Shown here piece by piece: positions 1 to 64,000 of a DNA stretch of 64,000 bases (its first letter is position 1; the number at the start of each line of letters is the position of its first letter). The position numbers were made by a program, and so were the translations under genes. The DNA is from Acidobacteriota bacterium (lineage in GTDB: Bacteria; Acidobacteriota; Thermoanaerobaculia; Gp7-AA8): positions 224,001 through 288,000 of the forward strand of contig JAFATB010000014.1 in assembly GCA_019244185.1 (NCBI GenBank). The letters run 5' to 3'. The notes under the pieces were generated by a model. It was given only the letters and a program-made list of their open reading frames with translations, had not been told where the DNA came from and ran no database searches.

Positions 1-2
1 AC

Positions 3-689
3 ACGAACGACGGCCACTCGAAGTATCAGGCGCTCGTGCTCTCGCTCAACGGCAACATCCGCCAGAACGATCTCCTCACGGCATCCGTGACGTTCGGGAA
101 CAAGAAGAACGTCAGCGACGACTTCAGCCCCGACTTCCCGACCGGCTATCCGAACGATCCGGCAAACATCGAGGCCGAATACGGCCGCGCGCGCGGCGAC
201 GAGCGCTATCGCGTCGTGCTGTCGGGCGTGTTCCATCTGCCGCTCGGCTTCCTCGCCGCGCCGATCTTCGAATACGGTTCGGGCCAGCCGTGGACGCACC
301 GCCTCGGCTACGACTACAACGCCGACGGCAAGAACTCCGACCGCGAGATCGATCCGCTGCATCCGGAGCTCGGCTCGTACGAGCGCAACGCCGAAGACGG
401 CCCGAGCTTCAAACAGCTCTCGCTGCGCTTGACGAAGGCGTTCGCCGTCGCGGGCAGCCAGCTCGAGCTCATCGCCGAGGCGTTCAACCTGACGAATGAG
501 ACGAACTTTGATGTGCAGTCGGTGTCGGGCGGCCAGTATCTCAGCGGTCCGACGGCGGCGCAGGTCGCGGCGCACAACGCGAATCCCGCGGTGGCGCTGC
601 CGGCGCTGGTCCCGAATCCGACCTTCGGCCGTTACAACTCCACGCTGCCCGCGCGCGAGTTCCAGCTCGGCGTGCGCTTCGTGTTCTAA
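3..689 (+). CDS. TonB-dependent receptor (Oar-like), C-terminal part; starts before the window
   Basis: Open frame from the window edge; 'LELIAEAFNLTN' and terminal 'REFQLGVRFVF' beta-barrel signature ending in Phe. Confidence 0.8.
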   Translation, partial: TNDGHSKYQALVLSLNGNIRQNDLLTASVTFGNKKNVSDDFSPDFPTGYPNDPANIEAEYGRARGDERYRVVLSGVFHLPLGFLAAPIFEYGSGQPWTHRLGYDYNADGKNSDREIDPLHPELGSYERNAEDGPSFKQLSLRLTKAFAVAGSQLELIAEAFNLTNETNFDVQSVSGGQYLSGPTAAQVAAHNANPAVALPALVPNPTFGRYNSTLPAREFQLGVRFVF

Positions 690-695
690 GAACGA

Positions 696-1421
696 ATGGA
701 CCTCAACCTCCAGGACAAAGTCATCATCGTCACCGGTGGCGCGGCCGGAATCGGCCGCGCCACCGTGGCCGCGTTCGAGCGTGAGGGCGCGCGCGTGGTG
801 TCGTGGGACGTCACGAGCGAGCCGCGCATCGACGTCACCAGTCGCGAGTCGGTGGAAGCGGCGACGAACGCGGTGCTGCAGCAACAAGGCCGCATCGACG
901 TGCTCGTCAACAACGCCGGCATCGTCCGCGACTCGCAGCTCATCAAGTGGAAGGACGGCGAAGTCGTGGCCACGATGGACGATGCCACGTTCGACGCCGT
1001 GATCAACGTCAACCTGCGCGGCGTCTTCGTCTGCACGCGCGCCGTCGTGCCGCACATGATCGCGCGCGGCGGCGGCGTGGTGCTCAACGCGTCGTCGATC
1101 GTCGGCCTCTACGGAAACTTCGGCCAGACCAACTATGCCGCCACGAAGGCGGGCGTGATCAGCTTCACGCAGACGTGGGCGCGCGAGCTGGGGCGCTACA
1201 ACATCCGCGTCAACGCCGTCGCGCCGGGATTCATCAGCACCGAGATGGTCAAGGCGATGCCGGAGAAGGTGCTCGGCGTGATGGCGGCCAGGACGCCGCT
1301 CGGCAAGCTCGGCGAGCCCGACGACATCGCCAACGCCTACGTCTGGCTCGCGTCGGACGCCGCGAAGTTCGTGCACGGCACCGTGCTCTCCGTCGACGGC
1401 GGTCTGGTGATGGGAACCTGA
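696..1421 (+). CDS. fabG: SDR, 3-oxoacyl-ACP/CoA reductase (FabG/PhaB-like)
   Basis: TGGAAGIG, NNAG, YAATK (YxxxK), NAVAPG motifs. Confidence 0.85.
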   Translation: MDLNLQDKVIIVTGGAAGIGRATVAAFEREGARVVSWDVTSEPRIDVTSRESVEAATNAVLQQQGRIDVLVNNAGIVRDSQLIKWKDGEVVATMDDATFDAVINVNLRGVFVCTRAVVPHMIARGGGVVLNASSIVGLYGNFGQTNYAATKAGVISFTQTWARELGRYNIRVNAVAPGFISTEMVKAMPEKVLGVMAARTPLGKLGEPDDIANAYVWLASDAAKFVHGTVLSVDGGLVMGT

Positions 1422-2440
1422 TGGCCTACGCAAACATCGTTTCGACCGGCGCGTACGTGCCGGAGATCGAGATGACGAACGCGCGGCTGCGCGAGCGATT
1501 CGCCGCGACGGCGCCGGAGTTCGTCGACAAGATGGAAGCGGCCAGCGGCATCCGCACGCGCTGGTACGCGCCCGACGAATGGTCGGCGTCGGACCTCGCG
1601 CTGCGCGCGACGCAGGAAGCGCTCGCGCGCGCGAACAAGTCGCCCGAAGACCTCGACCTCATCATTCTCGGGACGGACTCGCCCGACTACATCACGCCGG
1701 CGACGTCGGTCGTGCTGCAGGGAAAGCTCGGCGCGAAGAACGCCGGCACGTTCGACGTCGGCTGCGCGTGCGCGTCGTTTCCGACCGCGCTCGCGAACGC
1801 GGCCGGCCTCATGGCCACGAACCGCGCGCTGAAGAACGTGCTCGTCGTCTCCGTCTATCAGATGCACAAGCTCGCGAACGCGAGCGATCCGATGATCTTC
1901 TTCTACGGCGACGGGGCGGGCGCGGCGGTGCTCGAGCGCGGCGACGCGCCCGGCTTCGTCGCCGCGGCGTTCGCCGCAGACGGCACGTACGCGAATCGCT
2001 GGCTCATTCAGGCCGGCGGCACGGTCGAGCCGGCGAGCGAGGCGGCCGCGCGCGAAGGACGCACGCTCGTGCGCATGCTCGAACGCTATCCGCCCGAGAT
2101 CAACAACGACGGCTGGCCGAAGCTCGTGCGCCGCGTCGCGGAGAACGGCGGCTTCGCCGTCGGCGACATCGACTTCGTCATCTTCACGCAGGTCCGCAAG
2201 CCGACCATCGAGCTCGTGATGGCGAACCTCGAATTGCCGATGAGCAAGACGCACACGGTGATGGAGAAGTGGGGCTACACCGGCTCCGCTTGCATTCCGA
2301 TGGCGCTCGACGACGCGCTGCGCGAGAAGAAGATCAAGCCGGGCGATCTCGTCGTGCTGGTCGGCTCCGGCGTCGGCTACAACCAGGCCGCGGTGGCGTT
2401 GCGCATGCCCGCGGCGGAGAGCCGGCTCTTTGGAAATTAA
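1421..2440 (+). CDS. KAS III (FabH)-fold protein with altered catalytic triad
   Basis: ATG at 1421 overlaps fabG stop; GIRTR, ACASF (catalytic Cys), GDGAGA; His and Asn positions read FTQVR and GYTGS. Confidence 0.85.
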   Translation: MAYANIVSTGAYVPEIEMTNARLRERFAATAPEFVDKMEAASGIRTRWYAPDEWSASDLALRATQEALARANKSPEDLDLIILGTDSPDYITPATSVVLQGKLGAKNAGTFDVGCACASFPTALANAAGLMATNRALKNVLVVSVYQMHKLANASDPMIFFYGDGAGAAVLERGDAPGFVAAAFAADGTYANRWLIQAGGTVEPASEAAAREGRTLVRMLERYPPEINNDGWPKLVRRVAENGGFAVGDIDFVIFTQVRKPTIELVMANLELPMSKTHTVMEKWGYTGSACIPMALDDALREKKIKPGDLVVLVGSGVGYNQAAVALRMPAAESRLFGN

Positions 2441-3215
2441 ATCGTCCGCCGACTTCGTGCGCATGACGCGCACGCTCCTCGCCACGAGCGGTTTCACGCG
2501 GCACGAGCGCGACGGCTTCGTCTGGTGGACGGGCGGCGCGGAAGACGCGCCGCCGCTCGTGCTCGTTCACGGCGTCAACGATCAGGCGGGGACGTGGTTC
2601 CCGATCGCGGGCACGCTGGCGAAGCGATTCCGCGTGATCGTGCCCGATCTTCCGGGACACGGCGAAAGCGGACCGAAAGAAGGACCGCTGCCGCTCTCGC
2701 TGATGATCGATCGCCTCCACGAGATCATCCCCGAGCACGCCACGCTCCTCGGCAACTCGATGGGCGGGTGGCTGGCGATGTTCTACGCGATCGTGCATCC
2801 GGAGCGCGTCGATCGGCTCGTGCTCGAATCGCCGGGCGGTCTCTCGCGTCCGCTGAGCGCGCCGCTCTTCACGCACGATCGCGACGAGGCGCTCGCGATC
2901 CTGCGCGCCGTGCACGGACCGTCGTACGTCGCGCAGCCGTGGGTCGTCGACGCGCTGCTCGAACGCGCGAAAGACGCGCCGATGCTGCGCCTCACGGAGC
3001 TCACCGAGCATCTGCTCGACGAGCGCCTGCACGAGATCCACGTGCCGACGTCGATCCTCTGGGGCGCCGACGACGGCGTCGTGCCGCGCGACTACACGGA
3101 AGCGGTGCACGCGGGGATCGCCGGCTCGACGCTGCACATCATCGAAGGCGCCGCGCACATCCCGCATCTGCAGCAACCGGAGCGAGTCCTCGCATGTTTG
3201 ACCTCGATCTTCTGA
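2430..3215 (+). CDS. alpha/beta-fold hydrolase
   Basis: LVHG, DLPGHG, GNSMGG nucleophile elbow, WGADD, AAHIP; start could be ATG 2463. Confidence 0.85.
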   Translation: MEIKSSADFVRMTRTLLATSGFTRHERDGFVWWTGGAEDAPPLVLVHGVNDQAGTWFPIAGTLAKRFRVIVPDLPGHGESGPKEGPLPLSLMIDRLHEIIPEHATLLGNSMGGWLAMFYAIVHPERVDRLVLESPGGLSRPLSAPLFTHDRDEALAILRAVHGPSYVAQPWVVDALLERAKDAPMLRLTELTEHLLDERLHEIHVPTSILWGADDGVVPRDYTEAVHAGIAGSTLHIIEGAAHIPHLQQPERVLACLTSIF

Positions 3216-4639
3216 GCGAACGCGCGCGCGTGACGCCCGACCGCGTCGCGCTCGTCTCCGTCGCCACGCGTTCCGGCACCACGAGCGTACGCCTCACGTA
3301 CGCGGAGCTGAACGCGCGCGCCGAACGCGCCGCCGGCACGCTGCGCGCGATCGGTCTCGAGGCCGGCGATCGCTTCGGCCTCCTCGCGCACAACTCCGTC
3401 GAGTTCCTCGACTACTTTTTCGCCGCGGGCAAAGCAGGCGCGATCGTCGTGCCGCTCTCGACGCGCGCCACCGCGCACGAGCTCGCGCACATCGTGGCCG
3501 ACTGCGGCATGAAGGCGCTCGTGCACGGCCCCGAATTCGACGACGTCACCGCGCAACTCGACGTGCCGCGCCATTCGCTGCACGCACCGCACGAAGCCTC
3601 GTTCGCCGGCGAAGCGCGCGATCCCGAAGACGTCTACTGCCTGCTCTACACGAGCGGCACGACCGGGAAGCCGAAGGGCGTGATGATCCCGCGCCGCCAG
3701 CTCTACTGGAACGCGTACAACACCGCCATCAACTGGGGTCTGCGCGACGACGACGTCAGCTCCATCTTCACGCCGCTCTATCACGCGGGCGGCATCGCCG
3801 CGTTCCTGCTGCCGATCTTCGCCGTCGGTGGCGCGATCGTGCTGCATCGCGGCTTCGACGCGACGGAAGTCTGGCGCACAATCGAACAGGAGCGCTGCAC
3901 CGTCGTCCTCGGCGTGCCGACCATCTGGAAGATGCTCATGGACGCGCCGGAGTTCGCGAGCGTCGATCTCTCGCACGTCCGCTGGCTGATCTCCGGAGGT
4001 GCACCTCTCCCGCACTTCATCATTAAGGCCTACCAGCAGCGCGGAGTGGTGTTCAAGCAGGGATATGGCATGACGGAAGTCGGCGTGAACTGCTTCACCA
4101 TGACCGTCGAAGACTCGTACCGCAAGCCCGGCTCGATCGGACGGCCGATGCTCTTCACGGAAGTGCGGCTGGAGAACATGGACGGTGAAGTGGGCGAGAT
4201 GTCGATCCGCGGGCCGCACGTCTCGCGCGGCTACTGGAACAACGAGGAAGCGACGCGCGCGGCGTACGGCGAGGACGGCTTCTTCCGCACCGGCGATCTC
4301 GCGCGGCGCGACGAGGACGGCTTCTTCTACATCGCCGGGCGACGCAAGGAGATGTTCATCAGCGGCGGCGTCAACGTCTATCCGGCCGAGATCGAGGCCG
4401 AGCTCGTGTCGCATCCCGGCGTCGCGGATGCGGCGGTCGTCGCGGTGCCGGACGACACGTGGGGTGAAGTTGCGGTGGCGTTCGTCGTATCCTCTGCGAG
4501 CGAGGCCGAGCTGACGTCGTATCTCACGCTTCGGATCGCGAAGTACAAGGTGCCGAAGCGGTTCGTGTTCGTCGAGGCATTGCCGCGCACGCCGTATGGA
4601 AAAGTCGTGAAGGAGACGCTGCGCAAGACGCTCGCATGA
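3194..4639 (+). CDS. acyl-CoA synthetase (AMP-binding enzyme)
   Basis: YTSGTTGKPKG, GYGMTE, RTGD, PRTPYGK; ATG 3194 overlaps upstream gene. Confidence 0.9.
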   Translation: MFDLDLLSERARVTPDRVALVSVATRSGTTSVRLTYAELNARAERAAGTLRAIGLEAGDRFGLLAHNSVEFLDYFFAAGKAGAIVVPLSTRATAHELAHIVADCGMKALVHGPEFDDVTAQLDVPRHSLHAPHEASFAGEARDPEDVYCLLYTSGTTGKPKGVMIPRRQLYWNAYNTAINWGLRDDDVSSIFTPLYHAGGIAAFLLPIFAVGGAIVLHRGFDATEVWRTIEQERCTVVLGVPTIWKMLMDAPEFASVDLSHVRWLISGGAPLPHFIIKAYQQRGVVFKQGYGMTEVGVNCFTMTVEDSYRKPGSIGRPMLFTEVRLENMDGEVGEMSIRGPHVSRGYWNNEEATRAAYGEDGFFRTGDLARRDEDGFFYIAGRRKEMFISGGVNVYPAEIEAELVSHPGVADAAVVAVPDDTWGEVAVAFVVSSASEAELTSYLTLRIAKYKVPKRFVFVEALPRTPYGKVVKETLRKTLA

Positions 4640-5292
4640 CCACGATCTCGATCGGCGAACCGACGGTTCGCATGACGCAGGAAGAACGCTCGGAGAAAAG
4701 CCGCCAACAGATCCTCGACGCCGCCCTCAAGCTGTTCTCGCACAAGGGCTACGGCGCGACGAGCGTCCGCGACATCGCCGAGGAGGCGGGGCTGTCGAAA
4801 GGAAACGTGTATCACCACTTTCCCGACAAGGAGACCATCTTCCGCGGATTGCTCGACCGCTACTTCCAGGCGATGTCGCAGCCGGACTTTCCGTTCAACC
4901 GCGCGCTCGCGGAAGGCTCGTTCCCGGAGAACCTCGAGGGGATCGGCAATGCGGTGCGGGAGATCGTCCGCGACTATCGCGAGTACGTCGCGCTGATCTA
5001 CGTCGACGTCGTGGAGTTCGACGGCACGCACGTCCGCAAGTTCTACGGCGACATGGCCGAGCGCTTCAACTCCTTCATGAAAGCGCACGGGATGGAGAAG
5101 GAGCTCGAGGGGAAGCTCGCGGCGGGACTCTCGCCCGTTTCCGCCGTCATGCTGGCCACGCGCATCTTCTATAACTACTTCACGGTGGAGATCCTCTTCG
5201 GCGTCAAGGACCACTTCGGCAAGGACACCGACGCCGCCGTCCGCGAGATCTCGCGCATCCTGCGCCACGGGATGCTCAAGCCGAACGCGTAA
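4636..5292 (+). CDS. TetR/AcrR family regulator
   Basis: ILDAALKLFSHKGYGATSVRDIAEEAGLSKGNVYHHF HTH; ATGA overlap. Confidence 0.9.
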   Translation: MTTISIGEPTVRMTQEERSEKSRQQILDAALKLFSHKGYGATSVRDIAEEAGLSKGNVYHHFPDKETIFRGLLDRYFQAMSQPDFPFNRALAEGSFPENLEGIGNAVREIVRDYREYVALIYVDVVEFDGTHVRKFYGDMAERFNSFMKAHGMEKELEGKLAAGLSPVSAVMLATRIFYNYFTVEILFGVKDHFGKDTDAAVREISRILRHGMLKPNA

Positions 5293-5373
5293 CAATCCGG
5301 TAGCGTCCGCTCCCAACCGCCGTGGAATCTTCGCGGATCGGCTTACGATTCTCGTCCACGGAGAAAACTCGCT

Positions 5374-7425
5374 ATGCGCGCCCTCATCCAACGGCTGTTC
5401 GCGCTGTTCCTCATCGTCCCCGCGACCTTGTTCGCGCAACAACAGCAGCAACCGTTTCAGGAGAAGGTCACCGTCACCTACGTCGAGATCCCGGTGACGG
5501 TGGTGCGCAACAACGAGCCGGTGCGCGGGCTGACGAAAGAGAACTTCGTCGTCACCGATGACGGCGTGCGGCGCGACATCGAGTCGTTCGACGCCGTCGA
5601 CTTCGCCGCGGCCACCGAGCCGGAGAAACGCATCTCCCCGCTGAATCCCGCGTCGCGCCGCAACTTTCTCCTGCTCTTCGACCTCTCGTACTCGACGCCG
5701 AACAAGGTCTCGCGTGCGCAGCAGGCCGCGCGGAACTTCATCGCCCGCAGCGTGACCGAGCGCGACCTCGTCGCCATCGGCACCGTCGACGTCGACCACG
5801 GCTTCCGCTTCGTCACCACGTTCACGACCGACCGCGAGCTGCTCACCGCGGCGATTGCCAATCCGCGCCACTACCGCGCGCTCGATCCGCTGCAGATCGC
5901 GAGCACGGACAATCCGCTGGTGACCGAGTCGCAGCCGCAGACCTTCGGCGCGGAAGGAGTCGCGACGCAGGCCGATGCGGGCACCGACGCGATGGCGGAG
6001 TTCGTCCGCGGCCAGACGAAGATGGATGAAGCGTACCGACGCCTGCGTCTCACCAAGCAGGTGGAGATGCTCGGCGTGGTCGCGCACTCGCTGCAGAAGC
6101 TCGCCGGCCGCAAGCACGTCGTGCTGTTGTCGGAAGGCTTCGACGCGCGGCTCGTCCAGGGCCGCGGCCTCGGCGAGACGGGCGTGGAGGCGGCGGAGAA
6201 CGACGCCATCCAGAACGGCGAGCTGTGGAAGGTCGACAGCGACCAGCGCTACGGCAACGCTCGCGCGCAGCAGGCCATCGTGAAAATGGCCGAGGAGTTT
6301 CGCCGCGCCGACGCGGTGCTGCATACCGTCGACATCCAGGGCGTGCGCGTGAAGAACGACGTCCGCTCCGGCGCGACCAACAACAACAACGAGGGCCTCT
6401 ATCTCCTCGCCAACTCCACCGGCGGCTCGGTGTTCCGCAACTCGAACGACATCGGCGCCGACTTCGATCACCTCACGCACCAGCAGGAAGTGGTCTACGT
6501 CCTCGGCTTCCAGGCGCCGGTCGACAAGCCGGGCACCTTCCACAAGCTGAGCGTGAAGCTCACCGGCGTGCCGAGCGCGCGCGTGCAGCACCGCGGTGGC
6601 TACTACGACGCCGGCGCGGAGTCGACCATCGAACGCTCGCTCTCCACCGCCGAGATCATCCTCAACGATATCCCGCAGGACGACATCGACGTCGCCGCGC
6701 TCGCGACCTCGTTCCCCACCGGCGGCACGAAGTCGCAGGTGCCGGTGATCCTCGAGATCTCCGGCAACGATCTCGTGAAGCACGCGAAAAACGACCTCGC
6801 CACGACGGAAGTCTTCGTCTACGCGTTCGACAGCGACGGCGTCGTGCGCGACCGCATCTACGAGCGCATGAAGCTCGACGTGAGCAAGGTCGGCGACCGC
6901 CTGAAGGCGAGCGGCGTGAAGTTCTACGGCACGCTGTCGCTGCCGCCGGGCAAGTACGCGATCAAGTCGCTCGTGCACGTCGGCGAGACCGATGCGAAGG
7001 GCTACAAGCGCGTCAACCTCGACGTCGCGAAAGACGGCGACGTCGCCGTCGTGCAGCCGCTCTTCTTCCAGCAGGCGGCCGGCGCCGACTGGATCATGGT
7101 CAAGGCCGACTCGAAGAAGCCGCAGCCGTATCCGTTCGTCCTCGGCGGCGAATCGTTCGTACCCGACGCGCGCGCCACGCTGCGCGCCGGCGAGCCTCGC
7201 CTCTTCGCGCTTTACGTCTACAACGCCGAGCCGGACGAGCTGACGTGGGACATCGCGCCGACGGCGAAGCTCGTCTCGCAGAACCGTCCCGCGGGCGGCG
7301 ACGTCACGCAGTACGTCTTCGCACTCGAGAACGTGCCGCACGACGCGCGCGAGCTCGGCGTGACCATCCACAAGAAGGGCTCGTCGGACGAACGACACGT
7401 GACGGTGCCGATCGTGGTGCGGTGA
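5374..7425 (+). CDS. secreted VWA-domain protein (Acidobacteria type)
   Basis: Signal peptide; 'VEIPVTVVRNNEPVRGLTKENF', LLFDLSYS MIDAS-like, GRKHVVLLSEGF, TGG, YVLGF, RGGYY. Confidence 0.8.
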   Translation: MRALIQRLFALFLIVPATLFAQQQQQPFQEKVTVTYVEIPVTVVRNNEPVRGLTKENFVVTDDGVRRDIESFDAVDFAAATEPEKRISPLNPASRRNFLLLFDLSYSTPNKVSRAQQAARNFIARSVTERDLVAIGTVDVDHGFRFVTTFTTDRELLTAAIANPRHYRALDPLQIASTDNPLVTESQPQTFGAEGVATQADAGTDAMAEFVRGQTKMDEAYRRLRLTKQVEMLGVVAHSLQKLAGRKHVVLLSEGFDARLVQGRGLGETGVEAAENDAIQNGELWKVDSDQRYGNARAQQAIVKMAEEFRRADAVLHTVDIQGVRVKNDVRSGATNNNNEGLYLLANSTGGSVFRNSNDIGADFDHLTHQQEVVYVLGFQAPVDKPGTFHKLSVKLTGVPSARVQHRGGYYDAGAESTIERSLSTAEIILNDIPQDDIDVAALATSFPTGGTKSQVPVILEISGNDLVKHAKNDLATTEVFVYAFDSDGVVRDRIYERMKLDVSKVGDRLKASGVKFYGTLSLPPGKYAIKSLVHVGETDAKGYKRVNLDVAKDGDVAVVQPLFFQQAAGADWIMVKADSKKPQPYPFVLGGESFVPDARATLRAGEPRLFALYVYNAEPDELTWDIAPTAKLVSQNRPAGGDVTQYVFALENVPHDARELGVTIHKKGSSDERHVTVPIVVR

Positions 7426-7482
7426 AGCACGTCCGCTAAACACGTTCGCTGAAGGCGCGCGAAGTTGTAGGATTCGCGCGCC

Positions 7483-8454
7483 ATGGGCGCAATCACTGAT
7501 TTCATCGACCACCACTACCGCCACTTCAACGCCGCCGCGCTGAAGGCCGCGGCCATCGATTACAACAAGCACCTCGCGAGCGGCGGGAAGATGCTCGTCA
7601 CGCTCGCGGGCGCGATGTCCACCGCGGAGCTCGGGCTCTCGCTTGCGGAGATGATCCGCGCGGGCAAGGTCCACGCGATCAGCTGCACCGGCGCGAACCT
7701 CGAGGAAGACATCTTCAACCTCGTCGCGCACGACTGCTACGAGCGCGTGCCGCACTACCGCTATCTCTCCGCGCTCGACGAGAAGCTGCTCCTCGACCGC
7801 CACATGAACCGCGTCACCGACACGTGCATCCCCGAGGGCGAGGCGATGCGGCGCATCGAAAGCGCGGTGCTGCGGCACTGGGTCGAGAAGGACCAGCAGG
7901 GCAAGCGCCTCTTCCCGCACGAGTTCATGTACGAGATCCTGCGCGACGGCTCGATCGCGGAGTTCTACCAGATCGATCCGAAGCACTCGTGGATGATCGC
8001 CGCGGCGGAGAAGAACCTGCCGATGTTCGTCCCCGGCTGGGAGGACTCGACCCTCGGCAACATGTACTCCGGCCACTGCATCTCCGGCGACGTCAAGAAC
8101 GTCCACACCGTGCGCACGGGCATCGAGTACATGATCGAGCTCGCGGAGTACTACACCCGCACTTCCGGCGAATCGTCGATCGGCTTCTTCCAGATCGGCG
8201 GCGGCATCGCCGGCGACTTCCCGATCTGCGTCGTGCCGATGCTGCATCAGGACCTGCAGCGCACGAATGTGCCGCTGTGGGGTTACTTCTGCCAGATCAG
8301 CGACTCGACCACGAGCTACGGTTCGTACTCCGGCGCCGTGCCGAACGAGAAGATCACCTGGGGCAAACTCGGCGTCGACACGCCCAGCCACGTGATCGAA
8401 AGCGACGCGAGCATCGTTGCGCCGTTAGTATTCGCGTATGTCCTCGGCTGGTAA
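7483..8454 (+). CDS. deoxyhypusine synthase family protein
   Basis: TGANLEED, DSTLG, GGGIAGDF, GSYSGA..EKITWGK, ESDA. Confidence 0.9.
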   Translation: MGAITDFIDHHYRHFNAAALKAAAIDYNKHLASGGKMLVTLAGAMSTAELGLSLAEMIRAGKVHAISCTGANLEEDIFNLVAHDCYERVPHYRYLSALDEKLLLDRHMNRVTDTCIPEGEAMRRIESAVLRHWVEKDQQGKRLFPHEFMYEILRDGSIAEFYQIDPKHSWMIAAAEKNLPMFVPGWEDSTLGNMYSGHCISGDVKNVHTVRTGIEYMIELAEYYTRTSGESSIGFFQIGGGIAGDFPICVVPMLHQDLQRTNVPLWGYFCQISDSTTSYGSYSGAVPNEKITWGKLGVDTPSHVIESDASIVAPLVFAYVLGW

Positions 8455-11242
8455 GCTCGCTCTCGCCTTCGCCTGCAGTGTCGTGCTCGCGGCCGCGCCG
8501 CAGCCTCCGATCGAACGCCACATCCGCACGCTCGCGGCGGACGACATGGAAGGCCGCGGCCTCGGCACGCAAGGCATCGGCAAGGCCGCGAGCTACATCG
8601 AAACGCAGCTGCGCGACGCGAGACTGCGTCCCGCGTTCGGCTCGTCGTACCGCCAGAAGTTCCCGGTGAAGATGGGCGTCGCGCTCGGCGCGAAGAACGC
8701 GATCGAAGGATTATCGGCGGACGACTGGACGCCGCTCGCGTTCTCCAGCGCCGGCTCGTTCGCGGGCCCGATCGCCTTCGTCGGCTACGGCATCGACGCG
8801 CCGCCGCTCGGCTACCTCGACTACGAAGGCATCGACCTCAAAGGCAAGGTCGCGCTGATGCTGCGCTACGAACCGCAGGAGCGCGACGACAACTCCGTCT
8901 TCGATGGCCGCAAGCCGAGCCGCTGGTCCGCGCTGCGCTACAAAGCGATGCAGGCGCGCGAGCGCGGCGCGGTCGCGGTCGTGTTCGTGACCGGGCCGCA
9001 GCAGGACGAAGACAAGGACAAGCTGCCCGCGCTCGTGAACGACGGTCCCGAATCCGCCGCGGGCATTCCGGTGCTGCAGGTGAAGACGTCCGTCGCGCAG
9101 CAGTGGGTCGATCTCGCCGGATTTCAGAAAGCCGTCGACGCCGACCTCAAGCCGCGCTCGCGCATTCTCGATCGCACGCTGAAAGGCAACGTCGACGTCG
9201 CCGCGAGCTACGTCGACGCGGAGAACGTCGCCGGCTTGCTCGCCGGACGCGGCAAGCTCGCGGACGAAGTGGTCGTCCTCGGTGCGCACTACGATCACCT
9301 CGGGTACGGCGGCAAGGGCTCGCTCAAGCCGAACGAGCACGCGATCCACAACGGCGCCGACGACAACGCGTCCGGCACCGCCGCGGTGCTCGTCGCCGCG
9401 CAGCGGCTAGGCGAGCTGCTGAAGGACGCGCGCGATCGCCGCACGATTCTCTTCGCGCTCTTTTCCGCCGAAGAAGTCGGCCTCGGCGGCTCCGCGTATC
9501 TCGTCGATCATCCGCCCGTGCCGCTCGACAAGATCGTGGCGATGGTGAATCTCGACATGGTCGGCGCGCTGCGCGACGACAAGCTCGTCGCGTTCGGCAC
9601 CGACTCCGCGCCGGAGTGGAAAGCGCTCGTCGATCGCGTCGGCGCGGACGCGAAGCTCGCGATGACGGAGAGCGGCGACGGCTACGGGCCGTCCGATCAG
9701 ACCAGCTTCTACGCGAAGCGCATCCCCGTGCTGCATTACTTCACCGGCACGCACGACCGCTATCACACGCCGGAAGACGACGCCGACGCGATCAACTTCG
9801 CGGGCGCGGCGCGCGTCGCCGAAGTCACCGCGCAGACCGTCGCGTCGATCGCGCGCGGCGACGTCACGCCGCACTACGCGCGCGTCGCCTCCGCTCCGGC
9901 GATGGAAGGCGACAGCCGCGGCTACGGCGCATACCTCGGCACGATCCCCGACTACAGCGCGATGGATGCGACCGAGGGCGGCGTCAAGCTCGCGGATGTC
10001 CGCGCGGGCGGACCGGCCGATCTCGCCGGCATCAAAGGCGGCGACGTGCTCGTCGAGATGGCCGGCACACGCATCGCGAACCTCTACGACATGACGTACG
10101 CGCTGCAGGATCATAAGCCGGGCGAGACGATCGACGTGGTCGTCGTCCGCAACGGCGCGCGCGTGCCGCTGCGCGCGACGCTCGGCTCGCGCGGCGCGCA
10201 GCCGGCGCCCGGCAGCGGCGCGCACGGCGTCATGCCGCTCGAGATCAAGGCGGGCAAGCCGTTCGACAAGACGTTCGACGGCGAGAAGCATCTGACGGAC
10301 GTCCGTCAGCTGACCTTCGGCGGCGAAAATGCCGAGGCGTACTTCAGCCCCGACGGAAGAAAGATCATCTATCAGTCCACCTCGGAGCGAGGCGGCTGCG
10401 ATCAGGAGTACGAGATGGATCTCGCCACCGGCGAGACGAAGCTCGTCTCGAGCGGGAAGGGACGCACGACCTGCGGCTATTTCTCGTATCCGAACGGCGA
10501 CCGCATCATCTACGCGTCGACGGAAGCGGCCGATCCCGGCTGCCCGCCGCCGCCCGACCGCTCGCGCGGCTACATCTGGGGCGTCTACAAAGGCTACGAC
10601 CTCTACATCGCGAACGCGGACGGCTCGAACAAGAAGCGGATCTCGCTGACGCCGGGCTACGACGCCGAGGCGACGTGGTGTCACAAAGGAGGCCGCATCA
10701 TCTTCACGTCCGTGCGCGACGGCGACCTCGACCTCTATTCGATGAACGAGGACGGCAGCGACGTGAAGCGCCTCACGAACACGGTCGGCTACGACGGCGG
10801 CGCGTTCTACAACGCGCAATGCACGGAGATCGTCTGGCGCGCGTCGCGCTTCACCGATCCCGCGGCGCTGGCCGAGTATCAGTCGCTGCTCGCCGACGGC
10901 TTCGTGAAGCCTTCGAAGATGGAGTTGTACGTCGCGAACGCGGACGGCTCGAACGCGCGGCAGCTCACCGCCAACGGCGCCGCGAACTTCTGCCCCTGGT
11001 TCATGCCCGATCAGAAGCGGATCATCTTCTCGTCGAACGTGCTCGACCCGCGCGGCCGCGAGTTCGATCTCTTCATCGTGAACAAGGACGGCAGCGGCAC
11101 GCCCGAGCGCGTAACCACCGCACCGGCTTTTGACGGTTTCCCGATCTTCAGCCCCGACGGCAAGTACATCGTGTGGGGCTCGAATCGCGCGAATCCCGAG
11201 GGACACGACACGAACCTCTTCATCGCGCGCTGGGTCGAGTGA
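8438..11242 (+). CDS. M28 peptidase (PA insert, PDZ) fused to a TolB-like PD40 beta-propeller
   Basis: GAHYDHLG, GADDNASG, AEE, NLDMVG, YHTPED; PDZ 'GGPADLAGIKGGD'; repeated FSPDG-type blades. Confidence 0.85.
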   Translation: MSSAGKLALAFACSVVLAAAPQPPIERHIRTLAADDMEGRGLGTQGIGKAASYIETQLRDARLRPAFGSSYRQKFPVKMGVALGAKNAIEGLSADDWTPLAFSSAGSFAGPIAFVGYGIDAPPLGYLDYEGIDLKGKVALMLRYEPQERDDNSVFDGRKPSRWSALRYKAMQARERGAVAVVFVTGPQQDEDKDKLPALVNDGPESAAGIPVLQVKTSVAQQWVDLAGFQKAVDADLKPRSRILDRTLKGNVDVAASYVDAENVAGLLAGRGKLADEVVVLGAHYDHLGYGGKGSLKPNEHAIHNGADDNASGTAAVLVAAQRLGELLKDARDRRTILFALFSAEEVGLGGSAYLVDHPPVPLDKIVAMVNLDMVGALRDDKLVAFGTDSAPEWKALVDRVGADAKLAMTESGDGYGPSDQTSFYAKRIPVLHYFTGTHDRYHTPEDDADAINFAGAARVAEVTAQTVASIARGDVTPHYARVASAPAMEGDSRGYGAYLGTIPDYSAMDATEGGVKLADVRAGGPADLAGIKGGDVLVEMAGTRIANLYDMTYALQDHKPGETIDVVVVRNGARVPLRATLGSRGAQPAPGSGAHGVMPLEIKAGKPFDKTFDGEKHLTDVRQLTFGGENAEAYFSPDGRKIIYQSTSERGGCDQEYEMDLATGETKLVSSGKGRTTCGYFSYPNGDRIIYASTEAADPGCPPPPDRSRGYIWGVYKGYDLYIANADGSNKKRISLTPGYDAEATWCHKGGRIIFTSVRDGDLDLYSMNEDGSDVKRLTNTVGYDGGAFYNAQCTEIVWRASRFTDPAALAEYQSLLADGFVKPSKMELYVANADGSNARQLTANGAANFCPWFMPDQKRIIFSSNVLDPRGREFDLFIVNKDGSGTPERVTTAPAFDGFPIFSPDGKYIVWGSNRANPEGHDTNLFIARWVE

Positions 11243-11251
11243 AGCGCGGCG

Positions 11252-11716
11252 TCAGCGCGTGATCGTGACCACGGTCGACGCGTTGGTCGCGGTCCCGCTG
11301 TCGTCGACCGCCTCGACGCGCAGCTCGGCCGAGACGCCGCCGAACAGGCGCTCGTCGGGCACGTCCTTGCGCGGCGCGAAGTGGTAGCGCGCCTCGCCGT
11401 TCGCGCCCAGCTGCGTGTTGAAGCCCATGCCCTGAATCTGGCTCGCGTCCCAGCTCTCGCGGCCGAGGGTGAGGCCGCCGGGAGCGAAGACCGTCGCGGA
11501 AACGCGCGTCACGTGGATCGGCCGACCGCCGGTCTCGCGCACGACGACGTCGAACGGGAACGTGTACGTGCTGCCGGAGACCAGGCTCGCGACGATCGGG
11601 TTCGGCACGACCTGCACCGCCACCGCGCCGTGGCCCGGCACGGCCGTCACGCCGCTGTGGCCGCCGCTGCAGGCGGCGAGGAGGAGCACGCAGAGGAAGA
11701 GCGCGTTGCGTTTCAT
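11252..11716 (-). CDS. hypothetical lipoprotein, beta-rich
   Basis: MKR + hydrophobic stretch + LAAC lipobox. Confidence 0.7.
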   Translation of the reverse strand: MKRNALFLCVLLLAACSGGHSGVTAVPGHGAVAVQVVPNPIVASLVSGSTYTFPFDVVVRETGGRPIHVTRVSATVFAPGGLTLGRESWDASQIQGMGFNTQLGANGEARYHFAPRKDVPDERLFGGVSAELRVEAVDDSGTATNASTVVTITR

Positions 11717-11755
11717 GCGCGGAACGAGTGCAAGGCAGACGCCGGGCGGGAGGCG

Positions 11756-11784
11756 TTGACGGCCTTAAGGGCGGACGGTAATCT
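11756..11784 (+). promoter_or_regulatory. sigma70-type promoter for the Cys-rich small-protein operon
   Basis: TTGACG-N17-TAATCT; palindrome CCTTAAGG in the spacer. Confidence 0.6.
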
Positions 11785-11803
11785 TTCCTCAAAGGCATCC
11801 AGA

Positions 11804-12139
11804 ATGAGATACGTCACCTATTGGTTCCTTGCCGTAATGGCGCTTTTCGCGGTCCCGATGTCGGCGGACGTCTGCGTCCGTTGCGTCGCGCGCAACTGCG
11901 TGGTCGACGTTCCGGGCGGTTACGTGCAGTGCATGAGCAACGGACGGGAGTGCATTTACTGGCAGGATTGCATCGGCACGACCGTGGCCGTGCCCGACGT
12001 GCCGCTGAAGGGTGAGCCGCCGCTCCGGCCGCAGTGGCGCGTGGCGTCCGTCGACGTCATTCCCGCGCCGCGGCAGCGCGCGCTGCGCTGGCAGCTCGCG
12101 GCCTCGACCTTCGCCGGGACGAGCTTCGCGCATCGATGA
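11804..12139 (+). CDS. small secreted six-Cys protein (111 aa)
   Basis: ATG 11804 follows the promoter; signal peptide; C-x2-C-x4-C-x10-C-x6-C-x5-C; ATGA overlap with next gene. Confidence 0.7.
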   Translation: MRYVTYWFLAVMALFAVPMSADVCVRCVARNCVVDVPGGYVQCMSNGRECIYWQDCIGTTVAVPDVPLKGEPPLRPQWRVASVDVIPAPRQRALRWQLAASTFAGTSFAHR

Positions 12140-14193
12140 TGCTGCTCTCCGCGCTCGTGCTGCTGGCCGCGAGCAGCCTCGCCGCGCCGGCGCCGGCTCC
12201 TGTCGCCGGTGAAGTGTGCGTGTTCGCCGGCACGCGACAGCTCGAATGCCGCACGACGTCTGCGCGCCGGTTCGAACTGCCGCGCAAGGATGGCTCGTCG
12301 TTCGTCTGGCATGACCGCGCCTGGACGGAGCTCGCCCTCGGCTCGCTGACAACCTCGCAGAGCGTGGTCGATCTCGACGCGCGCGACTGGCGCGGACACG
12401 CGGTCGCGTTGCGCGTTCTCGGCGACGAGCCACCCGAAAGCGCGACGCTCACCTTCGCGAACGTCGATGCGACGCTCACGCCGAAAGCGATCGCCTCGCT
12501 GCGCCGCCTCTGGCTGCCACGCCTCTCACTGCCGGGCACGGCCGGCACGCTGCTGTTGAGCGCCCCGCACTTTCGCGACGCCTCGCGCAACGTGAAGAAC
12601 GATACGGAAGGACTGGGCACGCTCGCGTTGCAACCGCTGCCGTCGCTGCGCGGCATCGTCGTCAACGCCGACGACAATCAGCCGCGCGGCGACGCGACGA
12701 TCGTGTCGCCGTCGAACGAGACGCTCGCGCGCGCGGGCATCGACGGCCGTTTCCGCGCATGGATCGAGAACGACTGGCCGCCCTTCGTGCGCGTGAGCGC
12801 GCCCGGCCGCGCGACGCTGCAGCTCGCAATTCCGAAAGTCGTCGCCGACGCCGACCTCGGCACCATCGCGCTCAATGCCGGCGGCGCGCTGCACGTCACG
12901 CTCGATGAGACCGCGCCGCTCGATCTGCGCGTGCTGCGCCGCAACGGGCGCACGTGGGACGAGGTCGCGGCGCGCACGCACGTGAGCGGCGCAACGGAGC
13001 TCGCGCAGCTCGAGGCGGGGAGCTACGCCGTCGTCGTGCGCGGCGACGGTCCGCTGCAGCGGCTCGCGCTCGAAACGAACGTGCGCGAAGGCGAGACGAC
13101 GGAGCTGCCGGTGAAGATCGAACCGGCGGAGCTGAACGTGTTCGTGCGCGGACAGGAACCGGGCAAGCCGGTGACGATTGCGCTCGGGCCGTCGAATCAG
13201 ACGTGGCAGACGTCGATCGCGACGGACAACGATGGCCGCGCGACGACGGAGCTGTGGCAGCGTGGCGAGTACGTCGGCTGGATCACCGCGGACGGCACGA
13301 TGCTGCCGCGCGTCGCGACGCTCGACGGCGCGCAGCGCATCGAGTGGACGATCGATCTGCCGCACGCGACGCTCGAAGGGCACGTCGTGGATGACGCGAA
13401 TCAGCCGGTGAGCGGCGCCGAGGTGCAGCTCGACACGCATGCCGAGGGTGCGGCGTCGACGCAGCGGGTCGAGACGACGGATGCGGCGGGCCACTTCGCG
13501 TTCGAGCGCGTCGCTACCGGCACGCAGACGCTCACCGCGACAGCCGAAGGTCATCTGCCGGCGACGACGTCGCTGCTCTTCGGCAGCGGCGAACAGCGCG
13601 AGTCGGTGACGCTGCGCATGCGCAACGGCGTCGCGCGCACGTTGCAGATCGTCGACGCGAATGGTGCGCCGGCCGCCGACGCGACCGTCGTCGACGAGAG
13701 CGGCTTCGAGAACGAGCGCCACACCGACGCGAACGGCTTCGTCACGTTCACGCTCAGCGCGGGCGAACAGAAGACGCTGTACGTGCTGCCGCGCAGCGGC
13801 TCGTTCGCGATCGTCGACGTCAGCGGCGATGCGAAGAACGCCAGCACTCCGCTGCGCGTGGTCGTGCCCGCGGGCGTCGCGGCGATTCGCGTCGCGGCGC
13901 AGACGACCGGCGGCGCGCCGATGACGAACGTCGCGTTCGCGCTGCGCGTCGGCGGACGCATGCTCTCGCCGATGATCCGCTCGGTGATGAGCAACCGCGC
14001 CGGCATTCCGATCCGCACCGGCGACGACGGCAGCGCGCTGCTCGTCGCGGTACCGGCCGGCGTGTACGAGCTGTGGCCGTACTTCACCGGCGACCAGCTG
14101 CGCGCGATCCTCGCCGGCACCACGCCGCCCGAGGCGCGGATCGTCGCGCAGCCGGGTCTCAATCAGGTCGCGTTTCGATTCGAGCGGCCGTAG
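12136..14193 (+). CDS. secreted protein with carboxypeptidase-regulatory-like beta-sandwich repeats
   Basis: Signal peptide; repeated 'G.VVD...PV.GA.V' and 'TD..G.F' motifs. Confidence 0.75.
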   Translation: MMLLSALVLLAASSLAAPAPAPVAGEVCVFAGTRQLECRTTSARRFELPRKDGSSFVWHDRAWTELALGSLTTSQSVVDLDARDWRGHAVALRVLGDEPPESATLTFANVDATLTPKAIASLRRLWLPRLSLPGTAGTLLLSAPHFRDASRNVKNDTEGLGTLALQPLPSLRGIVVNADDNQPRGDATIVSPSNETLARAGIDGRFRAWIENDWPPFVRVSAPGRATLQLAIPKVVADADLGTIALNAGGALHVTLDETAPLDLRVLRRNGRTWDEVAARTHVSGATELAQLEAGSYAVVVRGDGPLQRLALETNVREGETTELPVKIEPAELNVFVRGQEPGKPVTIALGPSNQTWQTSIATDNDGRATTELWQRGEYVGWITADGTMLPRVATLDGAQRIEWTIDLPHATLEGHVVDDANQPVSGAEVQLDTHAEGAASTQRVETTDAAGHFAFERVATGTQTLTATAEGHLPATTSLLFGSGEQRESVTLRMRNGVARTLQIVDANGAPAADATVVDESGFENERHTDANGFVTFTLSAGEQKTLYVLPRSGSFAIVDVSGDAKNASTPLRVVVPAGVAAIRVAAQTTGGAPMTNVAFALRVGGRMLSPMIRSVMSNRAGIPIRTGDDGSALLVAVPAGVYELWPYFTGDQLRAILAGTTPPEARIVAQPGLNQVAFRFERP

Positions 14194-14206
14194 GTTCGCT
14201 AGCCGT

Positions 14207-14725
14207 TCACTGCTGCAGCGTCACGACGCCGCACGCGATGCGCGGCCCCGCGTTGCCCGACGGCTGCGACTTCAGATCGTCCGTGCCGCCGTGCAGGATG
14301 AACGCGTGCCCGATCGCCGACGCCTCGCCGGCCGACAGCGTGATCGACTGCGTGGTCACGGTCGTGTGCACTTCGCCGTTCGCTTCGGCGGTGACGTTGC
14401 CGAAGTCGCCGGCGTGGTGCGGCATCATGTCCGGCGCGCCGTGCTGCATCGCGGTCGGGTTGAAGTGGCCGCCGGCGGCGTTGCCGTTGTCGCCGCAGTC
14501 GCCTTTCTCGTGAATGTGAAAGCCGTGCGTTCCCGGCGGCACGCCCATGAGATCGATCTTCATCTGCACGCCGCCCCCGGCGAGCTGCGTGAGCTTGACG
14601 GTGCCGTGCGCGTTCGAGCCGCTGGTCGGCGCGAGCGTCGCCAGCCCCACCGGCTGCGAGGTCGTCATGCAGGCGGCGGCGACGAGCAGGAGAAGTCCGA
14701 GGGAGAGCAGGGAGAGGTTCTTCAT
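14207..14725 (-). CDS. sodC: Cu/Zn superoxide dismutase, lipoprotein
   Basis: HGFHIH, GGHFNP, QHG, HAGD, ILH, GPRIAC all present; AAAC lipobox; AAGGAG RBS. Confidence 0.9.
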   Translation of the reverse strand: MKNLSLLSLGLLLLVAAACMTTSQPVGLATLAPTSGSNAHGTVKLTQLAGGGVQMKIDLMGVPPGTHGFHIHEKGDCGDNGNAAGGHFNPTAMQHGAPDMMPHHAGDFGNVTAEANGEVHTTVTTQSITLSAGEASAIGHAFILHGGTDDLKSQPSGNAGPRIACGVVTLQQ

Positions 14726-14769
14726 GAATGCTCCTTCCTTCCAATGATTACGATTCTCTGGCCGATGCA

Positions 14770-16197
14770 TCATTGTGACCACCGCGCCAGCGCGCGACCC
14801 ACGCCGCCCAGCCACCCGTTCGCGACGTCCTGATAGTAGAGCGACGCGGCTTTCTGCACGCCGTCGGCGAGCGACGGATACGGCGAGATCCGCTGCGCGA
14901 GGTCGCTGACCTTCATTCCATTGCGGCGCGCGAGCACGAGCTCCTCGATCACCGTCGATGCGTGCGTGCAGAGCGCGTGCGCGCCGAGGATGCGGCCTTT
15001 CGCATCGCAGACGATCTTCAGCAGGCCGGCGGATGCGCGATCGACGACGGCGCGGTCGACGTCGTGCAGCTCGGTCTTGAAGACGCGCACGCCGTCGCCG
15101 TGACGCGCGCGCGCCTCCGCTTCCGTCATGCCGGCACGCGCGGCCTCGGGATCGGTGTAGATCGCCCACGGAATGTCCGTGTAATCGACGGCAGACTTGC
15201 CGGGGAACAGCAGGTTGCGCACGAGCTTCACCGCCTCGTACGCGGCGACGTGCGTGAACTGCAGCCCGCCGTGCACGTCGCCGCACGCCCAGACGCGTGG
15301 CACCGAGGTCTGCAGAAACTTGTCGACGACGACGTACGAGCGTTCGACGTGCACGCCGGCCGCTTCGAGGCCGAGGTCCTCGGTATTGCCGCGGCGTCCC
15401 GATGCGACGAACAGCTCGTCGACGGCGAGCTCGCGCGACGGTCCGTCGTGATGTTCGATGCGCGCGAACTTCTTCACGCCGTCGCTGCGCACCGACTTCA
15501 CCGCGAAGCCGGTGATGATCTCGATGCCTTCCGCTTCGAGCAGCTCGCGCAGGCGCGCGACGATCTCCGCGTCTTCCTTCGCGAGGATGGTGTCGGCCAT
15601 CTCAACGACGGTGACGCGCGCGCCGAAGCGTGCGAAGACCTGCGCGAACTCGATGCCGATCGCGCCGCCGCCGAGAATCAGGAGCGACGCCGGAAAGTCA
15701 TCCTGCTGCAGAAACGAAACGTGGTCGAGAAAGCCGGCGTCGCGCAGACCGTCGACCGGCGGCACCGCGGTGCGCGAGCCGGTGGCGAGGACGACGTCTT
15801 TCGCGGTGATGCGGCGGCCGTCGACGTCGACTTCACCCGCGGCGACGAGTCGCGCGCGGCCGATGATGACGTCGATGCCGAGGGCGCGGAACTTCGCCGG
15901 ATCGTCGTGCGGCGCGATGGCGGCGCGCTGCGCGCGCATCGAGTCCATCACCGACTTCGGTGTGATCCGCGGCGCGACCGGCTCGAGGCCGAACGCATCC
16001 GCGTGACGCATCTGATGCGCGAGCTTCGCGGAGGCGACCAGCGCTTTCGTCGGCACGCAGCCGGTCCAGAGACAATCGCCGCCGAGGACCTCGCGTTCGA
16101 TGAGCGCGACCTTGCGCCCGAGCCGCGCGCAGCCGGAGGCGGTGACGAGGCCGGCGGTGCCGCCGCCGATGACGACGACGTCGTATTGCGCGGTCAT
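14770..16197 (-). CDS. class I pyridine nucleotide-disulfide oxidoreductase (MerA/Lpd-like)
   Basis: GGGTAG, GGDCLWTGCVP, GGGAIG, ACGD, YPS; no C-terminal Cys pair. Confidence 0.85.
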   Translation of the reverse strand: MTAQYDVVVIGGGTAGLVTASGCARLGRKVALIEREVLGGDCLWTGCVPTKALVASAKLAHQMRHADAFGLEPVAPRITPKSVMDSMRAQRAAIAPHDDPAKFRALGIDVIIGRARLVAAGEVDVDGRRITAKDVVLATGSRTAVPPVDGLRDAGFLDHVSFLQQDDFPASLLILGGGAIGIEFAQVFARFGARVTVVEMADTILAKEDAEIVARLRELLEAEGIEIITGFAVKSVRSDGVKKFARIEHHDGPSRELAVDELFVASGRRGNTEDLGLEAAGVHVERSYVVVDKFLQTSVPRVWACGDVHGGLQFTHVAAYEAVKLVRNLLFPGKSAVDYTDIPWAIYTDPEAARAGMTEAEARARHGDGVRVFKTELHDVDRAVVDRASAGLLKIVCDAKGRILGAHALCTHASTVIEELVLARRNGMKVSDLAQRISPYPSLADGVQKAASLYYQDVANGWLGGVGRALARWSQ

Positions 16198-16586
16198 GAG
16201 ACGTACACCGTCACCTTCCGCTCGCGCGGTCCATCGAGCTCGACGAAGTAGATCCCCTGCCACGTGCCCAGCACGAGCCTGCCGTTGCGATACGGCCACT
16301 GCAGCGAGCAGCCGATCATCATCGACAGCAGATGCGCGTCCGAGTTGCCTTCGCCGTGCGCGAACCGCACGTTCGGGATCATCGCGCGCAGCGCCTTCAC
16401 GAGATCGGCGGGGACGTCGGGATCCGCGTTCTCGTTGATGGAGATCGCGCACGTGGTGTGCGGCACGATGATGGTGCAGATGCCGTCGCGCGCGTCGAGC
16501 GCTTGCAGCGCGTCGTCGACTTCGCGCGTCACCAGCAGGATCTGCTCGCGCGCGCTCGTGCGCACGCGGAACGTCCGCTCTTGCAT
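16194..16586 (-). CDS. yjbQ: YjbQ/UPF0047 family protein
   Basis: PHTT, NENADPDV, HGEGNSDAH, LGTWQGIY, ELDGPR. Confidence 0.9.
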   Translation of the reverse strand: MQERTFRVRTSAREQILLVTREVDDALQALDARDGICTIIVPHTTCAISINENADPDVPADLVKALRAMIPNVRFAHGEGNSDAHLLSMMIGCSLQWPYRNGRLVLGTWQGIYFVELDGPRERKVTVYVS

Positions 16587-16628
16587 CGTGCGATCATATA
16601 ATTCCGGTTACAGCCGCACCCCCACGTC

Positions 16629-18245
16629 ATGGCCTTCTTCTGCATTCATTGCAAATCGGAAGTCGATCCGAAATTCAAGGCCTGTCCTTTCTGCGGCGAG
16701 CCGATCACCGAGTTCCTCCGCCGCTATCTCGAGACGCCGCTCGATGGGAAGTACCAGATCCTCTCGCGCCTCGGTGTCGGCGGCATGGGCGAGGTCTACA
16801 AGGTCCTCCACATCCATCTCAATGCCATTCGCGTCATCAAGCTGATGCGCGCGAACATCGCCACCGATCCCGCGGCGCACGAGCGCTTCCTGCGCGAGGC
16901 ACGGCTGGCGACGAAGATCCATCACCCGAACGTCGCCACGCTCTTCGACTTCTCGACGCTCGACGAGACCTCGCGCTACATGGTCTGGGAGTACATCGAG
17001 GGGATCAATCTCCACGAACTCATCGACCAGCGCGGGCCGCTCTCGCCGCGCTACGCCGCACGCCTCGCTGTCGAGGCGCTGCACGGCCTCGACGCCATTC
17101 ATCGCGCCGGCATCGTGCACCGCGACGTCAGCCCCGAGAACCTCATGATCACGCGCGATGATGAAGGCGACGAGCGCGTGAAGATCATCGACCTCGGCAT
17201 CGCCAAAGGCTCCGGCGCCGAGGACAACAAGACCAAGACGGGGATGTTCGTCGGCAAGTGGAAGTACTGCTCGCCCGAGCACCTCGGCATGCTGCCGCCC
17301 GGCGAGCGCATCGACGGCCGCGCGGATCTCTATTCGTTCGGCATCGTCTTCTACGAGATGCTCACCGGCGTGCCGCCGTTCCAGGCCGACACGCCGCACG
17401 CGTTTCTGATGATGCACGCCTCGCAGCGGCCGCGCGCGCTGCGCGAGACGAATCCCGGCATCGCCGTGCCGCCGGAGCTCGAGGCGCTGATCTTCCGAGC
17501 GCTGGAGAAGGATCGGAACAACCGCTTCGCGAGCGCGCGCGAGTTCGCGACCGCCATCGAGCGCATCGCGCCGTCGCTCTCCGATGAGGCGGGCGCGCCG
17601 CCGCCGTTGCCCGCGAGCGCGGAGCTGACCGACAACGCGACGCGCATGTCGGCGCGCGAACCGAACGACGTCGCCACGGTGATGTCCGTCGCCAGTCACG
17701 CGCCGACGGTCGCCACGGAACGCCCGACAGCCGCCGCTGCCGAACGCGCGCAACCGGCCGCGCAACGCACGCTGCATCGCGTGCCGCCGGCGGAGGAAGC
17801 GCCGCAGCCGTCGGCGCGGCGCGGCGGATTGTTCGTCGCGGCGATCGTGCTCGTCCTGCTCGCGCTCGGCGCGTTTGCATGGATGAAGATGCGTGGCGGC
17901 GATGCGAAGCCCGACGTTGCCGCGCCACCGCTCGCCGCGGCGGCCGTGCCGTCGCCTGCCATCGCCGCGGCGCCGGGACACTTGGGTATCAATGCATTCC
18001 CGTGGGCGAACGTCACCAGCATCCGCAATCTCGACCGCAATGAGAACGTGGAGGTCGGCGCGCTGGTCACGCCGGCGCCGGTCGATCTGCCGCCGGGGCG
18101 CTACGAGGTCACGCTTTCGAACCCGAACTTTCCCGCGCCGATCACGCGCACGGTGAACGTCGCCGCCGGACGCGATGCGACGCTCAGCGTGCAGTTCGCC
18201 GATCCGGCCAGCGCCGCGCTGCCCGACTTCGGAGCGGCGCGATGA
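16629..18245 (+). CDS. membrane Hanks-type Ser/Thr kinase with N-terminal zinc ribbon and PEGA-like extracellular tail
   Basis: CIHC..CPFC; LGVGGMGEVY, HRDVSPEN, DLG, SPE, DLYSFG; one TM segment. Confidence 0.9.
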   Translation: MAFFCIHCKSEVDPKFKACPFCGEPITEFLRRYLETPLDGKYQILSRLGVGGMGEVYKVLHIHLNAIRVIKLMRANIATDPAAHERFLREARLATKIHHPNVATLFDFSTLDETSRYMVWEYIEGINLHELIDQRGPLSPRYAARLAVEALHGLDAIHRAGIVHRDVSPENLMITRDDEGDERVKIIDLGIAKGSGAEDNKTKTGMFVGKWKYCSPEHLGMLPPGERIDGRADLYSFGIVFYEMLTGVPPFQADTPHAFLMMHASQRPRALRETNPGIAVPPELEALIFRALEKDRNNRFASAREFATAIERIAPSLSDEAGAPPPLPASAELTDNATRMSAREPNDVATVMSVASHAPTVATERPTAAAAERAQPAAQRTLHRVPPAEEAPQPSARRGGLFVAAIVLVLLALGAFAWMKMRGGDAKPDVAAPPLAAAAVPSPAIAAAPGHLGINAFPWANVTSIRNLDRNENVEVGALVTPAPVDLPPGRYEVTLSNPNFPAPITRTVNVAAGRDATLSVQFADPASAALPDFGAAR

Positions 18246-19711
18246 AGCGGCTCACGTGCGCGCTGCTGCTGTTTGTCGCGATGCCCTTGTTCGCGGCGAC
18301 GGACGCGTGGTGGGACGCGTATCAGCGCGGCACGACGGCCGTGAACGCGCGCAACTATCGCGCGGCCGCGGACGCGCTGCAGCAGGCGCTGGCGAGCAAT
18401 CCGAACGAAGGAATCAACATCCGCACGGGGAATCTCCTCGTCACGTACGTCCCGCATTTCTGGCTCGGCATCGCGAAGTTCAACCTCGGCGATCCGGACG
18501 GCGCGCTGCGCGAGTGGCGCATGTCCGAGGAGCAGGGGGCGATCGCGAAGACGGAGTACTACGCGCGGCTAAAGGACTGGGTCGCGCGCGCACAGACGGA
18601 GAAGCAGCGCATCGCCGACAACGCGGCGTCGGGACCGAAGAAGAGCGCCGGCGATGCGATCAGCCGCGCGGTGCTCGCGCAGGCCGCCGCCGCGGGCGCG
18701 GGCGGCGATCGCACCGACAGCTATGTCGCCGGCTTGCGCAAGCTGCAGGAAGCGAACGCGCAGTTCCGCAAAGCGGGCGCGGACGTCGACGCGTATCGCG
18801 GCGCGGAGCAGATCGCGCAGCAGGCGAGCGCGCTGTTCTCGACGGCCGCGGATCAGGCGAAGAAAGAGAAGGCCGCGCGCGCCGCGGCCGCCGCCGCGAT
18901 TCCGCCGAAGCCGCGCGAGACCGCGATCGTGGTGCCAATGTCGACGCCCGCGACGACCACGACCGCGCCGCCACCCACGCCGTCGCCCGCACCGGTCGTG
19001 ACCGCGAAGCCTGCGCCGGCGCAGGCTCAAGCGCCGAGCCAGACATCGGGCGACATCCAGAGCGAAGCGGAAGTCGAGGCGAACGTCGCCGTGCAGCAGT
19101 ACCGCCGCCACATCGGCGATGCCGTCGCCGCCGCGCGTACGCCGCTGCAACATCGCTTGCTGCAAATCGAGACGCGCGAAGGCGAGACGCTGCGCAGGCA
19201 GCTCGCCGCCGCGACGAACGACGCGGAGTTCCAGCGCATCGCCCGCGCCGCCGCCGCGCGCGAGCAGGCGCTGACGAAGCGGCTCGCGGAGCTGATGCCC
19301 GCGCCACCGCCCGCCCCCGCGGCTGTTGCCGCGACGACGCCGGCCTCGTCGCCCGCCGCCACCCCGGCGCCCGCGTTGACCTCCGCGCCGACGGCGACGC
19401 ACGCCTCCGCGCCCACCGCGACGCCCGAACTGCGCGACGCCTTCCGCGCGTATGCCGCCGGCGACCTCGCGTCGTCAGAAACGCTGCTCACGAACCTCCT
19501 CGCGCAGCACGCGACCGCGGAGGCATACCTGCTGCGCGGCATCGCGCGCTACACGCGAGCGATGCTCTCGCGCACGCCCGATGCGCTTCTCGCGCAGGCG
19601 ACGGCGGACTTTCGCGCCGCGCTCACGCAGAACGCCGCGCTGCGCCTCGACACGAACGCGTTCTCGCCGAAGCTCGTGTCGTTCTTCGACCGCGTGCGGA
19701 CGGGGCGCTGA
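18242..19711 (+). CDS. secreted TPR-like helical protein with Pro/Ala/Thr linkers
   Basis: Signal peptide; TPR-like helices at both ends; ATGA overlap with kinase. Confidence 0.7.
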   Translation: MKRLTCALLLFVAMPLFAATDAWWDAYQRGTTAVNARNYRAAADALQQALASNPNEGINIRTGNLLVTYVPHFWLGIAKFNLGDPDGALREWRMSEEQGAIAKTEYYARLKDWVARAQTEKQRIADNAASGPKKSAGDAISRAVLAQAAAAGAGGDRTDSYVAGLRKLQEANAQFRKAGADVDAYRGAEQIAQQASALFSTAADQAKKEKAARAAAAAAIPPKPRETAIVVPMSTPATTTTAPPPTPSPAPVVTAKPAPAQAQAPSQTSGDIQSEAEVEANVAVQQYRRHIGDAVAAARTPLQHRLLQIETREGETLRRQLAAATNDAEFQRIARAAAAREQALTKRLAELMPAPPPAPAAVAATTPASSPAATPAPALTSAPTATHASAPTATPELRDAFRAYAAGDLASSETLLTNLLAQHATAEAYLLRGIARYTRAMLSRTPDALLAQATADFRAALTQNAALRLDTNAFSPKLVSFFDRVRTGR

Positions 19712-19727
19712 TGCGCTGAGCGCTACG

Positions 19728-20681
19728 ATGACCCGCACCATCGACATCGCGCGCGCCGCGGCGCGGCTCGCGTCGTACGCCTCAGCGACGCCGCTCGTGC
19801 CGTCGCTGCTCCTCTCGCGCGAGCTCGACTGCGAGGTCTTCGTGAAGAACGAGACCGTGTCGCCGATCGCCTCGTTCAAGTGGCGCGGCGCGCTGAACGC
19901 GATTCTCCGCGAGCACGCCGCGCCGCGCGGCGTCGTCACGTCATCGACGGGCAATCATGGGCAAGGCGTGGCGTGGGCGGCGCGTACGGCCGGCATCCCC
20001 GCGCACATCTTTCTCCCGCTCGGTGCGAATCCGACCAAGCGCGCGAAGATCGCGCTCCTCGGCGCGACGATCCACGACATCGGTCACGATCTCGACGCGG
20101 CGAAGGAACTCGCCATCCAGTTCGCGCGCGACGAAGAGCTGCTCTTCGTCGATGACGGCGAGAGCGACGCGGTCATCGAAGGCGCCGGCACGATCGGCCG
20201 TGAGATCGCGCAGACGCTCGACGCCGTCGACGTCGTCTATACCGGCATGGGCAGCGGTTCGCTCGCGAGCGGCGTCGCCATCGCGGTGAAGGAGCGCTTT
20301 CCGCAAGCGCGCATCGTGACCGTGCAGGCGAAAGGCTCGCCGGCGATGGTGGAGAGCTTTCACGCGCGCCGCGCGATCGAGCGTCCGATCGAAACGCGCA
20401 TCGCCGACGGGCTCGTCGCGCGCGTGCCGGCGCGGCTCGCGCTCGAGCTGCTGCTCGCGTACGTCGACGACGCGATCGCCGTCTCCGACGACGAGCTGCT
20501 CGCCGCCACGCGCGCGATGATCCTCTCCGCGCAGCTGCTGGTCGAGCCGTCCGGCGCCGCGGCGCTCGCGGGCGCGCTGCAGCAGCGCGCGTCGTTTCGC
20601 GGCAAACGCGTCGTGCTCATCGCCACGGGAGCAAACCTGACGGCGGAGCTGTTTGCGAGGCTGCATGACGGCACCCGCTGA
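19728..20681 (+). CDS. PLP-dependent threonine/serine dehydratase family
   Basis: SFKWRGA, STGNHGQG, GMGSGSL, VEPSGA, TGAN. Confidence 0.85.
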   Translation: MTRTIDIARAAARLASYASATPLVPSLLLSRELDCEVFVKNETVSPIASFKWRGALNAILREHAAPRGVVTSSTGNHGQGVAWAARTAGIPAHIFLPLGANPTKRAKIALLGATIHDIGHDLDAAKELAIQFARDEELLFVDDGESDAVIEGAGTIGREIAQTLDAVDVVYTGMGSGSLASGVAIAVKERFPQARIVTVQAKGSPAMVESFHARRAIERPIETRIADGLVARVPARLALELLLAYVDDAIAVSDDELLAATRAMILSAQLLVEPSGAAALAGALQQRASFRGKRVVLIATGANLTAELFARLHDGTR

Positions 20682-21213
20682 AGTCCTCCTCCTGGGCGAC
20701 GCGCGCCTGCGCGTGTGTTCCGCCGAAGTCGAGCGCTTCGACGACGCGAACGCCTTCGACACGCTCGCGGCGACGCTCGACGCGTTTCGCAGGACTCACG
20801 GCTTCGGCCGCGCCATCTCCGCGCCGCAGATCGGTATCGCGCAACGCTTCATCGCGACGAACCTCGGCCGCGGCACGTTCTTCATCGTCAATCCGGTGAT
20901 CACGTGGCGCAGCGCGGAGACGTTCACGATGTGGGACGACTGCATGAGTTTTCCCGACCTCCTCGTGCGCGTGGCGCGGCACGAATCGATCTCGCTCGAT
21001 TACGTCGACGAGACCGGCGCGGCGAAGACGTGGAAGGAGCTTGATCGCGCGGTCGCGGAACTGCTGCAGCACGAGATCGATCACCTGGACGGCATCCTGG
21101 CCGTCGACCGTGCGCTGGACCGCGACTCGCTGGTGATGAAGCGCGTGTACGACGCGGAGCGAGAACGGTTCGACGCGATGGTGGATTACACCATCGCGTC
21201 GACGATTGTCTGA
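20665..21213 (+). CDS. peptide deformylase-like protein with atypical motifs
   Basis: GRAISAPQIG, DDCMS (canonical EGCLS), QHEIDHLDG. Confidence 0.8.
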   Translation: MTAPAEVLLLGDARLRVCSAEVERFDDANAFDTLAATLDAFRRTHGFGRAISAPQIGIAQRFIATNLGRGTFFIVNPVITWRSAETFTMWDDCMSFPDLLVRVARHESISLDYVDETGAAKTWKELDRAVAELLQHEIDHLDGILAVDRALDRDSLVMKRVYDAERERFDAMVDYTIASTIV

Positions 21214-21216
21214 GCG

Positions 21217-21663
21217 CTACTTCGTGAGCTCGACGCCGTTCGCGACGAAGGAGACTTCGCGCGCGGTGCCGTCGGCGTTGCGCGTCAGTTTCGCGCCTTC
21301 GCCTTCGAGGTGATCCGCTTCCTCTTTGGTCAACGTCTTGACCGTCGTCACGCCGGCGAGCCGGGCGTGATAGCCGTTGCTCGCGGTCGGGACGAAGAAG
21401 CCGTAGTCCTTGAAGGTCACGCGAACGCCGGTCTTGTCGTTCGCCGGTGCGAGCTGCATCCAGCAGCCCATCTCCTGGCAGGTCGCGGTGATGACGCCCT
21501 CGGTAACGACGGCGTCCTTCGTGTACGCCTCCGGCTTGTCGAGGATCTGCGCGAGTGCGACGACCGGCGCGTCCTTCGCGATGGCGGCGCCGCGCGTGAC
21601 GACCTCGCCGCCGGCAAGCGTGCCGGCGACGAGGAGGGAGAGAGCGATTGCAAGTTGCTTCAT
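21217..21663 (-). CDS. DUF4920-like secreted protein
   Basis: Signal peptide; CQEMGCWM, RVTFKDYGFFVP, FVANGV. Confidence 0.75.
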   Translation of the reverse strand: MKQLAIALSLLVAGTLAGGEVVTRGAAIAKDAPVVALAQILDKPEAYTKDAVVTEGVITATCQEMGCWMQLAPANDKTGVRVTFKDYGFFVPTASNGYHARLAGVTTVKTLTKEEADHLEGEGAKLTRNADGTAREVSFVANGVELTK

Positions 21664-21667
21664 GCGA

Positions 21668-24181
<2,514 letters not shown>

Positions 24182-24310
24182 GATTCCTCCGTGATGTGGA
24201 TGAAGGACCCGACTCGGAGAGGCAGCGAGGGCGCGCCTCTCCCGTGGCTCCGGGTCGTTTGGGCGCGCGGATTGTAGCGGATTGCCGCCGCTACGTCACC
24301 ACGGCCGCGC

Positions 24311-25672
24311 TTACTTCTCCACGAGATCGAGATCCGCGCCGATTTCCAGCGCGAAACGGCCGCGGCCCGTCGACGCGATCTGGATCTCCGGACACTTCTC
24401 GCGCAGGCGGTGGCGCAGCAGGATGAGCCGGCTCTCGAGGTTGTCCTTGAGCTCCGGCAATCCGAGCGTGCGGTCGAGGCGCAGCTCACGGTTCGTGAAC
24501 GCGGTGCGCCCGTCTTTCTTCCACGCGCCGAGGAGCTTCCAGAGGATGCGGCCCGGGACGTTGCGGATGAGGTACTCGCCGTCGAGAAAGACGCAGTCGT
24601 CGTTGCGGTAGTAGGTGAGAGTGCGCCGCACGGTGGCGGGACGCGGGATGGGCGGCGGGGGAGGTGCGGGGCGCGGCTCGGCGCCTTCGGCGGGATCGTC
24701 CTGCAGCGCGCGGTCGATGCCGAGGGCGATCTGATTGCCGATGATGGCGAGGTAGGTCTCGTCCCATTCGCCGAACGCCATCGCGTCGCGGCTCTCCGCG
24801 GCGAGGACGCCGATCAGCCGGTCCTCGATCAGCAGCGGAATCACGAGCGCGCTCTGCGCATCCGGAAGGCCGGGAAGCGGGATCTCCGGACGGACGCTTC
24901 CGCTGCGGTTCATGACCGAGCGCCGCACCGCACGTCCATAACGAAGTCCTGCCTCCAGTCCGGTGATCCGCAGGACGCGCTGTTCGCTGGCGACGGTGCC
25001 GATCAGACCTTCGCCGACGGCCACTTCCGCGCCGACGCCGCCGCCGTAGCCGCGGCAGGCGATGGTCACGAGGCGCTGCACGTCATTGTCGTAGAGCAGC
25101 ACCATCGTGTGATGGAAGCCGAAGTAGACGTCGAGCGCGTCGAGCGCGGCGGCGAGCAGCGTCTCGAGATCGTCCGCACGGTTGATCCGTTCGGAGACGA
25201 GCTGCAGGCCGCGCAACTCGGTCCGCAGGCCGGTGACGGAGACTTCCTCGTGCGCGGGCGCTTCGCCCGGATCGTTGAGAAAGCCCTCGACGCGCGTCGC
25301 GCTCAGGACTTCGAAGACATCGGCCGCGATGAGACGGAACACGCCGTCCATCCCGGTGTGCGACGCGATGGCCTGGATGCGCATGGCCATCGTCTCGAAG
25401 AGCGGCCCGCGCTTCTCGGAGCGCACGAACTTCAGGCGCAGGCGATACGCCTGCATCGTCACGGGGTCGAGCAGCTCGGCGCTGATGAACGGGTTCGCGT
25501 CGAGATTGCGGCGCGTCTTGTTGAAGAACTGGCAGGAGAGCGCGACGTGCTGGTCGTCGATCAGATAGACCTGGCTGACGTACGTGACGTTCGGCATCCC
25601 GTGCGCGTCGCTCGAGGCGATGATGGTCGGGATGACGCCCTGGAAGCAGCGGGAGAACTCGATGAGCCTCAT
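24311..25672 (-). CDS. PNPOx-like FMN-binding + GAF + C-terminal putative winged-helix protein
   Basis: N-terminal 'GMPNVTYVSQV..FFNKTRRN'; GAF 'GEGLIGTVA..SALVIPL..IGVL'; C-terminal helix + 'TGRGRFAL' wing. Confidence 0.75.
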   Translation of the reverse strand: MRLIEFSRCFQGVIPTIIASSDAHGMPNVTYVSQVYLIDDQHVALSCQFFNKTRRNLDANPFISAELLDPVTMQAYRLRLKFVRSEKRGPLFETMAMRIQAIASHTGMDGVFRLIAADVFEVLSATRVEGFLNDPGEAPAHEEVSVTGLRTELRGLQLVSERINRADDLETLLAAALDALDVYFGFHHTMVLLYDNDVQRLVTIACRGYGGGVGAEVAVGEGLIGTVASEQRVLRITGLEAGLRYGRAVRRSVMNRSGSVRPEIPLPGLPDAQSALVIPLLIEDRLIGVLAAESRDAMAFGEWDETYLAIIGNQIALGIDRALQDDPAEGAEPRPAPPPPPIPRPATVRRTLTYYRNDDCVFLDGEYLIRNVPGRILWKLLGAWKKDGRTAFTNRELRLDRTLGLPELKDNLESRLILLRHRLREKCPEIQIASTGRGRFALEIGADLDLVEK

Positions 25673-26127
25673 GCGAGCGGCGCTCCCGCGTTCGGTCCCG
25701 GTGTCTGGTCGTAGACCTCTTCGACCGACATGTCGATGGCGAACGCCGGCCAGTGGTTCATGCTGCGCGTCAAACGGCGCGGCAGGCCGAGCGCCTCGAG
25801 GATGTCCGCGAAGCCGTAGACGTATTCCTTGACGAAAGGCTCGTCGGCCGCGGGCGCGAGACGCACGCCGGTCGTGAGCCCTTTCATCTGGATGGACGTG
25901 TTGTCGCGCGGCAGCGAGAGCGAGACCGCAATGCGCCGCGTCGTGGCGACGTTGGCGACGATCTCCTGTCCGGTCGCCACGGGGACGTACACCGTGAGCG
26001 TCTCGAAGTCGTCTTTCGAGCGGACCGCCGCGCCGCGGCAGCAACTCGGGACGTGTTCCGCGTCCGCTGTTCCGACGATTACCGAGAGTCCGCGTTCCTC
26101 ACACCACCGCACCTGTTCGGGAGTCAT
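25669..26127 (-). CDS. pyridoxamine 5'-phosphate oxidase-like (split-barrel) protein
   Basis: 'IVGTADAEHVP', 'SIQMKG', 'YDQTPGPNAG'; ATGA overlap with the GAF gene. Confidence 0.7.
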   Translation of the reverse strand: MTPEQVRWCEERGLSVIVGTADAEHVPSCCRGAAVRSKDDFETLTVYVPVATGQEIVANVATTRRIAVSLSLPRDNTSIQMKGLTTGVRLAPAADEPFVKEYVYGFADILEALGLPRRLTRSMNHWPAFAIDMSVEEVYDQTPGPNAGAPLA

Positions 26128-26140
26128 GGCCGCGGGGGAT

Positions 26141-26249
26141 TTTAAGGTTTCTTTAGGATTTCGTCTGCCCCGCCGTTTGCGCCGCGCGGAACTTTTCAGA
26201 TCGAGGTAGGCAAGTCTTAGGAAGCGCGCCGCGGCCGCCGCCCTAGATT
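26141..26249 (+). promoter_or_regulatory. 11-bp-phased direct-repeat boxes and -10 of the hemerythrin promoter
   Basis: TTAAG-N6-TTAGG (26142-26157); TTCAG-N6-GTAGG-N6-TTAGG (26195-26221); TAGATT 26244-26249. Confidence 0.55.
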
Positions 26250-26303
26250 GCTCGCGACGACAACAACGTGAACGCGACGATCGCGAAACGGGAGGACGAC
26301 GCC

Positions 26304-26975
26304 ATGCAACGCTACGATCTCTACCGCAACATCCACAAAGGCATCCGCGTGATGCTGTTCGACCTGATCCAGAAAGCCGGCCGTGTCGATTTCCGCGATC
26401 TGCCGGCCGTCGCGCGGCTGCGCGCCGACACGAAAGAAGTCTTCGAGCTGCTCGAAGGTCACGCGCACAAGGAAGACCTCTTCGTGATGCCGCTGGTGCG
26501 GCTGCACGCGCCCGACGTCGCGCGCTCGTTCGACGAACAGCACGAGGATCAGGAAGCGCGCCTGCCGGGGCTGCTCGCCGCGCTGGAGATGCTCGACACG
26601 AGCGCGCCCGATGCGCCGCGTCGCGGCCACGCCTTCGTCGTGCAGCTCTCGCGCATCGCGGGCGAACTGCTCACGCACATGGCCGACGAGGAGACGAAGA
26701 TCAACGCGGTGCTGTGGATCGCGCTGACGGACGACGAGCTCGCCGAAGTCGAGCAGCGCATCGTCGGCAGCATCGCGCCGGAGATGATGGGACGGTTCGC
26801 GCGCTGGATCCTGCCGGCGCTGAACACGCCGGAGCGCGTGGAGTTCTTCGCGAAAGCGCGCGCCACCGCGCCGGCCCCCGCGTTCCAGTTCCTGCGCGGC
26901 CTCGCGAAGCAGGTGCTCAGTCCCGCCGACGATCTCGCGCTCGACGCGGGTCTCGCGGTAATGACCTACGCGTGA
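26304..26975 (+). CDS. hemerythrin (HHE) domain protein
   Basis: IHKGIR, HAHKED, QHEDQE, HMADEE; GGGAGG RBS before ATG 26304. Confidence 0.8.
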   Translation: MQRYDLYRNIHKGIRVMLFDLIQKAGRVDFRDLPAVARLRADTKEVFELLEGHAHKEDLFVMPLVRLHAPDVARSFDEQHEDQEARLPGLLAALEMLDTSAPDAPRRGHAFVVQLSRIAGELLTHMADEETKINAVLWIALTDDELAEVEQRIVGSIAPEMMGRFARWILPALNTPERVEFFAKARATAPAPAFQFLRGLAKQVLSPADDLALDAGLAVMTYA

Positions 26976-26986
26976 AGCGCAAACGG

Positions 26987-27009
26987 GCGGCGGACGCAGC
27001 GTCCGCCGC
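26987..27009. repeat. GC-rich palindrome between convergent genes (REP-like or terminator)
   Basis: GCGGCGGACGC-A-GCGTCCGCCGC. Confidence 0.55.
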
Positions 27010-27027
27010 TCGACGCACGCGCGCGAA

Positions 27028-27504
27028 TCACGCGCCGAGAATCTTGCGGACCATGACCAGCTGGCCGAGGTGATAGGAGTTGTGGTCGGCGGCGAGAATG
27101 AGCTCGCGCAGCACGGTCTGGCCGTCGCCGCCTTCGATGCGTGCGAAGAGATCGAACGACAGATCGTTCGCGATCTCCGCCAGCGCGCGCATGCCGTCGC
27201 GGACTTTTGCGACGCTCTCGTCCCACGCACCTTCCGACGGCGGCTCGGGAGCTGACGGCCAGTAGCCCGACGGCCATTCCGGCGAGACGTGCCGCTTCGC
27301 GTCGCGCGTGAACTCGACGATGTCCCACTGCGCGATGCGGATGTGCTCGAGCAGTTCCCACGCGGAGTGCGGCCCACCATCCGGACGCTTACCGCGCAGT
27401 TCCACGGGGAAGTCTTTCACCGCGTCGTCGAACTTGATGTGCGCCTCGCCCCAGTCGGCGATGCGCGCGAGCAGAGTGCGCAGTGCGCGTTCCTCGTTCG
27501 TCAT
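27028..27504 (-). CDS. DinB family protein
   Basis: HSAWELLEHI and ADHNSYHLGQ His triad. Confidence 0.85.
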   Translation of the reverse strand: MTNEERALRTLLARIADWGEAHIKFDDAVKDFPVELRGKRPDGGPHSAWELLEHIRIAQWDIVEFTRDAKRHVSPEWPSGYWPSAPEPPSEGAWDESVAKVRDGMRALAEIANDLSFDLFARIEGGDGQTVLRELILAADHNSYHLGQLVMVRKILGA

Positions 27505-27530
27505 GATGCCGCTACCTCATCGCAGCCTAG

Positions 27531-27571
27531 ACAATGAAACGGCGGACGCATCGCGTCCGCCGTTTCATTGT
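27531..27571 (-). terminator. 19-bp perfect hairpin downstream of the OmpA pair
   Basis: ACAATGAAACGGCGGACGC-ATC-GCGTCCGCCGTTTCATTGT. Confidence 0.7.
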
Positions 27572-27582
27572 TGTCGCGTGCG

Positions 27583-28251
27583 TTACTGCGCCGGCGGCGC
27601 CTGAATGTGAATCTCGACGCGGCGGTTCAGCTGCCGTCCCTCGGCCGTGTCATTCGTCGCTTTCGGCCGGCTCTCGCCGTAGCCGTAGACGACCACGTTG
27701 CGCGACGGCACGCCCTGATCGATGAGGTAGTCGGCCACGTTCGCGGCGCGCTGCTCGGAGAGGCGCTGGTTGTACTCGTCGGTGCCGACCGAGTCGGTGT
27801 GCCCTTCCACGTTGATCCGGTTGTCCGGATACTGCCGGAAGTTCGACGCGAGATCATTGAGCGTCGTGCGCGACGCCGAACGAAGATCGGCCGAGTTGAA
27901 GTCGAAGAGGATGTCGCTCGTCAGGCGCACGTCGATCTCGCCCTCGGACGGACGCGTCACTTCGACGCCTTCGATCTGACGGAGCTCCTGCTCCTGCTTG
28001 TCCATGCGGTGTCCGACGGCCGCGCCGACCGCGGTGCCGACCGCCGCGCCGACGACCGCGCCCGTGCGGTTGTTGCCGCCCTGGTTGCCGATGACCGCGC
28101 CCGCGATGGCGCCGGCGACCGCGCCGATCGCCGCACCGCGCTTCGTCTTGCGGTTGTTGTTCGGCGACGACGACGTGCTCGTGTCGTTCGTCGTCGCGCA
28201 GGCGACGGCGAAGATCGTGGCGAGAATGAGAACCATACCTTTGCGTAGCAT
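27583..28251 (-). CDS. OmpA-family lipoprotein with glycine zipper (YiaD-like)
   Basis: AVAC lipobox, GAAIGAVAGA zipper, EGHTDS, NQRLSEQRA, NRRVEI; AGGAGG RBS. Confidence 0.9.
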   Translation of the reverse strand: MLRKGMVLILATIFAVACATTNDTSTSSSPNNNRKTKRGAAIGAVAGAIAGAVIGNQGGNNRTGAVVGAAVGTAVGAAVGHRMDKQEQELRQIEGVEVTRPSEGEIDVRLTSDILFDFNSADLRSASRTTLNDLASNFRQYPDNRINVEGHTDSVGTDEYNQRLSEQRAANVADYLIDQGVPSRNVVVYGYGESRPKATNDTAEGRQLNRRVEIHIQAPPAQ

Positions 28252-28331
28252 CTGAAACCTCCTGTGCTGCAAAAAGAGACGCTCGTTGCCGAGCGTCCCG
28301 TTCATTTCACGATCGATACCGACTGGCGGCA

Positions 28332-28979
28332 TCAGCTGTTGGCGCGCACATACAACTCGACGCGACGGTTCGCCTGACGGCCGCTCGCGGTGGAGTTCGA
28401 TTCCTTCGGCTTCGCTTCGCCGTAGCCGACCGCGTCGAGACGCGAGCCGCGCACGCCGACGCCTTCGAGGTAGCTCGCGACCGAATTGGCGCGGCGCTCG
28501 GAGAGGCGCTGGTTGTACGCACTCGAGCCGGTCGAGTCGGTGTGGCCCGCGACGACGATGGTCGTGTCGCCGTACTTGTTGAAGACGTCGGCCATCTCGC
28601 GGAGCTCGCTGCGGGAGCTCGAGCGGAGCGCCGCGGAGTCGTAGTCGAAGAGGATCTCGTTGCGGACCGTGACCTTCAGCTCGTCTTCGTCGGTGCGCTG
28701 GACGTTGATGCCCTCGATCTGCCGGAGCTCGCGCTCCTGCTTGTCCATCATCGCGCCGACGATTGCGCCGGCGGCGGTGCCGGCGAGCACGCCGACGGTG
28801 GCGCCGCGCTTCGCGCTGTGATGGCCGCGGTTGTTGCCGATGATCGCGCCCGCGATCGCACCGGCCACGCCGCCGATTACGGCGCCTTTCTTCGTCTTGT
28901 CGCGCTCGGTGGCGACGTCCGCGAAGGCAGTGGTTCCGGCGAGGAGCGCAATGAGGATGCTGGCGATGAACTGTTTCAT
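28332..28979 (-). CDS. OmpA-family protein with glycine zipper (tandem paralogue, SPI-type signal)
   Basis: AFA-D cleavage site, GHTDS, NQRLSERRA, NRRVEL; GGAGG RBS. Confidence 0.9.
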   Translation of the reverse strand: MKQFIASILIALLAGTTAFADVATERDKTKKGAVIGGVAGAIAGAIIGNNRGHHSAKRGATVGVLAGTAAGAIVGAMMDKQERELRQIEGINVQRTDEDELKVTVRNEILFDYDSAALRSSSRSELREMADVFNKYGDTTIVVAGHTDSTGSSAYNQRLSERRANSVASYLEGVGVRGSRLDAVGYGEAKPKESNSTASGRQANRRVELYVRANS

Positions 28980-29096
28980 GTGTTCCCTCCGTGTCTGCCC
29001 TGGATTGCGACCGAGGTGCCACGGCCGACATAGATCCGTCAAAAAGTATCCGCGGCGTGGCCGAGCCCGCCGCGTCGGGTGCTACCATGCCGCGCC

Positions 29097-30206
29097 ATGC
29101 CGGCCGAGCGCTCGATGCAGGACGTGCTGCGTAACCTATTGCAGTACGGCGAGTTGTCGTTTCGCGACTTCATGGAGGTGGCGCTCTATCACCCGCAGTT
29201 TGGCTACTACGCCACGCGCGAAAACCCGGTCGGCCGCAGCGGCGATTACGTCACCGCGCCCGTGCTCAGCCCGGCATTTTCGTTCGCGATCGGCAGGCTC
29301 GTCCGCGAGTTCGTGCGCCGTGCCGAGGGCGCGATGTGCTCCATCGTGGACATCGGATGCGGCGACGGCGGGCTGATCCGCGCGATCGCGGCGGAGATCG
29401 ACGCGCCGCATGCGCGCTTTTTCGGGGTCGACCGCGCGCTCGGACGCGTGCACGACGAGCACGCGCGCGTCACCTTTCTCAACACGCTCGATCAAGTGCC
29501 GCGCGACGGCATGCATGTCATCCTGTCGAACGAGCTCTTCGACGCGTTTCCGTTCGCGCGGCTCATGCAGCGCGGCGAGCACCTGCACGAGTTGTGGGTC
29601 GGCGAGCGCGGAGGAACGCTCGACTGGGTCGAGCGCGAGGCGCCTGGTCCGTACGAGCACTACTTCGCCGAGCGCGGGATCGAGCTCGCCGAGGGGCAGT
29701 TCGCGGACGTTTCGCTGGAGTGGGAGGCGTACTACGCGGACGTCGCGCATTTCGTGCGGCAGGGAATGATCGTCACGTTCGACTACGGCTTTCCGCAGCA
29801 GAAGCTGTTTCATCCGCGCGCGCGCCGCTTCGGCACCGCTGCGGCGTACGCGGGGCAGCGCGTCTCGCGCGATCTGCTCGCGAACGCGGGCGAGCAGGAC
29901 CTCACCGCCCACATCAACTTCACCGACCTCGAGCGCGCCGGCGAACGTGAAGGCGCGACGACGCTCTTCTTCGACCGCCTCGCTCCGTTTCTCCTCGGCG
30001 TCGGCATCGCCGAGCATCCGCTCTTCACGCCGGTGCACGAGCTGTCGGTGTCGAATGCGGAGCAGGGGATGGCGCTGATGGAAGCGCGCGAAGACGCGCG
30101 GCGGCTCGTGCTGCCGGACGGAATCGGCGAGGAATTGCGGGTGCTGGTGCAGGGGAAAGGGATCGCGATGGAGGGCTGGTCCTTCCAGAGTCCGCTGATT
30201 CCTTGA
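29097..30206 (+). CDS. SAM-dependent methyltransferase, MidA/NDUFAF7 family
   Basis: FRDFMEVALYHP.FGYY, GDYVTAP, DIGCGDG, NELFDAFP, FDYG, GEQDLTAHINF. Confidence 0.9.
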   Translation: MPAERSMQDVLRNLLQYGELSFRDFMEVALYHPQFGYYATRENPVGRSGDYVTAPVLSPAFSFAIGRLVREFVRRAEGAMCSIVDIGCGDGGLIRAIAAEIDAPHARFFGVDRALGRVHDEHARVTFLNTLDQVPRDGMHVILSNELFDAFPFARLMQRGEHLHELWVGERGGTLDWVEREAPGPYEHYFAERGIELAEGQFADVSLEWEAYYADVAHFVRQGMIVTFDYGFPQQKLFHPRARRFGTAAAYAGQRVSRDLLANAGEQDLTAHINFTDLERAGEREGATTLFFDRLAPFLLGVGIAEHPLFTPVHELSVSNAEQGMALMEAREDARRLVLPDGIGEELRVLVQGKGIAMEGWSFQSPLIP

Positions 30207-30260
30207 CTCTACGTTTTCGCCGTCTAGAATGAGCGGCGGTCGTCGTCAGCGAGAACAAGG

Positions 30261-30620
30261 ATGGCAAATTACTCGGTGCTGTTGGTCGCCGCGCTCATCG
30301 TGGTCTCCGTGCCGGTACTGACACTATTCATCATCACTCCACTCGTCCGCGCGTCGCGGGCGAACAAGGTGAAGCTCGAGCCGTATGAATGCGGCATCGC
30401 GCCGACGTCCTCAGCATTCGACCATCGTTTCTCGGTCCGCTACTTCCTCATCGCGGTCCTCTTCATCGTCTTCGACGTCGAGACGGTCTTCCTCTTCCCC
30501 TGGGCGATCAGGTTCAAACAACTCGGATGGTTCGGTGCCGTCGAAATGGCGGCGTTCCTGGCGATTCTCCTGATCGGGTATTTCTATGCGTGGAAGAGGA
30601 AGGTCCTTTCATGGGTCTGA
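30261..30620 (+). CDS. nuoA: NADH-quinone oxidoreductase subunit A
   Basis: PYECG, FIVFDVE, LFPWA; three TM. Confidence 0.95.
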
Positions 30621-31633
30621 TCGAGAATCGATTCGAGTCGAACGTTCTCACGACGACCGTCGACAAATTCTTCAACTGGGCGCGTAAATCTTCTCTCTGG
30701 CCGATGCAGTTCGGCCTGGCCTGCTGCGCCATCGAAATGATGGCCGTGCTCGATCCGCGGCACGACATGGCCCGCTTCGGCGCCGAGGTCTTCCGCGCTA
30801 CGCCGCGCCAGGCCGACCTCATGATCGTCTCCGGCACCGTCACGGAGAAGATGGCTCCGATCGTCCGCCGTCTGTGGGACCAGATGCCGGACCCGAAGTG
30901 GGTGATCTCGATGGGCTCGTGCGCGACGTGCGGCGGCCCGTACGACACGTACGCGGTGACGCAGGGCGTCGACCGCCTGATTCCTGTGGACGTCTACATT
31001 CCCGGATGTCCGCCTCGTCCCGAGGCGCTCATGTGGGGATTGATGGAGCTCCAGAAAAAGATCGAGCGGATGCACATCCTGCGGAAAGGCGGCGAGGCGT
31101 ACGACTTCGCGCGCGCCGCGGTCCGCGACTCGCTCCGGCCCGCGCATGAAGGTCCGGCGCTGCGCGCGGAGCAGGCCGCGCAGCTCAAGCCCGCGCCGAT
31201 CTCCGGCGTCAAGCGCGCGCCCACGCCGGCCGCGCCTCCGAAACCGAAAGCAGTTCCGGCCGCCGCCGCGGAAACGGCGGAAGCCGCGGACGTCACGCAG
31301 GCCGACATTCAGCAGGCCGCCGCCCCCGAGATGCCGCTCGATCAGCCGGAAACCGGCGCGTCGCCGGCGGTGCCGTTCCATCGCGACGATCTCACGCTCC
31401 CCGAGCGCATGACTCTCGCCAACGAGATGGGCGGCAACTGGGTGACGAAGCTCTTCGCGTCGATGGCGCAGACCGACTGCGGCGCGTGCGGCTGGGACTG
31501 CGAAGGCTACGCGAACGCGCTGGCCGAGGGCGAAACCGACGACATTTCTCTCTGCGTCCCCGGCGAATCCGAGACGCTCGACATGCTGAAACTTCTGATG
31601 GAGGAGGCGGGCAAGAGCTACTCGGGCGTGTAA
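30611..31633 (+). CDS. nuoB: NADH-quinone oxidoreductase subunit B with C-terminal extra Fe-S domain
   Basis: [19 protein letters not shown]; Ala/Pro linker then [16 protein letters not shown]. Confidence 0.95.
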
Positions 31634-31646
31634 GTCCCGCAGCGAA

Positions 31647-32435
31647 ATGTCAGAGACAACTCCGCCGAGCACACCGCCGCCCTCCGCGGCGCCCGCCGCG
31701 CCCACCGCACCTCCCGTGCGCGGGGCCGACGAGATTAAACGCGACCCGCTCGTCGCCGCCGCGGTGGCGCGCGCGGCCGACGCCGTGCTCGACGCGAGAG
31801 AGCTCGTCGGCGAGATCACGCTCTTCATCGACACCGCCCGCATCGCCGATGTCTGCCGCACGTTCAAGGACGACGGCTTCGTCTATCTCGTCGACCTCGC
31901 CGGCGTCGACTACTCGAAGTTCCCGAATCACACCGGCCCGCGCTTCAGCGTCGCCTACACGCTCTACTCCTTCCGCCGCAACGCGCGCGTGCGGCTGCGC
32001 GTCTGGACCGACGGCGACGTGCCGTCGGTGACCGCGGTGTGGAAGACCGCCAACTGGCACGAGCGCGAGACCTTCGACATGCTCGGCATCAACTTCACCG
32101 GCCATCCGAACCTCGAGCGCATCCTCATGTGGGACGGCTTCAACGGACATCCGCTGCGGAAGGACTTCCCGATCCGCGGAATCGATACCGGGGCGCGGAT
32201 CTATCCGGAAGTCTTTCCGGAAGGCGGCGGTCCGAAGGCCGGCTCGACCGGCAAGCCGGTGAACGATGTGAACCTCTACAAGGGCGAATGGAAGGCGTAC
32301 GGCAGCTCGCCCGCCGCGCAGATCGGCGGCGGCGCGAAACCGGCGCCGCCGAAGCCCGCGCCGAAACCGGTCGCCGCGCCGGCGCCCGCACCGGTGGCGG
32401 CGGCAGCCGATGACGACGCGGAGGAGGAGGCCTGA
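31647..32435 (+). CDS. nuoC: NADH-quinone oxidoreductase subunit C
   Basis: [27 protein letters not shown]; Pro/Ala-rich tails. Confidence 0.95.
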
Positions 32436-33550
32436 TGTTCGACGTCCACGAAATGGAGGTCAACTTCGGTCCCCAGCATCCGTCGACGCACGGCGTGCTG
32501 CGCGTGCTGCTCAAGATCGACGGCGAGCGCATCATCGAGGCGAAGCCGGTCATCGGCTACCTGCATCGCGGCACCGAAAAGCTCTTCGAGCACATGGCCT
32601 ATCCGCAGTGCATCCCGCACACGGATCGGATGGATTACGTCGCCTCCGCCACGAACAACCTCGGCTTCGTCGAAACGGTCGAGAAGCTGATGGGCGTCAC
32701 GAAACAGATCCCGCGCCGCGCGCAGATCCTGCGCGTGATTCTCTCGGAACTGCAGCGCATCTCGTCGCACCTCTTGTGGCTCGCCACGCACGCGATCGAC
32801 ATCGGCGCGATGACGCCGTTCTTCTACTGCTTCCGCGAGCGCGAGCAGATCCTCGACTTCTTCGAGGCCTACTGCGGCGCGCGCCTCACGCTCAACTGCA
32901 TGCGCATCGGCGGCATGCCGGAAGACGTGCCGGCCGGCTGGCTCGAAGACATCGAGGCGTTCTGCGACAAGTTCGACGCGGCCGTCGACGAGTACGAGTC
33001 GCTGCTGACCACGAACCGCATCTGGAAGCGCCGCACCGTCGGCATCGGCGTGCTCTCGCCGGAAGAAGCGATCGAGTGGGGCATCACCGGACCGCCGCTG
33101 CGCGGCTCCGGCGTCGAATGGGACCTGCGCCGCGCGCAGCCGTACGAGATCTATCCCGAGCTCGACTTCGAAGTGCCGGTCGGCAAGAACGGCGATACGT
33201 ACGACCGCTACCTCGTGCGCATGGAAGAGATGCGGCAGTCGAACCGCATCCTCAAACAATGCATCCCGCTGATTCGCGAGACGCCTGCGGGTGACCTCAA
33301 GGCGAAGATCTCGAAAGTCATCCGCCCGCCGGAAGGCGAGGTTTATCACTCCATCGAGTCGCCGAAAGGGGAGCTCGGCTACTACATCGTGTCCGACGGC
33401 AAAACGCAGAACGCGTATCGCTGCCACGTCCGCCCGCCGAGCTTCGTGAATCTGCAGGCGCTGCCGGCGATGGCGCGCGGACATCTGGTCTCGGATCTCG
33501 TGGCGCTCATCGGCACGATCGACATCGTGTTGGGAGAGGTGGACAGGTGA
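32435..33550 (+). CDS. nuoD: NADH-quinone oxidoreductase subunit D
   Basis: [38 protein letters not shown]. Confidence 0.97.
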
Positions 33551-33669
33551 AAAAGATGAATGAAGAACGCAGAACGCAGAATAAAGAATTGAGAAAGTGC
33601 GCCACCCGCGCAGCGTCGTCCTCTTTCTACGTTCTTCATTCTGCGTTCTGCGTTCTTCATTCATCTTTT
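33551..33669. repeat. long inverted repeat built from heptamer units
   Basis: 38-nt arms 33551-33588 and 33632-33669 with one mismatch; GCAGAAC/GAAGAAC-type 7-mers. Confidence 0.85.
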
Positions 33670-33683
33670 AACGAGGTGGCCGC

Positions 33684-34826
33684 ATGAACAAGGCTCTCCT
33701 CACCTACCTCGTCTGGCCGCTGGTGAAGTTCCTCATCGCCTTCATCATCGTGCAGCTCATCGTCGTCGCCATGACATGGATCGAGCGGCGGCTGCTCGGA
33801 TTCATCCAGGCGCGGCTCGGACCGAATCGCGTCGGACCGTGGGGCCTCCTGCAGGGCATCGCCGATCCGGTGAAGCTGCTGCTGAAGGAAGACATCCTTC
33901 CGACGAGCGCGGAGAAGATCGCGTACTTCCTCGGACCGATGCTGCCGCTCATTCCGGCGTTCGTCGTCTTCGCGCTGATCCCGTACGGACCGCCGCCGGC
34001 GTTCACCGTCACGCGCGTCAACGTCGGGCTACTGCTCATCCTCGCCATCACGTCGACCGCGGTGTACGGCATCATCCTCGGCGGCTGGGCATCGAACAAC
34101 AAGTACTCGCTGATGGGCGGTCTTCGCTCGGCGGCGCAGATGGTGTCGTACGAAGTGCCGTTCGGCCTCTCCATCGTCGGCGTGCTGATGATCACCGGCT
34201 CGCTCGATCTCGTGCAGATCGTCCGCTATCAGGAAACGAACGCGTGGAACTTCCTCCCGCAGCTCGTGGCCTGCTTCATCTTCTTCGTGTCGATGAACGC
34301 GGAGAACAACCGCACGCCGTTCGATCTGCCGGAAGCGGAATCGGAGCTCGTCGCCGGATTCCACACCGAGTACTCGGGGATGAAGTTCGCGTTCTTCATG
34401 CTCGCCGAGTACTCGATGATGATCGTCAACTCGTGCCTCATCGTGACGCTCTTCTTCGGCGGCTGGACGTTCGGCATGTTCGGCGTCGGCCTCACCACGA
34501 GCGTGCTGCGCGGCATGGGCTTCTTCGGCGGCATTCTCGGCGCCGCCATCTTCTTCGCGAAAGTCATGGTCTTCATGCTGGTCTACGTCTGGTTTCGCGC
34601 GACGTTCCCGCGGTTCCGCTTCGATCAGCTGATGGACCTCGGATGGAAGTGGATGATCCCGCTCGCACTGGGGAACATCTTCGTCACCGGCCTCTTCATC
34701 CTCGCCGGACAGGAGCGGCTGATGTACTGGATCGGCCTCGCGCTCCTCGGCGCCACGGTGTTCTATCTCGGACGCAAACCGGCTCCGCGTAAGGGGATTC
34801 ATGCAAGTCGAGTATCCGAAGCCTAG
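33684..34826 (+). CDS. nuoH: NADH-quinone oxidoreductase subunit H
   Basis: RLGPNRVGP, KLLLKED, SYEVP, RTPFDLPEAESELVAGFHTEYSG. Confidence 0.97.
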   Translation: MNKALLTYLVWPLVKFLIAFIIVQLIVVAMTWIERRLLGFIQARLGPNRVGPWGLLQGIADPVKLLLKEDILPTSAEKIAYFLGPMLPLIPAFVVFALIPYGPPPAFTVTRVNVGLLLILAITSTAVYGIILGGWASNNKYSLMGGLRSAAQMVSYEVPFGLSIVGVLMITGSLDLVQIVRYQETNAWNFLPQLVACFIFFVSMNAENNRTPFDLPEAESELVAGFHTEYSGMKFAFFMLAEYSMMIVNSCLIVTLFFGGWTFGMFGVGLTTSVLRGMGFFGGILGAAIFFAKVMVFMLVYVWFRATFPRFRFDQLMDLGWKWMIPLALGNIFVTGLFILAGQERLMYWIGLALLGATVFYLGRKPAPRKGIHASRVSEA

Positions 34827-35331
34827 CTGGTCGCAGAAGTTCCTCGTGCTCGACCTCCTCGAGGGGTTGAAGACGACGTTCCGCGAGCTGTTCAAGCCGA
34901 AGGTGACGGTGCGTTATCCCGAGGAGCGCAACGAGCCGACGGACCGCTTCCGAGGAATGTTCAAGTTCTCGTACGACCGCTGCATCGCGTGCAAGCTGTG
35001 CGCGGTGGCGTGCCCGATCGACATCATCTACATCGACGTGCACGACGACATGATCGAAGAGGGCGGGAAGAAGAAGAAAGTCAAAGTCCTCGACCGCTAC
35101 GACATCGACGTGAAGCGCTGCATGTTCTGCGCGCTCTGCGAAGAAGCGTGCCCCACGAAGCCAAAGTCGATCTGGCTGACCACGAAGACCTACGAGCTCG
35201 CGACGTACGATCGCAACGATCTCTACTTCAACATGCAGGAGCTCGAGTACTGGGAAGACCGGCCGCGCTACACCGGGCTGCCGGAGGAGGACGAGAAGCC
35301 GCGCCTCGACGAGACGCGCCTCCTCAAATAG
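34801..35331 (+). CDS. nuoI: NADH-quinone oxidoreductase subunit I
   Basis: TVRYPEE, FRG, two CxxCxxCxxxCP. Confidence 0.95.
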   Translation: MQVEYPKPSWSQKFLVLDLLEGLKTTFRELFKPKVTVRYPEERNEPTDRFRGMFKFSYDRCIACKLCAVACPIDIIYIDVHDDMIEEGGKKKKVKVLDRYDIDVKRCMFCALCEEACPTKPKSIWLTTKTYELATYDRNDLYFNMQELEYWEDRPRYTGLPEEDEKPRLDETRLLK

Positions 35332-35333
35332 CG

Positions 35334-36014
35334 ATGGACGCCGTCAGCTCCAGCATGCCGCTGCTCGTCTTCGTCGTCATCGGGACGATCGCCGTCGCGT
35401 CGTCGATCCTCGTCGTGGCGATGCGCAACCCGGTGCATTCCGCGCTGTTTCTCCTGCTCACGTTTCTGTGCGTGGCGGTGTTGTTCGTCCTGCGCAGCGC
35501 GGAGTTCGTCGCCGCCGTGCAGGTGCTCGTCTACGCGGGCGGCATCATGGTGTTGTTCCTCTTCGTGGTCATGCTGATCAACGTGCGCCATCTGCCGGAA
35601 GAGCGCGTGCTCTCGCCGGTCTGGCTCGGCGGGATCGGCGTCGGTCTCGCGATGTTCGTGCTCTTCGCGACGATCGTCCGTCCCGGCACTTACCACGATG
35701 AAGTTCCAAACGCCGACAAGAAGCTGACCACCGTTGACGAGACCTATCTCACGCAGGACGCGACCAATCCGAACCGCCTCGTGCGCCATCACCGCCAGCG
35801 TGAGAACCGCAACGCGGAAGCAGTGGGCATGGCGCTCTACACCGACTATCTCGTGCCGTTCGAAGTCGCGTCGCTCTTCCTGCTCGTGGCGATGATCGGC
35901 GCGATCGTGATCGGCAAGCGCGAGCTCTCCGCGGCGGAAGAAGAGACCGCGCCCGACTACATGCTCGAGCGCGTGGAGACGGAGAAGGAAGTGAAGGAGG
36001 CGCTGAGCGCCTAG
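35334..36014 (+). CDS. nuoJ: NADH-quinone oxidoreductase subunit J
   Basis: NPVHSAL, QVLVYAGGIMVLFLF, PFEVAS. Confidence 0.95.
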   Translation: MDAVSSSMPLLVFVVIGTIAVASSILVVAMRNPVHSALFLLLTFLCVAVLFVLRSAEFVAAVQVLVYAGGIMVLFLFVVMLINVRHLPEERVLSPVWLGGIGVGLAMFVLFATIVRPGTYHDEVPNADKKLTTVDETYLTQDATNPNRLVRHHRQRENRNAEAVGMALYTDYLVPFEVASLFLLVAMIGAIVIGKRELSAAEEETAPDYMLERVETEKEVKEALSA

Positions 36015-36028
36015 CGCTCGCGAGCACG

Positions 36029-36323
36029 ATGCCCAGCACGCAGGCGTACCTGATGTTGTCCGGCACACTCTTCGCCGTCGGCCTGGTCGGCGTGATCATC
36101 CGCCGCAACATGATCACGGTGCTCATGTGCATCGAGCTGATGCTCAACGCCGTGAACATCAACCTCGTCGCCTTCTCGCATCACATCGCCTCGCTGGAAG
36201 GGCAGGTCTTCACGATCTTCGTGATCACCATCGCCGCGGGCGAGGCGGCGGTCGGACTGGCGATCATCATTCAGCTCTACCGGCTGCGCTCCACGATCAA
36301 CGTCGACGAAGCGAGGACGCTGC

Positions 36324-36331
<8 letters not shown>
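36029..36331 (+). CDS. nuoK: NADH-quinone oxidoreductase subunit K
   Basis: RRN, IELMLNAVN, AAGEAAVGLA. Confidence 0.97.
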
Positions 36332-38486
<2,155 letters not shown>

Positions 38487-38500
38487 GGAGCGGTGCGTTC

Positions 38501-40111
38501 ATGGGCATTCTCAACGTCATCACCTACATCCCGCTGATCGGCGCGCTGGTGATCCTGTTCTTCGTGAACCGGAGCAACGCGCGGATGATCCGGGTCCTCG
38601 CGACGGCGACGGCGGTCCTCGACTTCCTTGTCTCGCTCTGGTTGTGGCCCAACTTCGACCGCGCCGCGACGGGCACGAAGATGTGGCAGTTCCGCGAGAC
38701 GTACGACTGGATCCCGTCGCTCGGCGTCAAGTACGACTTCGGCATCGACGGCATCTCGCTCCTGCTCATCCTCCTCACCACGTTCATGGGCATCATCGCG
38801 GTGGTCTCGTCGTACACGGCGATCCATCACCGCGAGAAGGAGTACTACACGCTGCTGCTCATGCTGCAGACCGGCATGATCGGCACGTTCTGCGCGCTCG
38901 ACTTCTTCCTCTTCTACGTCTTTTGGGAAATCATGCTCGTGCCGATGTACTTCATCATCGGCATCTGGGGCGGCGCGCGGAAGCTCTACGCCGCGATCAA
39001 GTTCTTCCTCTACACGCTCGCCGGATCGGTGCTGATGCTGCTCTCGATCCTCGCGCTCTACTTCTTCAACGACGGCGGCATCGGCTTCCTCAACATCAAA
39101 GGCCTCGGCAATCCGGGCACGTTCAGCGTCCTGCAGTTCCACGAGATCGGCCATCTCATTCCGCCGTCGCTGCAGTTCTGGATCTTCCTCGGATTCTTCT
39201 TCGGCTTCGCCATCAAAGTCCCGATGTTTCCGTTCCATACGTGGCTGCCGGACGCGCACGTCGAGGCGCCGACCGCGGGCTCGATCATCCTCGCCGCGGT
39301 GCTCCTCAAGATGGGCACGTACGGATTCGTGCGTTTCGCGCTGCCGATCCTGCCCAGCGCCACGAAGCAGCTCCTCGTGCCGATCGTCGTGCTCTCGCTC
39401 ATCGGCATCGTCTACGGCGCGCTCGTGTCGCTCGTGCAGAAGGACATGAAGAAGCTCGTCGCGTATTCATCGGTCTCGCACCTCGGCTTCGTCATGCTCG
39501 GCATGTTCGCGCTCAACCCGATGGGACTGCGCGGCTCGGTGCTGCAGATGATCAACCACGGCATCTCCACCGGCGCGCTCTTCCTGCTCGTCGGCATCAT
39601 CTACGAGCGGCGCCACACGCGGCTCATCGCCGACTACGGCGGGCTCGCGAAGCAGATGCCGATGTATGCGGCGCTGTTCCTCGTCGCCGCGCTGTCGTCG
39701 ATGGGACTGCCCGCGCTGAACGGCTTCATCGGCGAGTTCACGATTCTCCTCGGCGCCGCGAACTCGACCGCGTTCGGCACGATGGCCTACGCCGTCATTG
39801 CCGCGATCGGGATCGTCCTCGGCGCGGCGTATCTGCTCTGGCTCTATCAGCGCGTGTTCTGGGGCCCGCTCGACAATCCTGAGAACGCGAACGTGCCCGA
39901 CGTCAACCGCCGCGAGCTCGGGCTGATGCTCGCGCTGATCGCGTTGATGTTGTGGATCGGCATCTATCCGAAGCCGCTCTTCGACGTGCTCGAGAAGCCG
40001 GTCGACTACATCGTGCAGAAGGTCGAGCCGACGTACTTCGACAAGCAGCCGCTCACGTATCCAGCCTCGCCGGCGGCCACGACCGAGCATCGCGAGGTGG
40101 CCGAGAAATGA
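38501..40111 (+). CDS. nuoM: NADH-quinone oxidoreductase subunit M
   Basis: FWE, KVPMFPFHTWLPDAHVEAP, LLKMGTYG, GFIGEF. Confidence 0.97.
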   Translation: MGILNVITYIPLIGALVILFFVNRSNARMIRVLATATAVLDFLVSLWLWPNFDRAATGTKMWQFRETYDWIPSLGVKYDFGIDGISLLLILLTTFMGIIAVVSSYTAIHHREKEYYTLLLMLQTGMIGTFCALDFFLFYVFWEIMLVPMYFIIGIWGGARKLYAAIKFFLYTLAGSVLMLLSILALYFFNDGGIGFLNIKGLGNPGTFSVLQFHEIGHLIPPSLQFWIFLGFFFGFAIKVPMFPFHTWLPDAHVEAPTAGSIILAAVLLKMGTYGFVRFALPILPSATKQLLVPIVVLSLIGIVYGALVSLVQKDMKKLVAYSSVSHLGFVMLGMFALNPMGLRGSVLQMINHGISTGALFLLVGIIYERRHTRLIADYGGLAKQMPMYAALFLVAALSSMGLPALNGFIGEFTILLGAANSTAFGTMAYAVIAAIGIVLGAAYLLWLYQRVFWGPLDNPENANVPDVNRRELGLMLALIALMLWIGIYPKPLFDVLEKPVDYIVQKVEPTYFDKQPLTYPASPAATTEHREVAEK

Positions 40112-41598
40112 TGACGTGGGGCGACGCGCTGTTCCTGCTTCCCGAGCTCGTGCTCGCGCTCGGCGCGTCGCTGCTGCTCATCGCGCCCGTCGTCGGGCGC
40201 GGCGAGACCCGCAGATCGGGAGACTCCGCGAAATGGGCGATGCTCGCGCTCCTCGCGATCACCGCGGGCGCCGTCTTTCTGAGCTCGTGGGGCGTGCAGA
40301 GCGTGCATCAGTCGCGCGGCTTCCGCGCGATGTTCGCGCTCGACGGCTTCTCGCTCTTCTTCAAGCTGCTGTTCCTGGTCATTCTCGCGCTCGTCACGCT
40401 GCTCTCCGACGGCTACCTGCGCGGCACGCGATATTCGGCCTGGGAGTACTACTCGCTGCTCGCGTTCGCGCTTTGTGGCATGTTCTTCATGGCGTCGGGC
40501 ATTCATCTCGCGACGATCTACGTCGGCCTCGAGCTGATGTCGCTGTCGAGCTACATCCTCGCCGGCTACTTCAAGAACGAACAGAAGAGCACCGAGGCGG
40601 CGATGAAGTACTTCGTCCTCGGCGCGGTCAGCTCCGCGATTCTGTTGTACGGAATCTCGCTGATCTACGGTGTCACGGGGACGCTGAGTCTGGTCGGCGT
40701 GTCGAACGCGATGGCGACGCTCGTGACGAACGACGCGCTGATGTTCGGCATCATGATGTTGGGCGCGGGACTCTGCTTCAAGATCGCGGCCGCGCCGTTC
40801 CACGTCTGGACGCCCGACGTTTACGAAGGTGCGCCGACGCCGGTCACCGCGTTCCTGTCGACCGCATCGAAAGCCGCGGCCTTCGCGATCTTCGCGCGCA
40901 TCTTCTACGTCGGCGTGCATCACTTCCGGCTCGACTGGCAGTACGTGCTCGCGATCGTCGCGGCGCTGTCGATGATCCTCGGCAACCTCGCCGCGATCAC
41001 GCAGGACAACGTGAAGCGCATGCTCGCGTACTCGTCGATCGGCCACGCCGGCTACGTGCTGCTCGGCATCATCTCGGTGAGCGAGATGGGCTTGCGCGGC
41101 ATCCTCGTATACTCGGTCGTCTACGTCTTCGCCACGCTCGGCATCTGGGCCACGGTGCTCATGCTGCAGCAGCAGGAGTACGCCGGTGAGCTCGTCGACG
41201 ACTTCGAAGGACTGCATCGCCGCGCGCCGTTCTGGGCGTTCGCGATGGTCGTCTTCCTGCTCTCGCTCGGCGGCATTCCGCCGACCGCGGGCTTCATCGG
41301 CAAGTACTTCCTGTTCTACGCGGCCGTCGGCGCCGGCTTCGGCTGGCTTGCCATCATCGCGGTGCTGATGTCGGCCGTGTCGATGTTCTTCTACTTCCGC
41401 CTGGTGATGGCGATGTACCTGCGAGAGGGGAGAGAAGACGCGCTGCCCGCGCAGGGAACGCTGCGCTTCGTCGCGGCGATCTGTCTCGTGGTCACGCTGC
41501 TCTTCGGCATCCTGCCGTCACCGCTCATCGATCAGGCGCGCATCTCCGGTCGCGGCGTTGCCGCGCGTGCCGCCCTGGTGACGCCGAATGGACGATAA
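40108..41598 (+). CDS. nuoN: NADH-quinone oxidoreductase subunit N
   Basis: EAAMKYF, FKIAAAPFHVWTPDVYEGAP, KRMLAYSSI, GFIGK. Confidence 0.97.
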   Translation: MMTWGDALFLLPELVLALGASLLLIAPVVGRGETRRSGDSAKWAMLALLAITAGAVFLSSWGVQSVHQSRGFRAMFALDGFSLFFKLLFLVILALVTLLSDGYLRGTRYSAWEYYSLLAFALCGMFFMASGIHLATIYVGLELMSLSSYILAGYFKNEQKSTEAAMKYFVLGAVSSAILLYGISLIYGVTGTLSLVGVSNAMATLVTNDALMFGIMMLGAGLCFKIAAAPFHVWTPDVYEGAPTPVTAFLSTASKAAAFAIFARIFYVGVHHFRLDWQYVLAIVAALSMILGNLAAITQDNVKRMLAYSSIGHAGYVLLGIISVSEMGLRGILVYSVVYVFATLGIWATVLMLQQQEYAGELVDDFEGLHRRAPFWAFAMVVFLLSLGGIPPTAGFIGKYFLFYAAVGAGFGWLAIIAVLMSAVSMFFYFRLVMAMYLREGREDALPAQGTLRFVAAICLVVTLLFGILPSPLIDQARISGRGVAARAALVTPNGR

Positions 41599-41806
41599 AG
41601 AGGGGCGCGACTTCCGCCAGATGATGGAGGCCTCCTCCATCGGCTGGATGTTTCCGATCGCGATGGCGCTCGGCTTCGGCTGGGGCTGGGGGATGGACAA
41701 GCTGTTCGGCACGAAGCCGTGGCTGACGGTCGTGTTCACGCTCTTCGGCGTGATCGCCGCGTTCATCAACCTTTTCCGCTTCGCGTCGAAAGATGGACCA
41801 CCGTGA
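41588..41806 (+). CDS. atpZ: AtpZ/AtpI-family F0 accessory protein
   Basis: Two TM, 'GWGMDKLFGTKPW'; overlaps nuoN stop; precedes atpI/atpB. Confidence 0.8.
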   Translation: MDDKEGRDFRQMMEASSIGWMFPIAMALGFGWGWGMDKLFGTKPWLTVVFTLFGVIAAFINLFRFASKDGPP

Positions 41807-42203
41807 GGTCCCCTCTTACGAGCGCGAGACACCCGCGGAGGTGTTGCGGCGGATCAAGCGAAACGCGCTCGCGGCGTGCGCCGGATTCGCGGTAATCTCG
41901 TGGTTTTTGGGCGGTTTTCGCGGTCTTCTCGGATTGACTTGCAGTGCAGCGGTGACTATCATCAGCTTCCTTTGGTTGGAGGAGATCGTGACGACTCTCC
42001 TGCAACCGGCGGCACACCTGCACGCTCGGAGGCTGATGTTGCGCACCCTTGCGCGCTTCGCTCTCCTCGGTGTGGCGCTCACGGTCACGATCATCATTGC
42101 TCGTTTCACTGCCTTAAGTGTGTTGTTGGGGTTCTCGGTCATCGTGGTGGGAATCTGCGGCGAAGCTCTGTATTCGCTCTACCGCAGCTTCACTGAGGAG
42201 TAG
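41793..42203 (+). CDS. atpI: ATP synthase protein I
   Basis: Four TM segments, directly before atpB. Confidence 0.7.
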   Translation: MDHREVPSYERETPAEVLRRIKRNALAACAGFAVISWFLGGFRGLLGLTCSAAVTIISFLWLEEIVTTLLQPAAHLHARRLMLRTLARFALLGVALTVTIIIARFTALSVLLGFSVIVVGICGEALYSLYRSFTEE

Positions 42204-42215
42204 CTCGAGAGGTAC

Positions 42216-42917
42216 ATGGAACACGAACACTCAATCCTGTACGGGCCGGTCAATCACTTCTTGAAGCCGCTCCTCGGCTTCGAGGTGCCAGACCACGTGC
42301 TCATGGCGCTCGTGGTGCTGCTCATCAGTTGCATCGTTTTCCCGCTCATGTCGCGCCGCATCAGCCGCGACAACCCGAGCGGCTTCCAGCACATGCTGGA
42401 GATGATCGTCGGCGGTCTCAAGGACCTGCTCGAGGACGTCATCGGCCACGGCGCCGCGGAGAAGTACCTCTACATCATCGGCGCGTTCGCCTGCTTCATC
42501 TTCGTCTCGAACATCTTCGGACTGTTCTTCTTCCTGCAGCCGCCGACGAGCAATCCGAACACGACCTTCGGCCTCGGCCTGACCGCGTTCCTCTACTACA
42601 ACTGGCAGGGCATCAAGACGCAGGGGCTCGGGCATTACCTCAAACACTTCGCCGGCCCGATGCCGCTGCTCGCGCCGCTGATGATCCCCATCGAGATCAT
42701 CGGTCATCTCGCGCGCATCCTCTCGCTGGGCATGCGTCTCTTCGGCAATATCTTCGGCGAGCACACCGCCACCGGGATCTTCATGGGGATGCTGCCGTTC
42801 GTGCTGCCCTGGCCGATGATGGGCCTCGGTATCTTCGGCGCGTTCCTGCAGACGTTCGTCTTCATCATGCTGACGATGGTGTACATCGGCGGAGCCGTCG
42901 CGGCGGAAGAGCACTAG
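42216..42917 (+). CDS. atpB: F0 ATP synthase subunit a
   Basis: PTSN.N, SLGMRLFGNIFGEH, LQTFVF. Confidence 0.95.
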   Translation: MEHEHSILYGPVNHFLKPLLGFEVPDHVLMALVVLLISCIVFPLMSRRISRDNPSGFQHMLEMIVGGLKDLLEDVIGHGAAEKYLYIIGAFACFIFVSNIFGLFFFLQPPTSNPNTTFGLGLTAFLYYNWQGIKTQGLGHYLKHFAGPMPLLAPLMIPIEIIGHLARILSLGMRLFGNIFGEHTATGIFMGMLPFVLPWPMMGLGIFGAFLQTFVFIMLTMVYIGGAVAAEEH

Positions 42918-42975
42918 ATCAACGAAACCAACAGACCTGAACGGTTCGGACTTTTTTCGAAAGGAGAGAATCAGA

Positions 42976-43284
42976 GTGAAGAAGAAACACATCCTGTTTT
43001 CCGTCGTCCTGGCGCTGACGTCCTTCTCGGCGTTCGCGCAGGATGCGGTGGCGACGAACCCCGGTGTCCGCTGGGGCGTCATCGGTGCCGCGTTCGTCCT
43101 CGGCATCGCCGCCGCCGCCGGTGCCATCGGCCAGTCGCGCGCGATCGCCGCGTCGGTCGAAGGCATCGCCCGCAACCCCAGCGCCGCCGGCGCGATTCGT
43201 CTCGCGATGATCATCGGTCTCGCGCTCATCGAGTCGCTCGTCATCTACGCGCTGCTCATCGCGTTCTTCGTCTACAAGCTGTAA
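42976..43284 (+). CDS. atpE: F0 ATP synthase subunit c with signal-peptide-like N-terminal extension
   Basis: AAGGAG RBS + GTG; ARNP loop, LALIESLVIY. Confidence 0.95.
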   Translation: MKKKHILFSVVLALTSFSAFAQDAVATNPGVRWGVIGAAFVLGIAAAAGAIGQSRAIAASVEGIARNPSAAGAIRLAMIIGLALIESLVIYALLIAFFVYKL

Positions 43285-43310
43285 TCGCGGCAACGCATCG
43301 CTCGAACGCG

Positions 43311-43345
43311 AAGCCCCGCGCCTCACGGCGCGGGGCTTTTGTTTT
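43311..43345 (+). terminator. intrinsic terminator after atpE
   Basis: AAGCCCCGCGCC-TCAC-GGCGCGGGGCTT then TTGTTTT. Confidence 0.85.
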
Positions 43346-43388
43346 CTCCGGCAGCCTTCTTGCTGACTCTGCTCGCGGAGGTACCACC

Positions 43389-43556
43389 GTGAGCTGGTTC
43401 AATCTCTCGTTCGTCGGCTGGCTGATCGTGATCGTGGCGCTGGCGCTCGTCGCCTACAAGTACGACGTGCCCGGCTTCTGGATCGGTATCGGAGCGCTGC
43501 TGCTGCTCGGCGTGGGGATCATCACGTCGGTCAAACACGCAAAGCCGAGGATCTGA
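43389..43556 (+). CDS. 55-aa two-TM membrane protein (not in ORF track)
   Basis: GGAGG RBS + GTG; MSWFNLSFVGWLIVIVALALVAYKYDVPGFWIGIGALLLLGVGIITSVKHAKPRI; genome-like codon usage. Confidence 0.7.
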   Translation: MSWFNLSFVGWLIVIVALALVAYKYDVPGFWIGIGALLLLGVGIITSVKHAKPRI

Positions 43557-43562
43557 GGCAAC

Positions 43563-43592
43563 AAAAAAGCCGGCGCGGAGAGCGCCGGCTTT
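43563..43592 (-). terminator. intrinsic terminator, probably bidirectional
   Basis: AAAAAAGCCGGCGC-GGAGA-GCGCCGGCTTT between convergent genes. Confidence 0.8.
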
Positions 43593-43621
43593 CGTTGCGG
43601 CAACGAAGTGCGCGTGTTGAA

Positions 43622-44632
43622 CTAGTGGTCGCTGACGAGGCGGCGGATCGCGTCGACGGCCGCGGAGCTCGTGAGCTCGTCGTCGAGCGCCAGCGCGCGC
43701 GGATCGCTCCAGGCGCCGTCCTTGAGAATCGCGTAGCGCACGGCATGACCGTCGCCGACGTAGAACGCCAGGTGGTCATTGTCGTCGTAGATCCCGCCCA
43801 TGGTGCTGTTGGCCTGCATGCCGAGCGTCGGCGCGGGGAAGCCGCCTTCGCTGCGGCCGCCCGGAACGCGGAGGCGTCCGTTGGTCTCGACCTTGTGCGG
43901 CGTCACGCGGACTTCGTGGAACGTGTGCGTCTGCATGTCGCCGTAGACGAGCAGCACGCTGTCCTGCTTCGCCGAGGGGAAGATGAGCGGCTGCTTGAGG
44001 ATCGAGACGTCGACGTTGTCGTTCGCGACCTGATCGGTCTGCGCGACGCGGAAGACATCGAGGTTGATGAAGTCGGTCGACACCGCCTTGCCGCCTTCGA
44101 TCGCGATCATCGCGTAGCGCGCGTTTTCCTTGCCGGTCGACGATTCGAACTCCCACCAGGTGAGGTGGACGCTGATGCCGGCGGAGAGGTTGCCTTCATC
44201 GTCGGTGACGCGCTTGGTCACAGCGATGCGCAGGTTTTCGCGGTAATCGAACGGATGGCCGAACGCCGTGGTCTCGCTCCAGTTGCCCTGCGCGTCGAGC
44301 GACGCGAACAGCAGCTCGCTCGAGAAGAGATCGTGATGATGGACCCAGAAGACGAACAGCGTCTGCGATTCGGCGTCGTACGCGAGCGCCGGATTCTCGT
44401 GCTGGCCGCCGTTCGTCGTGGCCGGCACCAGCTGGTGCGAGACCTCGCCATCGTGACGGGTCGTGAGCACGAGCGGAAGCGACGCGCCGCCGGTGGGATC
44501 GGTCGTGTCGGTCGCCGCCTGCGTCTCGATCGAGTACAGCGTGCCGTCCGGGGTGAGCAAAGCCTCCGGCGACTGCGCGCTCGCGAAGAGCGGCAGAAAC
44601 AGAAGGGCGGCGAACAACGCGAGTTTCTTCAT
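43622..44632 (-). CDS. secreted hypothetical protein, beta-rich
   Basis: MKK + hydrophobic + ASA-Q signal; ATGA overlap with the TPR gene. Confidence 0.7.
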   Translation of the reverse strand: MKKLALFAALLFLPLFASAQSPEALLTPDGTLYSIETQAATDTTDPTGGASLPLVLTTRHDGEVSHQLVPATTNGGQHENPALAYDAESQTLFVFWVHHHDLFSSELLFASLDAQGNWSETTAFGHPFDYRENLRIAVTKRVTDDEGNLSAGISVHLTWWEFESSTGKENARYAMIAIEGGKAVSTDFINLDVFRVAQTDQVANDNVDVSILKQPLIFPSAKQDSVLLVYGDMQTHTFHEVRVTPHKVETNGRLRVPGGRSEGGFPAPTLGMQANSTMGGIYDDNDHLAFYVGDGHAVRYAILKDGAWSDPRALALDDELTSSAAVDAIRRLVSDH

Positions 44633-45510
44633 AGTTTGAGGTTCACCATCGACCGCAGGTCGATGGCGAAGAGCAGATGCTTGAGGTTGCGGAACTGCGG
44701 ATAGAACTTCGCGAGCTGCGTGAAGTGATGGTCGGCTCCGTCCGGATCGCCCGACTTGTAGCAGGCTTCGCCGAGGAGGTAGTGAGCGTTGCGGACCTGC
44801 CGCTGATCCTTCGCGATGGCGAGACCCGCCTCACCGTAGTGAAGCGCTTTCTCGAAGTCGCCCTGTTCGAGGTAGCCGTAGCAGAGATCGATGTACGCCT
44901 CGGCGCGGCCGATCGGATCGGAGAGCATCTCCGCCGCCTCGTGCACGTACGCGAGCCCGTCCTCGATCCGTCCCTGCAGCAGCAGGCAGTAGCCGAGGTT
45001 CTCGACCGCGTATCCGTGCGAGAGGTCTTTTTCGTTGAGGGGTGATTCCTCGGAGATCGCCAGCGATTCCTGGAAGCATTCGATCGCGGTGGGAATCTGC
45101 GAGTCGAGCTCGTAGATGTTCCCGAGCTCGAGGAGAACGATGCGGCGCCACGACGCTTCGCCCGCTTCTTCCGCGGTGCGGAGCGCGAGCTGCCCGTAGA
45201 AGAGCGCGCGCTTCAGATCGTTCTCGAGGCGGTGCTTGTACTGCAGCGCGTACGCCGCGAGGTACACGTGGCGAAGGTTGCGCCGGCGCATGATCACGCG
45301 CGGCAGCTCCGCCACTTCGGGACCGGTGCGTTCGAGTGCGACGAGCGCGTCCGCCTTGTTGATCGTGATCAACTCGCGGAGCTCGTCGTCGTTGGTGAGC
45401 GTGAGCGCCTCGTCGTACAGATCGAGCGCCGCCTCGTATTCGCCCGCGCGAACGCGGGTGCGCGCGAGCTGGCGCAGCTCTTCGACGCGCTGGATTTGTT
45501 CGTTAAGCAT
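44629..45510 (-). CDS. cytoplasmic TPR protein
   Basis: Repeated LG..Y/A helical hairpins; no signal peptide; GGAGG upstream of ATG 45510. Confidence 0.8.
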   Translation of the reverse strand: MLNEQIQRVEELRQLARTRVRAGEYEAALDLYDEALTLTNDDELRELITINKADALVALERTGPEVAELPRVIMRRRNLRHVYLAAYALQYKHRLENDLKRALFYGQLALRTAEEAGEASWRRIVLLELGNIYELDSQIPTAIECFQESLAISEESPLNEKDLSHGYAVENLGYCLLLQGRIEDGLAYVHEAAEMLSDPIGRAEAYIDLCYGYLEQGDFEKALHYGEAGLAIAKDQRQVRNAHYLLGEACYKSGDPDGADHHFTQLAKFYPQFRNLKHLLFAIDLRSMVNLKL

Positions 45511-45859
45511 CGACCCCGCCCTCCCCCCCATCGAACTCACCCGAGTCTTCCTGCGCGCGCTTGAACTCGATGAAGCTCTCGACTTCCTTCTGCGCGTTCA
45601 GAGACAGCGAACGGTACTTTTCGAGCACGCTGTTCGTCCGCCCCGTCTCGTCAAAGAAGTCTCCGATGCTCAGATCGAAGCACTGCAGGATTTTGAGCAG
45701 CGTGTCGAGACCAACTTTGTACTCGCCCTGTTCCATGCGCGAAAGGTCGGACTGATGGATGCCGATCTTCTCGGCGAGCTCCACCTGCGTCAGCTTGCGC
45801 TGCCGGCGGAGTTGACGGATCTTCCGTCCTACGAGTTCGAGTTGTGCTGGCCTGTTCAT
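45503..45859 (-). CDS. XRE-family HTH regulator
   Basis: IRQLRRQRKLTQVELAEKIGIHQSDLSRMEQG. Confidence 0.9.
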   Translation of the reverse strand: MNRPAQLELVGRKIRQLRRQRKLTQVELAEKIGIHQSDLSRMEQGEYKVGLDTLLKILQCFDLSIGDFFDETGRTNSVLEKYRSLSLNAQKEVESFIEFKRAQEDSGEFDGGEGGVDA

Positions 45860-45870
45860 CGCGTGGTTCG

Positions 45871-45899
45871 TTGACTTTTATGCTATTGAACAATAAAGT
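45871..45899 (+). promoter_or_regulatory. sigma70-type promoter for wzm with palindromic operator candidate
   Basis: TTGACT-N17-TAAAGT; TATTG-AA-CAATA at 45884-45895. Confidence 0.6.
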
Positions 45900-45914
45900 G
45901 ACGCAACTTTCAAT

Positions 45915-46718
45915 ATGCGGGCTGGGATTCTTCCTGTCAAGCCCGAAGGGCTCGCCAACACGTACGCCAGATTGCACCTGCTCCGCGAGCTGATCAAACG
46001 TGACTTCAACGCGCGTTTCACCGGCTCGGCTCTCGGCCTTGCCTGGGCCGTCCTCCAACCCCTCAGCCTCGTCGCGCTCTACTGGTTCGTCTTCACCTTC
46101 ATGATTCCCGGCGGCCGCGCCGGCGGCAGGGGAGACACCTACATCTATTTTCTCATCGCCGGGCTGCTCCCGTGGCTCGGCGTGAACGAAGGGCTGATCC
46201 GCTCGACCACGTCGATCGTCGACAACTCTTCGGTCGTGCGCCGTCTCCCGCTCCGCAGCGAGCTGCTCGTGATCGTCCCGAACGCGTCGGCGCTCATCTT
46301 CGAATGCGTCGGCCTGGCGATCTTCCTCGCGGCGCTCGTCGCGCGCGGCATGTCGCTCCGCTCGCTCTGGCTGCTGCCGCTCGCGCTCGCGCTGCAGCTC
46401 GTGCTGCAGCTCGGTGTCGGATTTTTCCTCGCCGCGCTCTACGTCTTCTTCCGCGACCTCACGCAGATCATCGGCTTTCTGCTCTCGATCGTTTTCTATC
46501 TGAGCCCGATCCTCTACCCCGTCGGCGGGCGATACGAGAAGTTCTTCTTCTGGAATCCGATGACCGCGCTGCTCGGTTTGTTCCGCAGCGCCATGCTCGC
46601 CTCCCCGTTACCTGACGCCGCCTCGCTCGTCTTCTTACTGTTCGTTGCGACGACGCTGCTCGGTGCGGGCCTTCTTTTTTTCCGGCGGGCGCAGCCGACG
46701 CTGGTCGATCTCATCTAA
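45915..46718 (+). CDS. wzm: ABC-2 glycan exporter permease (Wzm/TagG type)
   Basis: RDFNARFTGSALG..W, FFRDL, FYLSPILYP, NP. Confidence 0.9.
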   Translation: MRAGILPVKPEGLANTYARLHLLRELIKRDFNARFTGSALGLAWAVLQPLSLVALYWFVFTFMIPGGRAGGRGDTYIYFLIAGLLPWLGVNEGLIRSTTSIVDNSSVVRRLPLRSELLVIVPNASALIFECVGLAIFLAALVARGMSLRSLWLLPLALALQLVLQLGVGFFLAALYVFFRDLTQIIGFLLSIVFYLSPILYPVGGRYEKFFFWNPMTALLGLFRSAMLASPLPDAASLVFLLFVATTLLGAGLLFFRRAQPTLVDLI

Positions 46719-46737
46719 TCCTTTTCAGGAGATAAGC

Positions 46738-48498
46738 ATGTCAGTTCGTAAGGTTCTCCCGGTCGTCATCACTTTGACTGCGCTCGCGACCGCGCTCGCC
46801 GGCGTACCGGCGCAGGCGCAGGCAACCGCGCCCGCTTCTTCCGCGCCCGCGGCGACGACGACCGCGAATGCCGCAGCCGTTCCCGACGGCGGAACGCCTC
46901 ACTACATCCGCCCCGAGACGCCGCAGCAGCGCCAGGACCGGCTCGGGACCATCTCGGATCCGGGATCGAATCCCGATCCGAACGTGGTGTGGTCGCGGTT
47001 CGGCCGTCGCTTCAAGATCGAGCGCTTCGAGAAGAAGTGGGCGCGCGCCGTGCCGCAGCCGGGCTGGATCCGTCCCGTCGGCAACGTCAACTTCGTCGAA
47101 GAGATCTACCAGGAAAACGAAAAGTACGTCTGGGCGTGGATCGAAGAGCCCGAAGAAGAAAACCCGGCGGCGGCCGCGGCCGCGGAGATCAAGGAACACG
47201 GGACGGCGAAGGAAGTCTCGGATGTGGCGGTGAAGTACTACAACGACTTCCGCAACGACTTCACGCCGCTCGATCCGCCGAAGTCCGGCGTCACCGTCAA
47301 GTTCGAGGAGTCGTCGAAGGGACTGCCGACCGAAGGCTCGTGGCGCAACGCGCTCGCCGTCGCGGACATGAACGAAGACGGCAATCCTGATCTCGTCCTT
47401 CCGCCGCAGCGCGGCGAGGCGACCTCGCCGGCGATCTTCCTCGGCGACGGTAAGGGTCACTGGCAGCGCTGGGACATCAAGTGGCCGCGCCGCTTCAACT
47501 ACGGCTCCGTCATCGTGGCGGACTTCAACAAAGACAAGCACATGGATCTGGCGTTCGCGGTGCATCTCACCGGCATCGCCGTGTTCCTCGGCGACGGCAA
47601 GGGCAACTTCCGCGAAGTCACGCAAGGTCTGCCGACGAACTTCCCGACGCGGCGCATCGTCGCGGCGGACGTCGATCACGACGGCTGGACCGACATCGTC
47701 GGCATCAGCGAAGGGCCGATCGGCCGCGGCGCGACGATCTCGAGCGACCTCGGACGCCTGCGCGCGTACCTCAACCGCAAGAAGGGCGAGGCGTGGGAGT
47801 CGGAAGTCATCTCGCAGCGCCAGGATCCGCTCGGCGGCGACTGGCTCACGACGGGCAACTTCAACGGCGACAAGTATCCCGACTTCGCCGGCTCGAGCGT
47901 CTACTTCAACAGCGTTCACACCATCTACCTCAGCGACGGCGCGAACAAGTGGACGATGGCGGACGACCGCGGCGTCATCATCCCGTACCGCTCGTACTAC
48001 TACGGCGTCACGTCGGGGCACTTCACCTCGCGCGACCGCGACGACATCGTGGCCGGCTACTTCCGGCAGTGGCCCTCGAATCTCGATCCTTCGAAGATTC
48101 CGTCGCCGGCGCTCGACAACGTGGTCGGCCTCGATCGCATCTCGTGGACGAGCGGCAAGCCGACGCGCACGTCGATCATGCGCTGGAAGGGCACGATCGT
48201 GGTCGGCGTCGGCCACGGCGACTTCGACGGCGACGGCAACGAGGACATCATCTTCACGCGCAACGAGCCGCGTGAGGCAGTGCTCTTGCTTGGCGACGGG
48301 AAAGGGAACTTCAAGCAGGCCACCATCGAGGGGCTGCCGATATCGCTGCTGCGGAACTACGATCTGACGGTTGCGGATGTGAATCGCGACGGCCGTCCGG
48401 ATGTCATCATCATGTACGAATCGGACTCGCGAACGGCGCTCGCGCCGAAGAACGGCAAGGTTCAGGTGTTCCTGAATCAGGGCGTCGCGGGCAAATAG
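46738..48498 (+). CDS. secreted FG-GAP/VCBS-repeat beta-propeller protein
   Basis: Signal peptide; repeated ADMNEDGNPD/ADFNKDKHMD/GDFDGDGNED and LGDGKG motifs. Confidence 0.85.
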   Translation: MSVRKVLPVVITLTALATALAGVPAQAQATAPASSAPAATTTANAAAVPDGGTPHYIRPETPQQRQDRLGTISDPGSNPDPNVVWSRFGRRFKIERFEKKWARAVPQPGWIRPVGNVNFVEEIYQENEKYVWAWIEEPEEENPAAAAAAEIKEHGTAKEVSDVAVKYYNDFRNDFTPLDPPKSGVTVKFEESSKGLPTEGSWRNALAVADMNEDGNPDLVLPPQRGEATSPAIFLGDGKGHWQRWDIKWPRRFNYGSVIVADFNKDKHMDLAFAVHLTGIAVFLGDGKGNFREVTQGLPTNFPTRRIVAADVDHDGWTDIVGISEGPIGRGATISSDLGRLRAYLNRKKGEAWESEVISQRQDPLGGDWLTTGNFNGDKYPDFAGSSVYFNSVHTIYLSDGANKWTMADDRGVIIPYRSYYYGVTSGHFTSRDRDDIVAGYFRQWPSNLDPSKIPSPALDNVVGLDRISWTSGKPTRTSIMRWKGTIVVGVGHGDFDGDGNEDIIFTRNEPREAVLLLGDGKGNFKQATIEGLPISLLRNYDLTVADVNRDGRPDVIIMYESDSRTALAPKNGKVQVFLNQGVAGK

Positions 48499-48511
48499 CC
48501 ATCATTGGTGC

Positions 48512-48625
48512 TTGCGACGAGGGAGGGGATGCGAGTATATTCGCCGAAATCGGCCAACTGGATATGGGGAAATCGCATAAATTGTGGCGCAGGGTATTGA
48601 CTTCGAGAATAATTCGCCATACTTT
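48512..48625 (+). promoter_or_regulatory. two tandem sigma70-like promoters
   Basis: TTGCGA-N18-TATATT (48512-48541) and TTGACT-N17-TACTTT (48597-48625) in an AT-rich gap. Confidence 0.5.
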
Positions 48626-48765
48626 AGGCGCAGTTCACCAGATTAGCTCGACAACTCTCGTTGTAAGAGATTTGAAACTTTGAACGCGGAGGTGATCGTA
48701 TCGTCTGGATCGGGTGAGCAAACCTTCGTTCGTTTTCAAGTCAACTTGAAGTGTAGGAGATAGAA

Positions 48766-50154
48766 ATGAAAAAGACTTTCGTTTGGGCTTTGATGGCCGC
48801 CCTCGTCGTTTGCGGGTCGGCGTTCGCAGCTCCGGGCGCGGGCGTGGTTGCCAATGCCACGTTCGACACCGGTGCTCCGACGACGACCAACAACGACGAC
48901 AGCTGCGACATCGGAAACGCGCCGGCAGCCACGCTGCTGCTGCCGTATTTCGAAGTCGACATCGTTTCGCCGGCCGGCGCTGGTGAGACGACGCTGTTCA
49001 CGATCACCAACGTGTCCGAGCTTCCGCAGGTGGCGCACGTCACCCTGTGGACGGATTACTCGTTCCCGGTGGTCGACTTCAACATCTTCCTGACCGGTTA
49101 TGACGTCCAGAGCATCAACCTGTACGACATCATCGCGCGCGGCCGCATCGCGCCGAACGCCGGAACGGGTGCCGACAAATCCAATGAAGGCGACCTGTCG
49201 GCTGACGACAACCCGGTCGTCGACGAAGACACCTGCGTGAACCTCCCGGTTCAGCTGTCGCAGGCGTACATCACCCGCATGCAGAGCGCGTTCACGCTCG
49301 GCCGCGTGCCGGCGCTCGGCACCACGCCCGCCTGCAACACGGCGGGTGGCGTGCACACGAATGCCGTTGGTTACGCGACGATCGACGTTGCGGGTCTCTG
49401 CTCGACCTCGCTCCCGATCGACCCGTCCTACTTCGCGACGGAAATTCGCTTCGACAACGTGCTGATCGGCGACTACCAGCAGGTCAACGGCGCGCAGAAC
49501 TTCGCGCAGGGCAACCCGCTCGTCTCGATCCGCGCGATTCCTGAGGGTGGCCTCCCGGGCGCGCTCGACACCAACTTCGATCGCACCTTCTACAGCCGCT
49601 ATCAGGCTGGTGGCACGGCCGACCGCCGTCAGCCGCTTCCGGCCCTCTTCGCCGCCCGCTGGATCTCCGGTGGCGCGACGGGCTTCCAGACCTTCTACAA
49701 GATCTGGCGTGAAGGCCGTACCGGTTCGACCGCTGCCTGCTCTGCGTACCCGACGAACGCGACGCTCGGCATCACCGAGTTCGTCCGCTTCGACGAAGAA
49801 GAGAACCCGACGACCCTCGCTCCGGGAGTCGTCATCTCGCCGCCGATCGAAAGCGCCCCGACGCTGCCTGAGACTTCGCTCACCAGCGCTTCGGACGAGG
49901 CTCTCTATCCGCCGAACCCGACCGCTGCGGTCGCCGGCTGGATGTACATGAACCTCAACTCGGGCGCGCCGGAAATCCCGGCGGAAGTCGCCAGCCAGAA
50001 CTGGGTCGTCGTTTCGATGCGCGCCGAGGGTCGCTTCTCGGTTGACTTCGACGCGTCGTGGCTCGGTAACGGCTGCACGGGTGCCATCGGTCAGAGCAGC
50101 GCGATCAGCGCTCTCGGCGATCCGATCGGACCTGCGCCGAACACCACCCCGTAG
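48766..50154 (+). CDS. secreted protein, candidate abundant surface/S-layer protein
   Basis: AGGAGA RBS; AFA signal; acidic, Thr/Ala/Asn-rich, very few Lys in the mature part; own promoter and terminator. Confidence 0.75.
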   Translation: MKKTFVWALMAALVVCGSAFAAPGAGVVANATFDTGAPTTTNNDDSCDIGNAPAATLLLPYFEVDIVSPAGAGETTLFTITNVSELPQVAHVTLWTDYSFPVVDFNIFLTGYDVQSINLYDIIARGRIAPNAGTGADKSNEGDLSADDNPVVDEDTCVNLPVQLSQAYITRMQSAFTLGRVPALGTTPACNTAGGVHTNAVGYATIDVAGLCSTSLPIDPSYFATEIRFDNVLIGDYQQVNGAQNFAQGNPLVSIRAIPEGGLPGALDTNFDRTFYSRYQAGGTADRRQPLPALFAARWISGGATGFQTFYKIWREGRTGSTAACSAYPTNATLGITEFVRFDEEENPTTLAPGVVISPPIESAPTLPETSLTSASDEALYPPNPTAAVAGWMYMNLNSGAPEIPAEVASQNWVVVSMRAEGRFSVDFDASWLGNGCTGAIGQSSAISALGDPIGPAPNTTP

Positions 50155-50177
50155 TCTGCGCTACATCGCAGTAGCCG

Positions 50178-50211
50178 AAAGGCGGGCCGGATCTCCGGCC
50201 CGCCTTTTTTT
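50178..50211 (+). terminator. intrinsic terminator
   Basis: AAAGGCGGGCCGGA-TC-TCCGGCCCGCCTTT followed by further Ts. Confidence 0.9.
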
Positions 50212-50346
50212 GTATCGGTCGAACGCCACATCCGCGATGTTGCGCTCGACGGGTCCAAAAAATTCGTTTGCAAAGAAACCGATGACGCTTACAATAACAG
50301 TGTCTTTCGTCCACATGTCAGGTAAACCATCCTCGGGGGTGTCGGT

Positions 50347-53300
50347 TTGAACGTTACTCGTATTTTTGCGGCTCTGGCTCTGCTTGCCTGCCTCTTGTTC
50401 CCGGCCGCACTGCACGCTCAGTTGTACCCATTCCCGGGCAGTGATCGGCAGTCTCCAGTGCTCTGCACGGGTTGCAAAGGGAGCAATGCCGCGGGCGAGC
50501 CGAATGCGGGAAAGCCCACGTGGCCGTATTCGCAGCCGATCGTTCGCTTCGTCGGCCGTATCGTCGATTCCAGCTCCACCGGCAGTGTTCAGAACGACGG
50601 CATCCGGACGCTCCGCGCCGGCCGTATCCGTGTGGCGAAGACACAACGGGGCTCGGCTCCGCCGCGCGCCTATATCCAGCTTGGCTCCGCGGTGGCGGCC
50701 TATAACCTCAGCACGTTCTTCACGACGACGCTCGGTTCGCCGCTCGTGGCTGCAAACCACATCCTGACGGGTCAGTCGTTCAGCGTCTTCCCGTCACGGA
50801 CTCCCTTCGAGAAGTTCTCCCAGTTCGACGAGTTTCTCTATCCGGAAGGCCGCAGCACCGGCTGGACGACGGTCATCATCGACGGCCAGGATCGCCTGTT
50901 CGATTACGACTATGACGATCGCGGCAACCTCTACGCCGCGTACTCCGTCTTCGGCTGGGGTGTTGTGCGCGACGACGGAGCCACCGGCGGCGGCATGCTG
51001 GCGCCGGCTCTGTCGCAGACCTTCGCGAGCATCGATCCGGCCGTCATTTCGGCCTTCAATGTCTCCTCGAAGTATTACGCCGTTGTCAGCGACCAGAATG
51101 CGATTACCGCGCTGCTCTATGACGTGACGAATCCCGCGTCGCCCTCTTTGGTTGCCACCCGCACCGGCCGGACGAACGGTATTACGACGTGGGCTCGTTA
51201 TGACAACTCGCGCTTCCTTGCCGTCGTCAACGGTGACGGCCAGTTGCGCCTCTATACGTACTCTGGATACCTGAACAACACTCCGATCACCACGATCGCG
51301 CCGGCGAGCGGAAAGAAATTCGTCGATCTCGACTTCGACGACACGGGCAAACTGTGGGTCGCGGAAGCGGCCAACAATGCGGCCACGAACGCGCTCATTC
51401 GCGTCACGATGTCGGAAACGGGGGCGGACGTGCAGCGCTACCCCGACGCCTATCACGGCAACTTCAATCCCGTGAAAATCTCGGCGTCCGCGGGCTATGT
51501 CGTCGTCGGCGGCAACAGCTACGACGACGGCGCGAAAGCGCTCGACGCACGCCTCTTCAAAGTCGATGCAACGGGCCCCAATTACGTCGACCTCGGTGCG
51601 TTCTTCCGCAAGTACTACCATCGCGCGCCCGCCGGCTACGCGCAGCCGTCGGACGACGCCGGCAATTACGTCTCGATCATGGGTGGTGTCGACGTCGTCG
51701 ATTCCGGCGGCAAGACCTACCTCATCTACGACGTCTATGGCATCGGCGACGTGTACGAGATCAACGCCGGCAATGCGCTCGACGCGAATTCCACCGGCGC
51801 GCCGTATGGCACCGTCAACCCGCACGCACAATCGACCGACGCCGGCCCGTATCCGGGCGACGTCCTGAAATTCACGGCCAGCGCCACCGGCACGACCGGC
51901 GGTGTCGTTCCCGTGTCATGGGACTTCGACAATGAGGAGTCCGGCCTGGCGAACCTCGCCGCGAGCAACACGGGACAGACGGTCACGCATCAATACACCG
52001 GCATCAGCAGCGCGAGCGGCATTACCACGCGTACGGTGACGGCGACCGGCACGAACGACAGTTCCCTCACCGACAGCGTCACGGTGCCATTGAAGGTCCC
52101 GTCGGCGCGCGTGCTCGTGCCCGGCGTGACGAACGCGGTCACGGCGTCCGGCGCACTGCCGAAGGTCGTCGCCGGCGACACGTTCTTTGACGCATCCGAC
52201 GGTTCGGTGGAAAGCCACCTCGCGCGTTGGAACCAGGACGGCACGGCCACGAACCTCAAGCCGGACGCGGGTCTCCCCGCCGGTGCGATGGGCTCGCACA
52301 CGCTGACGTTCTCCGGCGCATACGGCAAGTACGACTCGATCACGCTGCAGTCGGTGGGCACGCCTTACAGCACGCCGACGCTCACCTTCACGTACGACGT
52401 TCTGCCGTTCCTCTTCAATCTCAAGACGCCGACGAAGTCGGGCACGAACGTGACCTTCGGCGCGACGCCGCGCGTCACCGGCGTGACCGGCACGATCACC
52501 GCCACGACGTGGACCGTGACGTGGACGCTGAAAGACAAGAACGGCACTGCGCTCACGACGCCACAGACCGGCTCCTCGGCCATCGGCACGATCCCGAATT
52601 TCGTCGTGCCGTCGAGCGCCGTCGTTTCCGACAGCGTCGTCACGCTCACCGTCACCGTCGATCCCGCCGGCCTCGCTGAGGCGGCGCAACAGTTCAACAC
52701 CTATACGCAGTCGCTCACGTTGACGACGCCGTCGCCGGCGGTCACGAAGACCGGTTGCGCGCACGCGCTCGAGACGTGCACTCTGACCGCGTCGTCGGCC
52801 ACGGGCGGCTCGACCGCCGACTGGACGTTCACCTGGACGCTCAAGAAGAACGGCGCGACCGTCGACACGCACACCGGCAATCCGTATCAGCCCACGATCG
52901 TCGAGGCGGGCAGCTACGTCGCGCAGGTCACGGCGGTGCAGGGCATCTTTGAAGGCACGGCACAGTCGTCGTTCACTACCGCGGCCGCGCTCTGTGGCCC
53001 CGGCCCGACGGCCGATAGCGTATCGATCGACCCGACCTGCATTACAGGTTGCTCGACGACCGAGACCATCACGTTCTATGTCGGCCTGTTCGGCTACAGC
53101 CGGCAGGACTGCGACACGTTCACATGGAACTTCGGCGATCAGTCGGCGACGTCGACGGCTGTTCCGGCAACGCACAAGTATTCGAAGAACGGAACCTACC
53201 GCGTGTCGCTCACGATCTCGAATCCGAGCAGCGCGTCGGTCACCGTCAATCAGACCATTGTCGTCGGCGGCACCACGGAACCACCGCCGCCGCCGCCCGA

Positions 53301-55626
53301 CTGCACGATTCCGCAGAACATCGCGCTCACGTACACCGGCAGCAAGGGTTGCCAGCCCGGCGTCGACTGTAAGACGGGCGAGGTGATCGCGTTCCATGCG
53401 CTGCGCGGCTCCACCGCATTACAGACCTGCGACGTCGCGGCCTGGACGTTCGGCGACACCGCGGTATCGAACTCGAAATCGCCGTCGCACACCTACACCG
53501 CGGCGGGCCAGTACCCCGTCCAGGTGACGATCACGAACTCGTTCGGCAGCTCTCCGGCAAACGTCACGATCAACGTCGTGCCCGATACGACGACCGGTGG
53601 CTGCACCCACGCCGTCTCGGAATCCGATTTCATCGTCGACTACACGGGCCAGACGAGCGGCTGCACGCTTCTCAATGGCTCGACGTGCCGTCGCTCCGAG
53701 TCGATGAAGTTCATCCCTCGCGGCGTCTTCTATACCTTCCAGAGCTGCGACAAATTCGAATGGAACTTCGGTGACGGCTCGGCTCTGTCGACCGAACAAA
53801 GCCCGGCCCATACCTTCGCCGGAACCGCTTCGACGTACCACGTCACACTGCGCGTCTACAACACCGCCAATGCCACCGGCGGCACCGTGGGCGTCGACAT
53901 CAGCGTCGACGGCGGCGCGCCGGTCAAGCCGGCACCGGTGCTGACGCCGGCGTTCCCCTCCACCGCATCGAAGAGCACGAGCGTCACCTTCAACGTGACC
54001 TCCGACATCGACGCCACGGGCTGGGTATGGAACTTCGGCGACGGTACGGGCAACAACAGCAGCCAGGCTTCGGCCGTCGGCAAGAGCAGCTCGATCACGC
54101 ATACGTTCGCCAACACCGGCACGTTCAACGTGCGCGTCACCGCGCGCAACGCCGCCGGCAACTCGGGCGATCCGACCGGTCAGGCGGCGGGCAACATCGT
54201 CGTCTCCGACACGCCGGAGTACCGATTCCTCCTGCCGGTCGTCACGCACATCGGCGGTCTCTCGAGCAGCCAGTGGCGCACCGACGTGCAGATCTACAAC
54301 CCCGATCCGAACGTCTCCGCCGCGCACCCGCTCGTGATGACGGCGGTCTTCGACAGCGCCAGCTCCGGCCACCACGAGCAGACGCTCAACATGACGCAGG
54401 CGACGTTCATCTACTCCGACTTCATGCGGAACTTCACCACGCAGGATGACGGCGGCCCGATCGTCATCTCCACCAAGGCGAAGGTCGCGCCGATGATCTG
54501 GACGCGCACGTACAACGTCGCGCAGGGCGGCGGCACGTTCGGCCAGTTCATCCCGGCCATTCCGCTCACCGACGGCGGCACGGGCGGGGCGGTGGCTCCG
54601 GGCAACTACTACCTCGCCGGACTCCGCAACGACGTCCGCTACCGCACGAACGTCGGCTTCGTGAATCCGACGCTCACGTCGATGAATGTCACGCTGAAGG
54701 TCTACGACGACCACCGCGTGAAGCTGAAGGAGTTCACCAAGACCCTCGATCCGTTCCAGCTCGTGCAGTTCCCGATCACGAGCGAGGTCTCGAACCTGCC
54801 GTCCGACGCGCCGTTCAGCATCGAGATCGACGTGCCGAGTGCGCAGTGGGTGATCGCGTACGCGTCGTTCATCGACGGCGCGAGCAACGATCCGGTGTAT
54901 CTGCAGGCGGTCCGCGACGGCGATCTCGCCTCCGAGGATTACCGCGTGAGCATCATCCCCGGCGTGGGTCACCTCACGCAGCCGGACGGTGATTGGCGCA
55001 GCGACGTCACGATCTTCAATCCGGACGGCGAGGGCGCGCAGCTGAAGTTCGAATACTTCGACGGCACCGGCACCAAGCGCGCCGAGGCCAGCGCGGTGCT
55101 CGATCCGCTGAAGTTCCTCCAGTACACCGACATCCTCAAGCAGGGCGTCCTCGGCGGCGGCGTTCCCGACTCCGCGGGCATCCTCAAGGTGACGGCGCTC
55201 TCGACGCACCAGCGTTACCCGATGACGTTCTCGCGCACGTACTTCGATCGCGGTGCGATCGGCTCGTACGGCCAGGGCATCCCGGGCTTCGCCGCCGCGC
55301 GTCCGAACGTCGCGCCGAACAAGCCGGCGGTCATCCCCGGCGTGCGCAACAACGCCGATTACAAGACCAACGTCGGCATGGTGAACATCTCCAGCACCGA
55401 CGTCGTCGTGCGCGTCACGCAGCTCGACTCCAACACCGGCGCGCCCGGCGACTACGAGGAGGTCACGCTGCATCCGAACCAGACCGTCATCGGCAGCTTC
55501 AGCTGGATTCAGGACAGCGGCACGCTGCGCGTCGACGTCACTGGCGGCACCGCGTGGGTCTTCGCGTCCATCATCGACGGCCACACCAAGGATCCGGAGT
55601 ACGTCGCGGCCACGCCGCTGCAGTAA
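50347..55626 (+). CDS. large secreted PKD-repeat surface protein (1759 aa)
   Basis: TTG start, signal peptide; WDFD/WNFGD/WTFGD PKD motifs with paired Cys; C-terminal repeats WRTDV/YRTNVG/WRSDV/YKTNVG. Confidence 0.85.
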   Translation: MNVTRIFAALALLACLLFPAALHAQLYPFPGSDRQSPVLCTGCKGSNAAGEPNAGKPTWPYSQPIVRFVGRIVDSSSTGSVQNDGIRTLRAGRIRVAKTQRGSAPPRAYIQLGSAVAAYNLSTFFTTTLGSPLVAANHILTGQSFSVFPSRTPFEKFSQFDEFLYPEGRSTGWTTVIIDGQDRLFDYDYDDRGNLYAAYSVFGWGVVRDDGATGGGMLAPALSQTFASIDPAVISAFNVSSKYYAVVSDQNAITALLYDVTNPASPSLVATRTGRTNGITTWARYDNSRFLAVVNGDGQLRLYTYSGYLNNTPITTIAPASGKKFVDLDFDDTGKLWVAEAANNAATNALIRVTMSETGADVQRYPDAYHGNFNPVKISASAGYVVVGGNSYDDGAKALDARLFKVDATGPNYVDLGAFFRKYYHRAPAGYAQPSDDAGNYVSIMGGVDVVDSGGKTYLIYDVYGIGDVYEINAGNALDANSTGAPYGTVNPHAQSTDAGPYPGDVLKFTASATGTTGGVVPVSWDFDNEESGLANLAASNTGQTVTHQYTGISSASGITTRTVTATGTNDSSLTDSVTVPLKVPSARVLVPGVTNAVTASGALPKVVAGDTFFDASDGSVESHLARWNQDGTATNLKPDAGLPAGAMGSHTLTFSGAYGKYDSITLQSVGTPYSTPTLTFTYDVLPFLFNLKTPTKSGTNVTFGATPRVTGVTGTITATTWTVTWTLKDKNGTALTTPQTGSSAIGTIPNFVVPSSAVVSDSVVTLTVTVDPAGLAEAAQQFNTYTQSLTLTTPSPAVTKTGCAHALETCTLTASSATGGSTADWTFTWTLKKNGATVDTHTGNPYQPTIVEAGSYVAQVTAVQGIFEGTAQSSFTTAAALCGPGPTADSVSIDPTCITGCSTTETITFYVGLFGYSRQDCDTFTWNFGDQSATSTAVPATHKYSKNGTYRVSLTISNPSSASVTVNQTIVVGGTTEPPPPPPDCTIPQNIALTYTGSKGCQPGVDCKTGEVIAFHALRGSTALQTCDVAAWTFGDTAVSNSKSPSHTYTAAGQYPVQVTITNSFGSSPANVTINVVPDTTTGGCTHAVSESDFIVDYTGQTSGCTLLNGSTCRRSESMKFIPRGVFYTFQSCDKFEWNFGDGSALSTEQSPAHTFAGTASTYHVTLRVYNTANATGGTVGVDISVDGGAPVKPAPVLTPAFPSTASKSTSVTFNVTSDIDATGWVWNFGDGTGNNSSQASAVGKSSSITHTFANTGTFNVRVTARNAAGNSGDPTGQAAGNIVVSDTPEYRFLLPVVTHIGGLSSSQWRTDVQIYNPDPNVSAAHPLVMTAVFDSASSGHHEQTLNMTQATFIYSDFMRNFTTQDDGGPIVISTKAKVAPMIWTRTYNVAQGGGTFGQFIPAIPLTDGGTGGAVAPGNYYLAGLRNDVRYRTNVGFVNPTLTSMNVTLKVYDDHRVKLKEFTKTLDPFQLVQFPITSEVSNLPSDAPFSIEIDVPSAQWVIAYASFIDGASNDPVYLQAVRDGDLASEDYRVSIIPGVGHLTQPDGDWRSDVTIFNPDGEGAQLKFEYFDGTGTKRAEASAVLDPLKFLQYTDILKQGVLGGGVPDSAGILKVTALSTHQRYPMTFSRTYFDRGAIGSYGQGIPGFAAARPNVAPNKPAVIPGVRNNADYKTNVGMVNISSTDVVVRVTQLDSNTGAPGDYEEVTLHPNQTVIGSFSWIQDSGTLRVDVTGGTAWVFASIIDGHTKDPEYVAATPLQ

Positions 55627-55646
55627 GCCTCATCCCGTGCAGTCTT

Positions 55647-55682
55647 CGAAGTGGCGGGCTCCGGCCCGCCACTTCGCTTTTT
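55647..55682 (+). terminator. intrinsic terminator
   Basis: CGAAGTGGCGGGC-TCCG-GCCCGCCACTTCG-CTTTTT. Confidence 0.85.
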
Positions 55683-55718
55683 GGACGCCTTTCCGCGCAA
55701 CTCCGTAGAATGACGCCA

Positions 55719-56942
55719 ATGGAGCTCGCCGTCCGCGCCGTCGACGTGTCGAAACACTACGACATGTACCGCCGGCCGATCGATCGCGTGATCGAGGTGC
55801 TGACGCGGCGGCCGCGCCACGTCGTCTTTCCCGCGCTGGAAAGCGTCTCCTTCGACGTGAAGCAGGGCGAGACGGTCGGCATCATCGGCCAGAACGGCGC
55901 GGGCAAGAGCACGCTGCTCAAGCTTCTGTGCGGCGTCGCGCGGCCGAGCGCGGGCGAGCTGCAGACCCACGGCACGATCGCGTCGATCCTCGAGCTCGGC
56001 ACCGGCTTCCATCCGGAGTTCACCGGCCGCGACAACGCCGCGCTCAACGCCGCCATCCTCGGCCTCACGCAGGCGGAGATCCGCGAGCGCCTCCCCGCGA
56101 TCCTCGAGTTCTCCGAGCTCGGCTCGTTCGTCGACCGCCCGGTGAAGACGTACTCGTCGGGCATGTACATGCGCCTCGCGTTCTCCGTCGCGGTGAACGT
56201 GAATCCCGACATCCTCATCATCGACGAGGCGCTCGCCGTCGGCGACGGCCACTTTCAGAAAAAGTGCGTCGAGAAGATTCGCGAGTTTCAGGAAGAGGGG
56301 AAGACCATTCTCTTCTGCTCGCACTCGCTGTACTACGTCTCCTCGATCTGCCGCCGCACGCTGTGGCTCGATCGCGGACGCGTGATGCGCTTCGGCCCGT
56401 CGCTCGACGTCGTGCACGACTACGAGTCGTTTCTGCGCGAGCGCGACAAGCAGCTGCCGGCGAACGACGAGCCGGTGGAACGCGCCACGCCCGCGCGGTT
56501 TCGCGACATTGTGGTCTGCGATCGCAACGGCTTTCCGCGCGACCGCTTCGCGCGCGGCGAGGACATCCACGTGCGCGTGCGTATCGATTCCGATCAGCCG
56601 TCGCAGCCGCTGCACGTCATCGTCGGCGTGCATCGTTCCGCCGACGATCTGCAGGTCTTCGCCGTCGGGACGCACGCCGACGGCATGGCGCCGCTCTCCG
56701 GCCGTTCCGAATACGAGCTCACCGCGCGTCTGCTCGACGTGCCGCTCACGCGCGGCGACTACGAGATCATCGCCTTCCTCGGCGACGAGCACGCGATGGC
56801 GGTCTTCGACCGGCGCGACGTGCGTCCCGCGTTTGCGATGACCGGCGACCGCTTCGAGATCGGTCTCATGACCATCGATCATCGCTGGGACGCCGGCAGC
56901 GCCGCGGAGCCAGCGGCGGAGCTCGTGCGGCAGCGCCGATGA
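55719..56942 (+). CDS. wzt: ABC glycan exporter ATPase with C-terminal Wzt_C-type domain
   Basis: GQNGAGKST, YSSGMYMRLAFS, IIDE, CSH; C-terminal beta domain; alternative start 55710. Confidence 0.9.
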   Translation: MELAVRAVDVSKHYDMYRRPIDRVIEVLTRRPRHVVFPALESVSFDVKQGETVGIIGQNGAGKSTLLKLLCGVARPSAGELQTHGTIASILELGTGFHPEFTGRDNAALNAAILGLTQAEIRERLPAILEFSELGSFVDRPVKTYSSGMYMRLAFSVAVNVNPDILIIDEALAVGDGHFQKKCVEKIREFQEEGKTILFCSHSLYYVSSICRRTLWLDRGRVMRFGPSLDVVHDYESFLRERDKQLPANDEPVERATPARFRDIVVCDRNGFPRDRFARGEDIHVRVRIDSDQPSQPLHVIVGVHRSADDLQVFAVGTHADGMAPLSGRSEYELTARLLDVPLTRGDYEIIAFLGDEHAMAVFDRRDVRPAFAMTGDRFEIGLMTIDHRWDAGSAAEPAAELVRQRR

Positions 56943-57973
56943 TCTCGCTGCTCGTCGTCAACTATCGTTCCGCCGTACTGGCCGCGGACGCGATCCGCAC
57001 CGCGCGCGCCGCGTCGTCGTCGCCGCTGCAGGTCGTCGTCGTCGACAACAGTGAAGATCCTGCGGAAGCGCATGCATTGCGAGGCATCGCTGATGTGTTG
57101 ATCGTGTCGTCTACGAATCGCGGCTACGCCGGCGGCATCAACGACGGACGCCGCGCGTGCGACGGCGACACCATCGTCGTGACGAATCCCGACGTGCGCT
57201 TCGCGCCGCAATCCATCGATCACCTGGTTGCCGCACTCGACGCGAAGACCGCGGTCGCGGGACCTGCACTCTTCTGGGACGACGCTCATGAATGGCGCTT
57301 GCCGCCGGGGGACCTCGGCACCGGTTGGCAGAAGCTCGACGAGCTGCTCGCGTCGCGCTCGCGCGCGTGGGCGGACGTGCGCGACGCACGCCGCAGCCGC
57401 GCGCGCATCGCCTTCTGGTCGCTTGCGGACACGACGCACGTGGCGATGCTCTCCGGCGCGGTGCTCGCGATCCGCGCGTCGGACTTCGACGCCGTCGGCG
57501 GCTTCGACGAGCGCTTTCGTCTCTACTTTGAAGAAGCGGACTTTCTGCGCCGCGTCGCTGCGCACCGCAAGCGCATCGCGTACGTGCCCGCGGCGCGTTG
57601 CCGGCATCTCTACAACCAGAGTGCGGGGCAGGAGCGCGAGACCGCGGCGGCGCGCTACGCGGAGTCGCAGCGGAAGTATCTCGAGAAGTGGAACGGTCCG
57701 TTCGCGGCGCGTGCTCTCGAACGTTTCGCGCGACCGCTGCCCGCACACGACGCGCAGCCGCTCGATGGTGCGTTGAGGCTCGATCGCGACGGCGTGGTCG
57801 TCGAAGTATCGCCGCTGGCGAGCTTCGCGACCGCTGCCGGATTTTTCGCAGACAGTCGCCACGTCGTGCTGCCGCCGGACGTACGTGCGGCGTTGCGCGA
57901 TGACGAGCTCTACCTGCGTGTCGTCGCGCGCGACACGGCGCGCGTACTGGCGACGTATAAAATCACCGCATGA
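56939..57973 (+). CDS. GT2 glycosyltransferase (WbbL-like)
   Basis: VVNY, VVDN, NRGYAGGIN, NPD, GGFDERF.LYFEEAD. Confidence 0.85.
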   Translation: MISLLVVNYRSAVLAADAIRTARAASSSPLQVVVVDNSEDPAEAHALRGIADVLIVSSTNRGYAGGINDGRRACDGDTIVVTNPDVRFAPQSIDHLVAALDAKTAVAGPALFWDDAHEWRLPPGDLGTGWQKLDELLASRSRAWADVRDARRSRARIAFWSLADTTHVAMLSGAVLAIRASDFDAVGGFDERFRLYFEEADFLRRVAAHRKRIAYVPAARCRHLYNQSAGQERETAAARYAESQRKYLEKWNGPFAARALERFARPLPAHDAQPLDGALRLDRDGVVVEVSPLASFATAAGFFADSRHVVLPPDVRAALRDDELYLRVVARDTARVLATYKITA

Positions 57974-59451
57974 GCTCGACCAGCGTCTCGGTCGTGGTGC
58001 CGTGCGGCGGACGCGAGCGCGAGCCGCGCCCGACGCTCGACGCGATCGCGCGCTATCTCGAGACGACCGGCTTCACGTTCGAGATCCTCGCGCCGCAGGA
58101 CGAGACGTTCGGCGGCGCGCTGCGCCGCGGCGTGAGCGATGCGCGCGGCGGCGTGGTGGTCATCGTCGATCCCGCGCTGCCGTATCCCGTGAGCGCGATC
58201 GGCGACGCTGTCGCGATGGTCGAGTCGGGCGCGACGGACATCGTGTTTGCCAGCGCGCGCGCGGATTTCCGCGGATCGGCGTTGCTGCGCGCGCTGCTCG
58301 TGCCGATCGTGCCCGATCCGCGTGTGCATCTCGCCGCGTTCTCCTCGTCCGCGGCGAAAATCGTCGTCGCCGAGTCGCGGCTGGTCTCGCGCGGCGTCGA
58401 GCTCGAGATCGCGTTTCTCGCGAACAAATACGGCTTCCGCATCGAGCGGCTCGTCGTCGGCGACGGTGCGCGCTCGCGCTCGTTCGGCGCGATCGGCGGA
58501 CTCGCTCCGGCGATCGCGATCCGCCTCGCGAACCGGCGCAACGCGTACCGTGCGGCGCGGCGCTGTCCCGTTTGTTTCTCGCATGAGGTTTGGAGCTGCG
58601 CGCAGATTCCGGGGAACGTCGTGCGCGCGTGCCGCCGCTGCAAATGCCGCTACCTGAATCAATTCACCGACGGCGAGAGCGGCCAGCCGGTGCGGCGCGT
58701 GCTGCGCGCGCACACTGATTCCGCGCCGCCGTCGTACGAGTCGCATTCGCCGTCCGCGCGCGAGAAGACGAGTCTGCGCCGCTTCAACGGGCTGCGCCGC
58801 CAGCTGCCGCTGCGCGCGCGCGTGCTCGAAGTCGGCGTGCGCGACGGCAGCTTCGGCGCGATCGCGGAACGCGAGTACGAATACGTCGGCATCGATCCCG
58901 CCTCCGCCGCGGCGCGCCACGCCCGCGCGCGCGGCCTCGACGTCTACTGCGCGTCGCTCTCGTCGTTCGTCAACACCGGCCCGGCGTTCGACGGCATCAC
59001 GCTCTTTCACGTCTTCGAGAACATGGCCGATCCGCACGACGCGCTCGCGCGCATCAAAGAGCTGCTCAAGCCGGGCGGTGTGCTGTTTCTCTCGACATTC
59101 GATACGGAAGGCCTCATTTATCTCTTCTCCGAGCAGAAGCGGATGGCGCAGAACTTCCGCACGCATCTCGTGCTGTACTCGCGCTCCGCGCTCATCGAGC
59201 TTCTCGAACACTCCGGCTTCGAGATCGACGACATCGGTCCCGACTTCGAGTATCGCGATCACAAGTTCCTGCGGCACTGGCTCGCGTCGCATCATCCGCT
59301 GCTCGCGCCGCTCGTGAACGCGATGCTCCGGCTCCTGCCCGATCCGCTCATCGTCAGCACCGGCTCGATCCGCATCGTGGCCAAGCGCCGCGCCGGGATG
59401 TCCGCGAACGCGCGCGCGATCCGCTCCGTCGAGCCCACGCATGCCCGATAG
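57970..59451 (+). CDS. degenerate GT2-like domain + zinc ribbon + class I SAM methyltransferase fusion
   Basis: N-terminal SVVVP..GGALRRGV..ELEI; CPVC..CRRC; VLEVG, GIDP, FHVFEN, LLKPGG. Confidence 0.7.
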   Translation: MSSTSVSVVVPCGGREREPRPTLDAIARYLETTGFTFEILAPQDETFGGALRRGVSDARGGVVVIVDPALPYPVSAIGDAVAMVESGATDIVFASARADFRGSALLRALLVPIVPDPRVHLAAFSSSAAKIVVAESRLVSRGVELEIAFLANKYGFRIERLVVGDGARSRSFGAIGGLAPAIAIRLANRRNAYRAARRCPVCFSHEVWSCAQIPGNVVRACRRCKCRYLNQFTDGESGQPVRRVLRAHTDSAPPSYESHSPSAREKTSLRRFNGLRRQLPLRARVLEVGVRDGSFGAIAEREYEYVGIDPASAAARHARARGLDVYCASLSSFVNTGPAFDGITLFHVFENMADPHDALARIKELLKPGGVLFLSTFDTEGLIYLFSEQKRMAQNFRTHLVLYSRSALIELLEHSGFEIDDIGPDFEYRDHKFLRHWLASHHPLLAPLVNAMLRLLPDPLIVSTGSIRIVAKRRAGMSANARAIRSVEPTHAR

Positions 59452-60457
59452 CGCATCGACGAGCGGCGCGTCGTTCACGATCCGCGCGTATCGCGACCGC
59501 GACGAGCGCGCGATCCTTGACCTCTTCGCGCGCTCGTTCCCGCACGCGCCGCGGGGCGTCGAGCACTTTCGCTGGAAATATCGCGAGAACCCGTTCGGCA
59601 ACGAGCACATCAGCCTCGCGTTCGACGCCGATGCGCGCCTCGTCGGACACTACGCCGGCTACGCGGTGCCGTTCCGCATCGACGGCCGCGACGTCCTCGC
59701 GCATCAGATCGGCGACACCATGACCGACGTCGCCATCCGCCACATCGGCCGCGGCCCGACCAGCATCCTCGGCCGCACGGCGCTGCACTTCTACGAGCAT
59801 TTCTGCGACGGCCGCGTCGCGTTCAACTACGGCTTCAACGTCGCCAACATCCAGAAGTTCTCGCTGCGCTTTCTCCGCAGCGATCGCGTCGAGCCGGTGA
59901 TGTATCGCGTGCGCGATCTTCGCGCGCATCCGCTCGCGCCGCTGCCGCGCATGCAGCGCTGGGCGCGTGGCTATCAGCTCGAGTTGGTGCGCGAGACGAC
60001 CGCGGAATTCGACGAGCTCTTCGCGCGCGTCGCGCCCGCGTATCGCTTTCTCGTCCGCCGCGACGCGCGCTACCTCCGCTGGCGTTATCTCGACTGTCCG
60101 GACACGCAGTACGTCGTCGTCGCGATTCGCAAGTGGCGCACGCTCGTGGGCTGGATCGCGTTTCGGATTCGCGAGAACCGTTTCGTGTGGGGTGACGCGC
60201 TGTTCGATCCCGACTTTGCCGATGCCGCCGAAGTCGTGCTGCGCCATGTCGTGCCGTCGTATCCGGTCGATGCGATCGAAGCATGGTTCCCGCCGCGGCC
60301 CGCGTGGTTCGACGCGACGCTGCGCGAGCTCGCCTTCGAGACGCGTCCCGAGCCGCAGGATCTCTCCGTGATGTGCGTGCCGTTTGCGCTCGCCGACGCC
60401 ACCGCGCGCATGCGTGACGGGCTGTACTACACGTGGGGCGACTCCGACCTCTTCTGA
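59441..60457 (+). CDS. GNAT-family acyltransferase
   Basis: IRAY, FRWKYRENP, GDTMTD, YGFN, YLRWRY, WGDSD. Confidence 0.75.
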   Translation: MPDSASTSGASFTIRAYRDRDERAILDLFARSFPHAPRGVEHFRWKYRENPFGNEHISLAFDADARLVGHYAGYAVPFRIDGRDVLAHQIGDTMTDVAIRHIGRGPTSILGRTALHFYEHFCDGRVAFNYGFNVANIQKFSLRFLRSDRVEPVMYRVRDLRAHPLAPLPRMQRWARGYQLELVRETTAEFDELFARVAPAYRFLVRRDARYLRWRYLDCPDTQYVVVAIRKWRTLVGWIAFRIRENRFVWGDALFDPDFADAAEVVLRHVVPSYPVDAIEAWFPPRPAWFDATLRELAFETRPEPQDLSVMCVPFALADATARMRDGLYYTWGDSDLF

Positions 60458-60514
60458 CGGCTGGCTCGCGCTCTGCAAGCCGTTCTCATCCGTCGGTACA
60501 ATGACGGCACGCCC

Positions 60515-60931
60515 ATGAGCATGACGCACGAACCGCGGGACACGAGAGACAAGCGCGTCGGCGCCGTCGATAAAAAGCGCGTGCTCGTCATCGACGACGA
60601 CCTTCCGCTGCGCGGCATGCTCGCCGCGGCGCTGCGGCAGCACGGCTTTCAGGTGCTGCTCGCGGGCGACGGCGCGGAAGGGCAGCGCGCGCTCACGATC
60701 CATCGTCCGGACATCGTGCTGCTCGATCTCGCCATGCCCGACGTCAACGGCTGGGATTTTCTGCAGCGCCTTCAGGAGACCGGCCACCTTGGCCGTTTCC
60801 CCATCGTCGTGCTCTCCGCGCACGCGCGCGTGGAGCCGCAGGCGCTGCTGCAGATGGGCGTCGCCGCGATTCTGCCGAAGCCGTTCAACCTCGGCGAGCT
60901 GATTGACCTCATCGAGCATCTCGCGGCGTGA
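60515..60931 (+). CDS. single-domain response regulator
   Basis: VLVIDDD, LLDLAMP, LSA, KPF. Confidence 0.9.
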   Translation: MSMTHEPRDTRDKRVGAVDKKRVLVIDDDLPLRGMLAAALRQHGFQVLLAGDGAEGQRALTIHRPDIVLLDLAMPDVNGWDFLQRLQETGHLGRFPIVVLSAHARVEPQALLQMGVAAILPKPFNLGELIDLIEHLAA

Positions 60932-61599
60932 TGGCTTCCGCGCGCGCGGCCGACGTTGCCTCGACGCTCGCGTCCCTCTACGACATCCGCTCGCTCCGCA
61001 CGTACGTCCGTTGGAAAGTGCGCAGCGATCCCGCGTACGCCGCCGTGCTCGCGCGCGTGCGCGACTACGCGCAGCCGCTGCTCGACCTCGGCTGCGGCGT
61101 CGGCTTGCTGCCGTTTTATCTGCGCGAGCACGGTGTCGGCGTGCCCATCCTCGGCATCGACTTCGACGACCGCAAGATCGACGTCGCGCGCAAGGCGGCG
61201 CAGCGCTATCGCGGCATCGATTTCATCCGAGGAGACGCGCGCGACGCGTTGCCGGAAGGCCACAACATCGTCATCCTGGACATCCTTCAATACTTTCCGA
61301 CGGCAGACCAGAAACGCATCCTGACGCAGGTCGCGAAAGCCGTCGCGCCGGAAGGAATCGTCGTCATCCGCTCCGGCGTGCGCGACGCGTCGTGGCGCTT
61401 CCGCATCACGCGCGCGGTCGATGCGTTCGGACGCGCGATCCGCTGGATGCGCGCGGAGTCGCTGAACTATCCGGCGCGCGAGGAGATCGTCGGCGCATTC
61501 GACGGCTTCCACGCCGGCGTCACGCCGTTGTGGGGCGGCTCGCCGTTCAACAACTATCTCTTCGTCTTCACGCGCGGAGCTGCGCGTCGTCCGGAATGA
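60928..61599 (+). CDS. class I SAM-dependent methyltransferase
   Basis: LLDLGCGVG, GIDFD, GDA, DILQY. Confidence 0.85.
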   Translation: MMASARAADVASTLASLYDIRSLRTYVRWKVRSDPAYAAVLARVRDYAQPLLDLGCGVGLLPFYLREHGVGVPILGIDFDDRKIDVARKAAQRYRGIDFIRGDARDALPEGHNIVILDILQYFPTADQKRILTQVAKAVAPEGIVVIRSGVRDASWRFRITRAVDAFGRAIRWMRAESLNYPAREEIVGAFDGFHAGVTPLWGGSPFNNYLFVFTRGAARRPE

Positions 61600-62308
61600 C
61601 GAACGCGTAGCCGCGCTCGTGCACCGCGTCGATGACGCGCTCGAGTGAGGGCAGCGAATGCGCGCGTCCCTGATGCAGCACGATGATCGCGCCGGGGCGC
61701 AGCCGCGGCAGGATGCGCGCGGCGATCTCCTCCGGATCGCTCACCACCGCGTCGAACGCGCGCGCCGTCCAGCCGATGAGGCGCATGCCGCGCCGCGCGA
61801 GCGCCGGATGCACGAACGGATTCTTCATCCCGACCGGCGCGCGGAACCAGCGCGGCGTCGCGCCGGTGATCTCCGCGAGCGCGCGGTTGCAGCCTTCGAT
61901 CTCATTCGCGATGCGCGCCGGCGGCGAGCACCAGAAGCTGCCTGCCGGATGCGTTTCCGAATGATTGGCTACGCTGTGGCCGCGCGCGAGCATCTCTTCG
62001 ACGAGCTCGCGATGCTGCGACGCGAGCGTGCCTTTCACGAAGAACGTCGCCTTCACGCCGCGCGCGGCGAACGAGTCGAGCAGAGCGCGCGTGTCGTCGG
62101 TCGGGCCATCGTCGATCGTCAGCCACACTTCTTTGCGCGGCGTATCGAAGTGCGTGATCACGTCGCCGAGCCACTGCACGTTCGGCCGCAGCGTCGGATA
62201 GAGAATCAACGCGTGCGAGAGCGCAAGCACCGCGATGCCGCCGAGCGGCGAGTGTGGCCACAACGCGACGAGCGCGAGCGGCGCGATCGCGGCGAAGCCG
62301 AGGATCAG
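61568..62308 (-). CDS. polysaccharide deacetylase (CE4/NodB); start uncertain
   Basis: LTIDDGP, ATFF, NHSETH, FRAPVG, IVLH; N-terminal TM. Confidence 0.8.
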   Translation of the reverse strand: MILGFAAIAPLALVALWPHSPLGGIAVLALSHALILYPTLRPNVQWLGDVITHFDTPRKEVWLTIDDGPTDDTRALLDSFAARGVKATFFVKGTLASQHRELVEEMLARGHSVANHSETHPAGSFWCSPPARIANEIEGCNRALAEITGATPRWFRAPVGMKNPFVHPALARRGMRLIGWTARAFDAVVSDPEEIAARILPRLRPGAIIVLHQGRAHSLPSLERVIDAVHERGYAFVIPDDAQLRA

Positions 62309-62847
62309 CCTTCGGATGCGAACCTCCGCTCCAGCCGCGCGATCGAGCCGCGCAGGAGAAACACGATCGCCGCCGCGACGACGTTCAGCATGACGATGCC
62401 GAGAAACTGCCACGCCACGAAACTGAGCCACGACTCCGAGCGCGCGTACACGAGCGCGCCGATGAAGATCAGCAGCAGATACGCGGCGTCGATCATCGCG
62501 ACGTGGCGCTCGATCGGCACGCGCACGAGCGGCAGCAACAGGCCGACCGCGTACAACGGAATCTCGATCAGCACGATCGTGACCGGCACCGCGGCCGCGA
62601 ACGCGAGCGGTAGCGGCCACGGCTCGAACAGCTCTCCCGCGACGAAGCAGAACACCATCAGCAGGATCCAGACGCTCACGCCGAACTGCTCGCCCGCGCT
62701 CTGATCGCGATCGATGAACAGCGCCACCTCTTTCGGCTCGGGACGCGCGCGGAGCAGTCGCAGATACGCGTACAACCGGAACAGCGCATAGCGGTGCCGC
62801 GACGGCAGCCACCGCGCCTCCGCATGTCCGCGAATCGTCTGCCTCAA
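62305..62847 (-). CDS. hypothetical membrane protein (about four TM)
   Basis: GGAGGAG RBS, TTG overlapping the upstream TGA; hydrophobic segments. Confidence 0.65.
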   Translation of the reverse strand: MRQTIRGHAEARWLPSRHRYALFRLYAYLRLLRARPEPKEVALFIDRDQSAGEQFGVSVWILLMVFCFVAGELFEPWPLPLAFAAAVPVTIVLIEIPLYAVGLLLPLVRVPIERHVAMIDAAYLLLIFIGALVYARSESWLSFVAWQFLGIVMLNVVAAAIVFLLRGSIARLERRFASEG

Positions 62848-63743
62848 CCGAGCTCCTCCGAGTACGGCTGAAACGCGAACCACTGAAACCACGCGTCGCG
62901 CAACACGCGCTCGAGCTCGACGGTCCATTGCGCGACGGCGCGCTCGAACGCTTCCGTGCGGTCGCGCGTGCGCAGCACGTCGAACGGCGCGAACGCCGCG
63001 AGGCGATAGCGGCGACGGCCGAGGCGGAAGATGAAGATCGGATAGATCGGCACGCGCGCCGCCATCGCCAGCGCGAACGGTCCGGCGGGGACCGACGTCG
63101 TTTTGCCGAAGAGCTTCGCCGGCAGCGCCGAGATGCCGGGCGTCACGCGGTCGCCCTGGATGGCGATGATCTCGCCGCGCTGCAGCGAATGCAGCAGATC
63201 GAGTGCGAGCTCGCTCGCGCGCGAGCTGAAGTCGACTTTCAGATTCTCCTCGAGCATGCGCCCGTGCTTCGCTTCTTCATACGCGCGCGTCTGCGGATCG
63301 ATCTCGGGCGCGCGTACCATGACGATCTGCCGGTGCGAGTTCTCGGCGAAGATGTGCGCGCCGAGGTCGTAGTTGCCCATGTGCGCGGTGAGGATGATCG
63401 CCCCGCCGTCGCGCGCCTGCAGGTTCTCGAAGTGCTCGAGTCCGACGAAGTCCCAGTCGGGGCTGATGCGCTGCTCCTGAAAGCGCACGTTGTCGGTGAT
63501 CGTCCACGCGTAGTTCCAGAAGACGCGGAACGTGCGCAGGAAGTTGCCGGCCGACGTCGAGCCGGGAAGGATCGCGGTGAGATTGCGCATCACGCCGCGG
63601 CGGCCGGGACCCCACAGCAGGAAAAAGAGCGACCACGAGCCGATGACGATCGGCTCGAGCCAGAGCGGCACGTGCAGCACGGCCCAGCGCAGAAACTGGC
63701 GCCAGAACACGCCGTGCACGAGGAAGCGCCGGTGCCAGTTCAC
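62844..63743 (-). CDS. LpxL/HtrB-like lysophospholipid acyltransferase
   Basis: TAHMGNYD (HxxxxD), IQGDR, FG, PAGP, QWF. Confidence 0.85.
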   Translation of the reverse strand: MNWHRRFLVHGVFWRQFLRWAVLHVPLWLEPIVIGSWSLFFLLWGPGRRGVMRNLTAILPGSTSAGNFLRTFRVFWNYAWTITDNVRFQEQRISPDWDFVGLEHFENLQARDGGAIILTAHMGNYDLGAHIFAENSHRQIVMVRAPEIDPQTRAYEEAKHGRMLEENLKVDFSSRASELALDLLHSLQRGEIIAIQGDRVTPGISALPAKLFGKTTSVPAGPFALAMAARVPIYPIFIFRLGRRRYRLAAFAPFDVLRTRDRTEAFERAVAQWTVELERVLRDAWFQWFAFQPYSEELG

Positions 63744-64000
63744 GCGCGGATGATATCGCCCAGCTCGCGGTCGACGGAGCGCAGCCGCGGGCGCAGCAGC
63801 GAGAAGATGGGACCGCGCAGCAGCGCGTCGTCGCCAGGATACGTCGGCACGACATGCAGCGGGAAGCGCTCGAAGATCTCGGCGTCGCTGCGCTTGCGGC
63901 GGCGCTGCACGTCCGCGCGTTTCTCCGCGAGCCGCGCTTCGTTGCGGAAGATCCAGTCGAGCGCGCGGAACTGCATCGCCGTCAGCGGATCGTCGATGGC
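63740..64000 (-). CDS. C-terminal fragment of a gene starting beyond the window, possibly a GT2 tail
   Basis: Open frame to the window edge; GTGA overlap with the acyltransferase; 'KRADVQRRRKRSDAEIF' resembles basic GT2 C-terminal helices. Confidence 0.45.
   Translation of the reverse strand, partial: AIDDPLTAMQFRALDWIFRNEARLAEKRADVQRRRKRSDAEIFERFPLHVVPTYPGDDALLRGPIFSLLRPRLRSVDRELGDIIRA

Follow-up and report, generated by a model that had tools for sequence, protein, structure and literature searches.

A complex I-like operon in a soil bacterium of the Acidobacteriota (class Thermoanaerobaculia, lineage Gp7-AA8) encodes a NuoB subunit fused, through an Ala/Pro-rich linker, to a C-terminal domain of the FeS type (PF04060). 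The fusion is genuine, and we assign a probability of roughly 55% to the reading that this tail is a swinging-arm [4Fe-4S] carrier that exchanges electrons, in one direction or the other, with the chain of NuoI clusters at its exposed end. The operon lies within a 64,000-nt stretch of DNA (hereafter, the window) that corresponds to positions 224,001-288,000 of the forward strand of contig JAFATB010000014.1 in assembly GCA_019244185.1, and all coordinates below are those of the window.

Eleven genes, each assigned by Pfam, make up the operon and are encoded on the + strand in the order nuoA, B, C, D, H, I, J, K, L, M, and N. nuoA (30261..30620; 119 aa; Oxidored_q4, E 9.8e-35) is followed by nuoB (30611-31633; 340 aa), the translation of which matches the protein quoted in the first-pass annotation, nuoC (31647..32435; 262 aa; Complex1_30kDa at residues 61-178), and nuoD (32435..33550; 371 aa; Complex1_49kDa, E 3e-106). 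From about residue 221 (32307-32432), NuoC has an Ala/Pro tail of its own that ends in DDDAEEEA and lacks an FeS domain. Directly after nuoD, and separated from it by a 133-nt gap containing a repeat hairpin, is nuoH (33684..34826; 380 aa; NADHdh, E 7.5e-120). Neither the open reading frame list nor Pfam revealed nuoE, nuoF, or nuoG within the nuoABCDHIJKLMN operon, in agreement with the gene order first proposed from the sequence. nuoI (34801..35331; 176 aa; Fer4 families) encodes two CxxCxxCxxxCP motifs with the insert EEGGKKKKVKV between them. The open reading frame of nuoJ (34989..36014; Oxidored_q3, E 1.2e-44) begins inside nuoI and its Pfam match begins at residue 138 of that frame, leaving the true start uncertain. 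The remaining genes are nuoK (36029..36331; Oxidored_q2, E 7e-31), nuoL (36324..38486; Proton_antipo_M, Proton_antipo_N, and Proton_antipo_C), nuoM (longest open reading frame, 38231..40111; Proton_antipo_M, E 4.2e-77), and nuoN (longest open reading frame, 39952..41598; Proton_antipo_M, E 8.3e-78). The true start of nuoM probably lies after the end of nuoL. NuoM and NuoN are 49.8% and 33.9% identical, respectively, to paralogues encoded on another contig of the same genome (C3).

The NuoB core (residues 1-158; 30611..31084) comprises an Oxidored_q6 domain (PF01058; residues 38-147, E 5.9e-29, 100.8 bits against a cut-off of 27), and the full core also scored above the curated cut-offs of NF005012 (252.7 bits; cut-off 116) and TIGR01957 (240.6 bits; cut-off 142.7). 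Residues C38, C39, C104, and C133 (within a tandem CC, GSC, and GCPP), which we take to be the cysteines for cluster N2, are conserved in 108 of 108 homologues, and the mean identity of the core to 107 close homologues is 0.96. The core is followed by an extension of 47 residues (159-205; 31085..31225; mean identity 0.93) that other families do not have, the NuoB of their orthologous operons being ~161 aa long, and that is kept even in a member of the organism's family that has no FeS tail (locus L046). This extension is specific to the family. Long NuoB proteins initially indicated at three loci of other families (L047, L055, and L077) were rejected as artefacts of a frame extension that reads through the stop codon. 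The linker (residues 206-253, 48 residues; 31226..31369) is 52% Ala+Pro and has a mean identity of 0.60, and the FeS domain occupies residues 254-340 and, with the stop codon, positions 31370..31633.

The first-pass annotation had likened the four-cysteine pattern of the tail to a PF04060-type domain, and this was borne out by a Pfam match at NuoB residues 287-317 (26.2 bits, above the gathering score of 23; E 6.5e-6). The predicted ligands, C290, C293, C297, and C315 (31478-31555), are spaced C-x2-C-x3-C-x17-C. The likeness to the Fe-S module of some sulfite/nitrite reductase flavoprotein subunits that the same annotation had noted was likewise recovered, in that NuoB residues 221-336 align with positions 35-147 of the 539-position NCBIfam profile NF004859 ('sulfite reductase subunit alpha') at E 1.1e-24. 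Among the 150 best representatives of the tail relatives, 146 also match PF04060 and 42 carry FAD_binding_1, and the same cysteine spacing is found in 148 of the 150 best representatives of the tail subfamily. The nearest relative of the tail is the module found at the N-terminus of CysJ-like flavoproteins, and by homology the tail would bind one [4Fe-4S] cluster. In an alignment of 108 close homologues, the mean identity of the FeS domain is 0.87 versus 0.60 in the linker, and all four cysteines are conserved in all 108, which together suggest that the domain is under selection. The domain is also acidic (16 D+E and 5 K+R), as had been noted along with its Ala/Pro-rich linker; ferredoxins are acidic as well.

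An AlphaFold2 model of NuoB residues 245-340 comprises four helices with a pLDDT of 89.5, with its first seven residues (NuoB 245-251) falling below 50. The full-length NuoB model, built from a shallow alignment of 109 close homologues (at least 85% identity), reached a mean pLDDT of 46.7, with the well-known core included, which is too low to inform on the linker or on docking. The tail model matched the [4Fe-4S] domain of RnfB (9eri_B) weakly (Z 4.6, rmsd 2.9 over 61 residues) and, also weakly, 9fzy_F and 4c1n_G, in which the matching [4Fe-4S] domain is that of the corrinoid Fe-S protein (51-57 columns at rmsd 1.9-2.3). A Foldseek search of the model against the PDB returned nothing at E <= 0.001, with 9fzy_F at E 2.7 and a probability of 0.66. 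Nonetheless, RnfB and the corrinoid Fe-S protein are the relatives that would be expected, and both are the top structural matches, weak as these are. A search of the tail profile against the sequences of solved structures matched no FeS domain; its only hits were to FAD domains, those of CysJ and CPR, and came from the flavoprotein rows of the alignment.

The architecture is attributable neither to chance nor to misassembly. An independent soil metagenome run provides a contig of 1368 nt that spans 30715-32081 with 36 differences and no gaps, and that runs from the NuoB core across the linker and the FeS domain into the beginning of nuoC. Both domains are also annotated (precomputed) in ~340-aa proteins for 106 of the 120 listed tail relatives. 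Misassembly at the linker, the artefact that the first-pass annotation had considered, is thus ruled out by the independent contig, the ~340-aa relatives, and the family genomes that encode the domain. The same annotation had supposed the architecture to be undescribed; our literature searches found no description of NuoB-FeS, but the architecture is not unique, since NuoB, NuoC, or NuoI fused to FeS occurs in hundreds of database proteins.

A survey of the organism's family identified the FeS domain in 55 of 61 genomes, with two matches in 34, one in 19, three or more in 2, and none in 6. Its site varies among the 19 family operons that were examined (NuoB only in 6, NuoC only in 7, both in 5, and neither in 1), and in those operons that bear a tail it is always within nuoABCDHI. 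NuoC has a linker and FeS domain in 12 of the 19, at the position of the FeS-less NuoC tail described above. At two loci of relatives (L018 in genome G070 and L019 in genome G056), a split gene or internal stop codon within the tail was considered and rejected: the domain is the C-terminus of NuoC, the reading frame of which stops a few residues short of the query's end, and the flagged TAG/TGA is taken to be the stop codon of nuoC itself, through which the alignment apparently reads. A distant NuoC (P0150; 39% identical) also bears the domain, and in Verrucomicrobiota it is found on NuoI (five loci; Pfam Fer4 and FeS). Since the attachment point is interchangeable, a tether fits these data better than a fixed structural element. 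Copy number varies as well: within one genus of the family, NuoB carries from 2 to at least 4 tandem domains. One genome (G479) encodes a complete NuoB with 2, and another (G056) encodes at least 4, as judged from a 282-nt period with 3.5 copies at a contig edge and one at the matching edge. Stand-alone FeS proteins of two other families have no nuo genes within ~10 kb, and their N-terminal domains have no match in Pfam.

The tail was originally proposed to take the place of the NADH module. This does not agree with its distribution, as orthologous operons lacking nuoEFG are widespread in the class and those examined in other families carry the FeS tail in 0 of 42 cases. The tail is therefore an addition, made in this family, to an enzyme from which the module was already missing and, given these 42 tail-less operons and the tail-less family member, it is dispensable for this type of enzyme. 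The basic insert of NuoI (GKKKK), which had been put forward as the partner of the acidic tail, occurs in other families too, in orthologues that have no tail, and so is not a docking feature specific to the tail. Verrucomicrobiota with NuoI-FeS encode homologues of NuoF in 3 of 3 genomes checked, one of which has an E-F-G-like cluster on the contig that also encodes nuoABCDI(FeS), ~13 kb away. In these taxa, then, tail and N-module may occur together, further weakening the idea that it substitutes for that module.

The absence of nuoEFG from the operon does not extend to the genome. A second full nuo set was identified on contig C3 with nuoE, nuoF, and nuoG alongside; because nuoE-nuoF adjoin the second nuoA and nuoG adjoins the second nuoH, this suggests that the three genes belong to the second set, though their products could also be used by the EFG-less enzyme. 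A further nuoE-nuoF pair is encoded on contig C24. The genome was found to encode no RnfB and no other PF04060 protein, nor, at a completeness of 98.9%, any FAD_binding_1 (PF00667) protein, such that the nuo operon is the only visible context for the domain. An FNR-like partner in the same genome was rejected on the same PF00667 result. A POR_N oxidoreductase gene, the product of which is a possible donor, is present, as are three heme-copper oxidase (COX1) genes, and the organism is probably aerobic or facultative.

Under the reading that we favor, an acidic domain on a linker of ~50 Ala/Pro-rich residues would act as a ferredoxin-like, one-electron carrier on a swinging arm, with the tether keeping its local concentration high next to the peripheral arm. 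The carrier would pick up electrons from low-potential donors in the cytoplasm, for example reduced ferredoxin or a 2-oxoacid:ferredoxin oxidoreductase, and would hand them on to the chain of NuoI clusters at its exposed end, whence they would reach quinone by way of N2 in NuoB; flow the other way is also possible. Cluster binding, mobility, the place where the tail would dock on NuoI, the donor, and the direction in which electrons flow are inferences. A complex prediction for the NuoB core, NuoD, NuoI, and the tail, each with an alignment, returned a score of 0.01, which counts neither for nor against this reading.

Variation in copy number (2 to at least 4), as is seen in swinging-arm carriers, speaks for the carrier reading. 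Several observations count against it: an exposed low-potential cluster would face oxygen in an organism with three oxidase genes; orthologues are tail-less in 42 of 42 operons examined in other families; the genome holds homologues of nuoE, F, and G at other loci; structural resemblance to known domains is weak (Z 4.6; Foldseek E > 1); and the basic insert of NuoI is shared with tail-less enzymes.

Other roles for the tail have to be weighed against the same data. The domain could instead be docked permanently on top of NuoI, NuoD, or NuoC as one more [4Fe-4S] cluster, forming a stable landing site for soluble ferredoxin with the linker serving only as an assembly leash. PF04060 domains in Rnf and in the corrinoid Fe-S protein do belong to defined complexes, and the conserved extension (residues 159-205; identity 0.93) could guide the tail along the surface; however, three attachment subunits, losses, and tandem repetition (from 2 to at least 4 copies) are hard to fit to one stoichiometric site, and the linkers are long, variable, and Ala/Pro-rich. 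We regard a fixed cluster as unlikely. Complex I is reversible, and a role as an electron outlet can be envisaged in which the enzyme is driven in reverse by the pmf and quinol electrons pass through the tail to cytoplasmic enzymes, a built-in ferredoxin for reductive metabolism. The second, NADH-linked nuo set could serve forward respiration and so free the EFG-less enzyme for another role, and tethered carriers can serve several clients. Yet no client enzyme is encoded beside the operon, whose neighbors are methyltransferase and ATP synthase genes, and this role is slightly less probable still.

Alternatively, the tail may not be a turnover carrier at all: it could gate the enzyme by sensing redox state or oxygen, or could assist in the insertion or repair of Fe-S clusters in NuoB and NuoI. 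Exposed [4Fe-4S] clusters are classic oxygen sensors, the three COX1 genes point to a probably aerobic or facultative organism, and the tail is dispensable in orthologous enzymes. Tandem multiplication would be unexpected for a sensor or assembly factor, however, and the closest kin of the tail serve in electron transfer, as modules of flavoprotein reductases and of RnfB, which makes such a role quite improbable. The least probable of the alternatives is that the tail is a docking handle that recruits either a NuoEFG module from another locus or a partner of the FNR type, which would let the enzyme go on using NAD(P)H. This would accommodate the nuoE-nuoF pair on C24, which stands without a full operon, the relatives that join the domain to a FAD/NAD(P)H module resembling FNR, and the E-F-G-like cluster near nuoABCDI(FeS) in Verrucomicrobiota. 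Against it, the 98.9% complete genome lacks a FAD_binding_1 gene, and nuoE-F and nuoG on C3 adjoin the second nuoA and nuoH and fit the second set.

If the tail is a tethered carrier, as we favor, then it offers a handle on the question of the donor for complex I-like enzymes without an NADH module. No common electron donor has been found for the 11-subunit enzymes, according to the statement in PMC11238625 that cites Moparthi and Hägerhäll (2011). Tails on NuoB, NuoC, or NuoI, in 0, 1, 2, or at least 4 copies, form a natural series for comparison. In a bolder version that we hold only tentatively, one to five or more [4Fe-4S] carriers on NuoB, NuoC, or NuoI would range through the cytoplasm, collect electrons directly from several soluble dehydrogenases, and bring them to the exposed cluster of NuoI, rendering free ferredoxin dispensable. 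If true, swinging arms would indicate where electrons enter every 11-subunit enzyme of the complex I-like type and would be the first Fe-S counterpart of lipoyl- or ACP-type arms on a respiratory complex. More broadly, a tethered one-electron shuttle is the likely role of the distinct PF04060 subfamily with C-x2-C-x3-C-x17-C spacing, to which uncharacterized flavoproteins of the CysJ-like kind also belong, as do two small-protein families whose N-terminal domains are unknown.

The enzyme shares the same eleven genes in the same order with the complex I-like enzymes of 11 subunits (those of many anaerobes, cyanobacterial/chloroplast NDH-1, and the Fpo of methanogens), along with an operon free of nuoEFG and intact N2 and NuoI cluster motifs. 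NDH-1 is fed by free ferredoxin through NdhS/V/O and Fpo by an added subunit, FpoF, while the donor of the others is unknown. Unlike these enzymes, the one described here has a [4Fe-4S]-type domain covalently attached to NuoB, and its relatives have 1 to at least 4 copies on NuoB, NuoC, or NuoI.

The tail resembles the N-terminal domain of RnfB and that of the large subunit of the corrinoid Fe-S protein in its PF04060 match, its four-Cys motif, and its top, albeit weak, structural matches, but differs from both in its C-x2-C-x3-C-x17-C spacing and in an extra conserved N-terminal helix (PFH/PWHD...ERM). It has no transmembrane helix and no Fer4 domains, Pfam having found no Fer4 in NuoB, and RnfB profiles score below their cut-offs, the match to TIGR01944 being confined to NuoB residues 279-330 at 32.8 bits, below the cut-off of 68.7. 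CysJ-like flavoproteins (NF004859/PRK06214) are the closest sequence family and have an Ala-rich linker after the FeS domain. The match to NF004859 is limited to positions 35-147 of 539 and its 87.1 bits fall below the cut-off of 432, and a literature search found no paper on the function of this family. CysJ-like flavoproteins have FAD and NAD(P)H domains, whereas NuoB has neither, and the FeS domain is N-terminal to the reductase in the former but C-terminal to a complex I subunit in the latter. In the profile consensus of the closest tail relatives (FAD_binding_1 and NAD_binding_1), the FeS domain is followed by an Ala-rich linker and then the FAD domain, the place ahead of the FAD domain being that held by the mobile FMN domain in CysJ and CPR.

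Lipoyl domains of 2-oxoacid dehydrogenase E2 and tandem ACPs, which are swinging-arm carriers on Ala/Pro linkers, have no sequence relationship to the tail and are compared by analogy. They carry a covalently bound substrate, whereas the tail would carry one electron on an Fe-S cluster. Like the tails of this type of NuoB, they are small carriers on Ala/Pro-rich linkers that vary in tandem copy number and are tethered to a large multi-enzyme machine.

The gene at 30611-31633 (+) encodes a 340-residue protein in which a NuoB core (Oxidored_q6, residues 38-147, E = 5.9e-29) is followed at the C-terminus by an 'FeS' domain (PF04060, residues 287-317; 26.2 bits, gathering score 23) when compared to Pfam. 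Its identity as NuoB is supported by the NCBIfam model NF005012 (252.7 bits, cut-off 116). The Pfam match bears out the first-pass annotation, which had read the tail as a PF04060-like domain. A likeness to the Fe-S module of some sulfite/nitrite reductase flavoprotein subunits, suggested there, also held: residues 221-336 align with positions 35-147 of 539, in the N-terminal part of the NCBIfam profile NF004859, 'sulfite reductase subunit alpha' (E = 1.1e-24). We aligned the protein with 107 close homologs (the 325-355 aa members among the 120 matches listed in a protein search with the tail). In these 108 sequences, mean identity was 0.96 in the core (residues 1-158), 0.93 in a conserved extension (residues 159-205), 0.60 in a linker that is 52% Ala and Pro (residues 206-253), and 0.87 in the FeS domain (residues 254-335), which has 16 Asp and Glu and five Lys and Arg. 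The four cysteines of the tail (C290, C293, C297, and C315; spacing C-x2-C-x3-C-x17-C) are kept in 108/108 sequences.

Database proteins matching the tail at E <= 1e-3 numbered 840. Among the 120 matches listed, 106 carried both PF04060 and PF01058, nine carried PF01058 only, and five, of 188-197 aa, carried PF04060 only. In addition, a 1368-nt contig in a soil run belonging to another study spans positions 30715-32081 with 36 differences and zero gaps. This independent contig and the 106 listed two-domain proteins rule out an artefact or misassembly at the tail, and the NuoB-FeS architecture is real and conserved. Tail-matching proteins bear source names such as 'NuoB [Thermoanaerobaculia bacterium]', and public annotation shows the architecture as plain 'NuoB'. 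A full-text literature search found no description of a fusion of this domain to NuoB, NuoC, or NuoI. The sole fusions mentioned in the portions consulted of a 2025 survey of complex I variants (PMC12361115) and of PMC4453560 are C-D and C-D plus B-C-D, respectively, while the corresponding text of a preprint on Thermoanaerobaculia (10.1101/2020.10.01.322446) mentions Nuo just in general terms.

An AlphaFold2 model of residues 245-340 (99-row alignment) is confident, at pLDDT 89.5, and comprises four helices. Its best structural matches, both weak, were RnfB of the Acetobacterium Rnf complex (9eri_B, residues 34-95; Z 4.6, rmsd 2.9 Å over 61 residues) and the large subunit of the corrinoid Fe-S protein (9fzy_F and 4c1n_G; Foldseek E 2.7-3.7, rmsd 1.9-2.3 Å). 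Because these are known [4Fe-4S]-binding PF04060 domains, the predicted fold fits that family, although matches this weak are on their own no proof of membership.

The window's operon runs nuoA-B-C-D-H-I-J-K-L-M-N and, as read in the first-pass annotation, has no nuoEFG between nuoD and nuoH. The sole content of the 133-nt gap between these genes is an AT-rich, near-perfect hairpin (33551-33670; -71 kcal/mol, z -11). This element is a palindromic repeat dispersed through the genome, in which the 24-nt arm has 53 copies spread over 14 contigs and both strands. Downstream, atpI (a weak match, E = 7.2e-5, below cut-off) and atpB (ATP-synt_A, E = 6.5e-50) at 41793-42917 (+) follow nuoN after 194 nt, and therefore two energy-conserving machines are adjacent. 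Directly 5' of nuoA lies a Methyltransf_28 gene (PF02636, E = 7.3e-29; 29079-30206, +), a family that we take to be NDUFAF7/MidA. In mitochondria, this complex I assembly factor methylates the NuoD homolog; a bacterial copy adjoining a nuo operon may deserve a look.

Elsewhere in the source genome (5.3 Mb, 26 contigs, 98.9% complete), a second nuo set is scattered on contig C3, as nuoA-nuoE-nuoF at the contig start, nuoG-H-J-K-L-M-N at 5.2-13.8 kb, and nuoB-C-D-I at 44.4-47.1 kb. At the end of contig C24 (G000:C24:57800-60221, locus L007), the C-terminal 41 residues of a third NuoD (54% identity to the window's) precede nuoE and nuoF. BlaI/BlaR-like, unrelated genes come next and nuoG is absent there. 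The locus is either part of a third nuo cluster that is incompletely assembled or a stand-alone D-E-F remnant. Thus, nuoE, nuoF, and nuoG exist outside the window's operon, adjoining genes of the second set. PF04060 occurs once in the genome, which also has one POR_N oxidoreductase gene and three COX1 genes; no FAD_binding_1 gene was found.

Tail matches were detected in 30 of 401 genomes of the phylum, and strong matches solely in the organism's own family (7/7) and two other families of the class (4/4 and 3/3). At the family level, 55 of 61 genomes had a match (34 twice, 19 once, and two three or more times) and six had none. These tallies take in the unpublished genomes G024 (phylum and class levels) and G475 (family level). 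Orthologs of the window's NuoD (64-94% identical) were present in 64 of 81 class genomes, from which 60 loci were taken (leaving out G119, G131, and the unpublished G024). Together with the window's own operon, all 61 show the order BCDHI, three of them being truncated by a contig end ahead of A or B. Among the 19 family operons, the window's included, the tail is on NuoB only in six (the window's genus and two others), on NuoC only in seven, on both in five, and on neither in one. No tail occurs in any of the 42 operons that belong to other families of the class; their NuoB is about 161-173 aa long, with 189 aa in locus L088 alone.

In operons with the tail on NuoC only, NuoB (227-254 aa) retains a linker remnant. 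The window's NuoC mirrors this, ending in a domain-less Ala/Pro-rich tail (32307-32432, +; final residues DDDAEEEA) that looks like a remnant of domain loss, since the same position holds linker plus FeS domain in 12 of 19 family operons. In genus g3, NuoB carries tandem FeS domains of a variant type that lacks the PFH...ERM helix (C-x2-C-x4-C-x17-C), alongside NuoC-FeS. G479 has two within a complete frame (L104, G479:C256), and G056 has at least four (L027/L105, contigs C75 and C45), its assembly breaking within a 282-nt repeat. A domain tree (55 sequences, 90 columns; deep order unresolved) groups domains by host protein rather than by genome, with NuoB tails (support 96/97), flavoprotein-type domains (99/91), and Verrucomicrobial NuoI-type domains (100/99) as separate clades. 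The pattern fits a scenario in which NuoB and NuoC both carried the domain from early on and later lost it differentially.

Beyond the family, just 391 of 1.84 billion representatives matched the tail at E <= 1e-3. The best 150 of these 391 included 146 with FeS, 42 with FAD_binding_1, 13 with NAD_binding_1, two with Complex1_30kDa, two with Fer4 families, and one with Oxidored_q6 (Pfam), and 148 had the C-x2-C-x3-C-x17-C spacing. Both Fer4-bearing representatives are NuoI-FeS fusions, and full-length forms occur in five Verrucomicrobiota MAG loci (L089-L093; 67-77% identical to the database protein P0161). Here the FeS domain sits on an Ala/Pro linker and is preceded, as in CysJ-like flavoproteins, by PF(N/S)xEQR(E/A)WL. 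NuoI-FeS closes a nuoA-B-C-D-I or B-C-D-I cluster in the three loci with upstream sequence, and unrelated genes follow it in L091. All three genomes checked encode NuoF homologs and two Oxidored_q6 genes each, and in one an E-F-G-like cluster shares the contig at a distance of about 13 kb; the Verrucomicrobial enzyme may pair a tail with an N-module.

In the two other families with strong matches, the four loci read (L020-L023) encode a roughly 225-aa protein with a Cys-rich N-terminal domain, which has no Pfam match, and the same FeS domain. In the two of these loci for which flanking sequence was retrieved (L024, L025), no nuo genes lie within about 10 kb of this stand-alone gene, and both families hold a tail-less ortholog of the window's operon; this protein could be an untethered form of the carrier proposed below. 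A separate family of roughly 250 aa (P0132, P0137, P0138, P0143, P0144, P0146, P0151, and P0155) joins a helical N-terminal domain of about 130 aa (mutually 24-33% identical) through an acidic/Ala linker to the same FeS domain. P0156 and P0158 resemble it by eye, with no BLAST match at 1e-3.

Collectively, these observations suggest a one-electron carrier that is tethered to the peripheral arm of complex I and serves it. This reading draws on a conserved, acidic four-Cys domain from a family in which the members of solved structure bind [4Fe-4S], on its long, variable Ala/Pro linker, on its interchangeable attachment to three peripheral-arm subunits in two phyla, and on its variable tandem copy number. 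That the domain binds a cluster and is mobile, where it docks, what its donor is, and in which direction electrons flow are all inferred. In complex I structures, the distal NuoI cluster is uncovered when NuoG is absent, and it would be the most plausible target of the tail's electrons. The electrons could come from reduced ferredoxin or from a 2-oxoacid:ferredoxin oxidoreductase, and they could also flow in reverse. However, the tail-less orthologs show that this type of enzyme can do without the tail, and the NuoEFG homologs in the genome and the possible coexistence of tail and N-module in Verrucomicrobiota also speak against a carrier. The basic NuoI insert, which the first-pass annotation had linked to the acidic tail, counts against it as well, being also found in tail-less families. 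PMC11238625 describes the electron donor of 11-subunit enzymes as unresolved, and a tailed NuoB is clearly of interest for the question of how electrons enter complex I lacking an N-module.

When compared to known systems, the tail is a member of PF04060. RnfB models of NCBIfam match it weakly and below their cut-offs, and the full-length models of both RnfB and CysJ-like flavoproteins fail, which rejects either identity. The CysJ-like flavoproteins are its closest kin, and their profile consensus also carries the FeS domain on an Ala-rich linker. In diflavin reductases, the matching place is occupied by the mobile FMN domain, a correspondence that likewise argues for a tethered carrier. The window's enzyme is of a known kind, and the attachment of the tail makes it a new variant with a putative mechanism.
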